Shown: positions 1 through 64,000, counted from the first letter of the stretch. The stretch: 64,000 bases of DNA from Candidatus Bathyarchaeota archaeon (GCA_963769425.1 CAVYLP010000003.1:64001-128000); one strand, 5' to 3'. Notes: generated from the sequence alone by a model not told the origin. Numbers and translations: made by a program.

Positions 1-2
1 GA

Positions 3-554
3 GTAATAACCGGTAAACACGGTCCATTTCATGTCCACTTCCGCGCAAAAGATAAAGCGAACATCTCGATCGGCGATAAGGTCCAGTTCAAGGCTTGGGG
101 GGTTGGATTAAAGATCAAAGGTTATGAAGATGTGAATATACATAAGTGCGGACCAGAACTTCTCGAAAAAATGGGGATAGAGATCAAAAATGGTCGACTG
201 CTTGTGCCAGTCGTCGCTGAGTTCCCTGCCGAGATCATGGGATCAGGCTATGGTATGTCCCCACACTCAATCGACTACGACATCCAGAGCACGTGCCCAG
301 ATGTTGCTGTTGAGCTGGGTGTAGATAGGCTGCGCCTCGGCGACTTCGTTGTTTTAAGGGACCAGTTAAACGATTATGGTAGGGGATATTACAAGGGTGC
401 AGTTAGTATAGGAGTCGTAATCCACGGCTGGAGTAATCACCCGGGACATGGACCAGGCGTAACTACGTTAATCAGCGCGAGACCTGGCAGGGTAATGACC
501 ACAATCAATCCTGAAGCCAACATCGTTAATGCCCTAAATCTTAGTTTGGATTAA
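3..554 (+). CDS. DUF4438-family protein, 5'-truncated by window edge
   Basis: Frame of ORF 132..554 is open from position 3 (VITGKHG...IGDKVQFKAWGVGL). IMGSGYG..DYDI, LRLGDFV, YGRGY and GHGPGVT resemble DUF4438 proteins as I recall them. Confidence 0.7.
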   Translation, partial: VITGKHGPFHVHFRAKDKANISIGDKVQFKAWGVGLKIKGYEDVNIHKCGPELLEKMGIEIKNGRLLVPVVAEFPAEIMGSGYGMSPHSIDYDIQSTCPDVAVELGVDRLRLGDFVVLRDQLNDYGRGYYKGAVSIGVVIHGWSNHPGHGPGVTTLISARPGRVMTTINPEANIVNALNLSLD

Positions 555-972
555 TCCCGGAATTCGTCGTCTTTGAATCATTTTTAGGACCAGAATATAT
601 GCGGATCCCAATCGCACCGCCAAATATAAATGCGATTAGTATGAGGAAATCATTTACATTAATAGAAATACCACTAATGAATAGAAAAAGAGAGTAAAAT
701 AAATAGGCAATAAAACCCAATAGAACACCGACAGAGACATTAGTGTCTGGATAACGTCTCTTGAATAAATTTGATACTGCAACTCCGCTTAATAATGAAG
801 AGGAAAATATCACACCAAAATAAAGGTAGGGGTCAGCAGTAATGAACGTAACTAAAATGAGGGCCATAATATAAGCAGGCGTTGCTTCTAATACTCCCCC
901 TGATACATAAATTTGTAATGGAGTTTTAGTAGTTTTTTCTAAATTTTCCACGTTAATACGATGAATCAACAC
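541..972 (-). CDS. Hypothetical 4-TM membrane protein
   Basis: AT-rich ORF with four hydrophobic segments; co-oriented after the M29 gene; start uncertain. Confidence 0.55.
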   Translation of the reverse strand: MLIHRINVENLEKTTKTPLQIYVSGGVLEATPAYIMALILVTFITADPYLYFGVIFSSSLLSGVAVSNLFKRRYPDTNVSVGVLLGFIAYLFYSLFLFISGISINVNDFLILIAFIFGGAIGIRIYSGPKNDSKTTNSGINPN

Positions 973-1000
973 AATAAATATCTTTTGAGACGAGCACGGC

Positions 1001-1970
1001 TCATATGGTGAATTTTCCAGAATCCATCACGATGAAGGGCTTTTGGTCTTGCTTCGTCACGGTGATTGTAGGATGCTCAACTAGTAGAATCCATATGGGT
1101 CTTTGATGGGTAAAAGCTCCCTCCAAAAGCCACATGTATGGTACCTATCACCTTCTCTGCCTCGAGGAACTCATCGACGAGTCTTGCTTTCGGGTTTATT
1201 CCAAAGGAGAATTCTCCCAAGTATCTCGACCCAGGGTCTCTTCGAAGTTCCTCCTCTATTCGACTCTTGATTTTCTTGTCGCTACATTTGACTAAGCCTG
1301 CTTTGCCATTTTTGGAACTGATCTCGACTGGAGTTTCGCGGTAGAGTCTGTCGAATCCGCCTGATGTGCAGACAAGTTTTCCATCAAATGAGTCACCCAC
1401 GGGAGGCATGCACATAACTTCACCACATGGTAGGTTGCCACCGTATTCTACTATGAATTCATGGTCTATTCTGAATGTGAAGTCGGCGCCTAACTGGCTC
1501 TGTACTCTAACCTTCTTTGTATCCTTCAGTTTCTCTCTGAGCTTCTCGCCGAAGGCAAACATCGACTCGTATTCAGCATCTGTAAGGGAAGCAGCGCCCT
1601 CTGTGAACATGTCTATCGTTAGACCTGGGCAGTGACAGATTCTTGCTGATTTATGCCGTTCGAGTTTGTTGAACTGGATCCTGTAGGCTGTCTCTTCACC
1701 AGAGTTTCTGAAGAGGTTAATATACAGGTCTGGTTTATTTGCAGCAATTAGCTCCTTCGTGTGATCATCAAGTTTGGTTCGTATGTTGCTGCTTGTATCC
1801 ATCATACATAACTTCGTCCAGAGACCGAGTTCGAGTGTAGCCCTCGAAAATAAGTCTCCAAGTGGCTTCAACTCTGAGTCGCAAAATATGAGGGCTGATT
1901 CACCCACAGTAGCGTCTCGTGTGTTAAAAAGTGCAGTCTTAACTGCTGAAAGGGCATCCAATCGAGTCAC
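1001..1970 (-). CDS. M29-family (aminopeptidase T / thermophilic metalloprotease) aminopeptidase, +1 frameshift near 1089
   Basis: GNLPCGEV, LGEFSFGINP, EAEKVIGTIHVAFG, THMD motifs. Removing one base after HMD gives LLVEHPTITV...MDSGKFTI* ending at TGA 1003-1001. Confidence 0.8.
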
Positions 1971-2668
1971 ATCTCGTATCCCATCGATTTTCTCAACAGA
2001 TTCCTCGTTTTCAGTACATAGACGGTTGCTACGATGACGACTATCATTCCGATTGTGAGGTACATGTTATCGGAATTCAGAAGCATTACCATCCTTCCAT
2101 TCACTAGAGCAGTTCTGCTCATGAAGGTGTTAGCGAAGTAGGCACCGAAGGCGATGTATATCAGGTAGTATCCGATGCGGGACGTCGTTCCCAAGGCTCC
2201 TGTGTGTGGCCTCGAGAAGTAGAAGTACAGCAGAGAGGTTATCACAGTGACAACCACCAGGATGTTCTCAAGAGATTGCGTCAGGTTTCCGGTGATGAAT
2301 AGAGGCACTATTGTCGCTTGGATCTGGCTTGTGAGACTGACTTCTATCACTGCCCTCAATGTGATGCCCATACCGACGCCTATGGAGAGCGCGATTGGGT
2401 ATCTTGCTACCCATCGATATTTCTCTGTGTACCTGAGATACGTTGCTAAGCCAAGGAGAATGGGGATTATGACTAGATAGTTTCCGCTCTGTAGTGGAGT
2501 TATACCGTAGTCCATGATGAAGCCTATCGCAGCCACGAGGGCGAAGGCTTGGGCTGTAGCAACGAATGTGTGTTCAGCGAAGACTGTGAAGGGATTATCT
2601 TTGAACAACATACTGAAAATGCATAGGGTGAAGAAGACTACAAGTAGACTATCTAAACCAATGACCAT
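1967..2668 (-). CDS. Uncharacterised polytopic membrane protein of the GlmL-like cluster
   Basis: About 7 hydrophobic segments; FKDNPFTVFAEH, YFYFS and FGAYFANTFMSR motifs; overlaps both neighbours (translational coupling). Confidence 0.75.
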   Translation of the reverse strand: MVIGLDSLLVVFFTLCIFSMLFKDNPFTVFAEHTFVATAQAFALVAAIGFIMDYGITPLQSGNYLVIIPILLGLATYLRYTEKYRWVARYPIALSIGVGMGITLRAVIEVSLTSQIQATIVPLFITGNLTQSLENILVVVTVITSLLYFYFSRPHTGALGTTSRIGYYLIYIAFGAYFANTFMSRTALVNGRMVMLLNSDNMYLTIGMIVVIVATVYVLKTRNLLRKSMGYEM

Positions 2669-3483
2669 TACTTCTTACCTCCTATCCCCACGAAGTACAC
2701 TATATTGCCAATAACCACGGCTGCTATCAGCCATAGGTGGGCGATTGAGAGAACGTCGGTGCTCTCTACTCCTAGACCGGGGGTTTTTGTCAGTATCTCG
2801 AATTCGCCTGCTCCTCTGACGCTGGAGAGCAACCCAGAGATCTGGCCTGCTTGGAAATATGGAAGCATAGTAGGCAGCATAACACCTGTTTCGCCGGCTA
2901 TGACTTTGTTATTAAATTTCTGTTGGAACTGCATGAGGAAACTAGTGGCGCTAGCTGAGCCTGAATCGAATGTTATTATCAGTGTTATGTCAGCACCGGT
3001 TTTTACGTTATCGAGGAAAGTTCCGGAGATCGAGTTACCGTAGTAATCATTGTGCACAACACCGTGGAAGTTAGTTGCTAATGCGGCTAACCCAGTGTCC
3101 CAACCCGCGACGTACCCTATATTGACATAGTCTTGACCGTATTTTTTCCCTTCCAAGTTAACGTTTTTCAGAGTATAGTCGATCCACTGAGAACCCATAG
3201 TCCATGCGCTAAAGTAGATCACCTTGAGGGGTCTGGTCATTAGAAACTGTGTGGTGTCGAGGACTTGTGGGCCCAGTTCGCCCCAGGATGCTGCGTCGCC
3301 ACCGTAGTGGACCAGCACGATGCTGCCTGATGGTAAGTTTACAACGGTGTTATAGTAGTCCTGAGTATACTGGCTTACCGTTATCGGTAATCCTAGTGGG
3401 TGAAGTATAGGGATAGCTATGGCTATGAACATGATTATGTACACTATTCGCTTCTGGTTTTGGTAGCCATTTAACCAACTCAT
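2668..3483 (-). CDS. Membrane-anchored protein (N- and C-terminal TM, ~200-aa soluble domain) of the GlmL-like cluster
   Basis: TM-soluble-TM layout; YGQDYVNIGY, PYFQAGQISGLL and GAGEFE motifs. Confidence 0.75.
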   Translation of the reverse strand: MSWLNGYQNQKRIVYIIMFIAIAIPILHPLGLPITVSQYTQDYYNTVVNLPSGSIVLVHYGGDAASWGELGPQVLDTTQFLMTRPLKVIYFSAWTMGSQWIDYTLKNVNLEGKKYGQDYVNIGYVAGWDTGLAALATNFHGVVHNDYYGNSISGTFLDNVKTGADITLIITFDSGSASATSFLMQFQQKFNNKVIAGETGVMLPTMLPYFQAGQISGLLSSVRGAGEFEILTKTPGLGVESTDVLSIAHLWLIAAVVIGNIVYFVGIGGKK

Positions 3484-3488
3484 TCAAA

Positions 3489-4127
3489 TCACTTCTCCGA
3501 AGTTCCGGCCAGGAAACCATACTCCTTGCCGGTCATGACCCTTAGAGCGAGGGCAACTGCAGCCAATGTGATACTTATGCCAATGCCTCTGCTCACGCCC
3601 ATTGTTGGATAATTTAATATGAATGTGCCAATTGGGTCGAATCCTCCCCATATGATTGCACCGATAGGTGCGTTTTTCAAGAGAACTATAAATGCGGATA
3701 TGAGGAGCAGTGATGACTCGATGCTCTTGAATCTGAATGATTTGTAGGCTGCGGACGCCATGTAGAAGAGGGCTATTGAGTAGAATGTGGCGCTAAGTGG
3801 GGAGTACACGTTATTGTATATGTAGCTTGAGATATCACCCGAGTTCCCCTGAATTACGCCTATGATCGAAGTTATAGAGGTCAATAGAATAAACCAGGCG
3901 GCATAGTACCATCCAGGTCTTCTTTTAGCAATTTTTTTCCCGTAATTCTGAAACATGTTGATGAAACCGAGTCCGATTGCGAAAGCTGCTATAACTGTTC
4001 CCCAGTTGGTTAGTTGATCGGTGGTTGCCCTAAGGATGGGTATATCGAGGTTCCAATCTAAGAGGAAAACGATGATTGCTATCGCTGTGATTGCTATCGA
4101 TATCTCCTTACGTTTATACCATGACAT
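3489..4127 (-). CDS. Uncharacterised polytopic membrane protein of the GlmL-like cluster
   Basis: About 6 TM; PLSATFYSIALFYMASAAYKSFR and ALRVMTGKE motifs. Confidence 0.75.
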   Translation of the reverse strand: MSWYKRKEISIAITAIAIIVFLLDWNLDIPILRATTDQLTNWGTVIAAFAIGLGFINMFQNYGKKIAKRRPGWYYAAWFILLTSITSIIGVIQGNSGDISSYIYNNVYSPLSATFYSIALFYMASAAYKSFRFKSIESSLLLISAFIVLLKNAPIGAIIWGGFDPIGTFILNYPTMGVSRGIGISITLAAVALALRVMTGKEYGFLAGTSEK

Positions 4128-4138
4128 TTCAATGCCTC

Positions 4139-4927
4139 CTAAACGCTAAGAAGTATGGATACGATGTTGTATCCGAATATTGCAACCACAGCACCGACGA
4201 CGATTAAACCGACAACAAAGATTTTGCCCCAGTCTTGGCCACGAAGGCTTCCTATCTCCACGGGATCCTTTGAGAGATAAGCTCCAGCTGCATAAAGCTC
4301 CTCACCGATAAGTACATAATCAGCTATACAAGCCAGCACTGCCGTCTGCTGATAGTTTTGGCCGCTGCCAGCGATGACGATAGCCCCAACCGACTCCGCT
4401 TCCTCACTCAAAGCCAGTTGTTCGGGGCCATACAGTCCAGTGAAGGCGGCTGCGGCAATGTTTTTTTCGTGGATCAGCCCTATTTGGCCGGTAGCCCACG
4501 CAAACTGGTCTTCTGAGAGGAATATCACATTCTCTGGTTTAAAGTCCTCAATTCTTCCCTCGTCATCGTAGGCGTTCCTAACAGTTTCGACAGCCTGAGG
4601 GTAGATGATAGATGTCCCTATGTCTCCACCAGCGGGGACGTATAATGTTGTATGTGTGCGCGCTGCAATTTTGGCAATATAACCCGTTATGCTCAAGGCC
4701 GCTAGCGTGTTTGGGCCAAAACTATCTAAACCATAGCCACTCATAACAGGGCGGTTCATCTCCGAAGACCTTTCAACAGCCTCCTCGATAGCATCTAGTG
4801 CGGCAACTTTTCTGATATATGGTAACTCCTTGGCTTTTCCAGCCTGCGTCATCAGATAATAAATCACTAAAAAAAGTCCGATGAGCACGGCAAATGGAAA
4901 AGCCTTGCCAGGGAATAACAGTAACAA
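4139..4927 (-). CDS. DUF6754-like membrane-anchored protein
   Basis: IRKVAALDAIEEAVERSSEMNRP, QFAW, DYVLIGEELYAAGAYLS, GSLRGQD motifs; N- and C-terminal TM. Confidence 0.75.
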   Translation of the reverse strand: MLLLFPGKAFPFAVLIGLFLVIYYLMTQAGKAKELPYIRKVAALDAIEEAVERSSEMNRPVMSGYGLDSFGPNTLAALSITGYIAKIAARTHTTLYVPAGGDIGTSIIYPQAVETVRNAYDDEGRIEDFKPENVIFLSEDQFAWATGQIGLIHEKNIAAAAFTGLYGPEQLALSEEAESVGAIVIAGSGQNYQQTAVLACIADYVLIGEELYAAGAYLSKDPVEIGSLRGQDWGKIFVVGLIVVGAVVAIFGYNIVSILLSV

Positions 4928-5171
4928 TTTAAGTCAGATTAATCGATATTTGTGATACATATTAATAACTTTCCATTAAAACTTATTTCATTTGAGGAAA
5001 AATTTAGTATTTTTTAGTCAATTAAGTAATATTCACGACTGATTAACTGGATGAAATACTATTTTTATCAATTATGTCATATTTTAAAACACTAATACTT
5101 ACTTATTATTTAACTTAATAACCATCAATTTTCTAACTTACTGCCGGGAAGAGAATGATATGAATAAGTTA

Positions 5172-6326
5172 TCACTCATCTAGTACCTCAATGTTCGCTC
5201 TCGGCAGAGTCACCCGCTTCCCGTTATTTAGTTCAACCTCGACTACCCTCACGTCTGCTTCTGTCTCAACCTTGTGAAGATTGATTGGCAGACTAATGAC
5301 AGTGCCATTCTCCCCGAAATAGGGGGTCTGAATCACTCTTACAGGGGTTCCAACCCTCATAGTCGATGGAGCTTCTTCTTTCTCGTCTGTGGGGGGTGTT
5401 TCCTTGTTCGGAATGATGATCTCTGGACGTTGAACACCGGCCCTGATCTGGGTGGCGCCATTGATGTGGGCTAGATATCCGTTGAACTCGTTGAAGAGGT
5501 CAAAGGTTCTCTTCGACATCGCCATCTTGCCGAAGCCCTCGGTGATGATCAGGGTTAACCCAATTTCTTCTTCCCCGGTTATCGCCACTCCGATAGCGTG
5601 GCCTATAAAGCTCGTCAAATCTTCCTCTTTAATGCCTCCCGAGATTATGCCTGATACGCCGAGTTCAACAGCTTTTTTTAACGTCTCGAAGGTGACGATT
5701 CCCCCCGACACAAGTATGTTACCTTTATGTTCGGACTGAATCGCATCGGCTGAAAGTTGATCCTCTGGGGAACTTACCATCACAGCAATATTGCCGTGTG
5801 CCTCTCCGCCTACACCGAATATTCCCTGGATGAAAGCAGCCTCCGTCTCTATTACGGCGCCAACATCTTCGATGATCTCACTGACCCTTCCAGGAACATA
5901 TGCGTTCACACTGATGGGCTCCGGGTGAGTCCTGACAATGATCCTACCCGTCAAAGCTGAAACATTATCAACTACGCCATCTATTGGAGACCTAACGAAT
6001 TTTTTTATGAGTCCAAACATCGTTATGCACTGCGCGATAACCTCGTTCTCTTTGACAGGGTCACCAACCTTCTTCACTAAGTAACTCTCGAGCTCCTCAG
6101 AATCAACGTTCAGAATACCCGCTGCTTTAAGGATGTAGGGTCTTCCCGGCATTTTTACCTCGGCCACAACGGTGTCGTAGTCGACGACGTCCCCCAGTTT
6201 GACAACGACGTTGCCGTGCATTGGCAACTTCCTGATCTTCTTTACATCCACTCTTCTCTTGACTTTCAGGCCGGGTGAGTAAGCTTGTGCCTCGGAGGCA
6301 ACCGCGTCGGTTTCGATAATTGTCAT
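5172..6326 (-). CDS. Uncharacterised soluble protein with barrel-sandwich-hybrid repeats and C-terminal KOW-like motif
   Basis: VKLGDVV, VKKVGDPV, VRSPIDGVV and VNAYVPGRV hairpin motifs; ITEGFG; C-terminal VGTPVRVIQTPYFGENGTV. ATG at 6326 lies just after the glmL-like stop. Confidence 0.75.
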   Translation of the reverse strand: MTIIETDAVASEAQAYSPGLKVKRRVDVKKIRKLPMHGNVVVKLGDVVDYDTVVAEVKMPGRPYILKAAGILNVDSEELESYLVKKVGDPVKENEVIAQCITMFGLIKKFVRSPIDGVVDNVSALTGRIIVRTHPEPISVNAYVPGRVSEIIEDVGAVIETEAAFIQGIFGVGGEAHGNIAVMVSSPEDQLSADAIQSEHKGNILVSGGIVTFETLKKAVELGVSGIISGGIKEEDLTSFIGHAIGVAITGEEEIGLTLIITEGFGKMAMSKRTFDLFNEFNGYLAHINGATQIRAGVQRPEIIIPNKETPPTDEKEEAPSTMRVGTPVRVIQTPYFGENGTVISLPINLHKVETEADVRVVEVELNNGKRVTLPRANIEVLDE

Positions 6327-6330
6327 CAGT

Positions 6331-8142
6331 TTACACCTCCTTGTTCGGGTAAAGCCCCAGCGATTCATTCCAGGTTTTTATCTTTCGTTTACAGAGCTCT
6401 GGGCTTTCTGGGAATCTTATTGGTCTCCCCCTCGCGTCGATGTAGACCCCGACGACGCCGCCTTGTATGGTTGTTTTCAGGGTTTTCCCGGGCCCAGCCC
6501 CAACATCGAAACCCCGCGAAGGTGTGATCACCGCCTTCGCCTCATGCCCCTCGGGGAGGGAAACCTTCACTATCTCACCGAACTTTAGCTCTTTATCCAC
6601 TTTAGAGCCATCGGGTATCTCAAAGTTGACCCTTAGTGCCTCCGCTCCGAACTCAGCTGTGCCGACTGGAGCGATGACAGTTCCAACCCTCACAAGGCAA
6701 TCTTTGTCGAATATCTGCCATGCCGCATCCGGGTGGATTGTAGAGAGAACGCCGAGGTGAGGCATCATGAAGACGCTGTCTTGGAAGATCCTTGTAACGC
6801 CCTCTGGTTGAAACGCGTCGGTCATTATGAGCATCGACTGCTCGCGTCTTGGGGCATGTGAAAGGAGGCCTCCGGTACCAGCTATAATTCTTATCTTCAT
6901 CATGTCTATGTATGACTCTGCAAGCTCCTGGTTGAGGATCTGGTCGAGGTCCCTCTTCTCACCGACGCCCTTGAGGCGTGTTGCTATGCTTTTATGGTGG
7001 ACTAGTCCTAGCCTAAGGGCCTCCCTAGCGACAGCGTGTTCCAAGATCAAGTTATCTAGTGTATGAGGTATGATTGTGGGCCGGATCATCTTATTCATGA
7101 GCCTGTTCTTAACCTCAGATTCGTCGAGGTCGAATGGGAGCCACCTCACAATATTCTCGACACCTGTCTCGAGGAGCACGTTACATATGCTGTAGCTCAT
7201 CCCGAGGTTGGCGCTGACGCTCCTCACGAACCTCCCATCAAAGATCGAGTAGATATTTGTGGTGGCTCCACCTAGCCCCACACCTAAAACGTTCTCCTTG
7301 AATGTGTTGGCGATGAGCTGCATCGCCATCCCCTCGCCGCCGGGGGTGGGCATTATGTCGATGTTTGTCCACTTCATCAGATCGGGATACCCTGGGGCGT
7401 GGGACATTACATGCTTCATGAATATCTCGTGTATGGCTCGTCTTGCGGGCTCTGTGTTCTCCACATCCAGTTTCGGTCGCAAATTCGGGACGCTTGTGAA
7501 GTCGAAGTCCTTGCACAAGATCTCCTTAACCTCCTCGGTGGCATCTTTGTTACCCGCGTAGAGGAGGGGGAGGCTATAATCTACCCCGAGCCTCGGTTTA
7601 GGCTCCGCCGCCTTAATCAGCTCCGCGGTTTCGAGAACGACCTTTATCGCGCCGCCATCCGTTCCTCCTGCTAATAGGATCATGTCTGGCCTGAGGCTTC
7701 GAATCCTCTGTATTTTGACGTAGTCTGGCCGCAGGTCGTTAGTGGCGATCACATCCATGACCATCGCTCCGGCGCCGAGTGCAGCCCTGTTCGCGCTCTC
7801 AGCGGTGATCCCTTTCATCGCGCCGGCGACCATCATCTGCAATCCACCACCAGCGCTACTCGTTGTGCAATAGATGTCCACGCCCGAGTCGTTGATGCAC
7901 GGCATCGAGATCCCGTGTCCATCTGGGGAGAGTATCTTATGGTTGGTCAATTCTTCGATCTCCTTGATGGCGTTCTTAACACCCTGGGTTACGTTCTCGA
8001 AGGGTGCTTCCACGGTTGTAGGTGCCTCACCGGCTACGACGAATCTCCACCCGTCCGCCCTGTTGGCAAAGAAGCGGGCCTTAGTGGTTGTGCTACCGAC
8101 GTCGGTTGCCAGAATGTACCGAGCCTCCTCGAGTGGCTTCAT
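6331..8142 (-). CDS. GlmL/MutL-like (glutamate mutase L family) ASKHA-fold ATPase, long form
   Basis: Phosphate-1 loop TDVGSTTTK, TSSAGGGL, LLAGGTDGG, IMPTP, phosphate-2 loop GLGGATTN, NLGM, GTGG; extra C-terminal domain ending IDARGRP. Confidence 0.85.
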   Translation of the reverse strand: MKPLEEARYILATDVGSTTTKARFFANRADGWRFVVAGEAPTTVEAPFENVTQGVKNAIKEIEELTNHKILSPDGHGISMPCINDSGVDIYCTTSSAGGGLQMMVAGAMKGITAESANRAALGAGAMVMDVIATNDLRPDYVKIQRIRSLRPDMILLAGGTDGGAIKVVLETAELIKAAEPKPRLGVDYSLPLLYAGNKDATEEVKEILCKDFDFTSVPNLRPKLDVENTEPARRAIHEIFMKHVMSHAPGYPDLMKWTNIDIMPTPGGEGMAMQLIANTFKENVLGVGLGGATTNIYSIFDGRFVRSVSANLGMSYSICNVLLETGVENIVRWLPFDLDESEVKNRLMNKMIRPTIIPHTLDNLILEHAVAREALRLGLVHHKSIATRLKGVGEKRDLDQILNQELAESYIDMMKIRIIAGTGGLLSHAPRREQSMLIMTDAFQPEGVTRIFQDSVFMMPHLGVLSTIHPDAAWQIFDKDCLVRVGTVIAPVGTAEFGAEALRVNFEIPDGSKVDKELKFGEIVKVSLPEGHEAKAVITPSRGFDVGAGPGKTLKTTIQGGVVGVYIDARGRPIRFPESPELCKRKIKTWNESLGLYPNKEV

Positions 8143-8401
8143 GTCGTTCCCCTACCTTTCTTTAGATGAACTTAAAAAAACTCCTTTCTGTTTTACTCAC
8201 TTTAGACAAAAACAGTAGCGATGATTAAGAAACGTGGTCATCTTGTTTCATTTTCGACACAAATTAATGAATTTCCACAATGAGAGACACTGAATTTCTA
8301 ATACAAACACATTTTTACTATCTATCGAAGTCGCCGACTAGGATAGGTCGTAAATTATTTCTCCTCAACTCCCAGATGGACTAACCAGGAGTGTCGATGA
8401 A

Positions 8402-10210
8402 TTGGATGAGTTCTCGATTCTGATAACGGATACCGCCGTTGTCGATGGATCAGGTAAGCCTCCATACAGGGCTAGCATAGGTATAAGGGGAGACAAGGTC
8501 GAGCAGGTCGGTATGGTGAAAGGAGACGCCGTGACCGAGATCGACGGAAAGAAGCTCACAGCCATTCCGGGTTTTATAGACTCACACAGTCACGGGGATT
8601 TCAACATCCTCTTCTTCCCCCGTTGCGAAAGTTATCTCTACCAGGGCGTCACCACGATGGTGACTGGACAATGCGGCATGTCCCCCGCCCCGATAGGCGA
8701 TAAGATCACCCTACCAGGGATCGCAGAGTATTACCAGTTCGAGCTCGAACCCTACAAGTACGAGCCCACTCACACCGTCTACCCACGTGAGACAGTCAAC
8801 AGACTAATGAGGGAGAAATTTGGGTGGACGATAGACTGGCACTCAATGGCTGACTGGTTCAAAGTAGTAGAAGAGAAGAAGACGTCGATCAACCTCGCAA
8901 CCATGGTCGGTCACGTTACGGTAAGGAGGACCGTGATGGAGGATGATTTTGAGAGGCCGGCTAAAAAGGAGGAGAGGGATATGATGGCGTCACTGATCCG
9001 AAGGTCCCTAGATGAAGGGTGCATCGGTTTATCCATGGGTCTCGACTACGACCCGGACACCTTTGCCGACAGGGAAGAGCTTGTTGATGCGTGTAAAGTA
9101 GCCGCAGAGTACGGAGCCATCTTCGTCCCCCACTCCCGGAGGACGGGGAGGCGCAAAGGCGTAACCGCGGGTCAGAGGCCACACGACAAGATCGATGCCA
9201 TAAACGAGGTCATTGACCTCTGCCGCGCATCCAAGGTGCGCATGAATATCGCCCACCTCTTCACAGGCTGGTACATTAACCCGGACACCAGTTCGACGCT
9301 GGAGGAGGCGAATAGGAGAGCTACCCTCAAGGTCATAGACGACGCGATCAAGGAGGGACTCGATATCAGCTTCGATGCGCTCCCAAGTTGCATGACCTCA
9401 GTCTATGGAGGCGCCGCCTTCCTCTGCGGCAGCTTTGAACCATGGGTCAGGGAGAAGGGAAGCCGAGCCGAGTTCGCGAAGTGGCTCAATGTAGAAGAGT
9501 ACAGGCAGGAGATAAAGGACGCCGTAAAGGCGGGTAAGTGGTACACGAGAGAGGGACCCAATATAAATCCCCACTGGGCTGAAGGCATGACGATACTGAG
9601 ACATAGGGACCCAAACACAATAAACAAAACGATCGCAAAGATAGCGGAAGAGAGGAGCAAAGACCCCTACGACGTCTGGTTCGACCTGATAAGGGAGGAT
9701 CCAGATGCCCTATGTGGACATCCATTCACGTATCCCGGAGGACCGCCAGACCTTAACGCCGAATACCATAAAGTATTCTGGCAGCACCCAGCCGTGCCCT
9801 AGGGATCGTTCATGCAGACGTATACGATTACCAGTATGAACCCCCGGTCCCCACCTACATGCTGCCCATGGTCATGTTTTACTCAGCATTCCCCCATCAT
9901 TCCTAGAGAAATTCGTGATTCGCGAGAAGATACTCACGATAGAACAGGCAGATACAAAACCTCGACGCAGCCCGCGAAACGCTACGGTCTAAAGGGAAGA
10001 GGCGAGATAAAATCCAGATCCTTCGCCGATGTCGTTCTTCTAGAAATGGACAAGCTGAAGGTAAACGGAACACCCTTGGAGCCGAAGAAAAAACCATCAG
10101 GCATACCTTATGTCATCGTCAATGGCTCGGTGGTGATTGAAAATGGTGAACACACTGGTGCAAAGCCAGGCCAAGTGATCAGGAAGGCCTATAGCCTCCC
10201 ATCTTCTTAA
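8402..10210 (+). CDS. N-acyl-D-amino-acid deacylase (D-aminoacylase) family amidohydrolase, several frameshifts at 9790-9955
   Basis: VVDGSG, PGFIDSHSH, QGVTT..GQCG, MVGH; C-terminal PAKRYGLKGRG..ADVV..YVIVNG..GAKPGQVIR in the downstream frame. Confidence 0.8.
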
Positions 10211-10228
10211 ACCCCCCTGAGCGAGAAA

Positions 10229-10903
10229 TCAAGCTGAGACCACGCTATCAGGCGGTGCTTCACTGAACCTCGAGAGCACCTCATACGTCTTAAGAGCGTC
10301 CCTCTCAAAGACCAGTATAATCATCTCCGCATCACAACTCATGAAGTCGGTTATGTTAATCTCATTCATGTAGACCTCTGTAGTAATCGCGGAGATGACA
10401 CCCCGGGGTATTCGCAGCCTCCTCTGAGAGGGGAATCAGGATACCCGCAAGCCCTCGGTTCGTCTGCAGGATTCTCTGGCTCGGTAAAACATCTAGGACT
10501 TTATTGACGTTCTTCTCATCCATCGCAACCCTGATGTTTTCGAAACCCTTCACGAAGCGAAAGGTGTCCCCAGTATTGTAATCCGTTTCCAGGGAGATCT
10601 TTTTAGGAGAGTGACAATGTCGGGATCATTATCAAGAGTCATCCCTAATATCTTGTTCTTCAAGGTGAGCTTAGAGATTAGTCTCCCAATATTGCTGTAG
10701 TTCTCCATCATCTCAAGAATGGGGTAGCGTCGGATCGCACTGACCACAGCCTCAAGCGAGGTCTTCTCCCCAACCGTACCCTGAATAACTCTGGCGAGCG
10801 CCCTGATGTTGATGAGGTTTCTCGCAAGCCCCTTCTTTATGACCGCATCCTGCTCGATGGTCTCCTTCACCACGTCACTTAAAGAACGCGTCGAATTCGA
10901 CAT
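10229..10903 (-). CDS. ACT-domain putative amino-acid-responsive regulator (paralog 1), frameshifted near 10590 and 10400
   Basis: Pieces (LINIRALARVIQ..AIRRYP; TNRGLAGI; GVISAITTEVYMNEINITDFMSCDAEM) align directly with 11065..11727. Confidence 0.7.
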
Positions 10904-11064
10904 AAATGTAGCGTACACGACACATGGTTTAACATTTGCCGGATATTAGACACGTTTCTACACGAATATCTTCGACCCCAGAGAACATTGCGACTAGATT
11001 TAAGCTATCTTCCACTGCCGACATTCAAATATATGCACATATTAATTGAACCACTGACACGATC

Positions 11065-11727
11065 ATGGATGAGTCGCAGCAATCACTCAGCGATAACTTG
11101 AGAGAGATCATCGAAAAAGACCCTGTGATAAAACAAGCTCTTACAAGAGGATTCGTTAACATTAGGGCGCTTGCCAGAATGATTCAACCTCAGATGAGTG
11201 ATAAACCCACGCTCGAGGCCATCGTTAGCGCTATAAGGAGATATCCAGTCAACGAGAGTTACTCAAAATATAGCGAAATCGGGAAGCTCATCGGAAAGCT
11301 CACGATGAAAAATAAGATAGCAGCTTTGACGATAGAAAACGAACTAAACGTGAACCTGGCTCTCGACAAACTCTTGGCTGATACCTGGGTCAAAGGAGGA
11401 GACACTCTACACATCGTCAAGGGCATCAATTCTTTGAGGGTACTAGTTGACACTAAGAACCTGGACAAGCTTATTGCGGTTATTCCCAAGAAATATATTC
11501 GCAAAACCAACAGGGGGCTCGCCGAGATAGTGATTGGTATGAGCAACCTCCAGAGAAAGGCTCCAGAGATCGGCGTCATTGCCACTTTAACATCCGAGGT
11601 CGCTTTGAACGGTATAAGTCTCACCGACTTCATGAGCTGCGACGCAGAGATGATTGTCATAGTGCGTGAGAAAGATGCGTTGAGGTGTTACAAAACACTG
11701 GAGAAGTTAAGCCAAGAGGGTAGCTAA
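11065..11727 (+). CDS. ACT-domain putative amino-acid-responsive regulator (paralog 2)
   Basis: N-terminal VNIRALAR..AIVSAIRRY helical domain and C-terminal ACT-like GVIATLTSEVALNGISL. Confidence 0.75.
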   Translation: MDESQQSLSDNLREIIEKDPVIKQALTRGFVNIRALARMIQPQMSDKPTLEAIVSAIRRYPVNESYSKYSEIGKLIGKLTMKNKIAALTIENELNVNLALDKLLADTWVKGGDTLHIVKGINSLRVLVDTKNLDKLIAVIPKKYIRKTNRGLAEIVIGMSNLQRKAPEIGVIATLTSEVALNGISLTDFMSCDAEMIVIVREKDALRCYKTLEKLSQEGS

Positions 11728-11774
11728 TTTTTCCAGTTTGTAAGTCGATTGCGTGCGTAGATACGAAGCGCTAG

Positions 11775-12592
11775 CCTGTTTAGAAAACCATCTTCAAAGA
11801 CCTTAACCCCGCTAACCTCGACCTAACCGAGACAGACTCCAATACCCCATCCAAAAATCAAACTCCAAGTCATCTCAGTAGACCCGAAGCCCACCCGCCA
11901 AAACGATGGAAAAACCTCAGAAAGCCCCCTCAGCAACGACGCACTCACTTAACAAAGCCCTTTATACACATGACCAGATCAGGAGACCCCAACCTCACCG
12001 AAGCCAACGCAACGGCAAGCATAGAGATCAGACTCAGCAAGACATGGATCACCACACAAGTCCACCCCCTCACTTGGAGACCATCAAGCATCAATTACTC
12101 CTTCGCCCTCCCGAAGAGCCTCTCTATGCTCCACCTCTTCCTGAACAGCTTCACGATCCGCCTAGCACCCCTAGCCATGAAGTCCCTGCCCGCCCTGAAG
12201 GCATCCCTCAGCCTCGAGTTCCTCCTCACTGGGATAATGGGCTCGGCACCAAGCCACTCAGCCGCGTCCCTCGCGTTCTGAGACCCATATTGGCTGTCGG
12301 CGAGCACCGACTTAAATCGGACGCCAAGGCGATGAACCGCCTCCAGAAGCGGCTCGAAGTGAAGCTTGGAGGCTGAGTTGTCTGTCGCTGGGGATTCGGA
12401 GGAGGTGTTTGGCTAGTTGGGCTTTCAGCATGGCGAGTGGTTTGATTTGGGTTCTTCCTGGTCCTGTGTGGTGGTAGTGGTTTGTTAGATTTGTGTGTAT
12501 CTGGTCTAGGTTGAGTGAGTCAAGCACGCGCTTAACATTCAACCTACCTCAATGGAGATTTGGGTTGGTCTCTATATTAATTTCTAAACAGG
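11775..12592 (-). mobile_element. Internally deleted IS5-family-like insertion sequence (non-autonomous)
   Basis: Perfect terminal IR CCTGTTTAGAAA (11775-11786) / TTTCTAAACAGG (12581-12592), with CTAG on both sides (11771-74, 12593-96). Transposase fragments: N-terminal GPGR..LAMLKA..IPSDRQL and DDE C-part LADSQY..RWSIERLFGRAKE followed by a stop. Confidence 0.85.
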
Positions 12593-12632
12593 CTAGCGCG
12601 CAAATTACGAGCACAAAGCGCACGTGTTATTG

Positions 12633-14868
<2,236 letters not shown>

Positions 14869-14882
14869 TTATTACTTAATAA
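14869..14882. promoter_or_regulatory. Candidate Fur/PerR operator between divergent katG and perR
   Basis: Inverted repeat TTATTA-CT-TAATAA, just downstream of a TATA-like TTTTTAAG (14856-14863) and 6 bp before the perR ATG. Confidence 0.4.
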
Positions 14883-14888
14883 TCGGTA

Positions 14889-15323
14889 ATGAATAGCACT
14901 CTCACTGATGTCGAGATCATATCTGCACTCCGCTCGAAGGGTTTCAAGGCTACTTCACAGAGGATAGCCATCTGCCGCAGCATATTACATAGTGCGGATC
15001 ATCCTACTCCCCAGAGAATTTACGAGGAAGTGAAGAAGTTTCACCCAACAGTTAGCTTGGCAACAGTGTATAAGACCCTGGGCGTGTTGGAGGAGCTTAA
15101 CCTGCTCCAGAATCTGCCTTTGAAGCACGGGGAAACGAGGCTCGACCCTAACATGGAACCTCATCTCAACATGGTTTGCAGTAGATGCGGGGTTGTAAGA
15201 GATGTAACAGATGAATACTTGAAGGAGATGATTAAGAAGGCGGCTGAGAAGGTTAGATTCAGCATCTCGGGGCAATGCTTCCTCCTCTATGGAGTGTGTG
15301 AGAGTTGCGGGAAAAAGCGCTAG
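14889..15323 (+). CDS. Fur-family transcriptional repressor, PerR-like
   Basis: TSQRIAI, DHPT, SLATVYKTL, H..CxxC...CxxC; divergent from katG. Confidence 0.9.
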   Translation: MNSTLTDVEIISALRSKGFKATSQRIAICRSILHSADHPTPQRIYEEVKKFHPTVSLATVYKTLGVLEELNLLQNLPLKHGETRLDPNMEPHLNMVCSRCGVVRDVTDEYLKEMIKKAAEKVRFSISGQCFLLYGVCESCGKKR

Positions 15324-15647
15324 AAGTTCACCGCGTTCATTGGTTTTTTGTGAGGAGTCTGCAGGTTAAGATCTATCAGAGCACACTAGACGATGAGTTG
15401 TTCATAATCACTCCTAGTTCATTTACACAGAAGCAATAGCAAAAAACGTTCAACGAGATTTATGCTTTCTGTAAACGTGGCATCTTTTTGTTATTTCATT
15501 GGATAACGGTATGTAAGTGCTAAAGAAACGGAAGTAATATTATAACATAGTTACTCTTACAGGGAGAGAATAACTAACCTATATATTTTAAGTTAAATAG
15601 AATAAATTTATTAACTATGTCTATATCAATCATGCGAGTGAATAGAC

Positions 15648-15899
15648 ATGGCTGATGTTTCATTCAAGTTAGTTGATGTTGAGAAGAAACCCAGTAGAAG
15701 GTACAGGAAAGGAAGCAAGTACGATCCGATAATCGACCAGTTCTGCAATAGCAAGTCCAAATTGGTGAAGGTTGAATTAAAGGGGAAGGACGCAAACTAC
15801 ATTCGTACTCAGCTGAAGAAGAGGATCGATGCTAGGGATATGGGTAGTCAAATTGAAGTATCGGTCGTCAACAACATCGCCTATATTGAGAAGAAGTAA
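15648..15899 (+). CDS. Small basic hypothetical protein (83 aa)
   Basis: Clean ORF with AT-rich promoter-like upstream region; Lys/Arg-rich (KKPSRRYRKGSKYDPI). Confidence 0.7.
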   Translation: MADVSFKLVDVEKKPSRRYRKGSKYDPIIDQFCNSKSKLVKVELKGKDANYIRTQLKKRIDARDMGSQIEVSVVNNIAYIEKK

Positions 15900-15916
15900 A
15901 AAGGGTACTAACCTCA

Positions 15917-15941
15917 AGGGATTTTGATTTATCAAATCCCT
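15917..15941. terminator. Hairpin between convergent genes, possible bidirectional terminator
   Basis: AGGGATTTTGAT-TT-ATCAAATCCCT inverted repeat with one bulge. Confidence 0.4.
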
Positions 15942-15965
15942 CTTTAAATTCGCTTTTAGCATATC

Positions 15966-16397
15966 TTATTTTAAGGATATTTCCCACCGATATCGAATAA
16001 GTCCACGATTCAAGACTTCAAGCAATGCGTTCGCCTTCTTTCGGAGTTCATCGGCGTTGCTACCAACTGCCTCTAGGATCGACTCCTCTTTGATCGAGGC
16101 CGCCTCCTCGAGTGTCTTCCCCTTTAGCAGGTCGCACAGCGCCTCCACCGCGACGTTGACCGTTGGGTCGCATAGGCACAGGTACTTGATTGTTTCAATG
16201 GAGCCGTTGCGGATGTTGATGAATATCTTCAGGTAATCTGCGGGGCGCCCGCAGATCCGCCTGTTGCCCTCGGCGACGGGGTCTAGGAGTATGGTGGGGT
16301 TTTCGATGGTGCCGGCGTTCTCGAAACCCGTCCTGAGCAGCTTGCGGTAGTACTTGATGACTGCCTGGTCCATCTTTTCCCTCTTATCGACTCTCAT
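15966..16397 (-). CDS. IscU/NifU-N-like scaffold or sulfur-transfer protein (atypical)
   Basis: ENAGTIENP, ICG..DYLKIFINI, CLCD, LLKGKTLEEA; overlaps the desulfurase stop. Confidence 0.7.
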   Translation of the reverse strand: MRVDKREKMDQAVIKYYRKLLRTGFENAGTIENPTILLDPVAEGNRRICGRPADYLKIFINIRNGSIETIKYLCLCDPTVNVAVEALCDLLKGKTLEEAASIKEESILEAVGSNADELRKKANALLEVLNRGLIRYRWEISLK

Positions 16398-17749
16398 ACG
16401 TAGCTGCGTTCTTCAAATATATCGTCGAGCGTCTCGATGAACGTCTCGCACTCCTCCATCGTGTTGTAGAAGTAAAGGGAGACGCGGTACAGCATCCTAT
16501 GCTCCGAGGGAAGCCGCGGCTCCGCCCAGCCCTCTCCGTACTCCCTGTTCAGGTAGGAGTGGACGCAGAAGGCGCCGGACCGGATCATTATGTTGCTCCT
16601 CTCGCTGAGCTCCTCGGCTATCCCAACGGCGTTGGGCCGCTTGATCTCGAAGGTCAGTATGCCTCCTCTCTGGGCGGGGTCCTCCGGCCCGAGTATCTTC
16701 AGCCACTCCGCCTCGTTGTACTTGTGGAGGAGTTCCTCCGTCAGGAAGCGGTTAAGATCCGTTTCGTGGGAGCTTATACGCTCCATCCCTATCTTCTTCA
16801 GGTACTTGACTGCTGGACCCGCCCCGATCTGCCCCGGATAGTTCTGGACCCCCGCCTCGAAGCTCTCCGGGGGATCAAGCAGGCGGTAGGAATCGTAGGT
16901 CGTGTCACCTACCGTGCCTCCGCCGATGAGAGCTGGTTCGACTAGACAGCGATCCGACTCATCCACGCCTATCCTCCGCTCTATGAACTCCTTCTTGCCG
17001 TAGAGGATGCCGACCCCCTTCGGCCCACACATCTTGTGTATCGAGAATGCCAGGAAGTCCACATCCAGATCCTGCACGTCGACGGCCCGATGCGGGACCG
17101 CCTGAGCTCCATCGAGCAGGACCTCGGCGCCGTGATCGTGCGCTATCTTGACCATGGCTTTGGCAGGGATGGTGTAGCCCGTAAGGTTCGAAGTGTAGCC
17201 CATGCTGACTAGCCTGACCCTGTTACCCTCCAGCTTGTGCTCAAGCTCCTCGAGATCGAAGATGCCGCCTGGGCCCTGATCTACATGGTCGACCTTGATC
17301 AGTCCTTTATCCTGTAGCCTAAGCCAGGGGAGCAGGTTCGAGTTGTGCTCCTTGTCCCCCAGCAGAACGATGTCTCCAGGCCGGAATCTGAATCCGAGCG
17401 CCACGATGTTGATGGCGTGGGTCGTGTTCGAGGTGAAGATTATCTCTTTTTCGGATCTCGCGTTTATGAAGTTCTTGATGAGATGACGGGAACCCTCGGT
17501 CCCTTTATCGGCGTCTCCCTCGATTCGGCTGGAGACCTCCTCTGCGAACCAGTGCTGGCTCCTCCCCTCGCCGCACGCCGGGTACTCCTTGTAGTACTCG
17601 TTAATGGCCTCGATCACCTGCCTCGGCACAAGCGTCGTGCAGGCGTTGTCTAGGTAGACCGGCGGCTTCCCGTTGCGACGGCGGCTCAGCGCCGGGAAGT
17701 CCCGCCTTATGGCCTCCAGGTTCTCCTTGTTCATCTCTTCGTCATCCAT
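16394..17749 (-). CDS. Cysteine desulfurase (SufS/Csd-like, class-V PLP enzyme)
   Basis: VYLDNACTT, EHNSN, DGAQ, FSIHKMCGP (PLP lysine), IRSGAFCVH (catalytic Cys loop), RVSLYFYNT. Confidence 0.9.
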   Translation of the reverse strand: MDDEEMNKENLEAIRRDFPALSRRRNGKPPVYLDNACTTLVPRQVIEAINEYYKEYPACGEGRSQHWFAEEVSSRIEGDADKGTEGSRHLIKNFINARSEKEIIFTSNTTHAINIVALGFRFRPGDIVLLGDKEHNSNLLPWLRLQDKGLIKVDHVDQGPGGIFDLEELEHKLEGNRVRLVSMGYTSNLTGYTIPAKAMVKIAHDHGAEVLLDGAQAVPHRAVDVQDLDVDFLAFSIHKMCGPKGVGILYGKKEFIERRIGVDESDRCLVEPALIGGGTVGDTTYDSYRLLDPPESFEAGVQNYPGQIGAGPAVKYLKKIGMERISSHETDLNRFLTEELLHKYNEAEWLKILGPEDPAQRGGILTFEIKRPNAVGIAEELSERSNIMIRSGAFCVHSYLNREYGEGWAEPRLPSEHRMLYRVSLYFYNTMEECETFIETLDDIFEERSYV

Positions 17750-17813
17750 CTCCGGCTATTAGGTAAAAAGACTGGTTCTGTATCGGCTTAGGGCGGCCAC
17801 ATTTTTTGGTGCT

Positions 17814-20486
17814 CTACTTTTTCTTCTCGGCGAGCGCCTTCTTGACCCTCGCGGGGGTCGCGGGGAGGTCGTATATCCTCGCGTCGCAGGCGTTGTAGAT
17901 GGCGTTCGTCACTGCGGGTGCCGTCGAGGTCATCGTCATTTCGCCGATCCCCGTCGTCTTGAGCGGCCCTATCGAGCGGGGCGTCTCCCTGACGAGGTTG
18001 ACCATCTCGAAGCTGTCCCGGATCATGGGGAACTTGAAAGTGACGTAGTCGACGCTCTTGCCGTGGACGTACTCCTCCCTCAGAGCGTAGCCGACGCCCT
18101 GATCCATACCTCCCTCTAGCTGCCCTTCGAAGGCCAGGGGGTTGATGACGGGGCCGGCGTCTATCGCTGACGTGATCCTCAGGACGCGTGTCTCTCCGGT
18201 CTCGGTGTTGACCTCGACCTCGCAGAGCTGTATGTTGTGGCACTCCGTCGCGTAGTTAGGCCCCTGTCCCGTCTTGGGGTCGAACTTGTCAGGCCCCTCG
18301 GCCGCGAAGTTGCCCTCGTAGCGCGTCGGCTTGCCCGCCTTCTTCATGCCTGCGTAGGTCTTCGTCTTCGCCTCGGCCATAGCCTTCTTGAGCTTGTCGC
18401 AGGCGTCTGCGAGGGCGTTCCCGGCGAGGAACGTCATGCGGCTGCCCCATGAGCCGCCTGCGCTCACAGTCTTATCCGTGTCACGTGTGTAGAGGCGCAC
18501 CTTCTCCAGGGGTAAGCCTAGCCTTTCGGCCGCGATCTGAGTGAGCATGGCGTCGTTCCCCTCCCCCGGGTCCGCGACGGCAGCGTAGATCGTTACGCCG
18601 TCATCGGAGTCAAGCTCGATATAGAGCTTAGCCGCGTCCCCGAAGTCTCCTATGCCGAACGAATCAGCTGCAAGGCCGACGCCGCGCCTCAGCTTGCCAC
18701 CCTTCGCGTTGAACGCCTCCGCCTCCTTAACAGCCTTCTCGTAGGCGGGCTTCACGGCGTCGCATAGCTCGGGGAATGGCCAGTCGACCGCCACTGGGCC
18801 GGTGGACTTCGACTGCCCCGGCTTCAGCGAGTTCATTCTACGAATCTCAAGTGGGTCTATGCCGAGTTTCTCAGCGATCATGTCAACGGCGGACTCGATT
18901 GCGAACATCGTTTCCGGCGGACCCGCTCCTCGGGCTGCACCACCTCCGGCGTTGTTGGTGTAAACGAGTCTACCGAAAGCCTCGATGTTGGGTATGTGGT
19001 AGGACCCCTGTAGCATCATCAGCGAGCGATCTAGGCTCGAGCCGGGTCCGCCCAACATGTAGGCGCCCTTGTTAATCGTGAAGTCGTAGTAGAGCGCCGT
19101 GAAGTGACCACCCTTGTCCGCCGCCATCTTCAGCTTCGCCGAATATGGGTGCCTCTTCGATGTAGTCTGCATCGACTCCGTCATACTCGGCTGATACTTG
19201 ATTGGGCGCTTGAAGTGGAGCGCAGCGGCAGCAGTGACAGCCTCCGTCGTGACCCTCGCCTTGATGCCGAACTGACCGCCTACGAAGGGCTCCTTATAGC
19301 GGACGTTGTCCCAGCCGACCGCCTCCTTGATCTCGGCAGTATGGTTGTGGATAGCGATGCTGCGCCCGATCACGACGAGCTGGTCGCCATCGAGGTAGGC
19401 GACGCAGTTTTCGGGTTCAAGCGGTGCCTGGTGGTTCATCTGCGTCTCGAAGTCGTGTTCGACGACGACCGCAGCCTTGGCGAACGCCTCATTCGCGTCT
19501 CCCTTTATGAGGGGCTGCGAGTAGCAGAGGTTCGGCGAGTGGCTGTGTAGCTGGTAGGCTCCGGGTGCGAGCGCCTCCTGAGGAGTCATCATGACGGGGA
19601 GAGGCTCGTACTCGACCTTGACAGCGGCCGCCGCGGCCCTTGCCTGCTCGCGGGTCTCCGCTGCGACGCCGATGATCGGGTCACCAAGACACCTCACCAC
19701 GTCCTCGCATAGCACAGGCCTATCTGGCCAGTACTCCCTGATCCTGTTCGTTCCCTTGATGTCGTCGGCCGTCATGACGCCGAACACTCCCGGCATCTTC
19801 AGCGCCGCCTTCGTGTCGACGGACTTGATCTTAGCGTGGTACTGGATGCTGTGCACCAGCGCTAGGTGGAGTGGTTTGTCGAGCTTTATGTCGGCGGAGA
19901 ACTCGGCGAGGCCACAGGCCTTCAGCATCGATGTGGGCCGGGGATGGAATGTGCCCATCATCCCTCCCTTGAGACCGCGTCGGACCTCCGCGGGGGTCGT
20001 CTCCTTTCGGATGAACTGGCCCGAGAGCTTCACGGCCTCAATGATCTTCTTGTACCCTGTGCACCGACACATGTTGCCCGCCAGCGCCCTCTTTATCGCC
20101 GGGAGGTCCGGGTTGGGGTTCTGATCGAGAAGGACCTTCGTCGCTATTATCATGCCCGGCGTACAGAAGCCGCACTGTATCGCGTCGGTCAAGACGAACG
20201 CCTCCTGGATCAGGTGAGGCTTCTCAGGCGTGCCCAGACCCTCAATCGTGGTCACGGACGCGTCGTCAAGGTCGGCAACCTTCTGCAGGCAGGAACGCAC
20301 CGCCTTGCCGTTCACTATCACGGTGCACGCTCCACACTGACCCTTCCGATCACATGACTGCTTCGTGCCAGTCAGACCGAGGTCCTCGCGTAGCAGGTCG
20401 ATTAGGGCCCTGTTGGGCTCCACCGTGAACTCACGCTTGACTCCGTTGATATTTATAGAAACTTCCTTCGTCGTAGTCGGCGACAT
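17814..20486 (-). CDS. Xanthine-oxidase-family molybdoenzyme, Mop/aldehyde oxidoreductase type (2x[2Fe-2S] plus Mo domain, no FAD domain)
   Basis: GTKQSC..GQCGACTV, QCGFCTPG, NMCRCTGY, GGQFG, KRHP, GEG, WGSR, GQLEGG, GIGE. Confidence 0.9.
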   Translation of the reverse strand: MSPTTTKEVSININGVKREFTVEPNRALIDLLREDLGLTGTKQSCDRKGQCGACTVIVNGKAVRSCLQKVADLDDASVTTIEGLGTPEKPHLIQEAFVLTDAIQCGFCTPGMIIATKVLLDQNPNPDLPAIKRALAGNMCRCTGYKKIIEAVKLSGQFIRKETTPAEVRRGLKGGMMGTFHPRPTSMLKACGLAEFSADIKLDKPLHLALVHSIQYHAKIKSVDTKAALKMPGVFGVMTADDIKGTNRIREYWPDRPVLCEDVVRCLGDPIIGVAAETREQARAAAAAVKVEYEPLPVMMTPQEALAPGAYQLHSHSPNLCYSQPLIKGDANEAFAKAAVVVEHDFETQMNHQAPLEPENCVAYLDGDQLVVIGRSIAIHNHTAEIKEAVGWDNVRYKEPFVGGQFGIKARVTTEAVTAAAALHFKRPIKYQPSMTESMQTTSKRHPYSAKLKMAADKGGHFTALYYDFTINKGAYMLGGPGSSLDRSLMMLQGSYHIPNIEAFGRLVYTNNAGGGAARGAGPPETMFAIESAVDMIAEKLGIDPLEIRRMNSLKPGQSKSTGPVAVDWPFPELCDAVKPAYEKAVKEAEAFNAKGGKLRRGVGLAADSFGIGDFGDAAKLYIELDSDDGVTIYAAVADPGEGNDAMLTQIAAERLGLPLEKVRLYTRDTDKTVSAGGSWGSRMTFLAGNALADACDKLKKAMAEAKTKTYAGMKKAGKPTRYEGNFAAEGPDKFDPKTGQGPNYATECHNIQLCEVEVNTETGETRVLRITSAIDAGPVINPLAFEGQLEGGMDQGVGYALREEYVHGKSVDYVTFKFPMIRDSFEMVNLVRETPRSIGPLKTTGIGEMTMTSTAPAVTNAIYNACDARIYDLPATPARVKKALAEKKK

Positions 20487-20787
20487 GCAATCAACTCTGC
20501 ATTACTATTACGAAATGTTTGTATGAACATTTCGGTCGAGTGTACGCGCTTGCCTCCTATAGTTGCCCTGCGTTGTTGCGTCCTAACGGTGAAGCGGGTG
20601 GAGCAGCTAGGTTAGAGTACATTAAGATTAAAATGGGCTAGACCAGTGGAAGCTTTTTTTTCAGTCTAATCCTCCTTAACAAAATGATTTTACTAATATG
20701 TGATGCCTCTATAAACGCTAGCAAATGATTCTAGAGTCGATATGTATACTCGTTCATTTTATAAGACGCTGTAATCTTCCTAATTGC

Positions 20788-22224
20788 GTGAGAAGTTTGA
20801 AAATTGTGTCAGTCTCAATCGCATCCATTGCGATTCTATTCACGATAGTCCTAGCATTTTCAGCGACTAATGTAGTCCACGCCATCGGGGTAAACGCCAC
20901 TATAAATGGTGGACCCACCCCCATGGGAATAGTATATGACTCCGGCAAGAACCTAATCATCACAGCCAACTACAAACTCGATCCAACCAACCCAAACTCC
21001 GCAAACAGAATCTCATTGATAAACGACACCACTAACAGACTCATCGGGTCGATCGCCATACCCTTTATACAAACAACAGGTGCTAGAGGAGCCTTCCCAG
21101 TCGACCTAGCCTATGCACCGGACCAAAACTTGACATTCGTATCCTGCGGAGCCGGCACGGTAGCAGTGGTGGCGGATAAGGATGGCCACATAGTCGCAAA
21201 CGTTGCAGTGGGGATTTCTCCAACTGGCATAGCCTACGACTCCGGCAAGAAAGAGGTCTATGTAGTCAACACATATGACGGAACCGTCTCGGTCATTGAC
21301 GTCAACTATAAGGTGATCGCAACCATACCCGTGGGAAAAAGCCCCACCCGCGTAGCCTATGACTCAGGTTTAGGCGAGGTATTCGTGACCAACGAGGAAT
21401 CTAGCACGGTCTCTGTCATTTCGGATAGCAAACATGAGGTTGTTGCAACCATAACCGTTGACGCCGGCGCCACAAACTTCGGCCCCACAGGCGTCGCCTA
21501 CGACTCCGGCCAACACAAGGTCTACGTCGCCAACCCCCACTATAACACTGTCTCCGTCATATCCGACGACGCGGATAACAAGGTCAAGACCACGATCAAC
21601 AACATATCTGGCGCGAGTGCTGTGGCTTACGATTCTGGCAAGGGCCAGATATGGGTGCTCACACAGGGTGGCGTCACCGTAATATCAGACAGCAATGATC
21701 AGGTAATTGCCAGTGTGGGTATCGCATCTGGGCTTTATGGTATAGCCTATGACTCAGGTAAGGGCGAGATATTCGTCACCAGCACTAATGATGGCACGGT
21801 CTACATGATTTCAGATTCATTCAGTACCCCAACGCCGACGCAGACAACAGGCACCCTAATAGTCAATGTAAAGGACTCCAACGGAGGTGTCCTCTCGGGA
21901 GTAACTGTATCGTCGACGAGCCAGCCCTCAGGTCAAAGTGGGTTGAGTGGGACAACCGGCTCTGATGGGTCGGTGACTATTAGCAATGTGGCTACAGGGG
22001 CATACACGTTACAGGCATCGAAAAGTGGATACGTGACTGGGACTGGTTCAGGAAGTGTTGCGGCTGGCTCATCTGCAACCGTTAGCATTACCCTTCAGAC
22101 TCAACAATCGGGCGGAGGAGGTGGAGGGGGCGGGGGTGTGCCAGGTTTCCCGGTTGAAGCTACTGTACTGGGTATAATTCTCGTTGTGGTTGTGTTGTCC
22201 GCCCGAAAACGCTTATCCGTTTAA
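20788..22224 (+). CDS. Cell-surface YVTN-type beta-propeller protein with Ig-like/CarboxypepD_reg domain and PGF-like C-terminal sorting signal
   Basis: Signal peptide; repeated P.GIAYDSG..EVYV.N....VSVI blades; S/T-rich linker; poly-G, VPGFP, TM, basic tail. Start (GTG 20788) uncertain. Confidence 0.8.
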   Translation: MRSLKIVSVSIASIAILFTIVLAFSATNVVHAIGVNATINGGPTPMGIVYDSGKNLIITANYKLDPTNPNSANRISLINDTTNRLIGSIAIPFIQTTGARGAFPVDLAYAPDQNLTFVSCGAGTVAVVADKDGHIVANVAVGISPTGIAYDSGKKEVYVVNTYDGTVSVIDVNYKVIATIPVGKSPTRVAYDSGLGEVFVTNEESSTVSVISDSKHEVVATITVDAGATNFGPTGVAYDSGQHKVYVANPHYNTVSVISDDADNKVKTTINNISGASAVAYDSGKGQIWVLTQGGVTVISDSNDQVIASVGIASGLYGIAYDSGKGEIFVTSTNDGTVYMISDSFSTPTPTQTTGTLIVNVKDSNGGVLSGVTVSSTSQPSGQSGLSGTTGSDGSVTISNVATGAYTLQASKSGYVTGTGSGSVAAGSSATVSITLQTQQSGGGGGGGGGVPGFPVEATVLGIILVVVVLSARKRLSV

Positions 22225-22253
22225 TTTCCTCGATTTTTCTATAACTCTTCGGC

Positions 22254-22360
22254 ATGACTCATTTTTTACTCCACTTGCACACACAAATAAAGTCGAAGAT
22301 GATACAACGAGGATGATATTTATCGATGTGAGGTGTAACACCAATAAAATGACGTCTGAG
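22254..22360 (+). pseudogene. Degenerate copy of the 23254..23514 small-protein family
   Basis: VEDDTTRMIFIDVRCNTNKMTSE versus VEDDATRMLFVLARRDVNRLRAD; N-terminal part deleted or frameshifted. Confidence 0.55.
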
Positions 22361-22603
22361 ATGAGACAGAGGCAGATTTCCAAATTATATATCTAAGAGG
22401 TGTGACACTAATCTCATCAATTCATCGAATCTCATGCCACTTATACTCTAGCGCATTTGTTACAAGCGATGAGAGACTGAGGAAAATAGAGGATCCCGCG
22501 ATCATCATAATGAAGGACTATATCTAAACAATTTTTTAAATAGAAATGAATATGTAAAAGCTTCGTACTAAATCAAAATGTATTTATCGAATTGTAAATG
22601 GGT

Positions 22604-22753
22604 TAACAACCACCATTATAACACGCAACAACCACCGTATACAGTGAAGAATCCTGTAACGGCCACCACTTACATGCGCAACTGCTACTATTACAAAGCG
22701 CAACAGCCACCGTATACAAGGGACAGCTCCGCAACAGCCGCCACTTATAAGGA
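22604..22753 (+). repeat. Two imperfect 75-bp units, each made of three CAAC-N7/8-TATA-like boxes (22+31+22 bp)
   Basis: Boxes start at 22604, 22626, 22657, 22679, 22701, 22732; e.g. CAACAACCACCGTATACA versus CAACAGCCACCGTATACA. Confidence 0.8.
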
Positions 22754-22840
22754 AGACAGAAATAGACAGAAATAGACAGAATAAGACAGGAATAGACGGA
22801 AATAGACAAAAATATACTAAAAAAGACAGAAAAAGACAGG
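22754..22840 (+). repeat. 10-bp tandem array, consensus AGACAGAAAT, about 9 units
   Basis: Units at exact 10-bp spacing from 22754 to 22834. Confidence 0.9.
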
Positions 22841-22920
22841 CGTCTAAGCGTTTTTATTGACCTGAATCGGTAAAGGGGCTTGGAAACGGCTCAGATGGGT
22901 AAAGTGTTTGTGAGGAAAAA

Positions 22921-22962
22921 CGGTATAAGTTGCAGTCGTTGCGGTATAAGTAGCCACTGTTG
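22921..22962 (-). repeat. Two 21-bp direct repeats, inverted relative to the CAAC..TATA boxes
   Basis: CGGTATAAGTTGCAGTCGTTG / CGGTATAAGTAGCCACTGTTG. The reverse complement CAACAGTGGCTACTTATA resembles CAACAGCCGCCACTTATA at 22732. Confidence 0.75.
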
Positions 22963-22986
22963 CGCGGAGGATGTGGATGGACTCAG

Positions 22987-23232
22987 ATGGGTTTTTCGGT
23001 GCGGATCGGAGAGGCACATAGATTAATGATCCCGATTGAATGCAGGCGAAAACTTGACCTGAAGCCGGGGCAGATCTACGATATAACGATTGTAAGCTCG
23101 GACAGGATGGTCAAAGAAAATTTCCTTGCGAAGCTTCACTCATCTGGACACGTCGTCATCCCGAAGCTCATCTACGAGACAAGAAAGTTCGCCAAAGGTC
23201 AGCTTCTAACCGTCTACGTCAGTACAGATTAA
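22987..23232 (+). CDS. Tandem AbrB/MazE/SpoVT-like DNA-binding protein
   Basis: Two repeats: FSVRIGEAHRLMIPIECRRKLDLKPGQIYDI and FLAKLHSSGHVVIPKLIYETRKFAKGQLLTV. Confidence 0.7.
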   Translation: MGFSVRIGEAHRLMIPIECRRKLDLKPGQIYDITIVSSDRMVKENFLAKLHSSGHVVIPKLIYETRKFAKGQLLTVYVSTD

Positions 23233-23253
23233 ACGAGGTGGAGGATTGCCTAG

Positions 23254-23514
23254 CTAGACCTTCCCTTTAGCCTGATCCATCGCGGCCTGGATCCCCCTAC
23301 TGATCTTTCTCGGCAAAGTAGTTCTTCTCACCCACCGGCCATCCGCACTAAGCTTTTTGATTACCTCACTCAGGAGGGCTACATCAGCTCTGAGCCTGTT
23401 AACGTCACGCCTAGCCAAGACAAAGAGCATCCTCGTAGCGTCGTCCTCGACCCCGTCCTTTAGCCAAGCATTAAGGCGCCTTCTATCAGCCTCGGTGAAT
23501 ATGTAACTTCTCAT
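23254..23514 (-). CDS. Small hypothetical protein (86 aa, MRSYIFTE family)
   Basis: ATG at 23514 after an AT-rich spacer. The 5' extension in the ORF track overlaps the deacetylase and is spurious. Paralogous pieces at 22254 and 61295-61729. Confidence 0.7.
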   Translation of the reverse strand: MRSYIFTEADRRRLNAWLKDGVEDDATRMLFVLARRDVNRLRADVALLSEVIKKLSADGRWVRRTTLPRKISRGIQAAMDQAKGKV

Positions 23515-23567
23515 AAAGCTAAAAATATAACAGCGTACTAATAAAAATTCAGGATTCAGAATACTAT

Positions 23568-24410
23568 TTAATCCTTCCAGCACCGAGCCACGTCTTCGCC
23601 TCTGCAGAACCAGACCCCCTTCTGCCTCATCATGTGCTGGATGAGCCTCTCCACCATCATGATCCTGTGCGCCCTGCCGCTGATGTAGGGGTGCAGCGTT
23701 AGGACGTAGACGCCGTTCTCGACGTTGTCGTACATGTAGTCGAACTCCTGGCTCCACACCTCGAAGACGTCGCTCGGGGAGTGTAGTCCCGGGTTTAGGG
23801 GAGCCCTGCGGAACTCGAAGTGGGGGTAGTCGTCCATGTACCAGGAGATGGGGAGCTCTATGATCTTCGACTCCCTGCCGAAGACCCAGGGCTCGGAGGG
23901 GGAGCCGTGGTCACCCACCCTGCACTTGTAGGGGTTGAAATCGTCACCCATCTGGGTGCTGTCGTAGAGGAAGCCGTGGTCCTCCATCAGCTTTATCGTG
24001 CTGTTACTGTTCGCGAAGCCGCCCGAGCGGTTACCCACGGGGTACTTGCCGGTGACCCTCTTTATCACCTCGTTCGCCTTCTCCATCAGCTCCAACTCCT
24101 TCTCGGGGCTGAGCTGAGGCGCGTCCTCGTGGCACCACATGTGGTGGGCGATCTCGTGCCCCTTATCGAATATCTTCTTCGTGAGCTCCGGGTAGACCTC
24201 GATGGTCCACGCCGGAACGAAGAAAGTGGTCTTGAAGTTGTACTTGTCGCAGAGGTCGAGCACCCTCGGGACGCCTACACGGGCACCGAACTCGCCCTGG
24301 CTGATCAACGTGGGCGTCGTCTCGCCGCGGAGGACAAAAGCAGACATCGCGTCGAAGTCCCAACTGAGGACGACGGCGCATTTCTTACCCTTCGGTAGAA
24401 CAATCGGCAT
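23568..24410 (-). CDS. Polysaccharide deacetylase, CE4 (HpPgdA/PuuE-like)
   Basis: SWDFD, GVPRVLDL, TFFVP, HEIAHH..HE, LYDST, LTLHP..SGR. Confidence 0.85.
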   Translation of the reverse strand: MPIVLPKGKKCAVVLSWDFDAMSAFVLRGETTPTLISQGEFGARVGVPRVLDLCDKYNFKTTFFVPAWTIEVYPELTKKIFDKGHEIAHHMWCHEDAPQLSPEKELELMEKANEVIKRVTGKYPVGNRSGGFANSNSTIKLMEDHGFLYDSTQMGDDFNPYKCRVGDHGSPSEPWVFGRESKIIELPISWYMDDYPHFEFRRAPLNPGLHSPSDVFEVWSQEFDYMYDNVENGVYVLTLHPYISGRAHRIMMVERLIQHMMRQKGVWFCRGEDVARCWKD

Positions 24411-24458
24411 ATCGGTTCGAGGAATAGGGTACTCAAAATGCGCTTTTAAGACCGCGCA

Positions 24459-24803
24459 TCACGCCGACTCAAGCTTGTTGGAGGGGACCCAGCCGTAGCG
24501 CCACTTGGCGTCGAGGCACTCCGCCCACCCGAGCGTCTCCCCGAGTAGCTGGACAACGTCACCTACCTCCACGGTCAGCTCGATTGAGTTATAGGGCTGG
24601 TTGAAGACGCCCTTGGCCCCATCTATCCTCAGGTGGGTCGAGGGGACCCACATCTCAACACTCTTCGAATCTTTGCACCAGAACCAGCCAGGCATCTCCG
24701 GGTCCTCCTTACCGACGGAGACAATGTCCCCCTCGGACGCGACCATCGCGTAGGTGAAGGACGCCTTGTGCTCCCTCGCGACGCGGTACAATGGCCTCTT
24801 CAT
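24459..24803 (-). CDS. Tandem variant-SH3 domain protein
   Basis: Two SH3-like units: GDIV..GWFWC...WVP and ELTVEVGDVV..GWAEC...GWVPSNKL. Confidence 0.75.
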   Translation of the reverse strand: MKRPLYRVAREHKASFTYAMVASEGDIVSVGKEDPEMPGWFWCKDSKSVEMWVPSTHLRIDGAKGVFNQPYNSIELTVEVGDVVQLLGETLGWAECLDAKWRYGWVPSNKLESA

Positions 24804-24863
24804 GGTTTCGGGTCCGCGTCGGCGGATAAACCGTTTACTCTTCATCCAGGGGTGAGGCGAGCA

Positions 24864-26063
24864 CTACTTCTTCAATGTCTCCTTGACAACGACGATAGCA
24901 AGGAAACAGCCAAGCAGTGCGAGCCCAGCGTTGAGGAGGAAGAGTGAGCCGACTCCGAGGAGGGCTGAGACGATCCCCGCAACAGCAGGTCCAGCGAAGG
25001 TGCCGAGGTCTCTCAGTAGACGGTAGAAGCCGAAAGCCTTCCCACGGTTCTCGGGGGTAGAGACGTCGGCGACGAGGGCGCTCGCGACGGGGTGGAAGAA
25101 GCCGGTGCCGAATCCGAGGGTGATGCTGGAGGCCACCAGTGCTACCGGGGAAGCCGAGGCGAAGAGGCCGATGAAGCTCAGCGAGGTGAAACCCATCCCC
25201 ACTGCTATCGGTAGCCTCCTGCCGACGCGGTCAGATACTGGGCCCGCGAGGAAGGAGCCGAGAGAAGTCGCCCCCGCGAAGGCGACGAATAGGAGGGCCA
25301 GCTCCTCGATGCTGAGCAGGCTCGTCTGGGTCGTGTATAGGGGGATTATAGAACTGAAGACGTTCTGAGAGTACATGAAGAGGAAGGCGGTATACATCGC
25401 GACAAGGTACTCGGGACCGATAATGTCCCTGAGCCCGCCGACGTCGAGCACCGGCCCCCTCGCCCCCGTGGGGGCGGAGGTCTCCCTGACGAGCACAATA
25501 CTGAGGACGAAGGCCACCGCGGAGAAGGCAGAGGCAACGCCGAAGACGGCGGCGACGCCGATCACACTGACCAGTACACTGGACGCCGCTGAGCCTATCA
25601 TTATAGCGAAGCCGTTGCCCCCCTCATAGAGCCCCATCGCGAGGGCCCTCCTCTCCGGGCCAGCCGCCTCCACCATCGCCGTCATCATGGCGAGGAAAAA
25701 CATCGCCTGCCCCGCCCCGTAGAGAACGAAGCCGACGACCAGCATGGCAACGGAGGAGGATAGGTAGACTACCGCGAGGCTCACGGCAATCGTCGCCGCC
25801 CCAACCGTGGCTAGCCTCTTCCGCCCGTGGACATCAGAGAGGAAGCCACTCACCGGGCCCAGCCCCGCCTTAACGAGGCCGATAGTCGAGATAAGAACAC
25901 CCACAAGCAGGTACGATGTCCCCACGAAGCCGCTCGTCTGGAGGGCGAGGAGGGGCTGGATCATGCCGTAGCCGATGAAGCTTGCGAAGAGTGCCGTCAT
26001 GTAACCGGCGACCCTAAAGAAGAAGCCGAGGCCACCCTCTCTCGCGGTCAAGGTCTCAACCAA
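24864..26063 (-). CDS. MFS transporter
   Basis: 12 TM; motif A twice (GFLSDVHGRK, GPVSDRVGRR). Confidence 0.9.
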   Translation of the reverse strand: MVETLTAREGGLGFFFRVAGYMTALFASFIGYGMIQPLLALQTSGFVGTSYLLVGVLISTIGLVKAGLGPVSGFLSDVHGRKRLATVGAATIAVSLAVVYLSSSVAMLVVGFVLYGAGQAMFFLAMMTAMVEAAGPERRALAMGLYEGGNGFAIMIGSAASSVLVSVIGVAAVFGVASAFSAVAFVLSIVLVRETSAPTGARGPVLDVGGLRDIIGPEYLVAMYTAFLFMYSQNVFSSIIPLYTTQTSLLSIEELALLFVAFAGATSLGSFLAGPVSDRVGRRLPIAVGMGFTSLSFIGLFASASPVALVASSITLGFGTGFFHPVASALVADVSTPENRGKAFGFYRLLRDLGTFAGPAVAGIVSALLGVGSLFLLNAGLALLGCFLAIVVVKETLKK

Positions 26064-26144
26064 CTCCCCCCACAGCCGTGAAAAGGCTTGCGCCGACGCC
26101 TGCCACCTGAAACGATAAAAACACCATGGGCCAGAGTCACTCAG

Positions 26145-26615
26145 GTGTCAGACTTGGTAAAGGCTCTCGTCCTGTATCACAGTCAGGAGTTCGGTAACAC
26201 GGGTAAGATGGCGGAGGCGGTGGCGGAGGGGCTGCGCTCCGCGGGGTGTGAGGTCACCACTTTCAACACTAACGCGGGGAGGTTCGACGCCTCCACCTTC
26301 CCCCAGTACGCCTGCGCCGCCTTCGGCTCACCCGACTACTACAGCTACGTCGCGGGGGGCCTCAAGACCTTCATGGACGACCACTACATTTTGCATACTC
26401 GCAAGGGCGTCACCGGGATGAAGGGCAAGCCATACTCCCTCTTCTACAGCCACGGGGGAGGCGGCAGGGTCAGGGAAGCTATGGTGAACCTCTTCAAACA
26501 CGTCGGGACACTCGTCGGGGAACCCCTCGGCTGCCCCGGCGCACCCTCGAAGGACATTCTGAGTAAGTGCCGCGACCTCGGAAGGGAACTCGCCAAGAAA
26601 GCGACGACCTCATAA
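26145..26615 (+). CDS. Flavodoxin-domain protein
   Basis: LYHSQEFGNTGKMAEAVAEG, FGSPDY, FYSHGGGG; start uncertain. Confidence 0.8.
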   Translation: MSDLVKALVLYHSQEFGNTGKMAEAVAEGLRSAGCEVTTFNTNAGRFDASTFPQYACAAFGSPDYYSYVAGGLKTFMDDHYILHTRKGVTGMKGKPYSLFYSHGGGGRVREAMVNLFKHVGTLVGEPLGCPGAPSKDILSKCRDLGRELAKKATTS

Positions 26616-26655
26616 CGATCGGTAAGAAAAGGGCTTCATCAGGAAAGCGATCAGT

Positions 26656-27495
26656 CTACCACTTCAGCTTTTGGAGGAAGGCCCTGACTTCCCTCTCGAA
26701 GTCTGCTGGCTTATCCTGGGGCACCATGTGACTCGCCCCCTTAACCGCCACGACCTCGAGGCCCGGGATCAGCTTCACCATCCGCTCCCTCTTCTCCGGG
26801 GTCACCAGCGGGCTCTCGGAGCCGAGTATCAGCTTAGCTGATACCCTGATCCTCTCGACGTATGGCCAGAGGTCGGTGAAGTAACTTGTCATTGTCGGGC
26901 TGCCCGTGGGCTTCGGCTTGAGACTCCCGTTGGGTTGCTTCACAAAGCCGTGTTTGAGCCGGTTCTCGACGTACTCTGGGGAGAACCCGGGGTATCTCTG
27001 CTTCAGGTACGCCTTCGCCTCGGCCTCGTTCTTCATCGACTCAGGCGCCTGCTGACTCCAGGGTCTGGACACCGGGTCCGGCGGTGCTATGTCGACCAGT
27101 ATCAGCCCCTTCACCTCGTCGGGGTGCTCCGCGGCGAGTATCATGCTCATCCTCCCACCGATGCTGTGGCCTATGAGGACGCAGGGGGAGTAGCCGAGCT
27201 TCAGGTAGCACTCTCTCATGAGTTCCGCGTGCTCGGGGAGGGTCACTGTCTTCGTCGGGACGGTGGTGTCCCCGTGTGCGAGGATGGTGAGGGCTAGTAT
27301 CTGATACCTGTCCTCAAGCGACTCACACATAGCTTCCATACTGTAGGCGTCCATCCCCATGCTGTGAAGGATGACGATCTTCCTACCCCTCTTCCCCCAG
27401 GTGGCGTAATGAATCTTGTAGCCGCCGACCTCGATGAAACCCTCGGATGCCGTCAAAGCGTGTCGAGGAGTGTTGGGGGGCTTCGCCGGTTTCAA
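26656..27495 (-). CDS. Alpha/beta hydrolase
   Basis: GHSIGG nucleophile elbow; C-terminal GASHMVP. Confidence 0.85.
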   Translation of the reverse strand: MKPAKPPNTPRHALTASEGFIEVGGYKIHYATWGKRGRKIVILHSMGMDAYSMEAMCESLEDRYQILALTILAHGDTTVPTKTVTLPEHAELMRECYLKLGYSPCVLIGHSIGGRMSMILAAEHPDEVKGLILVDIAPPDPVSRPWSQQAPESMKNEAEAKAYLKQRYPGFSPEYVENRLKHGFVKQPNGSLKPKPTGSPTMTSYFTDLWPYVERIRVSAKLILGSESPLVTPEKRERMVKLIPGLEVVAVKGASHMVPQDKPADFEREVRAFLQKLKW

Positions 27496-27503
27496 TTTTT
27501 GGA

Positions 27504-27740
27504 TCAGTACCGGTCGCGTGGGCTCTGTGTGAGCTTCATCACGGCGAGGCTGTGGCTGCAGACCCCCTTCTCCTGGTACCCGGGGCAGCTGCAGTAGACC
27601 CTGCCATCCCTGACGACGAGGGTATATGTGCCGTGATCACCAATCACATTGTAGTGCCCAGTGTCGAGCCTCTCGATCCTCCCCGCCTTCAGGAGCCGGT
27701 CGGCCTTGTCAAGCATCTTGTAGAGTGGCATGGCGAGCAC
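27504..27740 (-). CDS. SWIM zinc-finger protein
   Basis: YCSCPGY....CSHSLAV. Confidence 0.8.
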   Translation of the reverse strand: MLAMPLYKMLDKADRLLKAGRIERLDTGHYNVIGDHGTYTLVVRDGRVYCSCPGYQEKGVCSHSLAVMKLTQSPRDRY

Positions 27741-27834
27741 TGAAAACAGGAGGCGACGGCTTCAAGATAAGCTATTCCATGAGGGCGCCGGGATACGGTG
27801 AAATATTCTGAGCGGGGATATCGTGTTGATTCGT

Positions 27835-28668
27835 ATGGGCAGACTTGAGGGTAAGGTCGCGGTGGTCACAGGCGCCACCGGGGGCATAGGCGAGGCGAGC
27901 GTCAGACTCTTCGCATCGGAGGGGGCCAGGATCATAGCGGCCGACGTCGAGGACGAGAGGGGACACCGCCTAGAGAGTGGATTGAAGGGCAAGGTGGTCT
28001 ACCGCCACACCGATGTCTCGAAGGAGGAGGATGTCAGGGACGCGGTGAAGGACGCCGTGGACAACTGGGGGCGCCTAGATGTCATGTTCAACAACGCGGG
28101 TATCGTCGGCGCCGTCGGCTCAATAGAGGAGGTGAAGCTAGAGGACTTCGATAGGACCCTCAGGGTCAACCTCAGGGGGGCCTTTCTCGGGGTAAAGCAC
28201 GCCGCCCCCGTGATGAGGAAGCAGGGCTCGGGGAGCATAATAAACACGGCGAGCACCGCCGCCGTCCTCGCGGGCTTCGGCAACCACATCTACAGCGCCT
28301 CGAAGGCGGGGATAGTCCAGCTAACCCGAAGCGTCGCCATGGAGCTTGGGGAGGCGGGTATCAGGGTGAACTGTGTCAGCCCCGGCTACATACCGACGCC
28401 GATGATAGGAATAGCTAGGAGCCTGACCAGGGACCAGGCGGAGGAGAAGATGCACATCATCGAGGACGCCTTCAGGGACGCCCAGCCGCTCCGTGGCCCA
28501 ATAATGCCCGAGGAGGTCGCAAAGGCAGCACTCTTCCTAGCTAGCGATGATTCCAAATTCATCACGGGACAGAACCTATTCGTCGACGGCGGAGTCACCG
28601 GCGGAAAGATGTGGAGGGACTACCAGAAGGGGACGAACAGTCTCAGGGAGGCCCTCGAGAAGGGATGA
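27835..28668 (+). CDS. Short-chain dehydrogenase/reductase
   Basis: TGATGGIG, NNAG, YSASK. Confidence 0.9.
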   Translation: MGRLEGKVAVVTGATGGIGEASVRLFASEGARIIAADVEDERGHRLESGLKGKVVYRHTDVSKEEDVRDAVKDAVDNWGRLDVMFNNAGIVGAVGSIEEVKLEDFDRTLRVNLRGAFLGVKHAAPVMRKQGSGSIINTASTAAVLAGFGNHIYSASKAGIVQLTRSVAMELGEAGIRVNCVSPGYIPTPMIGIARSLTRDQAEEKMHIIEDAFRDAQPLRGPIMPEEVAKAALFLASDDSKFITGQNLFVDGGVTGGKMWRDYQKGTNSLREALEKG

Positions 28669-29228
28669 GCGCTAAGGTAACGGTCCTAGGCGTTGCAGGT
28701 AGCCCACGCAGAGGAGGAAATACTGAGACACTTCTGGACGAGGTCCTAAGAGGTGCCAAGGATGCGGGTGCGGAGACTGAGAAGGTGGTCCTCGCACAAT
28801 CCAACGTTGGCCCCTGTAGAGCATGCAACGCGTGCTCACGGACAGGAATCTGCATACAAGACGACGACATGGCAGCAATCATCGAGAAGATGAAGGCGTC
28901 CAGGGTCTGGGTCCTCGCCACCCCGGTCTACTGGTGGGGCCCAACCGCACAGATGAAGGCGTTCATAGACAGGTGGTACGCCGTCCCCAGAAAGGAATTC
29001 AGGGGCAAGCGCATCATACTCGCCGCCTCCTCGAACGGAGGTGAAACCTACCAGAAGCTAATGATAGAGATGTTCAGTGAGATCATCGACTACCTCGGCA
29101 TGGAGAAGTACCGTGTCCTCCAAGCGGCGGGCACCGACGCGAAGACATCGGCCAGAAACAACTCCGCCCTCATGGAGGCGGCCCACGCCGCGGGGTTCGA
29201 CGCTGTCAAGACGCTGAGTGATCCTTGA
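28665..29228 (+). CDS. Iron-sulfur flavoprotein / NADPH-dependent FMN reductase family
   Basis: GSPRRGGNT, CxxCxxCx5C, TPVYW, FIDR; ATGA overlap with the SDR. Confidence 0.85.
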   Translation: MSAKVTVLGVAGSPRRGGNTETLLDEVLRGAKDAGAETEKVVLAQSNVGPCRACNACSRTGICIQDDDMAAIIEKMKASRVWVLATPVYWWGPTAQMKAFIDRWYAVPRKEFRGKRIILAASSNGGETYQKLMIEMFSEIIDYLGMEKYRVLQAAGTDAKTSARNNSALMEAAHAAGFDAVKTLSDP

Positions 29229-29704
29229 AGCCGTCGATCGTTACCATCTCTTCCCTGACCTTCCACCCGCAGTCACGGCAGGTGTTATCGTACCACGATA
29301 GGGGGTAACCGCATCTTTGGCAGTTCCACCGCTCCGCCTGCTCCCTCAGCCAGCCTTCCGAGCCGCCGGATTCGATCACCTTCAGGGACCCCATGAGCGT
29401 CCTCGCCCCTGTAGGCGGAGAAGTCGACGATGTACTTGTAGTCGGGGCACTCTTCGAACTCATCGCATTGGGCACAGTTCTCTATGCCTCTCTTCTTCTG
29501 GCAGGCCTTGATGCCACACTTCTGGCAGTTTATCCACTGCTCCTCGTATGGTGAGGAGCAGCCGTTGCACTTTATCTCGTCCTCGGGGACGTTGAATCGC
29601 CTCGCCATCTCCTTGAGGAGTTCCCCGCCGTCCCTCTCCGCTCTGTAGATGAAGCATGCGCCGCAGTATATTCCGCATTTGCTGATGAGTCTCTCGTCGA
29701 CCAC
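29206..29704 (-). CDS. DUF3795-family Cys-rich protein, +1 frameshift at ~29395
   Basis: CGIYCGAC, CNGC, CQKCGIKAC, CAQCDEFEEC, then WNCQRCG..CRDCG in the second frame. Confidence 0.75.
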
Positions 29705-29786
29705 GATTCAGAGTTACTAAACAAACCGTTTAAACCCACCCTCTCCGAGGGAACGATTAATCTCGGCGGTCGAGCTAGACAACTTA

Positions 29787-31577
29787 GTGATGACTGCTTT
29801 GATGGAGAAGATGCAGTGGGACATCGCGCAGCTGGTCGAGAACACGGACCCGGAGTGGATCACGGGTAAACTGGAGGAGATGGTTGAGGCCGCGAACGGG
29901 CTCGCGGGAAAGTACAGGGGGAGGATCAGAGACCTCGACGCCCAAGGGCTCCTCGCCCTCCTAGAGGCGCGTGACGATTTCTCCCTCAGGTACGAGGGGG
30001 TGACGGAGTACAGCAGCCTCAGGTACAGCGCCGACTCGACGGACGCCGTCTCAAAGAGGCTCAACGAGGCGGTGAAGAAGGCAGGGACGAGAGCGGGGCA
30101 GGCACTCGCCTTCATGGAGATCGAGTTAGGGGGCCTCCTCAAGGCGAAGCCGGAACTCGTCATCGACCCCAAGCTCCAAGAGTACAGGCACTTCCTCGAG
30201 AGGATCGTGCGCCGGATACCCCACGTCATGACGGAGGAGCTTGAGAAGCTCACGATGTCGAAGGACCAGAACGGGGTCTCCGCATGGTCCCAGCTGCAGG
30301 GCGACTGGCTAGGCACCCGCGGCTTCAAGATTACTGTGGACGGCGTCGAGAAGACGATGCCGTACGGGGAGATCATAAGCCTCTACCAAAGCCCAAACAG
30401 AGCGCTGAGAAAGGAGGCGAACCGCGTCGTCTACGACGGCCTCGGCAGGGATGACCAGCTATGGGCCAGCGCTATAAGGAGCATCTGCGGCGACCACCTC
30501 CAGATGTGCGAGTGGAGGAAGTACCCGACCCCGATGACGCAGAGCCTCATAGACAATGATGTTGAACAGGAGGCCATCGACGCGCTGATGCGAACGATGG
30601 AGGGGAATGTTAGCGCCTACCGCCGCTACCTCCGCCTCAAGGCGAGGCTCATGGGTCTCGACAAACTGGGGAACTGGGACATAGTCGCTCCCCTCCCCGG
30701 AGCGCCCGAGAAGAAGTACACTTGGGATGAGTCTCGAGAAGAGGTGGTCTCCGCCTACAGGAGCTTCGACGAGGAGTGGGCAGGATGGGTCGACGAGATG
30801 TACGGGCGCCGCCACATAGACGCAGAGGTCCGGAATGGTAAGCGGAGCGGGGCCTTCTGTGCCAGCTGGCTCGCGGGGAAGAGTGCCTGGGTCCTCCAGA
30901 GCTTCAACGGCCAGATGGGGGACGTCTACACGCAGGCCCACGAGCTGGGCCACGCAGTACACGCTTACCTCGGAAGTCGCCACCAGAAGCCCAGCAACTA
31001 CGAGATAGGCAGCTGCGTAGCGGAGACGGCAAGCGTCTTCGGCGAACTCCTCCTCACCGACAGGCTCCTAGCCGAGGCGAAGACGAAGGAGGAGAGGAGG
31101 GCAATACTCGCCACCGTCCTAGACGAGTTCGGTATGGCCGCCTACCAAGTAAGCGCCCGCGTATTCTTTGAACAGAGTATGTACGATGCCATAAAGGAGG
31201 GGAAGTTCCTCGACGGTGAGACCGTCTCCAGCCTCTGGACCGCTGGAAGAGACAAGATATACGGAGACGCCGTGGAGTGGCTCCCCGAGATGAAGTGGGA
31301 GTGGACCATGAAACCCCACTACTACATCCCCAACTACCGCTTCTACAACTACCCATACGTCTACGCCCAACTCTTCGTCTTCGCCCTATACCGTCTCTAT
31401 AAAGAACAGGGCAAGGAATTCGTACCAAAGATGAAGACCCTCCTAGCCGCGGGTTCAAGCAGAAGCCCAACAGAACTCGCAAAGGAAGTTGGATTCGATG
31501 TCACGAGCGAAAACTTCTGGCGTAAGGGGATACAACAGTTTGAGGAGCTGGTTGATCAGCTCGAGTCTACAATGTAG
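29787..31577 (+). CDS. pepF: Oligoendopeptidase F (M3B)
   Basis: GKRSGAFC, HELGH, AETASVFGE, HYY...FYNYPY. Confidence 0.9.
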   Translation: MMTALMEKMQWDIAQLVENTDPEWITGKLEEMVEAANGLAGKYRGRIRDLDAQGLLALLEARDDFSLRYEGVTEYSSLRYSADSTDAVSKRLNEAVKKAGTRAGQALAFMEIELGGLLKAKPELVIDPKLQEYRHFLERIVRRIPHVMTEELEKLTMSKDQNGVSAWSQLQGDWLGTRGFKITVDGVEKTMPYGEIISLYQSPNRALRKEANRVVYDGLGRDDQLWASAIRSICGDHLQMCEWRKYPTPMTQSLIDNDVEQEAIDALMRTMEGNVSAYRRYLRLKARLMGLDKLGNWDIVAPLPGAPEKKYTWDESREEVVSAYRSFDEEWAGWVDEMYGRRHIDAEVRNGKRSGAFCASWLAGKSAWVLQSFNGQMGDVYTQAHELGHAVHAYLGSRHQKPSNYEIGSCVAETASVFGELLLTDRLLAEAKTKEERRAILATVLDEFGMAAYQVSARVFFEQSMYDAIKEGKFLDGETVSSLWTAGRDKIYGDAVEWLPEMKWEWTMKPHYYIPNYRFYNYPYVYAQLFVFALYRLYKEQGKEFVPKMKTLLAAGSSRSPTELAKEVGFDVTSENFWRKGIQQFEELVDQLESTM

Positions 31578-31625
31578 GGACATTAACAATTTCCTTCATT
31601 AGGCAGATCTGATTCAATTAATGAT

Positions 31626-32420
31626 GTGAACGGCTCGGTAGAGAATGCAGGGCTGAAATTCTCTGTAGTTATGCCCATTCATAACGAAGAGCGTAATCTG
31701 CGTTTTAGCCTACCGAGCTTATTCGGTCTGGGACCCGATGAAGTCATATTTGTTATGGATAACTGCACAGATGGAAGCATGCAATTAATCGAACATTATG
31801 TAAAAGAGATCAATTTTAGCGGAAATATAAAATTCCTTAGAGTGCAGAGTATTCCGGAGGATTGGAATTATAGAGTAGCCTACCTATTCAGGTTGGGCTA
31901 TAGAGCATCTAGAAACGACGCTATACTGACAACAGCCGCTGACATCATCATAGATCAGGACGTCCGAAAATACATCGAGCAATTCGGAAAAAACAATGTG
32001 AAAATAGTCTCATTCGGACTCAAACCGTATCCCCTAGATCGTGTCTACTTCGCCAGAAAACTCGTCAGTATAATCCTACCCCGATCAACATTTAGCGGGG
32101 TTTTCTTATTTTCCAGAAGAGCTTGGCTTGAAAACGAGAAGGAAGAGGACGCCAAGAAGGTTTACAGAGCCCAAGACACATTGATGTTCCGATCGATTAG
32201 GATAAGATACCCGGCCCGCCACTATTGGACTAAATCACTCCACCTAAGATCGCGAACCAAGGAGTCAAACTACTACTACTCGAGGGGACAGGTCAGCTAC
32301 CAGGTTACAAAACGAAGCTCATTATTCGTTTTTCTCTCAAGCATAGTGTACCTACACCCGAAGATGTTCGTTGGATACAGACACGCTAAGCGAATGAAGA
32401 TTAAGCGAGTCAGCTTGTAA
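31626..32420 (+). CDS. Glycosyltransferase family 2
   Basis: SVVMPIHNEE, DNCTDGS; visibly more AT-rich than flanks. Confidence 0.8.
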   Translation: MNGSVENAGLKFSVVMPIHNEERNLRFSLPSLFGLGPDEVIFVMDNCTDGSMQLIEHYVKEINFSGNIKFLRVQSIPEDWNYRVAYLFRLGYRASRNDAILTTAADIIIDQDVRKYIEQFGKNNVKIVSFGLKPYPLDRVYFARKLVSIILPRSTFSGVFLFSRRAWLENEKEEDAKKVYRAQDTLMFRSIRIRYPARHYWTKSLHLRSRTKESNYYYSRGQVSYQVTKRSSLFVFLSSIVYLHPKMFVGYRHAKRMKIKRVSL

Positions 32421-32463
32421 ACCTCTCGGAATAAAAATACAAAAAAATCATTTTTAAAAATGA

Positions 32464-32542
32464 TGGCGCCCTGGCCGGGATTTGGACCCGGGATCTTTCG
32501 GGTGACAGCCGAACATACTAGGCCGGACTATACTACCAGGGC
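32464..32542 (-). tRNA. tRNA-Asp(GTC), CCA encoded
   Basis: Acceptor GCCCTGG/CCAGGGC, anticodon arm TTCGG-CTGTCAC-CCGAA, discriminator G. Confidence 0.95.
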
Positions 32543-32589
32543 ACGCGCCAAGCAAATGAAGGGGGTTTCTATATTAAACTTTACGGGGC

Positions 32590-32832
32590 TCACCTGTACT
32601 CCTTCGCGATGAGCATCGTCGCCGTGAGGAGGATGTCGGGGATCCCCCTCAGCTTATCCACAATTAATTTGTCGAGGTGATTCATGTCCTTCGCCTTCAC
32701 CTTGAGAATCAGGTCGAACTCCCCGTAGATGGCAGCCGCCTCCTCGACTTCGCTGAACTTGAGGACCTTCTCGCAGACGTCGTCCTCGGTTCCGGTTTTG
32801 ACGTTAATCATGATGTATGCTTTTACGGACAT
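32590..32832 (-). CDS. Lrp/AsnC ligand-binding (RAM) domain protein
   Basis: KAYIMIN..G.E, IYGEFDLILKV, LRGIPDI..T.T. Confidence 0.85.
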   Translation of the reverse strand: MSVKAYIMINVKTGTEDDVCEKVLKFSEVEEAAAIYGEFDLILKVKAKDMNHLDKLIVDKLRGIPDILLTATMLIAKEYR

Positions 32833-32879
32833 GCTACATCACCACTCCCCCGGGTAACGGGGCGGTTAAAACAGTTACC

Positions 32880-33359
32880 CTAAGAGGGGGAGACGACGCC
32901 AGCCATCACTCGACCCGTCTCCGTGAGCCTGACGGGGACACCCTTGTTGTCCCTGTCCCCTGCGGCTATGAGCCCAGCGTCCCGGAGCCCCTTCAGATTC
33001 CAGCGCACAGTCGACCGGGGTATGTCGAGCTCCTCCGAGACCCTGTCAATCAGGGTCGTGTAGAGGGTCTCTCCCTGGACTTCAGCCACTATCCGGAGCA
33101 TCATCCTCTGCTTCTCCGTGAGCCTCCGCGCCGAGGCAGCCTCTAGGGCGCCCTCCATGGCGTAGAGCTCGCGGTAATGCTCCTTGAGCGACTCCTCCAG
33201 GGAGTCAACGTTCTTCACCAATCGGTTATAGCCGATCCTGTCTGGGTTGGTTTTTCCGAATCTGGATAACTCCCTCTTCAACTCGTTGAGGGACTGTACA
33301 AGATTCTTAGATTCGGGAGTCGGGTAGAATCCAGCCTTAGCGCTGGAGGAAACGTTCAC
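32880..33359 (-). CDS. Winged-helix DNA-binding protein
   Basis: IPRSTVRWNLKGLRDAGLI...VRLTETG. Confidence 0.7.
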   Translation of the reverse strand: MNVSSSAKAGFYPTPESKNLVQSLNELKRELSRFGKTNPDRIGYNRLVKNVDSLEESLKEHYRELYAMEGALEAASARRLTEKQRMMLRIVAEVQGETLYTTLIDRVSEELDIPRSTVRWNLKGLRDAGLIAAGDRDNKGVPVRLTETGRVMAGVVSPS

Positions 33360-33400
33360 CGGACATTCTTTCTCCCGTCTCGGTATGCGTCGTCCTCGAT

Positions 33401-34415
33401 TTAAAAGGTTTTGTCGTTGATGTGGGCGATGACGGCTTTGGTGACGTCCTTCGTCTTTGCGGTTCCTCTGAGGTCGGGCGTCAACGCCTTCCCTTCCTTA
33501 AGCACCTCGACTATCGATGCCTCCAGCGCCTTCGCAGCCTGCTTCTCTCCTAACCAGTCGAGCATCATACCCGCGCTGAGCATCTGAGCGATGGGGTTCG
33601 CTATCCCCTTCCCAGCGATGTCGGGTGCGCTGCCGTGGACGGGCTCGAAGACGGCCATCTTGTCACCGATGTTCGCCGAGGGGGCCATACCCAAGCCGCC
33701 GACGACGCCCGCCGCGAGGTCACTCAGGATGTCCCCGAACAGGTTAGTCGTCACGACGACGTCGAACCTCTCCGGGTACATGACCATCTTCATAGCGCAG
33801 GCGTCGACTATCTCCTCGTTGTACTCGATGTCCTGGTAGCCCTTGGCGACCTTCCTGCAGCTGTCCTGGAAGACGCCGCAGGTCGTCTCCAGGACGTTTG
33901 ACTTGTGGACGCCGTGACCTTCTTGCGCCCTCCCTTCGGGCGAGCTCGAAGGCGTACTTGGCGATCCTCTCGGAGGCTTGGCGGGTTATCACCTTAAGGC
34001 GACGCCCCAGTCTGGTCCACCGTCCTGTATCCGCTTGTAGAGGTCACTCGGTGTTCTCGCGGACCATGACCATGTCCATCTGCCCCTTCACGTTGGGGAC
34101 GTTCGGGTAGACCTTGGCGGGGCGTATGTTCGCGTAGAGGTTGAGCCTCTGCCTCAGTGGGATGATGACCTCCTTCGCCGTCGCGCCCACCGCCGAGAAG
34201 AGGCAGACATCCGAAGCCTTCACGGCCTCGAAGGTCTCCTCCGTCATCGCGCAGCCAGTCTTCGCCTTGTAGGCGTCCCCCGCCATGTACTCCGTGAAGT
34301 CGAAACTGAACTTGCCGGACCTGTCCTGCATCTCGGTGAGCACGGAGACCGCGGCGGACATGACCTCGGGGCCGATACCGTCACCGGGTATTACAGCTAC
34401 CCTGTACTTCGCCAT
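33401..34415 (-). CDS. leuB: 3-isopropylmalate dehydrogenase family; four indels between ~33905 and 34045
   Basis: GDGIGPEV, LYANIRP, RENTE, VHKSN, NLFGDILSD, FEPVHGSAPDIAGK, split across frames. Confidence 0.85.
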
Positions 34416-34419
34416 GCCT

Positions 34420-34912
34420 TCACCACTCCTTCATATGCGTCTTTAAGGTATGGCACGAGGCCGCCCTCGTTTAGGAGCTGCACCATGAAGTCGGGTAGGG
34501 GTTTGATGTCCAGCTTCTCCTTCCCGTTGATCGTCACGGTGCCCGCGGTAGTGTCTATCTCCACCTCATCCCCGGTCTTCACCTTCGAGATGCCCGGGCA
34601 CTCGATCGCCGCGAGGCCGACGTTGAAGCTGTTCCTGTAGAAGATGCGTGCGAAGCTCTCGGCGACGACTGCTCCGACGCCTGAGTGCTTGAGGGCGAGT
34701 GGGGCGTGCTCACGGCTCGAGCCGAGGCCCATGTTCTTTCCCCCGACGACTATGTCCCCTTTCTGCACCTTCTTCGCGAACGTCGGGTCGATGCCCTCCA
34801 TCGCATGCTTCGCCAGCTCCTTGTTGTCGGTTAGCTCCAGATACTTCCCCGGGAGCATGAAGTCGGTGTTTATGTTGTCGCCGTAGTTCCAGGCCTTACC
34901 CTTTATCTTCAT
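34420..34912 (-). CDS. leuD: 3-isopropylmalate dehydratase small subunit
   Basis: GDNINTD, GSSREHA, FARIFYRN; ATG overlaps the leuC stop (TAATG). A probable +1 indel near 34443 restores LKTHMKEW*. Confidence 0.85.
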
Positions 34913-36172
34913 TACTTGACCTCCCTGGGGTCGCTGATGACGCCGGTTAGTCGCCGACGCGGCTGCCGTGGCGGGGCTGCAGAGGTAGACGAATCCCTCC
35001 GTGCTACCCTGGCGCCCCCTGAAGTTCCTGTTGCTCGTAGAGAGGCTCACTTCACCAGGGGCGATGACGCCGTTGTTACCGCCGAAGCAGGCCCCGCAGC
35101 TCGGGTTGCAGACGACGCCCCCCGCGTCCATCAGGGCCTTGATTATCCCCTTAGCGTTGGCGGCGTCGTAGACCTCGAAGCTGGAGGGGGTCACCATGAG
35201 GCGCACGTCCCTGCTGATCCTCTTCCCCTTGAGTATCTTCGCTGCCTCCTCTAGGTCTTCGAGGCGCCCGTTTGTGCAGGAGCCTATGAAGACTTGGTCG
35301 ATCTTTGTGCCCGCGACCTCGGTGACGCCTTTGACGTTGTCGACGGCGTGTGGGCACGCGACCTGCGGCTCAAGCGCGGAGGCGTCGATGTCGAGCCTTT
35401 TCGCGTAATCGGCATTGGGGTCGGATTTGATTATTTTATACTTGTTTCTGACGCGGTCCTTGAGGAATGCGTCTGTGACCCTGTCGGGTTCAACTATGCC
35501 GGTCTTTCCGCCCATCTCTATGGCCATGTTGCATATGGTCATCCTCCCCGCCATGCTCATGGAGCGGATGGTGTCACCACCATACTCTATCGCCATGTAG
35601 GTTGCACCGTCTGCCCCGATCTCCTTTGCAGACTTCAGGACCACGTCCTTGGGTGCTACCCACTTGGGGAGTGTCCCGTTCACCTCTACCCTTATAGTCT
35701 CAGGGACCTTGAACCAGAGCTTCCCCGTGGCGAGTGCGGCGCCCATATCGGTTGAGCCTACCCCGGTTGCGAATGCGCCGAAGGCACCGTGGGTGCAAGT
35801 GTGGCTATCCGCTCCGACCAGCACCATGCCCGGCCAGACGTGCCCCTTCTCGGGTAGAACCTGATGGCAAACTCCGGCGTTGATGTCGTAGAAGAAGGTG
35901 AAGCCCTCATCCTTCGCAATCTCTCTGCACTGCTTGTGGAGGGTCGCGTTCTGGACGTTCGTCGCTGGGGCTATGTGGTCGTTAAGGAAGACGACCTTGG
36001 TCTTGTCCCAGACCCGCTTGACGCCCATCTCCTTCATCGCATTGTAGGCGAGGACCGCTGTGAGGTCGGGTGCCATGGCGATGTCTATCTTCGCCTTCAC
36101 AATCTCCCCGGGCTCGACGCTCTTCAGTCCGGCGTGCTCGGCGAGTATCTTCTGGCTCACGGTGAGGCTCAT
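34912..36172 (-). CDS. leuC: 3-isopropylmalate dehydratase large subunit (archaeal LeuC/HacA type), +1 indel near 34951
   Basis: DH, GVCHQ, DSHTCT, GSCTNGR, CGAC, TSNRNF; corrected end TAAASALTGVISDPREVK*. Confidence 0.9.
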
Positions 36173-37713
36173 TGTTCTTCGGTCTCCAGCAGCCGGTTCA
36201 TGCCTTTTAGGATTGCCTCGACGCTCGCCATGACCGTGTCGCCGTTTACGCTGCTCGCTGTGACGTTGCGCCCGTTGCGACGCATGCTCACCGTAACATC
36301 CGCCACGGCGTTTGTGCCCCCGGTGATGGCCTTCATGTTGAATTTCTCGAGGCTCATGTCGCGGAAGCCCTTCTCAACATTCGTGAGGGCCTTGACGGCG
36401 GCATCTATAGGGCCGTTACCTATGGCTGCGCCAGCGTACTCCTTGCCGTCTACTATAAGGATGGCCGAGGCGGTCGGGGTGACTGTGTTACCGGTCACGA
36501 CAACCAACTCCTTGAGCTTGACCCGTTCCTCGCCCTTGATGTTCATGATATTCTTCGTAATGGCGTAGAGGTCGGTGTCCGTGACGCTCTTACCAGAGTC
36601 GCCAAGCGTCTTTACCGCTTCGGCGATCTGCTTCAGCTGGTCCTTGTTAGGGTGGAAGCCCATGTCCTCTAGCATGCTTCCTATTCCGTGGCGACCCGCG
36701 TGCTTTCCTGCCACGATGCGGCGCTTCTTCCCCACGAACTCGGGGCTGAGTATCTCGTAGTTACCACTGTGGGCTAGGAGGCCGTGAACGTGGATGCCCG
36801 ACTCGTGGGCGAAGGCGTTGTCGCCGACGATTGGTGTCGTCGGTGGCAGGTAGATGCCACTGTAGTGCTGGATCATCTCCGAGACCTCGGCTATCTTGCT
36901 GAAGTTGAGGCCCGTCTGTATCTTGTATTGTGCCTCCAAGCAGACGGCTACCTGCTCTAGACTCGCGTTACCGGCGCGCTCGCCTAGCCCATTGATGGTG
37001 ACGTGTGCCTGCTCGGCCCCCGCCTCGATGGCAGCGAGGGTGTTGGCAACAGCCTGCCCGAGGTCGTTGTGGGCATGGGCGCTCAGAGGCGTCTTCACGT
37101 GCTTCTTCAGCTCGCTGAAGAACTCGAAGGTCATGCGGGGGGTCATGACGCCGACGGTGTCGGGGATGTTAAGCATCTCCGCCCCGGCGTCCTCTGCGGC
37201 CTTGCAGACCTCTATCAGGTAGTCCATGTCGGTTCTGGTCGCGTCCTGTGGACTGTACTCGACACGGAGACCATGGTCGCGGGCGTACTCGATCCCCTCG
37301 ACGCTCTGCCTCAGGACCTCCTCCCGAGTCGTCTTCATCATCGTCTTGATGTGGAGGTCGCTGGTGCTGATGAAGATGTGAATGTAGGGGACGTCGCACC
37401 AGAGGGCCTTATCGATGTCCTCCTTCAGGGGCCGGGCGAGGGTGGTGATCATGCTGCTCAGGCCGAGCTTCACGATCTTCTTCGTCGCCTCGGCCTCGCC
37501 CTCGCTCGATATGGCGAAGCTCGCCTCAATCTTAGGCACGCCCAGCTCGTCGAGCTTGCGCGCTATCTCGATCTTCTCATCGTTCGTGTACGTCACACCG
37601 GGAGTCTGCTCACCATCCCTCATCGACGTGTCGAAGATGATTACCCGCTTTGGCGGGTTGATCTTGCTCCTCGCCTGGAACTGGCTCAGATAGAACTCGT
37701 TGTTTGGCATCAT
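36169..37713 (-). CDS. leuA: 2-isopropylmalate synthase (LeuA/CimA family) with regulatory domain
   Basis: DTSMRDGEQ, HAHND, NGLGERAGN, HESGIH, GNGPIDA; first gene of the leu operon. Confidence 0.8.
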   Translation of the reverse strand: MMPNNEFYLSQFQARSKINPPKRVIIFDTSMRDGEQTPGVTYTNDEKIEIARKLDELGVPKIEASFAISSEGEAEATKKIVKLGLSSMITTLARPLKEDIDKALWCDVPYIHIFISTSDLHIKTMMKTTREEVLRQSVEGIEYARDHGLRVEYSPQDATRTDMDYLIEVCKAAEDAGAEMLNIPDTVGVMTPRMTFEFFSELKKHVKTPLSAHAHNDLGQAVANTLAAIEAGAEQAHVTINGLGERAGNASLEQVAVCLEAQYKIQTGLNFSKIAEVSEMIQHYSGIYLPPTTPIVGDNAFAHESGIHVHGLLAHSGNYEILSPEFVGKKRRIVAGKHAGRHGIGSMLEDMGFHPNKDQLKQIAEAVKTLGDSGKSVTDTDLYAITKNIMNIKGEERVKLKELVVVTGNTVTPTASAILIVDGKEYAGAAIGNGPIDAAVKALTNVEKGFRDMSLEKFNMKAITGGTNAVADVTVSMRRNGRNVTASSVNGDTVMASVEAILKGMNRLLETEEQ

Positions 37714-37834
37714 TGCACCGGCTTTGTGTTTGTGGTATGAGCAGGCCCTTCGTTAATAAGCGAAATGAGCAACGCGTGTTGCACATCCCTCGACCGCTAC
37801 TGTTTTATCGCTCCTCAGACGGCGATTCCCTGAT

Positions 37835-38920
37835 TTGCAGTACCACGTCGTACTCACCGAGAGATGCAACCTGAGCTGCGGCTACTGCGGAGGCACGAGG
37901 CACGTCCAAGGGATACCCTTGGACGTGACATACGATGTGGGCGACCTCGTGAACTTCATCGGCCACGATCCAGAGGCGGTCATCGGCTTCTACGGCGGTG
38001 AGCCACTGCTTGCCCTCAACAATATGTACGATATTATGGACCGTGTCCCAGCCAAGGCCTTCACTCTCCAGACGAATGCCACCCATCTTGATGAGGTCGA
38101 CCCCGCATACCTCAACCGCCTCGACGCCGTCCTCGTCAGCATCGACGGCGGCAAGGAGATAACAGACGCCAACAGGCACGAGGGCGTGTACGACACCGTG
38201 ATCAGGAACTGCCGGTTGATCCGCCGAAATGGCTACGAGAACGACCTAGTAGCTAGAATGGCCTTCAGCCGGAGGGGTGATATCCACAGGGACGTGACCC
38301 ACCTTCTCAGCCTCAAAGACCCCGTCTTCGACCACGTCCACTGGCAGCTCGATGTCTTCTGGAGCGAGATAAGGGACGAGCACGAGGTGGAGGAGTGGCT
38401 TGGAAGATACGACGAGGGCATAACTAGGCTCGTGAGGGAATTTGGGGACTCCCTCGAACGCGGCGTGGTCCCAGGCGTTGTGCCGTTCATACCCATCCTC
38501 CGCACACTTTTAACTGGCGAACCCGTCCCGCACATCTGGTGTGGCTCGGGCAGGGACAGCTTCGCCATCATGACGGGGGGCAGAATCGATGTCTGTCCCA
38601 TCGCGCCCGAGCTCTCCTACTCCCCAGTCGGCGACATAAGAAACAGCACCCCCGAATCGCTTAGAGATATCCTCCCCGTCGGGGAGCCGTGCAGCCTCTG
38701 CCCGGATAAATGGGTCTGTGGAGGCCGATGCCTCTTCGCAAACAAGACGAACTTCTGGGGGAGAAAATGGTTCGACAGGGTCTGCACATCGACGCGCCAC
38801 ATGATCAGGGAACTCGAATCACTCGTCGAGCCGACTATGAATCTGATGCATGAGGGTGTGCTCGGGGCCGACGCCCTAGATTACCCTAAGATAAACAACG
38901 GGTGCGAGATAATCCCGTAG
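37835..38920 (+). CDS. Radical SAM/SPASM protein, AF0577/TIGR04084-like
   Basis: CNLSCGYC, FYGGEP, QTN, SIDG; C-terminal Cys cluster CG..CP..CxxC..CGGRC; EIIP terminus. Confidence 0.8.
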   Translation: MQYHVVLTERCNLSCGYCGGTRHVQGIPLDVTYDVGDLVNFIGHDPEAVIGFYGGEPLLALNNMYDIMDRVPAKAFTLQTNATHLDEVDPAYLNRLDAVLVSIDGGKEITDANRHEGVYDTVIRNCRLIRRNGYENDLVARMAFSRRGDIHRDVTHLLSLKDPVFDHVHWQLDVFWSEIRDEHEVEEWLGRYDEGITRLVREFGDSLERGVVPGVVPFIPILRTLLTGEPVPHIWCGSGRDSFAIMTGGRIDVCPIAPELSYSPVGDIRNSTPESLRDILPVGEPCSLCPDKWVCGGRCLFANKTNFWGRKWFDRVCTSTRHMIRELESLVEPTMNLMHEGVLGADALDYPKINNGCEIIP

Positions 38921-38925
38921 GGGAG

Positions 38926-40765
38926 TTATACCCCGCCCACGTTTGTCCCCTTGAACTGGCTCACGTAGAGGTTGTAGTAGAATCCCCTCTCCGAGAGCAA
39001 GTGAGTCGTGCGTCCCGCGCTCCACTATCTCACCGTCCCGAATCACGAGCACCTGATCAGCCTTCCTTATTGTGCTGAGCCTGTGGGCGATGACGAAGCT
39101 CGTCCTCCCCTCCATCAGCTTCAGCAGGGCCTCCTGTATCCTGATCTCCGTCCTCGTGTCGACGTTACTCGTCGCCTCGTCTAGGATGAGTATCTTCGGG
39201 TCCGCTATGATGGCCCTAGCGATGGCGAGTAGCTGACGCTGCCCCTGACTTAGGTTGCTACCCCTCTCCGTGAGCATCGTCTTGTAGCCCTCGGGGAGGC
39301 GCGTTATGAACTGGTCAGCATTAGCTAGCTTCGCAGCCGCTACGCAGTCCTCGTCCGTCGCCTCAAGATTACCGTAGCGGATGTTCTCCATCACGGTATC
39401 CGCGAAGAGGAAGTTATCCTGCAGCACGGTCCCGAGCTGCTTCCTCAGGCTCTCCCTCGTCACGTCCCTGACGTCGACGCCGTCGATCCTGATGGAGCCC
39501 GCCTGGATGTCGTAGAACCTGCTGAGAATGTTGACCATCGTTGTCTTCCCCGCCCCGGTTGGGCCCACTAGTGCCATCATCTGCCCCGGCTTCGCGTGGA
39601 AGCTCAGGTTCTTGATGATCGGCGTCTTGCCGTCGTAGCTGAAGTCGACATTCTCGAAGACGATGTCCCCCTTTATCTCCTCTAGGGGCTTCGCGTCGGG
39701 TTTGTCGTTTATCTCGGGCTTCTCGTCCATGGTCTCGAAGATGCGCTCAGCGCCCGCGAGGGCGGATTGGATCGTGTTGTAGAGGTTCGCAAGCTGCTGC
39801 AGGGGCTGTGAGAAGTTACGGGCATAGAAGATGAAGGTAGTGATGACACCTATGGTGACCATGCCCTGGACAGCCATCCAGCCGCCGAGCCCCGCGACCA
39901 CCGCGATGGCGACGCTGCCCATGATGTTCATTATCGGCATGATGACGAAGGCGTAGCTGTTCGCTCTTGTGGCAATCTTGCGCACGGACTCGTTGGTCTC
40001 GTCAAAGTCCTTCAGGACTCGGTCCTGCCTGCTGAAGGCCTGGACGACGCGCTCGCCGCTGATGGTCTCCTCCATAGTGCTGTTGAGCCTGCCGAGATCC
40101 CTCTGGAGGCCCCTGAAACCTGATAGGGTCTTACCGCCGATGAACACCGTCACGAATATCATGAGGGGGAACACGAGCAGACTACCTAGCGCCAGCCACG
40201 CGTTCAGGATGAACATGGCAATTAGTATCCCGATGATGGAGAGGAAGCTCGATATCAGCTGCGTTAGGCTCTGGCTTAGCGCCTGGTTTATTGCGTCGAT
40301 GTCATTCGTGAGCCTGCTCATCAACTCACCCTGGGTGCGCTTATCGAAGAAGCTGAGGCTGAGAGTCTGGAGGTGCTCGAAGAGCTCCTTCCTCAGCTGC
40401 TTAAGCACCTTCTGGGATATCCGCGCCATGAGGATTGCCTGTAGCGTGTTCGACGCATAGCCCACAGCGTATACGAAGCCCAAGATGATCACGACGCCAT
40501 AGAGTCCGGGGACGTTCCCCGTCCGTATGTACTGGTCCACGGCGACGCCTACAAAGTACGGACCTAGCAGCGACGCGACCGTACCAACTACCACGAATGT
40601 GCCTATCAACGCCAACTGGAGTTTGAATGCTAGAAGGTAGCGAGCTAGACGTGAGAGTGTCACGCCCGGGTTCTTGGCTCTAGCTACGCCCATGGCGAAG
40701 CCCGCGCCGGGACCCCTCCCCGGTGGACCTATTCCGGGCCTGTTAGCTTGTGGTTGATGGGTCAT
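38926..40765 (-). CDS. Heterodimeric ABC exporter half-transporter 2 (TM288-like), +1 indel near 39001
   Basis: TMD plus GPTGAGKT, LSQGQ, DEATS, IAHR; corrected end LLSERGFYYNLYVSQF. Confidence 0.9.
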
Positions 40766-42505
40766 AGCCTGATCCCTCCGCCGAGCTGGGAGTCGTATAT
40801 CTCCCTGTAGATCGGAGCTCGTCTTCATCAACTCGTTGTGCGTTCCCTCAGCGGCTATACGCCCCTTGTCCAGGACCACAATCTTGTCCGCTTTGAGAAC
40901 GGTGCTGATCCTCTGGGCGATTATGAAGCTCGTCCTGTTCTCCATGATCCTGTCTAGCTGCTCCTGTATCTTTGCCTCGGTCTCGACGTCGACGGAGCTG
41001 GTGCTGTCGTCGAGTATGAGTATCTTCGGTTGGACGAGTAGAGCCCTGGCTATGCTGACCCTCTGCTTCTGCCCACCTGAGAGGCCCGCGCCCCTCTCAC
41101 CGACGTCGGTGTCGTACCCGTTGGGGAAGCTCATGATGAACTCGTGGGCCTGCGCGGCCTTCGCGGCCGCGATGACATCCTCCTCGGAGGCGTCAGGTTT
41201 TCCGTATCGTATATTGTCGCGTATGGTGCCGCTGAAGAGTATGGCCTCCTGGAGAGCGACGCCTATGTTTGAGCGTAGTGACTCGAGGGTTACGTCCCTC
41301 ACGTCGACGCCATCGACGGTGAGTTTACCCTTGGTAACGTCATAGAAGCGTGGGATTAGGTCAATTATAGTGGATTTACCCGAGCCAGTGGCGCCGAGGA
41401 TCGCGATGGTCTGCCCCGGCTCAGCCACGAGACTAACGTTCTGGAGCACCGGCTCATTGAGGTTGCGAGAGTAGCTGAATGAAACGTCGTCGAAGACGAC
41501 CCTCCCCTTGACCTCTGGGAGCTGCTTCGCGTCGAGCTTTTCCTTGACCTCTATCTCGGAGTCTAGTATCTCGTAGATGCGCTGGGCTGAGGCGTTTGCA
41601 GCTGAGAGCTGGCTCGACATCATGGCGAAGAAGAGAAGGGGCATTATGGCCGTGAGGAGGTAATTGGCGAAGGCGACGACGTCGCCCACACTGAACCTCC
41701 CGCCGATGACCTCTAGCCCACCGAACCATACAACTCCAAGTAAACTGACGTTGATGATTATCTGCATCGTTGGGAAGAGGATGGCGAATATCATGAGTAC
41801 GTTCGCTGACTGCTTCGTGAGGTCCTCGTTCGCCTTCTCGAAGCGCTGCGCTTCGTGGTCCTGCCTGACGAATGCCTTCACGACCCTGACGCCAGCGAGG
41901 TTCTCCTGAAGCACAGTGTTGAGCTTGTCGAGCCTCTGCTGTACGCCGAGGAACATTGGCTGCGCCTTAAAGACGAAGGCGCCGGCGAGGAGCAGCGTGA
42001 ATGGGAGTAGGAGGAGGACGATCTTGGCGAGCTCCGCGTTGATGAGGAACATTATGGTGATGCTGCCGACGATCATTATCGGGGCCCTAATGAACATCCT
42101 GAGCCCCATCATAACCATCATCTGAATCGAGTTGACGTCACTGGTGAGCCTGACAATGAGTTGGCCGGTCTGGAACTTGTCGAGGTTGCCGAAGCTGAAC
42201 TTCTGGATCTTATGAAATGCCGCGCTCCTAACGTCAGCGGCGAAGCTCTGCGCGACTCTTACGGCAAGGAAAGTGTTCCCAATGGTTACAACTGCCTCAA
42301 ACAGCGCTACACCAATCATGAGAAGGGCAGTGGTTGCTATAATCGTTAGATCCTTAGGAACGATCCCGTAGTCAATTATGCGTTGAATAAGTGTGGGGAT
42401 CGTTAGATCCGCGGCCACCGATGCTAACAGTAGGCCAACAGCGAATGCGCTTGTGCGCGTGTAGGGCCTGACATATCCGAGTATCCTTAAAAGTGGGTTA
42501 GCCAA
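40762..42505 (-). CDS. Heterodimeric ABC exporter half-transporter 1 (TM287-like), +1 indel near 40816
   Basis: TMD plus GATGSGKS, LSGGQ, degenerate DDSTS and IAQR; corrected end SPIYREIYDSQLGGGIRL*. Confidence 0.9.
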
Positions 42506-42553
42506 CTTCGGGCCTCCGTTTGAATGTGTCCAATCTCGTTGAATCGATCTCTA

Positions 42554-43030
42554 TCACTGCTTCTTCATCTCGTTGAGTTTTGATAGTATCACTCGGACGC
42601 TCTCAAGTGAGGCGTAGAGCGTCTTCCGCTCCTCCTCGGAGAGGGTCGAGAGCTTCTTTCTCGCGGACTCCCTCGCCTCCTTCCACCTGTCCTCCATATA
42701 CATCTTACCCTGAGGCGTGAGTCCAACCTCGATTACTCTGCGGTCCTTCTGGTCCTGCTTCCTCTCTACCCAGCCTTCTGTTATGAGCCGGTCGATGATC
42801 GAGGTCATGTTCGGCTTGGAGATGCCGAGCCAGGCACCTATCTTTGACATAGGGAGAGGGCCGTGCCTCATCAGGATCCCCATGACCTTGAAATCCGAGC
42901 TGTTCGGGTTGTGGCCTTGGTTTTCGACCCTGAGTATTGTGCGGTGGAAGAGGGGGACGATGCTGTAGATGTCGTCCAGCATCTTATCCATCTTCTCCAC
43001 GGACGATCCTTCACCCATTTTTTCGTTCAC
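42554..43030 (-). CDS. MarR-family regulator
   Basis: ISKPNMTSIIDRL..GWVER..DRR...LT; heads the ABC exporter operon. Confidence 0.9.
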   Translation of the reverse strand: MNEKMGEGSSVEKMDKMLDDIYSIVPLFHRTILRVENQGHNPNSSDFKVMGILMRHGPLPMSKIGAWLGISKPNMTSIIDRLITEGWVERKQDQKDRRVIEVGLTPQGKMYMEDRWKEARESARKKLSTLSEEERKTLYASLESVRVILSKLNEMKKQ

Positions 43031-43136
43031 CGAATTAACAGTTATGTTATAGAACTATTATATAAACGTACCTTTCTACGGATACGGTGGCATTTAAAGC
43101 TGGAGGATACGATCCAGTGCAACAAGGTGCAAGCGT

Positions 43137-43685
43137 ATGAAGATTATAGCAATACAGTCGAGTCCCAATGAGGACGGTTTAACGGCTAAGACAGCGAAAA
43201 TGGTCCTTAACGGGGCCGAGGCGGAGGGTGCCTCGGTCGAGTTAGTAAACCTGAACGAGTTCATCATAAAGCCCTGCGTAGCCTGTGAAGGTGGATGGGG
43301 ACAGTGTCGTAAGGAGGGCAAGTGTGTACAAGACGACGAGTTCCAGTTGATCCGTGACAAGATCTACGCCGCGGATGCGATGGTCTTCGCAACACCTGTG
43401 TACTGGGGGGATCTGAGTGAGTCAGCGAAGATATTCCTCGACAGACTCCGTCGATGCGAGGTAAAGGGCGATTTCAGGAACCTTAATGGTAAGATAGCGG
43501 TTGGTATAGCCTCGGCCGGTGGTACCGGCAATGGCTGTGTTAAGTGTCTCCTCCATCTTGAAGACTACATCAGACGCGTAGGCTTTACAGTCTTCGACCT
43601 AGTTACCGTGACACAAGCGTCGAAGGAGCATAAACTCCCGATGCTTGAAAAGGCGGGTCATAGACTCGCTAAGATGAAGCAGTAA
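43137..43685 (+). CDS. Iron-sulfur flavoprotein / flavodoxin family
   Basis: SSPNEDGLT, CVAC..C..C, TPVYWG, FLDR. Confidence 0.85.
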   Translation: MKIIAIQSSPNEDGLTAKTAKMVLNGAEAEGASVELVNLNEFIIKPCVACEGGWGQCRKEGKCVQDDEFQLIRDKIYAADAMVFATPVYWGDLSESAKIFLDRLRRCEVKGDFRNLNGKIAVGIASAGGTGNGCVKCLLHLEDYIRRVGFTVFDLVTVTQASKEHKLPMLEKAGHRLAKMKQ

Positions 43686-43978
43686 AATAACTCTCCCTTT
43701 TATTGAGAAATTCTTTCATTTTGGTATGAAATATCTCATAGATTTTTAATTCTCTCGAAGTCATACGATGAAAAACCATACTTCATCAAACAAGGCCATT
43801 TTTTTGCTTATACTATGGTACTAGTATAATGAAGACTTAACAGCCCCTTTTTCAAATTCATTGAATTTTGACTTGCTAAGTAAGTGGTTTAGCAATTTCT
43901 TTTCTTCAACTCTAATCTAAGCCATGTATTATTAGGCTATTTGTTCTGGTTCCCTAATCGAGTCTTAGATAACTGAAG

Positions 43979-44446
43979 TCACCATTCAGGCTCCACGTCC
44001 TCCCCGACGCTCCACAGAAAGATCTCAGCCGTCGACTTGCCAACATGCTTGAACCGTTTATTCAGATCCTCGATAACCTTCGAATAGCCCACCGATTTAT
44101 CGAGACCGTCTAAGTATTTCTGAAAGCTTCCGAACTCGCTTCTTATTGCCTGCATCTGCTTGGCGTTGTAGATGGTGGCGTTGATCTTCGCCCGGTTTCT
44201 CACTATCTCAGGGTTCCCCATCAACCTCTCAATGTCCCCTTCCGTGAACTTTGCTACCTTGTCGATCGAGAAGTTCTCGAAGGCTTTCATAAAGCCCCCC
44301 CACTTGACCTCTATCGTATTCCAGTTGAGCCCTGCAGTATTGATCACCCTCGTGAGGTTCTCGAAGTAGGCGTCATCCGTCTTCGGCCTACCCTTTGTGT
44401 ACACCCAGTCAGGAGGAGTCCAACTCATATGCTCACCCAAAACCAT
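43979..44446 (-). CDS. DNA-3-methyladenine glycosylase I-like protein
   Basis: AGLNW, AFENF, IVRNRAKI.ATI.NA, FKHVG; lacks the N-terminal Cys/His Zn ligands of E. coli Tag. Confidence 0.8.
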   Translation of the reverse strand: MVLGEHMSWTPPDWVYTKGRPKTDDAYFENLTRVINTAGLNWNTIEVKWGGFMKAFENFSIDKVAKFTEGDIERLMGNPEIVRNRAKINATIYNAKQMQAIRSEFGSFQKYLDGLDKSVGYSKVIEDLNKRFKHVGKSTAEIFLWSVGEDVEPEW

Positions 44447-44554
44447 TCACAGATATTCAATAATAATTGTTGTTTAAAAACGAGTAAACTGCAGGATTGC
44501 GGAAGAAGAGGATTATGAAGGAACCACGATTTACGACAAGTCGTAATGAGGGTG

Positions 44555-44911
44555 TCAACCGAAGATGAAGCCCAAAGCCACTCCTAATATCAATCCCAAG
44601 CCAAGCGGGACTAATCCGAAGAACACCGCAACATACGACATCACAGTGGGCCCATACTTATCGACGAGGGCGCTGATTTCACTTGAAATGGTATCCAAGC
44701 TCACGAACCCGAAGTATACCGCCACCAGAGTGATCAACCCGAGGATGATGCCGACCTTTAGCAGCTTCTTAATCAAGAAACCGATGATCAAACCAACTAG
44801 AAAAGGAGCCGCAAGAACCACAATGGTGGGTAAACCACCTATCGTCCCCCCCAACGCACCCCACAGATCGTTAACAATACTCATAATACTCAAGAAAAGG
44901 TTCAGAACCAT
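44555..44911 (-). CDS. Small membrane protein (FUN14-like)
   Basis: GLIIGFLIKKLLK followed by hydrophobic helices. Confidence 0.55.
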   Translation of the reverse strand: MVLNLFLSIMSIVNDLWGALGGTIGGLPTIVVLAAPFLVGLIIGFLIKKLLKVGIILGLITLVAVYFGFVSLDTISSEISALVDKYGPTVMSYVAVFFGLVPLGLGLILGVALGFIFG

Positions 44912-45056
44912 CGGATATATCTCTTTTTACATCTCTGTCAATGAAGAAGTTGAGGATTTCCCGAAAGAGCCATTGTTTTCTACAGACAAAGTTCCCACAT
45001 TGCTACCCGAGAAGGTTTAAATCGCACACGCCGTTGAGGCTTGAGAGGCGACCGAG

Positions 45057-45789
45057 ATGGGGACCGCGATAAAGGTAAGCGATCTCTGGAAGAACTTCGG
45101 AGAATTCGAGGCGTTGAAAGGGGCTACCTTCAGCGTCGAGGAGAACGAGATATTCGGACTAATCGGGCCTAACGGTGCTGGTAAGACTACAACCCTCAGG
45201 ATACTAGGGACCTTGATCACCCCATCTTCTGGGGTTGCCGAGGTCTTCGGGCTATGAAGTGGTAAAAGACGCGAATAAGGTGAGGGAGATACTCAGCTAC
45301 CTGCCTGAGGACGCCGGAGCCTATCAGTACCTAAACGGTGAGGAGTACCTGCGTTTCATGGCCGGGTTCTACGCACACGACAAGGCAGCCATCGACGCTA
45401 TGGTGTCCGCTGGTAAGGATATAAGCGGCTTAGGTGAGCGCCTAAAGGACAGGGTCAACGGTTACAGTAGGGGAATGAAGAGGCGACTCCTCATCGCGAG
45501 GGCGCTGATGATCAAGCCGAGGCTCGCGATACTCGACGAGCCTACCTCGGGTCTAGACGTGATCCAGGCGTACCACGTCCGCGGCATGATAAAGGACTAC
45601 GCGGAGAAGATGGGCGTGACCACCATCGTCTCTAGCCATAATATGCTCGAGGTTGAGTACCTCTGCCACAGGGTCGCCCTCATAAACGAGGGCGTCATCG
45701 TTGCGCAGGGTACACCCGACGAGCTGAAGGCGAGGTACAACTCAGTCAACCTGGAGCAGGCGTTCATGGAGGCAACACAGCTTGGGTAG
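45057..45789 (+). CDS. ABC ATP-binding protein (NatA-like), +1 frameshift at ~45250
   Basis: GPNGAGKTT in the first frame; YSRGM, LDEPT, SSH in the second. Confidence 0.9.
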
Positions 45790-47098
45790 CTTCACAAGCA
45801 TAATCGTGAAGGAGATCAAGGAACTGATCAGGGACCCGAAGATACTCTTCGGGGTCGTGCTCCTGCCCCTCCTCCTCTACCCCCTCATGGGGCAGGGGAT
45901 TCAGATCAGCCAAGAGGCCGTCCAGACCAGCATAAAGGGGGCTAAGTTCTCTCTCTACACCGACGACGCGGGGCCAATAGCCGATGTCATCGTCAAATAT
46001 GTGACGACTAATAACACGGTGACGCGTATACAGGCGGATAATCTCCCCGACGCTCTCGTAAAATTCAAAGACTCGGATTCCGTGGCCCTCGTCTACGTGC
46101 CAAACGGGTACAACTACAACATAACAAACGGAGGAAAGGGGACCGTGAAAATATATGGGAACCTTAAGAACCTCAACATCGCCGAGGCGACGGGCGCCGA
46201 GGTGGCGGGGAACATCGTGAACGTCTACAACTACTACTACTCGCTGGCGATCATCAAGGGCCTAGCAGCCGCTGCGGGTGATAGCAGCAGCGCGGTGGCC
46301 ATCCACGACCCGATCAGACTCACATACGCCTCGATCATCAAGGGAAACGTCGTCGAGGTCTCCCCCAGCCAGGTCACGGGACTCATAATGAGCCAGAGCA
46401 TTATGCTCCCCATAATGGTGATGATGATGGTCATATTCGCCATACAGATGGCAGCGACCAGCATCGCCCTCGAGAAAGAGCAGAAGACGCTAGAGACCCT
46501 CATGACTCTACCCGTGGGCAGGCTTACCATCCTCGCCGGTAAGCTCACCGGCTCTGTAGTCATCGCCATCGCGGGCTCAATCAGCTACATCATCGGGTTC
46601 AGCTACTACACGAACTCTGCCTTCAGCTTCGCCACCACGACGACGAGCGTTGACCTCACCGGCGCTGGCATAGGCATCCAGCCACTCGGCTACGCCCTCC
46701 TCGGGATAGTGATGTTCGTTACCCTCGTCTCCGCACTAGCACTCGCCATAAGCCTCGCCGTCTTCACCGACAGCGTCAGGAGCGCCCAGAGCCTCACCGG
46801 CGTCCTCATAGTCCCCCTGATAATCCCCGCCATCATACTCATGTTCAGCGACATCGACATGCTCCCAACGGCGATGCAGTGGATACTCCTCGCCATACCC
46901 TACACCCACACCATGCTCGCGACGAAGGCCGCTTTCCTCGGAGATTACTGGCTCATGATCAGGAGCATAGGCTACATCAGCGTCTTCACGGTCGTCGTCC
47001 TCTGGGCCGCGGCGAAGATATTCTCTACGGAGAGGATAATCACGTCGCGCTTCACGAACTTCAGCTTCGGGAAGAAGAGGAAGCAGCTGACGGTGTAG
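45782..47098 (+). CDS. ABC-2 permease (NatB-like)
   Basis: KEIKELIRD, EKEQKTLETLMTLP, GK; multiple TM. Confidence 0.85.
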   Translation: MGSFTSIIVKEIKELIRDPKILFGVVLLPLLLYPLMGQGIQISQEAVQTSIKGAKFSLYTDDAGPIADVIVKYVTTNNTVTRIQADNLPDALVKFKDSDSVALVYVPNGYNYNITNGGKGTVKIYGNLKNLNIAEATGAEVAGNIVNVYNYYYSLAIIKGLAAAAGDSSSAVAIHDPIRLTYASIIKGNVVEVSPSQVTGLIMSQSIMLPIMVMMMVIFAIQMAATSIALEKEQKTLETLMTLPVGRLTILAGKLTGSVVIAIAGSISYIIGFSYYTNSAFSFATTTTSVDLTGAGIGIQPLGYALLGIVMFVTLVSALALAISLAVFTDSVRSAQSLTGVLIVPLIIPAIILMFSDIDMLPTAMQWILLAIPYTHTMLATKAAFLGDYWLMIRSIGYISVFTVVVLWAAAKIFSTERIITSRFTNFSFGKKRKQLTV

Positions 47099-47099
47099 G

Positions 47100-47318
47100 C
47101 TACTCCTCTACCCACTCCCAGTCCTCGCACTCCTTCTTCGAGATCGCCGACTCTAGCCATCCCTGCTTTGAGCAGTATAGGAACTCGCTTAGGTGATACC
47201 GGGAGTTGAGGAGGGCGTTTAGTATCTCCTTGTTCTCCTGGCCGAGGGAGAGGCGCGTATCAGGGTCGATTACTCTCGCCCATTTGCACTCCTTGCAGGA
47301 GACCTTCAAGCGCTTCAC
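47100..47318 (-). CDS. Small hypothetical Cys-containing protein
   Basis: CKECKW..YC..ECEDW; fits between convergent/divergent neighbours. Confidence 0.45.
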   Translation of the reverse strand: MKRLKVSCKECKWARVIDPDTRLSLGQENKEILNALLNSRYHLSEFLYCSKQGWLESAISKKECEDWEWVEE

Positions 47319-47407
47319 CCGAGAATCCTTGCCGATTGGCCGTGAAAAGGATTTCCAAGGCCCATGGTAAAGGTTAAGTTAGCTACATCATATGGTTCGG
47401 GGATTGG

Positions 47408-48089
47408 CTTGGGCAAGTACAAAGGCATAGTCTTCGACCTCGACGGAACACTCGTCAACTCCGAGATAGACTTCCCGAAGATGAAGCGGAACATGATAGC
47501 GGTCCTCGAGGCGCAGGGTGCTCCGAAGGGGGTCCTCACGCCTCAGATGACGACGGCGGCCATACTCGAGCAGGTCGAGAAGTGGTGGGTGGAGCAGGGG
47601 AAGCCGGAAAAGGAGAGGCAGGGGGTACGCGACGAGATGACTCGTCTAATGGACGAGGGGGAGCTTGAGGCCGTGGAAACCCTCACAATAGTCGAAGGGG
47701 CGAAGGAGGCGATGCACAAGCTGAAGAAGATGGGCTACAGGCTCGCCATACTCACCCGCAGTCACCACGACTACGCCATAAAGGCACTGAAGAAGACGGG
47801 TATGCTCAGCGACTTCGAGCTCATCCTCGGCAGGGGGGAGACGCCCCAACCTAAGCCATACGCCGAGGCGATGACCCACGCGGCGAAACTTATGAAGCTG
47901 AAGCTCGATGAGACCTTTCTCGTCGGGGACAACCACGTCGACTCGACATGCGCCGTGAACGCGAAGTGTCACTTCATCGGGGTCGCCACGGGACCCCGTA
48001 GGGATAAGTCCTGGGAGGTAAACAGGCCCGAAGTCATCCTCCCCAGCGTCGTGGACCTCCCCGCCTACCTCGCGGAGCACGACAAGTAG
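47408..48089 (+). CDS. HAD-family hydrolase (phosphoglycolate phosphatase-like)
   Basis: FDLDGTL, LTR, KP, VGD...D; start uncertain. Confidence 0.85.
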
Positions 48090-48174
48090 GCGAAGTGGAA
48101 GGTTTTTTAACCGCTCCCCGACTATACTGAGGCAATTCAAGGCCCCCTCGGTGGGCCCTGCAGAGGTGTTGATT

Positions 48175-48444
48175 GTGTCTGGTAAAGAGGAATACGCGAA
48201 GAAACTGCAACAGGCTCAGAGCGTCCTGAATATGATCGCCGACGACAACACGACCCCGCGGAACATCCGTAGGGCCGCGAAGCAGGCGTCCGACATGCTG
48301 CTCGACGCTGGCGTGAGCATCGGGGCGAGGGCGGCGAACGCCATCAGCCTCCTCGAGGACATCAGCCAGGACCCAAACATGCCCATGTACAGCAGGACGA
48401 GGATCTGGAACGCCATCAGCGTCTTAGAGGGCATCAGGGACTAG
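48175..48444 (+). CDS. UPF0147-family protein
   Basis: DNTTPRNIRRAA, DPNMPMYSRTRIW. Confidence 0.9.
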   Translation: MSGKEEYAKKLQQAQSVLNMIADDNTTPRNIRRAAKQASDMLLDAGVSIGARAANAISLLEDISQDPNMPMYSRTRIWNAISVLEGIRD

Positions 48445-48513
48445 CCGTCCGTTTCTCAGTTCAGCTTCGTTTTAGACTCGGTTTTTTATCCCGTCGCCCA
48501 CTCATCATCCTAG

Positions 48514-49269
48514 GTGTATTCATTGGTCGGCAGAGTGCTACTCGTCGGCGAGTCGTGGGTTCAGGTCACGACCCACTACAAGGGTTTCGACCACTTCGTC
48601 AGCGGTGGATACGACACTGGGGTCGCCTACTTCAGGAGGGCGATGGAGGGGTGGGGGGATTGGGTTCACATGCCGGGGCACGAGACTCAGGCGAGCTTCC
48701 CACTTGAGGCCGAAAAGCTCAGCGATTACTCCGTTATCATCATCAGTGACATAGGGGCGGACACTTTCCTCCTCCACCCTCGGACTTGGATAAACGGGGA
48801 ACGAACCCCGAATAGACTGCGTCTCATCGAGGAGTACGTTCGCAGCGGGGGCGGCCTCGTCATGGCGGGGGGTTACCTGAGCTACCAGGGGATCAACGGC
48901 GCCGCGAGGTACCGCGCCACCCCCATCGAGGAGGTGCTACCCGTTGAGCTTGATCCCTACGACGACCGTGTCGAGTGCCCCGAAGGAATCCAGCCAAAGA
49001 CGACGAGGACAAAGCACGAGATCACCAATGGCCTAGAAGCCACTTGGCCGTACCTCCTCGGGTACAACAAAGTCAGGGCGAAGAAGGGGGCGGAGGTACT
49101 GGCCACTGTCGGACCTGATCCTCTGCTCGTCGCCGGGGAGCATGGAAAGGGTAGGGCAGTCGCATGGACTAGCGACATCGGCCCCCACTGGTGCCCGAAG
49201 GAGTTCGCCGAATGGGACGGCTACACGGCGCTCTGGAGAAGGATGATAGCCTGGGCCTCGGGGGAGTGA
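48514..49269 (+). CDS. Glutamine amidotransferase-like protein (DUF1355)
   Basis: LLVGESW, HYKGFD, ISDIGA, MAGGYLSYQG, SDIGPHW. Confidence 0.85.
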   Translation: MYSLVGRVLLVGESWVQVTTHYKGFDHFVSGGYDTGVAYFRRAMEGWGDWVHMPGHETQASFPLEAEKLSDYSVIIISDIGADTFLLHPRTWINGERTPNRLRLIEEYVRSGGGLVMAGGYLSYQGINGAARYRATPIEEVLPVELDPYDDRVECPEGIQPKTTRTKHEITNGLEATWPYLLGYNKVRAKKGAEVLATVGPDPLLVAGEHGKGRAVAWTSDIGPHWCPKEFAEWDGYTALWRRMIAWASGE

Positions 49270-49273
49270 ACCG

Positions 49274-50017
49274 GTGATAGACACCCACGCTCACCTCGCG
49301 GACCTACCCGAGGGCACAATCGATAGGGCGAGGGCGGCTGGCCTCACCGGTATAGTCGCGGTGAGCGCGAACCTGCCGACCTGCGAGGGCACACTCAGGT
49401 TGGCGAGGGCGCACTGTGGCTACGTCCACGCCGCCCTCGGTATCCACCCAACGGAGTTCTTCAACCAAAGCCTGGAGGCAGCGCTGGAGATGATCAGAGA
49501 AAACGCCCCCGAGTGCGTGGCTATTGGAGAGATCGGCCTTGACTACTGGCACAAGTTGGTCCGGAAGGAAGCGGCTATGAAGGAAAGGCAGAGGGATTTC
49601 TACGTCCGGCAGCTTCAAGCGGCCCGTGAAGTTGACCTCCCCGTCTCCATCCACAGCAGGGGCGCATGGGGTGACTGCCTCGAGCTCGCGTCGGGTCACG
49701 GCCCGGGGAGGGGCGTCTTCCACTGGTACAGCGGCCCCCTCGACGTGCTCGATGGGATCCTCGACGCTGGGTACTACGTCTCCTGCACGCCGGCGTTGGA
49801 GGTGAGTACGGAGCTCAGGGCGGCGATGGCAAAAGCCCCGCTGGAGCGCATCATCATCGAGACAGATTCTCCCGTCTGGATCAAGAGCTTGGGAAGGGAG
49901 TCGGAGCCCGCGGATGTGCAGCTGACCCTAAGGCACCTCGCCGAACTAAAGGGGCTCACCGTGTCTGACGTGGATGCGGCGACGACACGAAACGCCGAAA
50001 CCCTATTCAACCTATGA
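49274..50017 (+). CDS. tatD: TatD-family nuclease
   Basis: IDTHAH, GIHP, GEIGLD, IHSR, FHWY, ETDSP. Confidence 0.9.
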   Translation: MIDTHAHLADLPEGTIDRARAAGLTGIVAVSANLPTCEGTLRLARAHCGYVHAALGIHPTEFFNQSLEAALEMIRENAPECVAIGEIGLDYWHKLVRKEAAMKERQRDFYVRQLQAAREVDLPVSIHSRGAWGDCLELASGHGPGRGVFHWYSGPLDVLDGILDAGYYVSCTPALEVSTELRAAMAKAPLERIIIETDSPVWIKSLGRESEPADVQLTLRHLAELKGLTVSDVDAATTRNAETLFNL

Positions 50018-50036
50018 TCCCCGGTGTTCACTGATA

Positions 50037-50786
50037 GCCTTGGGTTACAGGGAGAGGGCTGTGTTCAGGCCTGTGAGCCTACTCTACTTCGTACTGCTGC
50101 TGCTCGCGCTCGTCGTCCTGATCCCCATCATCTTCCTTTTTATAGGGGATCTGCTCGTCTCCGCCCTCGGGATACCGGCGCAGTGGGTTGGAGTCTTCCT
50201 CTTCGTGAGCCTCGTGGGCAGCTTCGTCAACATCCCCGTGGCGACGCTCGTGAGCAGGGTGCCCGTGGTTAGGGTGAGGGAGGTGAACGTCTTCGGGGTC
50301 ACTTGGCAGATCCCTGATCTTGGCTTCGGGGTGTCGAAGACACACGTCCTCGTGAACGTCGGCGGGGCGTTGCTGCCCATCATTGTGTCGGGGTACCTCC
50401 TCGGGATACCGATCCTACACGCACCGGGGAATCCAGTCGACGAGTACCTCGCTGTGGTTGCGGTGCTCGTTATCGTGGCGGTCCTCGTTAACAGGTCTGC
50501 GCAGGTGGTCGAAGGGCTCGGCGTAGCGACGCCTGCTCTGGTGCCGCCACTCGTCACAGCCCTTGCGACGATACTCGTCAACTTCATTTCTCCCCTCCAC
50601 TCACCGGCGCAGGTCGCGTACATAGGCGGGACTCTTGGGACACTCATCGGAGCGGACCTCCTAAACCTCCACAGGATCAGAGACATCGGCGCCCCCGTGG
50701 TGAGCATCGGGGGCGCGGGGACCTTCGACGGCATCTACTTCACGGGTATTGTCTCCGTCCTACTCGTCGCTCTCGCGTTGGGGTAA
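50037..50786 (+). CDS. DUF1614 membrane protein
   Basis: GSFVNIP, NVGGALLP, GTLIGADLLNL, SIGGAGTFDGI; start uncertain. Confidence 0.85.
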   Translation, partial: ALGYRERAVFRPVSLLYFVLLLLALVVLIPIIFLFIGDLLVSALGIPAQWVGVFLFVSLVGSFVNIPVATLVSRVPVVRVREVNVFGVTWQIPDLGFGVSKTHVLVNVGGALLPIIVSGYLLGIPILHAPGNPVDEYLAVVAVLVIVAVLVNRSAQVVEGLGVATPALVPPLVTALATILVNFISPLHSPAQVAYIGGTLGTLIGADLLNLHRIRDIGAPVVSIGGAGTFDGIYFTGIVSVLLVALALG

Positions 50787-50818
50787 TCCTCATCTAAGCG
50801 GCGCATGCATCTTCGTGC

Positions 50819-51256
50819 ATGCAGCACGTCTACTTCGAGGTGAAGGGGGACCCGGTGCCCAAGGCGAGGGCCCGCACGGTCCGAAAGGGCGGTAGGACAT
50901 GGAGCTTCACCCCGAAGAGGGTCGCAGTTTGGGAGAAGACGGTGAAGGAGGAGGCGGCAAAGCACTTTGAGGAGCCACTCGTCGGCCCCATACAGGTCTC
51001 CCTGATATTCTACATGGACCGCCCCAAGAGCCGGAGGAAGGATGTCTGGGTCCCTACTACACCTGACCTCGATAACTTGGAGAAGGCGGTCCTCGACGCC
51101 CTCAACGGGGTCGCTTATGAGGACGACCGCTTCGTCGTGGCGAAGAACGCGCAGAAGAAGTACGTGGGTAGGGACGAACCCCGCGTCTGCGTCAGGGTCA
51201 CAAGTCTGAGCAAGCAGGTCTCCATCGAAGGCTTCTCTAAGACGTATCTCCGATAA
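50819..51256 (+). CDS. rusA: RusA-family Holliday junction resolvase
   Basis: GDPVPKARAR, PDLDNLEKAVLDALNG..YEDD, K.Y. Confidence 0.85.
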   Translation: MQHVYFEVKGDPVPKARARTVRKGGRTWSFTPKRVAVWEKTVKEEAAKHFEEPLVGPIQVSLIFYMDRPKSRRKDVWVPTTPDLDNLEKAVLDALNGVAYEDDRFVVAKNAQKKYVGRDEPRVCVRVTSLSKQVSIEGFSKTYLR

Positions 51257-51290
51257 GGTTTTACAGTCGATTTGGACATGTGTAGCGAGG

Positions 51291-51377
51291 GCCGGGGTAG
51301 CCAAGCGGACTACGGCGCCAGTCTTGAAAACTGGTGATCTTACGATCCCAAGGGTTCGAATCCCTTCCCCGGCGCCA
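51291..51377 (+). tRNA. tRNA-Ser(TGA), CCA encoded
   Basis: Acceptor GCCGGGG/CCCCGGC, anticodon arm CCAGT-CTTGAAA-ACTGG, long variable arm, GGTTCGAATCC. Confidence 0.95.
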
Positions 51378-51428
51378 CTCAATAATTATGAACTGAATAC
51401 AGGTCTATTATAAATGGAAAGTAGGGAT

Positions 51429-52628
51429 CTACTTGAGATAAGCCGCCATTAGCTTCATTATCTTACCCGGTGACCTCGCGCAGATCTTCGCGACCGTCCT
51501 CTTTGTGTTTTGTCCATTGGCGAGGGAGAGGATCTCGTCATTTGTAATCACGGTCGAGAGTAGGTTGAGGTCGTCGTCGCTGAACTTGTCGAGCATCTCG
51601 ACGATCCTGCGGCTGTCCCTGATTCTCTTCCCCCAGTACTTCTCGAACTTGACTCGGTACTGGTTGAGCCTCTTCGCCGACGTGTCCTCGCCAACGATAG
51701 CGTCGACGGCCTCCTTGCCAGCCATCTTCCCCGCCTCGATACCACTGTGGATACCTGCCCCCGTCATGGGCACAAGCTGCCCAGCGGCGTCGCCCACGAG
51801 CATCAGGTTGTCATCAACAATCTTATCGAGCATCCCCGATACGGGCGTCACGCCGCCGTTCCTTCGGAGCACCTTCGCCCCTACGAATCTGGGGTCGGAG
51901 TCGAGGAACTTTCTAAGATAATTGATCGCGGGCTCCGTGTGAATGTTCCTTACACCGAGGCCGACATTCGCGGTCTCCCCATTCTTAGGGAAGACCCACG
52001 CGTAGCCACCCGGAGCGTAACACGTCCCGACGTAGAACTCGTTTGTGGATGGGTTGTCGAGGTGCAGTCCGCCGAGTTGGTACTGAGCGCATGTGACAAC
52101 GTCGGGGTACCACCTCTCCATGCCGGCGGAGCGGCGAACGATCGACCAGTAACCATCCGCCCCGATCGTTACCTTCGCCTTGACCTTGACCTGCTCTACG
52201 CCATGCTCCGCTATCACACCGGCGACCTTGCCGTTCTCCCTGAAGACGCCCGTCGCCTTCGTGTCAGTCATTAGCTCAGCCCCGGCCTTCACCGCTAGGT
52301 CACCGATGGCTTTGTCGAAGAACTGCCTGTTCAGCGTGTAGCCGACCCAGTTGTCACTCGTGAGGTCGATATAATTCCTATTTGGCGCGAAGACCCTGGC
52401 CTTGGTTATCTTCTGCGCGACGAGCGGGGCGACGGGCTCCAGCCCAGCGTCCTTTATGCCGTTGAGACTCAGCCCCTCGGCGCAGAAGACGGGGGACCCG
52501 ATGACCGGGTGCTCTTCTAACAGAACAACGTGCGCTCCTGCGGCCGCCGCGGCCCTGGCAGCCGACGACCCGGCGGGCCCACCGCCCACCACGGCTACGT
52601 CACAGTCTACAAGCCGCATGGTAATCAA
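51429..52628 (-). CDS. Geranylgeranyl reductase (DGGGPL reductase family)
   Basis: GGGPAG, CAEG, GADG, PGGYAWVFP, VGDAAG..GAGI. Confidence 0.9.
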   Translation of the reverse strand: MITMRLVDCDVAVVGGGPAGSSAARAAAAAGAHVVLLEEHPVIGSPVFCAEGLSLNGIKDAGLEPVAPLVAQKITKARVFAPNRNYIDLTSDNWVGYTLNRQFFDKAIGDLAVKAGAELMTDTKATGVFRENGKVAGVIAEHGVEQVKVKAKVTIGADGYWSIVRRSAGMERWYPDVVTCAQYQLGGLHLDNPSTNEFYVGTCYAPGGYAWVFPKNGETANVGLGVRNIHTEPAINYLRKFLDSDPRFVGAKVLRRNGGVTPVSGMLDKIVDDNLMLVGDAAGQLVPMTGAGIHSGIEAGKMAGKEAVDAIVGEDTSAKRLNQYRVKFEKYWGKRIRDSRRIVEMLDKFSDDDLNLLSTVITNDEILSLANGQNTKRTVAKICARSPGKIMKLMAAYLK

Positions 52629-52658
52629 ATAGTCGCCCGCGGCTTTCGTATATTAAGG

Positions 52659-52877
52659 CTACCTCTCAAGGACCTTCTGGGCTGCTATCTCGATGTCCTT
52701 AGCCTTCACGGTCTTTCTGCCCGCGTGCTTCGCGTAGTCGAGGGCTTCCTTCGCCACCTTGACCCCAATCTCCTCTAAAGCCTTCCCTAGCGCGATGGCG
52801 CTCTCCTCGCTAACACGATCCGCACCAGCGCGCTTGATCAGCTTATGCATCGGAGCAACCTTAATCTCATCAGTCAA
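52659..52877 (-). CDS. Archaeal histone (HMf-like)
   Basis: AP..LIKRAGADRVS...HAGRKTVKAKDI. Confidence 0.95.
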   Translation of the reverse strand: MTDEIKVAPMHKLIKRAGADRVSEESAIALGKALEEIGVKVAKEALDYAKHAGRKTVKAKDIEIAAQKVLER

Positions 52878-53152
52878 GTGAAATCCACCTTAATATAATT
52901 CAGGATTCCTTAAATATTTAATACTTTTCCCCTTTTCCCGCAAATAAACCCGAAAATGGGACTATACTCGTTTTAAGGGTGATTAACGGCCCCCTTCAGA
53001 TGGGTAACCTTTGATAGGACGTGTTGGGAAGAGCCCGATTAGTCTCATTAAATATAAGAAGAACACATACACTCGGAGAGCACCCGAGATAAACGTTTAA
53101 ATGAGTGCCCAAGCCTCATAGAGCATCGACAAACCATCCCGGTGGAATGAAA

Positions 53153-53383
53153 GTGGGTAAAGTTAGAACAGAGATGGTCAAGAGAGTAGCAATCGAGCTC
53201 ATCGAAAAGTATCCTAGGAGCTTCGATACTGAGTTCGACCACAACAAAAAATTCCTTACTGAACTCAACATTGGCGTCTCCAAGAAGATGAGGAACAAGG
53301 TCGCTGGTTACGCCACTAGGGTTGTGAAGTCAGACCTCATGGCCGTAGAGGTCGAGGGCGAAGTAGAGCCCGACAACATCTAG
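53153..53383 (+). CDS. rps17e: 30S ribosomal protein S17e
   Basis: GKVRT..VKR, F..NK, SKKMRNKVAGYAT. Confidence 0.95.
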   Translation: MGKVRTEMVKRVAIELIEKYPRSFDTEFDHNKKFLTELNIGVSKKMRNKVAGYATRVVKSDLMAVEVEGEVEPDNI

Positions 53384-53431
53384 GCTACCAAAGCCCCTAT
53401 TACTCACGAATCAGCTTTCTCGTCGAGGCCC

Positions 53432-54292
53432 ATGTCATCGAGACCGCAAATAGCTTATACTATAGATCATTATGGGCTTCGCCTCGATCTGGCCGTTGTT
53501 GACCTTAGTAGCCTAAGCGTCCACGAGGAGACGATGCAGGGACACACCGAGGAGTTGAAGAGAGGAATTCTCGAGCGGGGCTCCCTCGGAACACCCATCT
53601 TCGTCGACAGGGCTACAAACATCGTCTTAGATGGTATGCACCGCGTCAGGACCCTCGGGGAGCTCGGATGCTGCTTCGCCCTCGTCTGCTTCGTCGACTA
53701 CTCGGATCCGAGGATAACGCTGGGGCGCTGGTGCAGAACTATACCGAAGCCATTCAGCAGACTCGACGCCGAAAGAGTGGTCATTAGCCTCGGTGCATCT
53801 CTCAGACCAGCGAAAGGGGTTAACCCCACCCAGAGTAGCAATTTATTACTAGCCTTTGGGGACGGTACCTTCCAAGTAGAATACCCTGAAAAAGACGTAA
53901 TGTCAGTCTACCGCCTCTCACATAAACTAGAACATGCACTCATAGGAGAAGGCTACGCTGTCGGTTACATGGGTGAGGACGACGCAACGCGTTACCTCGC
54001 TACAGGTGACTTCTCAGCTATCCTATGCCCCCCGGTGATCACGAAGCAGCAAGTCGTTGACGTGGTCCAGCGCGGCGAGGTGTTCCCCCCGAAATCCACT
54101 AGACACAGGATACCCGCGCGCCCACTAGGCGTGGATCTGGCCCTTGAAACATTAAAAGACGAGGGCAGAACATTGGATGAGATCAATATCAACCTCGGCG
54201 CAAAACTAAGGTCTTCTAGGATGAGACGGCTTCCCCCGGGGAGTACATATCGGGGAAAACGCTTCGAAGACACCCTATACATCTTCGAGTAG
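53432..54292 (+). CDS. ParB/Srx-fold protein, SerK-like (free serine kinase family)
   Basis: HEE, LDGMHR, DY..W, TKQQV...RGEVFPPKSTRH, co-linear with Thermococcus SerK as I recall it. Confidence 0.7.
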   Translation: MSSRPQIAYTIDHYGLRLDLAVVDLSSLSVHEETMQGHTEELKRGILERGSLGTPIFVDRATNIVLDGMHRVRTLGELGCCFALVCFVDYSDPRITLGRWCRTIPKPFSRLDAERVVISLGASLRPAKGVNPTQSSNLLLAFGDGTFQVEYPEKDVMSVYRLSHKLEHALIGEGYAVGYMGEDDATRYLATGDFSAILCPPVITKQQVVDVVQRGEVFPPKSTRHRIPARPLGVDLALETLKDEGRTLDEININLGAKLRSSRMRRLPPGSTYRGKRFEDTLYIFE

Positions 54293-54859
54293 CAGGTAGC
54301 GGTCCACGTCCTCCCTCTTGAACCCGGCCTCAACGAGTTTCTCCGCGACAGCTTCGCCCGTCAAGCCGGTGGACCTTATCTTCCCAGCTACCTCGAGGAG
54401 ACACTCCTTCAACTCCCAGGGGTAGACCACCCACTCATTCACACTCTCAGCGTAGTAGTCGGGGATGAATCGGCTCCAAGGCTTGATGTGGATGGTGGCA
54501 ATCCTGACCTCAGATGCCCCCTTCTCTCTAATATGCTCCCTCGCCTTGATTATCGAGGCCCCCGAGTCGGAGACGTCGTCCACAACTAGAGCCTTCCTTC
54601 CCTTAAGATCAGCGTTGACAGGGAGGACGACGATGGGCTCCGGCCGCTTGACCATGCCATCGTAGGCCTCGACCTGCACGCTGGCGAGCCTACGGATGCT
54701 CAGTTGGTCACAGAGTATCCTTGCTGGGTCAAATCCACCCCTACTTATAGCGACTATCATGTCTGGCTGGAAACCCGAGGCCTGTATCTTGCTAGCTACT
54801 ACCTCCACGAGCCTCTGGACGTCGTCCCAGGATAGGTGTAGGAATCGAAGGTTCTCCAT
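54275..54859 (-). CDS. Purine phosphoribosyltransferase
   Basis: AISRGG, LVVDDVSDSG, PDYY, WVVYPWE. Confidence 0.9.
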   Translation of the reverse strand: MENLRFLHLSWDDVQRLVEVVASKIQASGFQPDMIVAISRGGFDPARILCDQLSIRRLASVQVEAYDGMVKRPEPIVVLPVNADLKGRKALVVDDVSDSGASIIKAREHIREKGASEVRIATIHIKPWSRFIPDYYAESVNEWVVYPWELKECLLEVAGKIRSTGLTGEAVAEKLVEAGFKREDVDRYLLLEDV

Positions 54860-54961
54860 CGAGTTGCCTCTTTGAGGTGATGTATTGTAACTCTTTACGA
54901 CGAATATAAGGGAAACGCGCTTAAACTGCGCTTTATATCGGGGCAGCTACGATTCTGGATC

Positions 54962-55819
54962 ATGGTTCCAGGGAACGACCTTAGTGAGTGGGTTAGGAAG
55001 CTAGTCGAGGGTTTCATAGCCTCGCCTGAAAACTCTTTCAACGACGTCGGCGAGCCAGCCTGGGAAACGCCCCTCGTCGGTTTCTCAAGCGGTGCCGACC
55101 CACTCTACGACTTCTACAAGAAGGACATAGGAAGCTTCTATCTATCACCATTAGAGTTCTTCAGGAACGCCCACCCATCGGTTGAGGCGAAGCCCGAGGA
55201 GCTAACAGTCATCAGCTGGGTACTCCCTCAGACAAAAGCCACAAAATATGATCACAGGAAGGAGACGAAGATGCCCAGTGAGAGGTGGGCGCGTGCTAGG
55301 ATAATGGGTGAGGGCGTGAACGTGAAGCTCAGAAGATTCATAGTCAAAGAGCTGGGTGGGTTCGAGTACCCTTCGGTTGCCCCGATGCTCTCCCCCCTCT
55401 GGGGGCAACACATGTCGGAGAAGTACCTATTCGCCTCGTCCTGGTCTGAAAGACACGCCGCCTACGCCGCTGGGCTCGGTACATTCGGACTGAGCGACGG
55501 TCTAATCACCGCCAAGGGTAAAGCCCATAGGGTCGGCTCAGTAGTCGCAAAAATCCCCATACAGCCGACCACTCGCCCATATACAGACCACCACGCCTAC
55601 TGTCTCTGGTACGCTAAGGGAACCTGCGGCGCGTGCATTCAGAAATGCCCCGCCGGGGCCATCACCGAGAAGGGTCACGACAAGCAGAGATGTAGCGACT
55701 ACGTCGACACGACACATGCTTTCGTCGAGGAGCACTACCACTTTAAGGGGTACGGGTGCGGTTTCTGCCAAGTCGGTATACCCTGTGAAAGCAGAATACC
55801 CGAGGGCATCGACCTCTGA
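54962..55819 (+). CDS. QueG/reductive-dehalogenase-like 4Fe-4S protein
   Basis: WSERHAAYAAGLGTFG, CGACIQKCP, CGFCQ...PC. Confidence 0.75.
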   Translation: MVPGNDLSEWVRKLVEGFIASPENSFNDVGEPAWETPLVGFSSGADPLYDFYKKDIGSFYLSPLEFFRNAHPSVEAKPEELTVISWVLPQTKATKYDHRKETKMPSERWARARIMGEGVNVKLRRFIVKELGGFEYPSVAPMLSPLWGQHMSEKYLFASSWSERHAAYAAGLGTFGLSDGLITAKGKAHRVGSVVAKIPIQPTTRPYTDHHAYCLWYAKGTCGACIQKCPAGAITEKGHDKQRCSDYVDTTHAFVEEHYHFKGYGCGFCQVGIPCESRIPEGIDL

Positions 55820-55869
55820 GGGAAACAGATAAAGAGTCGCCTGACTAGTCTCCTCCAACTCCGGGTGAT

Positions 55870-56421
55870 GTGTTGGCCCGCGCTCTCTTCGTCGGTAGAT
55901 TCCAGCCCTTCCACTTCGGCCACCTACATGCGATCCAGACGATCCTCGATGAGGCCGAGGAACTCATCATCGTGATAGGTAGTGCCCAGATGAGCCACGA
56001 GCCCGATAACCCATTTACGGCCGGTGAGCGCATCGAGATGATACGAGCCGCCCTCAAGGAGGCTGGGGTGAAGAGGGAGAGGTATATGCTCATCCCCATC
56101 GCCGACGCCCCCAGCCATCGGACCTGGGTGAGTTACGTCGAGTCCCAGACCCCACGCTTTGCTGTGGTCTACTCGAATCAGGCCTTGACTCGTCGACTCC
56201 TCATAGAGGCGGGTTATGTTGTGAAGGAGATTCCCCTCCACAAGAGGAGCAAATTCGAGGCTACTGAGATTAGGCGACGCATTCTTAAGGGGGAGGACTG
56301 GGCGGACCTTGTCCCTACCTCAGTCCATAGGATAGTAGAGGAGATAGATGGCGAGAATCGGATACGCGACCTCGGTAAATCGGACTCCTTCCGCGTGCGT
56401 GAAGAGAACCAATCAGGTTAG
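55870..56421 (+). CDS. nadM: Nicotinamide-nucleotide adenylyltransferase
   Basis: GRFQPFHFGH, GSAQ, NPFTAGER. Confidence 0.9.
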   Translation: MLARALFVGRFQPFHFGHLHAIQTILDEAEELIIVIGSAQMSHEPDNPFTAGERIEMIRAALKEAGVKRERYMLIPIADAPSHRTWVSYVESQTPRFAVVYSNQALTRRLLIEAGYVVKEIPLHKRSKFEATEIRRRILKGEDWADLVPTSVHRIVEEIDGENRIRDLGKSDSFRVREENQSG

Positions 56422-56425
56422 CCAG

Positions 56426-57085
56426 ATGTACCTCAAACTTGACCCCGAACTAAGCTCCAAGTTCCCCGGACTATCAGCGAGACTAACCAACATCCACGGG
56501 GTGAAAATAGCTCCACGGAGCCCCGAGTTAGAAGTCTTCAAGAAGCAGGTCTTCGAAGAAGCCGCGGAGAAGTGGAATATCGATGAGCTTAAGGAAAACC
56601 CGGTCTTCCGAGCCTACAGGGACTTCTTCTGGAAGGTCAAGGTCGACCCAACGAAGACACGCCCAGCGGCGGAGGCTCTTCTCAGGAGGATTCTGCGGAG
56701 CAACCCACTACCCACGATCAACTCACTAGTCGATGCTTATAACGTCGCATCCGTCGCCACCAGTATACCCTTTGGTGCTTTCGACCTCGACAGGATGAGG
56801 GGCGAACCCATTATGAGGGAGGCGAGAGCCGGAGAGGAGTTCCTCGGTATCGGGATGGATGGGCCAATCACACTCGGAGGTGGAGAGGCCGTTATAGAGG
56901 ACGATGAGAGACTCATCGCCGTCTACCCCTACCGTGACGCCGACTATAGCAAAGTCACAACGTCCACGAGGAACCTCCTACTCATGACCTGCGGGGTCCC
57001 CGGGATCGGTGAAGATACCCTAACCCACGCTGAGGCGGTTTGCATAGGGTATATTAAGAGATTCTGCGGTGGTACCCCAGCTTAG
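56426..57085 (+). CDS. B3/B4 (PheT editing-like) domain protein
   Basis: AYRDFFW..DPTKTRPAAEALLRR, INSLVDAYN, D...YPYRD. Confidence 0.85.
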   Translation: MYLKLDPELSSKFPGLSARLTNIHGVKIAPRSPELEVFKKQVFEEAAEKWNIDELKENPVFRAYRDFFWKVKVDPTKTRPAAEALLRRILRSNPLPTINSLVDAYNVASVATSIPFGAFDLDRMRGEPIMREARAGEEFLGIGMDGPITLGGGEAVIEDDERLIAVYPYRDADYSKVTTSTRNLLLMTCGVPGIGEDTLTHAEAVCIGYIKRFCGGTPA

Positions 57086-58162
57086 GTGGGTCGCGTGCTA
57101 GAGGTTGACGGTTCACTGATGGAGGGGGGCGGCCAACTACTCCGTATGGCCACCACCTACAGTGCCATACTGGGTGAACCCATTAGGATCGTCAATGTTC
57201 GAGCCAAAAGGAACCAACCCGGGCTGAAGCCACAACATTTAGTGACCCTTAGAGCGGTGGCGGAGCTCTGCGCCGCCGAGACGAAGGGCCTCGAGGTGGG
57301 TAGTGGCGAGGTAGAGTTCAAGCCCGGTCGCCTAAGAAGCGGAAGTTACGATTTCGACATAGGTACCGCAGGGAGTTGCAGCCTTCTACTCCAGTGCGCG
57401 GCGCCCGTAGCCGCGTACGCAGATGGCCCAGTCAAGATCAGGATACGGGGTGGGACAGCGGTCCGTTGGTCTCCCCCGATGGCGATAGTGCAGTATGTTG
57501 TCTGGGTCGGGCTCAGGAAGATGGGTTTCTCTGGGGAGTTGAGGGTCCTCCGGGATGGATATTACCCGAAGGGGGGCGGTGTAGTCGAGGCAAACATCAA
57601 ACCTATACGAGGCTTTCAACCGATTAACGGCGAGGTAGCCGATGTCACGGGGGTGAGGGGGCTCTCCACCTGCGGCGGGCTCCCCAGACACGTGGCAGAG
57701 AGGCAAGCGGAGTCAGCTAAAAAAGTACTGCAAGAGGAGGGGTTGGAGGCTAGCATCGATGTGGCGACGCCCGGGAGGGCCACGGAGCCACTGTCGCCAG
57801 GTAGCGTTATTTGTCTCTGGGCGGAGGGGGATGCTCTCATCGGGGACGACGGGCTTGGGGAGCGTGGTAAGACCGCGGAAAAGGTGGGGGCCGAGGCGGC
57901 TCAGCGATTTGTTAACCAGGTTAAGACCGGTGCATACGTAGACCTTCACACAGCGGATAACCTAATACTTCCCTGCTCCCTCGCCTCGGGTAAGTCAAGT
58001 TTCACTGTCTCACGTCTGACCATGCACACCCTCACAGCAGTCGAAGTGGCGAAGATGGTTATTGGGGTCAGAATAGCTGTGGAGGGAGTTGAGGGGAAGC
58101 AGGGTAAGATAATCATAGAGGGACGGGGTACAGTGAACCCCCGTTACTCGGATCAGGTTTAA
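57086..58162 (+). CDS. rtcA: RNA 3'-terminal phosphate cyclase
   Basis: EGGGQLLR, PGL..QH, TAGS, GGT, GYYPKGGG, VDLHTAD. Confidence 0.9.
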   Translation: MGRVLEVDGSLMEGGGQLLRMATTYSAILGEPIRIVNVRAKRNQPGLKPQHLVTLRAVAELCAAETKGLEVGSGEVEFKPGRLRSGSYDFDIGTAGSCSLLLQCAAPVAAYADGPVKIRIRGGTAVRWSPPMAIVQYVVWVGLRKMGFSGELRVLRDGYYPKGGGVVEANIKPIRGFQPINGEVADVTGVRGLSTCGGLPRHVAERQAESAKKVLQEEGLEASIDVATPGRATEPLSPGSVICLWAEGDALIGDDGLGERGKTAEKVGAEAAQRFVNQVKTGAYVDLHTADNLILPCSLASGKSSFTVSRLTMHTLTAVEVAKMVIGVRIAVEGVEGKQGKIIIEGRGTVNPRYSDQV

Positions 58163-58166
58163 CCGC

Positions 58167-59498
58167 GTGGAGCCACGAGTCATTTCATCGGCTTTGGTTG
58201 TGCTCAGCTTCGACCGAGGGACTCTTCTGGTCGTGGACGACAAGGGTAAAACTACGAGGCACCGCGCTAGCGACTACTCTAAAGTTGTCAGAGAGCTTCG
58301 GGAGACTGGCCTTGAGTATAAGGACGACGCGCTCAGGTCACCGTTGACAGGGCAACTCACCTCCAAGTATGAGTCAAGGGATTATCAATCCGAGGCTGTT
58401 GAGAGCTGGGTCAAATCAGGGTATAGGGGAATAGTGGTACTCCCCACGGGTGCGGGTAAGACGGTGATGGCGATCAAGGCGATGGAGCGGCTTCAGGTCG
58501 CGACGCTCATCGTCGTCCCTACCATCGTGCTGATGGAGCAGTGGAGGGAGACGCTCGCAGAGGCATTCGGTTCCGAGGTGGGCGCCCTCGGAGGAGGCTC
58601 AAGAGATGTGAAGCCAATAACGGTCGCTACCTACGACTCCGCCTCCCTCAGAGCTCGCGAGATTGGTGATAGGTTCTCGTTAATAATCTTCGACGAGGTT
58701 CACCACCTTCCTGCTTCAAGTAACTCGCGAGCTGCTACTTGTTACCTTGCACCGTACCGGTTAGGGCTCACAGCTACGCTCGGGCGAGACGAGAATGTGA
58801 TCAGCGGCCTTGAGGAGCTTGTAGGAGGGCTCGTCTATGAGAAGGGGGTTGAGGAGCTTGCGGGTAAGCATCTAAGCGACTACACTGTGAAAACCATGAA
58901 TATTCCCCTCACCCCCGATGAGAAGGCGGAGTACGAGAGACAATTCGCCGTCTACAAGGGCTTCCTCCAGCGAAGGGGGATCAGGATCAGGAGCGCCCGT
59001 GATTATCTACTCTTCGTGAAGAGGAGCGGGGTGGACCCCGAGGCGCGGAGGGCGCTGATGGGTAGGAACGCGGCAATGGACATAGCGTTGAATAGCAGAA
59101 GCAAGGAGGAGTACCTCCGGGAGCTCCTCGCCGCGAACCCTAACGCGAAGACGATCATCTTCACCCGCCACAACAAGCTCGTCTACAGGATCAGCAGGAG
59201 CCTACTCATCCCCGCCATAACCCACCAGACGGTGAGGGAGGAGAGAGATGAGATACTTGACAGGTTCCGCAGCGGAGTCTACCGCAGGATAATCACGAGT
59301 CAGGTCCTAGACGAGGGAATAGATGTCCCCGACGCCTCTGTGGCCGTGATTCTGAGCGGTACAGGTAGTAGCCGAGAGTTCATACAGCGTCTCGGGAGAA
59401 TATTGAGGAAGAAGGAGGGAAAGCAGGCCACCCTTTACGAGCTCGTGAGTTTTGGTACCGCGGAGACCCGCATTAGCAGGAGGAGGAAGGAGGCTTGA
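58167..59498 (+). CDS. xpb: XPB/Rad25-family SF2 helicase
   Basis: PTGAGKT, DEVHH, LTAT, LDEGIDVP, QRLGRILR. Confidence 0.9.
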   Translation: MEPRVISSALVVLSFDRGTLLVVDDKGKTTRHRASDYSKVVRELRETGLEYKDDALRSPLTGQLTSKYESRDYQSEAVESWVKSGYRGIVVLPTGAGKTVMAIKAMERLQVATLIVVPTIVLMEQWRETLAEAFGSEVGALGGGSRDVKPITVATYDSASLRAREIGDRFSLIIFDEVHHLPASSNSRAATCYLAPYRLGLTATLGRDENVISGLEELVGGLVYEKGVEELAGKHLSDYTVKTMNIPLTPDEKAEYERQFAVYKGFLQRRGIRIRSARDYLLFVKRSGVDPEARRALMGRNAAMDIALNSRSKEEYLRELLAANPNAKTIIFTRHNKLVYRISRSLLIPAITHQTVREERDEILDRFRSGVYRRIITSQVLDEGIDVPDASVAVILSGTGSSREFIQRLGRILRKKEGKQATLYELVSFGTAETRISRRRKEA

Positions 59499-60649
59499 TT
59501 CTCCCACACGAACTCATCCGGGTGAGACGCACTAAGGCGGCGCTCACACCGCTCTTCGCCGACGATGAGAAGCTCGGCCTCGCCAAGACACTCATAGCAG
59601 TCTACATCGAAAACAAGGATAAGAAGAGGGCGGAACTCGGTGAGAACCTAGCAGCCTGTGAGGAGCTAGGCTACGACTTCAAGCTGGTTAGGGGCCTATC
59701 GGCGGTCCTTGACTCGCGCAGTATCTTCGGAGCCCGCTCATTCATCCCTCCACCGAAGGCTCGTAGGCTGCTCTTCGAGGAGGCGGCGAGGAGACCATCT
59801 ATCTCTGAGAGAGACCGCATGGAGATAATGGGGAAGGTTGCAGATGGTCTCGGCGTCGCCTTAGCTGACCTGGATGAGAGCCTTTATGCTGACCTTCTCG
59901 ACGAGCAGTTCCTAATAGACTTCAGGGAGCCCAAACCGGATGAGTTGCTCAGACTCTACAACTTCGCCCTAGTCTCGGTTGTACTCGCCTACTCCATACA
60001 CATAGCTGTTGGCTTCTCGGGAAAGAATGAGAGTCTCGAGAAGGCGGTGAAGAACCTGGGTGAACCAGATGTTAGGGTCGGCTCCATAAGCGTTGATCTG
60101 AAGCCCTCGAAGCAGGTTGGGCTCCGCGGGGGGAAGGTTGAGGCTCTTCTCGCCCGGCTCATCGAGTTAAAGGACTGGAGCCTGAAGGCTGACGTCGCGT
60201 ATCCCCCTCGCTACCACGAAACGAGGCCCCTTGAGTTGAATCGGAGAACACACGACGGGATACTCGAGGCGGAGCCAGTTGTGGAGGAGACGATCATCGA
60301 GATCAAGGCCCTCGCTAGGAAGAGCAGCTTCGGAGACATCATCGTCATCGACGACGTCGCTAACCGGTTTGGTCTGACAGATAAGGAGCTTCTGAGGAAG
60401 GTTGAGGCTGAGACGGTGAAGTATGTCCGGCTTCCAGGTGTCCTTGTGACCCCGGAGAAGTTGGAGGCGCTTCGCTCAGGTATTGGGGAGGTTGAGGGGA
60501 ATGACCTTGCATCCTACAAGGCCTTCCTTAAGGGGATGGGGTGTAAGAACCCGATCCCTGTTCTGGAGGCGCTGGGGTACTTCGTAGAGGTAGACCCTGA
60601 GACGCGTAAGCCTAAGGTTACTAGGCTCCACCGCGGAGCGTCAGGTTAA
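59495..60649 (+). CDS. Bax1/DUF790-family protein, apparently lacking the nuclease domain
   Basis: Overlaps xpb; N-terminal DFKLVRGL, LYADL, LLRLYN motifs; no PDF..E..GFWT-type motif visible. Confidence 0.7.
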   Translation: MILPHELIRVRRTKAALTPLFADDEKLGLAKTLIAVYIENKDKKRAELGENLAACEELGYDFKLVRGLSAVLDSRSIFGARSFIPPPKARRLLFEEAARRPSISERDRMEIMGKVADGLGVALADLDESLYADLLDEQFLIDFREPKPDELLRLYNFALVSVVLAYSIHIAVGFSGKNESLEKAVKNLGEPDVRVGSISVDLKPSKQVGLRGGKVEALLARLIELKDWSLKADVAYPPRYHETRPLELNRRTHDGILEAEPVVEETIIEIKALARKSSFGDIIVIDDVANRFGLTDKELLRKVEAETVKYVRLPGVLVTPEKLEALRSGIGEVEGNDLASYKAFLKGMGCKNPIPVLEALGYFVEVDPETRKPKVTRLHRGASG

Positions 60650-60686
60650 TATCGCTGCGGGATTAAGGGGGTTCGGAAGTGGCGAC

Positions 60687-61292
60687 ATGGGCTGGCAAGA
60701 TTATCAGGGCGCTACGACAATAGGCCTCATATGCAATGGCGGGGTTGTCCTCGCCTCGGAGAAGCGCGTCACCTGGGGTAACATGCTCACAAGCAGGGGC
60801 GGCATGAAGGTCTTCAAACTCAACGACAGGATAGGCCTCGCCTTCGCCGGCCTCATGAGCGACATGCAGGCGCTGACCCGCGAGGTCGCGGCCTACGCCA
60901 GCCTCTACGAGCTTGACAACAACAGGCCCATAGGGGTCAAGGCGATGGGTAAGCTCGTCGCTAACATGCTCTTCCAGAGGCGGATGTTCCCGCTCTTCAT
61001 GGAGACTCTGGTGGGGGGCGTAGACGAGGATGGTCCGGCCCTCTTCAGCATGGACCCGGTTGGTAGCCTAATCCCCGACCCATTCATAACCGCGGGGACG
61101 GGTGCGCCCATCGCTATGGGTGTCATCGAGGCGGAGTACAAGGATGGACTGAGTATGGAGGCGGGTGCCGAGTTGGCCATCAAGGCGATCAAGGCCGCCG
61201 TGGCGCGCGACATCGCGAGCGGCGACGGCATCGACATGCTCCTCATCACTAAGGATGGGACCGAGGAGCGCAGCATTAGTTTAAGGAAATAA
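60687..61292 (+). CDS. psmB: Proteasome beta subunit (Thr1 replaced by Ala)
   Basis: QG-ATTIG, VVLASEKR, AG..SD.Q, GGVD, GTG, RDIASGDG. Confidence 0.9.
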   Translation: MGWQDYQGATTIGLICNGGVVLASEKRVTWGNMLTSRGGMKVFKLNDRIGLAFAGLMSDMQALTREVAAYASLYELDNNRPIGVKAMGKLVANMLFQRRMFPLFMETLVGGVDEDGPALFSMDPVGSLIPDPFITAGTGAPIAMGVIEAEYKDGLSMEAGAELAIKAIKAAVARDIASGDGIDMLLITKDGTEERSISLRK

Positions 61293-61294
61293 GT

Positions 61295-61729
61295 TCAACT
61301 TTGCGATTCTTCTTCTAAAGGTTGAAAGGGTTTCGTCATTTCTATAGAAAGTCGTACGGCTTCGAGCGCTGCTTCAAGTCGGGCATCTGTTGGTTGTGTT
61401 GTGTCGTTTGCTAACTCTTGCGCATTCTTGATTGTTAGCATGTAGAATACGTAGGCGATTTTGTTTCGCGCAGTGATTGTGATAGGGAGGAGGGTGAGAA
61501 CGGTCGCTAGGTCGTCGTCTCGGCTTCTTAGCCTCTGGTGGTGGAGTCTGCGTATGGTTAGGGCAAGGAACTTTATCTCATACATGAATTGTTTTTCATT
61601 TTTGCGGATTCTGGTTTAGAGTAACATGTAAGTGGGGGGAGTCTTCACGACTTTACTTTACCTTCTACCCACTGGATGATCAGGGCACGCTCCTTCTCAG
61701 TGAAAATGTGAATTTGTTCAATTCTTCAT
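61295..61729 (-). pseudogene. Frameshifted longer member of the MRSYIFTE family
   Basis: Reading across indels gives IHIFTEKERALIIQWVEGKV..EDS..RIRKNEKQFMYEIKFLALTIRRL, which aligns with 23254..23514. Confidence 0.5.
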
Positions 61730-61873
61730 CAACGTTATGCCAGACTGATATCGTGGTTTTTCCCCTCGAAGTAACCGCTAGGCATAGTTACATGAATAAG
61801 ATTATCTTCTCGGTGAATATTCCCAAGTTTAATTGTTATATATAATTATTTTTGACTATAAATTATTAACTTT

Positions 61874-62629
61874 CTAAGCAGTTGCTCCGCCGTCAATTAC
61901 TAGCATAGCTCCGTTCATGAAGCTGGAGTCGTCGCTAGCAAGGAACAGGGCACCTTTCGCGATCTCCTCAGGTTTCCCAATTCTCTTCAGCGGTACCTCC
62001 TGCTCGAGGTATCTGCGCCTCGCAACGGGGTCCTGAGCCCTATTGATACCGAGTTCGAGCATGGGAGTGAGGGTGACACCGGGGCAGAGGCAGTTTACGC
62101 GTATGTTCCTGTCGCCAAACTCGAGGGCGAGGGCGCGTGTTATCTGGACGACTCCCCCCTTTGCGGCGCAGTAGGCGGCGTAGTTGCGAGCGCCGCTTAT
62201 CCCGATCTCGGAGGCTGTGTTGACTATCACTCCCCCGCCCTGCCTGAGCATCTCGGGGATGGCGTGCCTACACCCGAGGTAGACGCTTTTCAGGTCGATG
62301 GCGAGGACCCTGTCCCAGTCCTCCTCCGTGGTTTCTAGGAAGGGGCGGTACATGCCTATCCCCGCGTCGTTGTAGAGGACGTCGAGTTTGCCGTATTCGC
62401 CGACGGCGAGCTTGACCGCTTTATCCCAGTCCCTCGACTTGGATACGTCGGCCTTGATAGAGACGGCGTCAGCGCCTCTATCGCGCGCCTGCTTCGCCGT
62501 GTTCTCAACCTCCCCGTCAATGTCGAAGAGTGTGAGCTTTGCGCCCTCCTCGGCGAAGAGCAGTGATGCAGCCCTGCCGATCCCAGACGCAGCCCCTGTG
62601 ATCAGAACCGATTTACCCTCTAGTTTCAT
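61874..62629 (-). CDS. Short-chain dehydrogenase/reductase
   Basis: TGAASGIG, YCAAK, NCLCPG. Confidence 0.9.
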   Translation of the reverse strand: MKLEGKSVLITGAASGIGRAASLLFAEEGAKLTLFDIDGEVENTAKQARDRGADAVSIKADVSKSRDWDKAVKLAVGEYGKLDVLYNDAGIGMYRPFLETTEEDWDRVLAIDLKSVYLGCRHAIPEMLRQGGGVIVNTASEIGISGARNYAAYCAAKGGVVQITRALALEFGDRNIRVNCLCPGVTLTPMLELGINRAQDPVARRRYLEQEVPLKRIGKPEEIAKGALFLASDDSSFMNGAMLVIDGGATA

Positions 62630-62687
62630 GGGTGATACGCCGCCGCGGGTGCTTTATCTGATTTGTTCCCGCCGGATCGCTGAGTGG

Positions 62688-63271
62688 TCACAGAGTTAAT
62701 GGAAGGTCATAGGAACCGTGGGCGAGGTAGATCCTATTCACCTTCATGGCGCGGAACCGTTGCCAGTCGTTTGCAGGCTTCTGATCCCTCCGGGGAACCG
62801 TTCGGCGGGGGCAGGTCGCCAGTGAATGCGATGCCCTCGTCGAGGACGAGCGTGACGTGGTCCTCGCCGTGCCCCGGCGTGGCGATTACCTCGCCGTCGA
62901 TGCCCAGCCACCTCAGGAATGCCCTGCTGTCGCTGAGCCTCAGCAGAATATTGTCCTCGTCCTTGATCTTGTTGTAGATCATCGGAGGCCTGATGAACCT
63001 AGCTTGGTCGTTGAGGTGCGTCCTCTGGTTCTCCATGACGATGAGCCTAGCGCCCTTGTCCTTCAGCTCCTGGGCGATAGCGCCGTGGTCCATGTGGTAG
63101 TGCGTCGCGAGGACATGGGTCACGTCCTTTATCGTGTAACCAACGTTCGTCAGGCTAGCCTTAAGCTCCTGCATCCCGCCGGGCCAGCCTACGTTGATTA
63201 GCAGCTTGGCCTCTCTCGGTGACGAGGAGGTAGCAGTTGACCGACCTGTACCCCACGTTGAGTATCTTCAT
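62688..63271 (-). CDS. Metallo-beta-lactamase-fold hydrolase, +1 indels near 63210 and 62770
   Basis: NCYLL, THYHMDH, TPGH, FTGD; corrected C-terminus IYLAHG. Confidence 0.75.
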
Positions 63272-63353
63272 CTGAACCCCGTCACCGTTGCTAATCATCT
63301 GAGATTGTGCTGAAAAAGGCTTTTAACTTCGGCGAGAGTTTGAAGGGGCGTTA

Positions 63354-63428
63354 GGGCGCGTAGATTAGTAGTAGATCGCCTGCCTCGCACGCAGGAGGTC
63401 AGGGGTTCAATTCCCCTCGCGTCCACCA
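63354..63428 (+). tRNA. tRNA-Ala(CGC), CCA encoded
   Basis: Acceptor GGGCGCG/CGCGTCC with G3:U70, anticodon arm CCTGC-CTCGCAC-GCAGG. Confidence 0.93.
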
Positions 63429-63481
63429 CTTTTTGGCCAAGATTTATTGTCACCAAAATTACTTGTTTGTATAGTGTCTCT

Positions 63482-63724
63482 ATGGTTGAGCTTCGCAAGT
63501 TCACGATCGATGAGTTGAAACAATACGATGGTAGGAAGGGTAGGCCGGCGTACATCGCATTTAGGGGCAAGGTCTACGACGTGACCGACAACTACACGTG
63601 GGGTGATGGAAACCACTACGGCGAGCATCAGGCCGGAGGCGACACCACAGACGGGATCACGGATGCGCCACACGGCGACGAGAAACTCGAAGCAACAGTC
63701 TTGATCGGTGAATTGGTGAAGTAG
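63482..63724 (+). CDS. Cytochrome b5-like heme/steroid-binding protein
   Basis: FTIDELKQYDG, YIAFRGKVYDVT, W..G.H, HQAG.D, APH. Confidence 0.85.
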   Translation: MVELRKFTIDELKQYDGRKGRPAYIAFRGKVYDVTDNYTWGDGNHYGEHQAGGDTTDGITDAPHGDEKLEATVLIGELVK

Positions 63725-63770
63725 CGAGGGGCAACAGTGTAGTATATAGTGGGTGACACCACCATTAATA

Positions 63771-63789
63771 TATCCCCTCCCCCCGGATA
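63771..63789. promoter_or_regulatory. Candidate CsoR/RcnR operator
   Basis: TATCC-CCTCCCCCC-GGATA: inverted repeat around a C-tract, 7 bp upstream of the csoR-like ATG. Confidence 0.55.
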
Positions 63790-63796
63790 GGATGCC

Positions 63797-64000
63797 ATGT
63801 CGACCATTCACAAGCAGCGGAAGAACGCCCGGGACAGGCTCGTCAGGGCCGAGGGCCACCTCCACGGCATCATAAAGATGATAGACGAGGACAAGGAGTG
63901 CCCCGACATCCTCATACAGATAGCCGCCGTCAAGGCCGCACTAAACAAGGCGGGCGAGGTAATCCTCGAGGACCACCTCGAACACTGCCTCGTCGAGGCC
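63797..64000 (+). CDS. CsoR/RcnR-family metal-sensing repressor, 3'-truncated by window edge
   Basis: RLVRAEGHLHGIIKMI..ECPDILIQIAAV..AL..LEDHLEHC; not in the ORF track. Confidence 0.9.
   Translation, partial: MSTIHKQRKNARDRLVRAEGHLHGIIKMIDEDKECPDILIQIAAVKAALNKAGEVILEDHLEHCLVEA

What the first reader, a model, noticed from the sequence alone, without database searches (positions are those of the whole stretch)
1967..8142. Orphan GlmL-like ASKHA ATPase plus barrel-sandwich/KOW protein plus four membrane proteins: candidate new class of ATP-powered amino-acid/peptide transporter
Seen: six co-oriented genes (the four membrane genes tightly coupled). They encode an actin/Hsp70-fold protein with intact phosphate loops (DVGSTTTK, GLGGATT), a soluble partner with repeated barrel-sandwich hairpins and a KOW tail, two polytopic membrane proteins and two TM-domain-TM proteins. 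Known: GlmL/MutL relatives are described as accessory/reactivating factors of B12 glutamate and aminomutases, but no mutase or B12-binding subunit lies in this window and the cluster has no ABC Walker motifs. The neighbours are an M29 peptidase, a D-aminoacylase-like enzyme, a DUF4438-like protein and two ACT regulators. Inference: a membrane complex energised by an ASKHA ATPase that imports or processes peptides or acylated amino acids.
Basis: partly seen in the sequence, partly recalled or inferred. Interest (0 to 1): 0.9.

Follow-up and report, generated by a model that had tools for sequence, protein, structure and literature searches.

The report
Actin-fold ATPase linked to unknown membrane complex
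A Bathyarchaeia archaeon carries a gene module, shared with many bacterial and archaeal phyla and apparently never studied, that joins an actin/Hsp70-fold ATPase and its partner protein to four unknown membrane proteins; it may be a new kind of ATP-driven membrane machine, possibly a nutrient importer.

Summary
Window 1967-8142 (minus strand) encodes six co-oriented genes:
- a long MutL/GlmL-family ASKHA protein;
- a partner with barrel-sandwich (BSH), swivelling and KOW-like domains;
- four membrane proteins, A-D (A = DUF6754).

The genes are co-conserved. MutL sits directly upstream of BSH in 43 of 80 species-level loci, including 22 of 22 archaeal ones. All 46 longer BSH relatives found are MutL-BSH fusions. 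A-B-C-D follows in fixed order in archaea, several bacterial phyla and 30 of 46 metagenome loci with room.

No glutamate mutase is encoded in the genome. A-D and MutL match no solved protein by sequence. Three paper searches for the family names found no account of the module.

New points:
- this genome has four A-D cassettes but two ATPase pairs;
- a further small protein (S2) accompanies 82 of 123 MutL genes;
- the domain of A is probably cytoplasmic and that of C external;
- bacterial A carries extra external domains.

Peptidase and amidohydrolase neighbours recur in Bathyarchaeia. Marine bacterial loci instead lie beside lipid-synthesis genes.

That the ATPase powers transport, and what the substrate is, remain inference; no contact between ATPase module and membrane module has been shown. 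The finding is probably new and deserves experiments.

The parts
6331..8142 (-). Long MutL/GlmL-family ASKHA (actin/Hsp70-fold) protein, 603 aa: the putative ATPase. It has a ~120-aa C-terminal extension that is conserved in the subfamily.
   Evidence: PF13941 E 3.8e-117. It scores below all three NCBIfam GlmL cut-offs. Phosphate-loop residues are invariant in 46 homologues, and extension occupancy is 0.99. No relative in PDB sequences.
5172..6326 (-). Partner protein 'BSH', 384 aa (the ORF is open to 6368). It has an N-terminal barrel-sandwich hybrid domain, a middle swivelling beta/beta/alpha-like domain and a C-terminal KOW-like barrel.
   Evidence: No Pfam family. At least 7989 relatives. 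AF2 model pLDDT 83.6. Only domain-level fold matches. Fused to MutL in 46 of 46 longer relatives and in L090.
4928..5171 (-). AT-rich 244-nt spacer between BSH and A. It may hold a separate promoter for the membrane genes; this is inference only.
   Evidence: Sequence read. The sigma-70 scan does not apply to an archaeon.
4139..4927 (-). Membrane protein A (DUF6754), 262 aa: TM - ~210-aa alpha/beta domain - TM. The domain is probably cytoplasmic.
   Evidence: PF20539 E 9.7e-59. Hydropathy and K/R counts. Bacterial homologues have a signal peptide and an external domain before TM1. No PDB sequence relative.
3489..4127 (-). Membrane protein B, 212 aa, polytopic (4-5 hydrophobic segments detected).
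   Evidence: No family. Hydropathy. Always follows A in the loci surveyed. No PDB sequence relative.
2668..3483 (-). Membrane protein C, 271 aa: TM - Rossmann-like alpha/beta domain - TM. The domain is probably extracytoplasmic.
   Evidence: AF2 model pLDDT 90.2. Only generic Rossmann-like fold matches. K/R counts. Weak profile similarity to A, E 4.7e-4.
1967..2668 (-). Membrane protein D, 233 aa, polytopic (4-5 hydrophobic segments detected).
   Evidence: No family. Hydropathy. Last gene of the fixed A-B-C-D order. No PDB sequence relative.
1077..1970 (-). Short M29-like peptidase, 297 aa. Its ORF overlaps the end of D, so it is probably co-transcribed with this cassette. It is specific to this locus and not part of the conserved core.
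   Evidence: PF02073 E 4.4e-07, 29.5 bits against cut-off 27. Coordinates. No homologue beside the system in 80 other loci.
541..972 (-). Small membrane protein, 143 aa. It belongs to the 'S1' family that accompanies the system in archaeal loci.
   Evidence: It matches the S1 profile, built from the gene upstream of the second MutL copy and its relatives, at E 8.8e-09. S1 relatives occur in 11 loci and in L174, L180 and L186.

Best explanation
The six genes are one copy of a widespread, uncharacterised two-module system.

**Module 1, cytoplasmic.** An ASKHA-fold ATPase of the MutL/GlmL superfamily works as one unit with a BSH-swivel-KOW partner. At most loci elsewhere a small soluble protein, S2, accompanies them.

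**Module 2, membrane.** This is the fixed four-gene cassette A-B-C-D:
- A puts an alpha/beta domain in the cytoplasm.
- C puts a Rossmann-like domain outside the cell.
- B and D are polytopic and would form the path through the membrane.

**Proposed mechanism (inferred, not shown).** ATP binding and hydrolysis in module 1 is passed to the cassette, probably through the cytoplasmic domain of A, and drives movement of a substrate across the membrane. One ATPase module would serve several cassettes of different specificity, as the shared energising module of ECF transporters does.

In this archaeon the likely cargo is peptides or other amide-containing breakdown products of amino acids. They would then be cut by the exopeptidases and amidohydrolases encoded beside the cassettes.
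For: **What the calls show**
1. MutL and BSH are one unit.
   - MutL lies directly upstream of BSH in 22 of 22 archaeal and 21 of 58 bacterial species-level loci.
   - 46 of 46 longer BSH relatives carry PF13941, that is, they are MutL-BSH fusions of about 990-1005 aa. L090 is another fusion.
2. The ATP-site motifs are invariant in 46 full-length homologues.
3. A-B-C-D keeps its order and tight spacing wherever it was seen.
   - All 25 of the 80 loci that hold any cassette gene also hold MutL.
   - Among metagenome loci with at least 3.5 kb of room, 30 of 46 have the whole cassette and 36 of 46 have some of it, always as (MutL-BSH)-A-B-C-D on one strand.
4. The phyletic patterns agree.
   - Among 41 relatives, BSH and DUF6754 are each in 30. 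Comparing the two tables by hand, both are present in 28 and both missing in 9. The 4 discordant genomes are 62-84% complete.
   - In 5 genomes where BSH stands alone, MutL is elsewhere in 4 and DUF6754 elsewhere in 5.
5. Cassettes outnumber ATPase pairs.
   - This genome has 4 cassettes and 2 pairs.
   - G018 has 11 DUF6754 matches and 5 BSH matches.
   - L092 reads MutL-BSH-A-ABCD-ABCD.
6. Topology. K/R counts put the domain of A inside and that of C outside. Bacterial A has a signal peptide and an external domain before TM1.
7. Context.
   - In this genome the cassettes lie beside amidohydrolases, M14, M29-like, creatininase-family, RidA-like and three AFOR genes.
   - In two related genomes, family-match rows among 68 neighbour ORFs were: 3 amidohydrolase, 3 M28, 2 M20, 2 creatininase, 2 DUF4910, and 1 each of S58, M55 and S15. 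One ORF can match more than one family.
   - In 22 species-level loci (140 ORFs): 4 TonB-dependent receptors, 4 PmbA/TldD and 8 glycine-cleavage P proteins.
Against: - No physical link between module 1 and the membrane cassette has been shown. No fusion joins A to MutL or BSH among 88 longer DUF6754 proteins.
- About half of the cassettes in this genome and its relatives have no ATPase pair nearby, so a cassette might work alone.
- The folds found for the BSH and C domains are generic or middling (Z 7-10). No transporter fold was recognised. B and D were not modelled.
- In the marine bacterial lineage the flanking genes are plsX (9), fabH (6) and CdsA-like (3) of 98 ORFs, not peptidases.
- DUF6754 is in 39 of 41 sampled genomes of one bacterial phylum. 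This fits a housekeeping role as well as nutrient uptake.
- Neighbour tallies had no genome-wide background control.
- Kin genomes are not independent, so the phyletic agreement is weaker than the counts suggest.
Confidence: 0.4

Rival explanations
1. Metabolic rather than energetic coupling. A-D is a self-sufficient permease or receptor. MutL-BSH (with S2) is a soluble ATP-dependent enzyme or chaperone that acts on the imported compound, for example ATP-dependent opening or activation of cyclic amides in the manner of hydantoinase/oxoprolinase.
For: - Some MutL homologues also match Hydantoinase_A (PF01968): and 17 of the 46 fusions by my count of its rows.
- BSH has invariant polar residues (E175, R295, R300, E302) that could form an active site.
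- Amidohydrolase and creatininase-family genes recur beside the system.
- Many cassettes lack a nearby ATPase pair.
- BSH often stands alone among unrelated genes.
Against: - A substrate-specific enzyme would be expected to vary with the cassette. Instead one pair sits beside several cassettes (L092; L180).
- The gene order (MutL-BSH)-A-B-C-D with overlapping stops and starts is kept across phyla.
- No catalytic family was recognised in BSH.
Confidence: 0.22
2. A mechanotransmission or export machine rather than an importer. Cytoplasmic ATP hydrolysis would be passed through A-D to external domains that act on the envelope or on surface polymers, as FtsEX, MacB and LolCDE do with an ABC ATPase.
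For: - C exposes a ~200-aa domain outside the cell.
- Bacterial A carries external domains. Among 88 longer forms, 12 carry PF13360, 2 carry PF00801/PF18911 and 1 carries PF00041 (I recall these as PQQ-like propeller, PKD and fn3).
- DUF6754 is in 39 of 41 genomes of one phylum.
- Marine loci lie beside plsX, fabH and CdsA-like lipid-synthesis genes.
Against: - The paralogue expansion beside cytoplasmic exopeptidases, amidohydrolases and AFOR genes in Bathyarchaeia fits uptake and catabolism better.
- So do the TonB-dependent receptor genes directly downstream in 4 loci.
- Archaeal A has no external domain.
Confidence: 0.2
3. The MutL-like protein is an ordinary GlmL-type reactivating chaperone of a B12-dependent mutase, and the membrane genes are unrelated neighbours.
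For: It belongs to Pfam MutL. One paper's figure legend (PMC4682846, one passage read) describes MutL/GlmL as a chaperone that reactivates glutamate mutase.
Against: - Its scores are far below the NCBIfam cut-offs: GlmL 211 against 475, Or-4 209 against 600, glmL_fam 159 against 204.
- No PF06368 match in the 91%-complete genome.
- The six B12-binding matches all lie far from both MutL copies.
- Linkage to BSH and A-D is conserved.
Confidence: 0.03

Closest known systems
GlmL/MutL (glutamate mutase accessory protein) and the Or-4 protein of ornithine degradation (Pfam PF13941; NCBIfam NF040745, NF040744, TIGR01319)
   Same: The same Pfam family over residues 10-482 (E 3.8e-117), with the ASKHA phosphate and adenosine motifs.
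   Different: - About 120 extra C-terminal residues, kept across the subfamily.
- Below every NCBIfam GlmL cut-off.
- No mutase in the genome.
- Always paired or fused with BSH and linked to membrane genes.
ECF-type and other ABC transporters (a shared energising module serving several membrane components)
   Same: The logic is modular: a soluble nucleotide-hydrolysing module beside interchangeable membrane cassettes, with fewer ATPase modules than cassettes. This is a functional analogy only.
   Different: No ABC_tran or other P-loop domain in any of the six proteins. The membrane proteins share no detectable sequence similarity with solved transporters.
Type VII ABC systems (MacB, FtsEX, LolCDE): TM - large external domain - TM, driven from the cytoplasm (recalled from general knowledge, not tested)
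   Same: C, and bacterial A, expose sizeable external domains anchored by flanking helices.
   Different: The ATPase fold differs, and there is no sequence relation. The domain of C is a generic Rossmann-like fold.
RnfC/NqrA N-terminal barrel-sandwich domain; swivelling domains of PTS enzyme I, rifampin phosphotransferase and RraA; KOW domains of NusG/Spt5
   Same: Domain-level fold likeness of BSH:
- residues 61-135 to RnfC (Z 7.3) and NqrA (Z 7.2);
- residues ~142-310 to rifampin phosphotransferase (Z 8.9), enzyme I (Z 8.8) and RraA (Z 8.7);
- residues ~320-384 to KOW domains.
   Different: - The Z values are in the range the tool calls middling.
- No whole-protein match.
- The His that carries phosphate in PEP-utilising enzymes is not conserved here: the motif position is H, V, I, R, K, Q and others.
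Hydantoinase A / 5-oxoprolinase-type ASKHA proteins (PF01968)
   Same: Some homologues and fusions also match PF01968 weakly.
   Different: The window protein itself gave no PF01968 match at E <= 0.01. No Hydantoinase_B partner appeared in the Pfam scans of the six proteins or among the families listed in the neighbour tallies (each tally lists only its 25 commonest families).

Membership tests
Pfam MutL (PF13941), ASKHA superfamily | Score over the family's gathering cut-off across the whole profile | tested here: met
   392.3 bits against 27, profile positions 1-450 of 450.
ASKHA ATPases | Conserved phosphate-1, phosphate-2 and adenosine motifs | tested here: met
   D14, G16, S17, T18, T19 and K21, the GG-DGG motif and the GGATT motif are 100% conserved in 46 full-length homologues. 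ATP hydrolysis itself cannot be tested here.
GlmL, methylaspartate mutase accessory protein (NF040745 equivalog) | Score at or above the curated cut-off (475 bits) | tested here: not met
   211.2 bits. Or-4 scores 208.6 against 600, and TIGR01319 scores 158.8 against 204.05.
GlmL, methylaspartate mutase accessory protein | Encoded with glutamate mutase subunits or another B12 mutase | tested here: not met
   No PF06368 match in the genome, which is 91% complete. The nearest PF02310 match is about 90 kb from the window copy, and none lies near the second copy.
DUF6754 (PF20539) | Score over the gathering cut-off | tested here: met
   Protein A scores 199 bits against 27. This is a family of unknown function.
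ABC transporters | An ABC_tran nucleotide-binding domain in the system | tested here: not met
   No PF00005 match in any of the six proteins at E <= 0.01.
PEP-utilising / PTS phosphohistidine swivel domains | Invariant phospho-accepting His in the GG-x-T-S-H-type loop | tested here: not met
   In the QGIxGxGGE-x-x-G loop the position is H in 28 of 32 aligned sequences. Across the 86 BSH ORFs of the survey it varies widely (V, I, R, K, Q and others).
Biotinyl/lipoyl carrier domains (PF00364) | Family match and a modifiable Lys at the hairpin tip | tested here: inconclusive
   The window protein has no match. The paralogue matches at E 4.7e-06 but with no single stretch that passes on its own. 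Lys conservation at the hairpin tip was not examined.
Peptidase M29 (neighbour at 1077-1970) | Score over the cut-off and full-length coverage | tested here: inconclusive
   29.5 bits against 27, but only profile positions 192-351 of 406 are covered, in a 297-aa protein.
Known anti-phage defence systems (PADLOC) | Any component model matched | tested here: not met
   0 families for all six proteins at E <= 0.001.

The most novel reading that the evidence does not exclude
This would be the first class of membrane transport or translocation machine energised by an actin/Hsp70-fold (ASKHA) ATPase rather than a P-loop, P-type or rotary ATPase. A MutL-BSH(-S2) energising module would be shared among several interchangeable four-subunit membrane cassettes. 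The system occurs in Bathyarchaeia and other archaea and in many mostly uncultured bacterial phyla.
Probability: 0.35. Interest if true: 0.9.

Novelty: categorically new. Interest (0 to 1): 0.8.

Why it matters
If the reading is right, a fourth structural solution to ATP-driven membrane work exists, and it has been overlooked because its carriers are almost all uncultured.

The module is common:
- at least 589 matches in a collection that holds one genome per species;
- 39 of 41 sampled genomes of one bacterial phylum;
- up to 11 cassettes per Bathyarchaeia genome.

It probably bears on how sediment and deep-sea heterotrophs take up or handle organic matter.

It would also give a function to DUF6754, to several families with no name at all, and to the large 'glutamate mutase L' group, which automatic annotation currently mislabels.

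Even if transport is wrong, the ASKHA-BSH fusion and its fixed membrane partners define a testable new complex.

Tried and rejected
**Steps that gave no usable result**
- Complex prediction of BSH with the cytoplasmic domain of A (residues 26-238): verdict 'no answer'. I draw nothing from it.
- The look-up of sequencing runs on window 1000-8400: none was listed, and no RNA holder was listed.
- The protein-atlas search:
  - For BSH it returned only unnamed or BSH-type clusters in bacteria. These were used as a lead to the wide distribution.
  - For C, restricted to named clusters, it gave no usable hit.
- The sigma-70 promoter and terminator scan is not meaningful for an archaeon. It found fewer promoter-like sites than shuffles.

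**Ideas tested and set aside**
- A phosphohistidine relay in the BSH swivel domain: rejected, because the His is not conserved.
- A and C as clear paralogues: the evidence is only weak (my hhalign run gave E 0.0038; the tool gave E 4.7e-4 at probability 33%). B against D gave nothing.
- DUF4438, the M29-like peptidase and the 466-aa amidohydrolase as conserved partners: rejected. Each was found in 0-1 of the 80 other loci.
- A defence system: no PADLOC match.

**Searches that found nothing**
- PDB sequence searches with profiles of A-D and with MutL found nothing below E 0.4.
- Fold searches for C listed only common Rossmann-like chains.

**Papers**
- 'DUF6754' gave 0 papers and 'PF13941' gave 0.
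- 'GlmL' as a whole word gave 124 papers. The 25 listed looked like OCR noise for g/ml.
- 'GlmL / glutamate mutase / ASKHA' gave one paper, PMC4682846. I read one passage of it.
- 'actin-like ATPase / transporter / uncharacterized / WOR-3' gave 23 papers, 8 listed. From titles and abstract starts none concerns this module.
- 'TIGR01319 / glutamate mutase L / methylaspartate mutase accessory' gave one unrelated paper, seen in the listing only.
- Subscription journals and supplementary files were not searchable and could hold a description.

**Tool state**
It was sent again with that field added.

Full report
**What is in the window.**
Six ORFs lie head to tail on the minus strand between 1967 and 8142.
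- The first (6331-8142, 603 aa) matches Pfam MutL (PF13941) over residues 10-482 at E 3.8e-117. It then continues for about 120 residues.
- It scores far below the curated NCBIfam cut-offs: GlmL 211 against 475 bits, the ornithine Or-4 protein 209 against 600, and the broader glmL_fam 159 against 204.
- The second ORF (5172-6368) has no family. The public copy of this very protein is 384 aa. That places its start at 6326, 4 nt after the MutL stop.
- After a 244-nt AT-rich spacer come four tightly packed genes:
  - A (4139-4927, DUF6754, E 9.7e-59);
  - B (3489-4127);
  - C (2668-3483);
  - D (1967-2668).
- B, C and D have no Pfam or NCBIfam family.
- An M29-like ORF (1077-1970, marginal match) overlaps the end of D.
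- Names attached to homologues show that the organism is a Bathyarchaeia archaeon.

**The proteins.**
Their key residues, and the GG-DGG motif, are invariant in 46 full-length homologues. The C-terminal extension is present in 99% of aligned positions.
- *BSH.* The partner protein folds with good confidence (pLDDT 83.6). No whole-chain structural relative was found. Domain by domain it resembles:
  - a barrel-sandwich hybrid domain (RnfC Z 7.3, NqrA Z 7.2);
  - a swivelling beta/beta/alpha domain (rifampin phosphotransferase Z 8.9, PTS enzyme I Z 8.8, RraA Z 8.7);
  - a KOW-like barrel.
  
  These Z values are in the range the tool calls middling. The His that would make the swivel domain a phosphocarrier is not conserved, whereas a neighbouring Glu is invariant.
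- *A and C.* Both have the plan TM - ~210-aa domain - TM.
  - Lys/Arg counts place the domain of A in the cytoplasm and that of C outside.
  - Bacterial A proteins support this: they begin with a signal peptide and a ~100-aa external domain before the first helix.
  - C models at pLDDT 90.2 as a Rossmann-like alpha/beta domain between two long helices. Only generic fold matches were found.
  - A and C may be distant relatives (E 4.7e-4, probability 33%).
- *B and D.* Both are polytopic, with 4-5 hydrophobic segments detected.
- Profiles of A-D, and MutL itself, find nothing among PDB sequences.

**Is it a unit?** Yes.
- *Within this genome.*
  - The genome has four A-B-C-D cassettes and two MutL-BSH pairs.
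  - The second pair lies 3.5 kb from a cassette, separated by a flavin reductase gene and an M14 peptidase gene.
- *Species-level genomes.* A scan with a BSH alignment found 589 relatives, of which the best 80 loci were kept. I sorted these loci into archaeal and bacterial by their record titles.
  - MutL lies directly upstream of BSH in 22 of 22 archaeal and 21 of 58 bacterial loci.
  - Some cassette gene is present in 13 and 12 of them respectively.
  - All 25 cassette-bearing loci also hold MutL.
- *Fusions.*
  - A search for longer BSH relatives returned 46 proteins, and all 46 carry PF13941. They are MutL-BSH fusions of roughly 990-1005 aa (two are shorter).
  - L090 is another fusion.
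- *Metagenome contigs.* Scanning with one fusion gave 80 loci.
  - Of the 46 with at least 3.5 kb of flank, 30 hold the complete cassette and 36 hold part of it.
  - The order is always (MutL-BSH)-A-B-C-D on one strand, with small gaps or overlaps.
- *Phyletic pattern.*
  - Among 41 relatives of the window genome, BSH and DUF6754 are each found in 30.
  - Comparing the two tables by hand, both are present in 28 and both missing in 9. The four discordant genomes are 62-84% complete.
  - These genomes are kin, so this is weaker than the counts suggest.
- *Scattered arrangements.*
  - In Poribacteria, WOR-3 and Stahlbacteria, BSH stands among unrelated genes.
  - MutL is nonetheless found elsewhere in 4 of 5, and DUF6754 elsewhere in 5 of 5, such genomes.
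- DUF6754 was found in 39 of 41 sampled genomes of the phylum that contains G044, the genome of locus L060, a record titled candidate division WOR-3.

- *S2.* A small soluble protein with no Pfam family (~115-140 aa).
  - It lies immediately upstream of 82 of 123 MutL genes in all loci fetched by then. 110 of these were counted as having room upstream; room was checked only for plus-strand genes.
  - This genome has two copies. One lies before the second MutL. The other lies just after D of the contig-4 cassette, which has no ATPase pair.
  - In related genomes S2 sits next to either module.
- *Small membrane proteins.*
  - The archaeal family S1 includes window ORF 541-972 (E 8.8e-09).
  - An unrelated bacterial protein with weak PH-like matches occurs in 58 loci.

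**Context.**
- *This genome.* The cassettes lie beside amidohydrolases, an M14 carboxypeptidase, the M29-like gene, a creatininase-family hydrolase, a RidA-like gene and three aldehyde:ferredoxin oxidoreductase genes.
- *Two related genomes.* Around 17 cassettes, 68 neighbour ORFs gave these family-match rows: 3 amidohydrolase, 3 M28, 2 M20, 2 creatininase, 2 DUF4910, and one each of S58, M55 and S15. One ORF can match more than one family.
- *22 species-level loci with cassettes (140 ORFs).* The commonest families were glycine-cleavage P protein (8), TonB-dependent receptor (4), PmbA/TldD (4) and amidohydrolase (4).
- *Marine lineage (98 flanking ORFs).* Here the pattern differs: plsX (9), fabH (6), aldehyde dehydrogenase (4) and a CdsA-like gene (3).
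- No background rate was computed for any of these tallies.

**Not a mutase helper.**
- PF06368 was not found in the genome, which is 91% complete.
- The six B12-binding matches all lie far from both MutL copies.
- One paper's figure legend calls MutL/GlmL a chaperone that reactivates glutamate mutase (PMC4682846, one passage read). Nothing links that role to this subfamily.

**Mechanism.**
- *Shown.* An ASKHA protein with an intact ATP site, its obligatory BSH partner, and a fixed four-protein membrane cassette are inherited and arranged together across both prokaryotic domains.
- *Inferred.*
  - The soluble module hydrolyses ATP and drives the cassette.
  - The cytoplasmic domain of A is the docking site.
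  - One soluble module serves several cassettes.
  - The cassette moves a substrate, which in Bathyarchaeia would be peptides or related amides.
- *Rivals.*
  - A permease accompanied by an ATP-dependent enzyme of the hydantoinase type.
  - A mechanotransmission or export device. The external domains fused to bacterial A and the housekeeping context in marine bacteria favour this.
  - The mutase-chaperone reading, which is contradicted.

**Novelty.**
- Searches of the paper library found no account of the module:
  - DUF6754, PF13941, and TIGR01319 with its annotation names;
  - two wider keyword searches.
- Supplements and subscription journals could not be searched.
- I rate the module as probably new in kind. 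The transporter reading remains unproven.

Noticed in passing
window 8402-9802 and 9812-10210 (+): The D-aminoacylase-like amidohydrolase appears to be split. A 466-aa ORF is followed 9 nt later by a 132-aa ORF in another frame. That second ORF carries the last ~60 positions of the Amidohydro_3 profile (E 5e-4, below cut-off). This could be a frameshift, a pseudogene or an assembly error.
   Followed up: partly
window 12633-14552 and 14467-14850 (-): A catalase-peroxidase-like ORF of 639 aa, judged from its sequence only (no family scan), seems to lack its N-terminus. An overlapping 127-aa ORF upstream looks like the missing start in another frame. This may be another frameshift.
   Followed up: no
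G000 contig 6, 415-423 kb (L008:1506-8091): Three tandem aldehyde:ferredoxin oxidoreductase genes (622, 622 and 615 aa) and a RidA-like gene lie directly upstream of one A-B-C-D cassette. This fits amino-acid fermentation.
   Followed up: partly
relatives G019, G023, G014, G004 and others: Many related genomes hold a second, shorter BSH paralogue (~295-325 aa, covering profile positions ~21-310). It lacks the KOW-like tail, and several matches contain an in-frame stop. Its context was not examined.
   Followed up: no
L031, L033, L035, L055, L057 (Bacillota): These loci carry two MutL-BSH pairs in tandem. In L035, L055 and L057 the arrangement is A-B-C-D, then MutL with a longer BSH (452-483 aa), then a second MutL-BSH pair. 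The 453-aa BSH of L031 matches RnfC_N.
   Followed up: partly
L091 and several WOR-3 genomes: DUF6754 genes occur as adjacent duplicates (A-A-B-C-D), and cassettes occur in tandem arrays (L092: A, ABCD, ABCD after one MutL-BSH pair).
   Followed up: partly
L007:15553-16416 and five other loci: A DUF483-like protein (~290-340 aa) recurs just downstream of the system: in this genome's second locus, in L020 and L024, and in three Bacillota loci.
   Followed up: no
window 10550-10918 (-) and 11065-11727 (+): These two divergently placed genes share an N-terminal region, as read from their translations. The longer one matches DUF7523 and, below cut-off, ACT_7. The 'ACT regulator' label is therefore weak.
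   Followed up: partly
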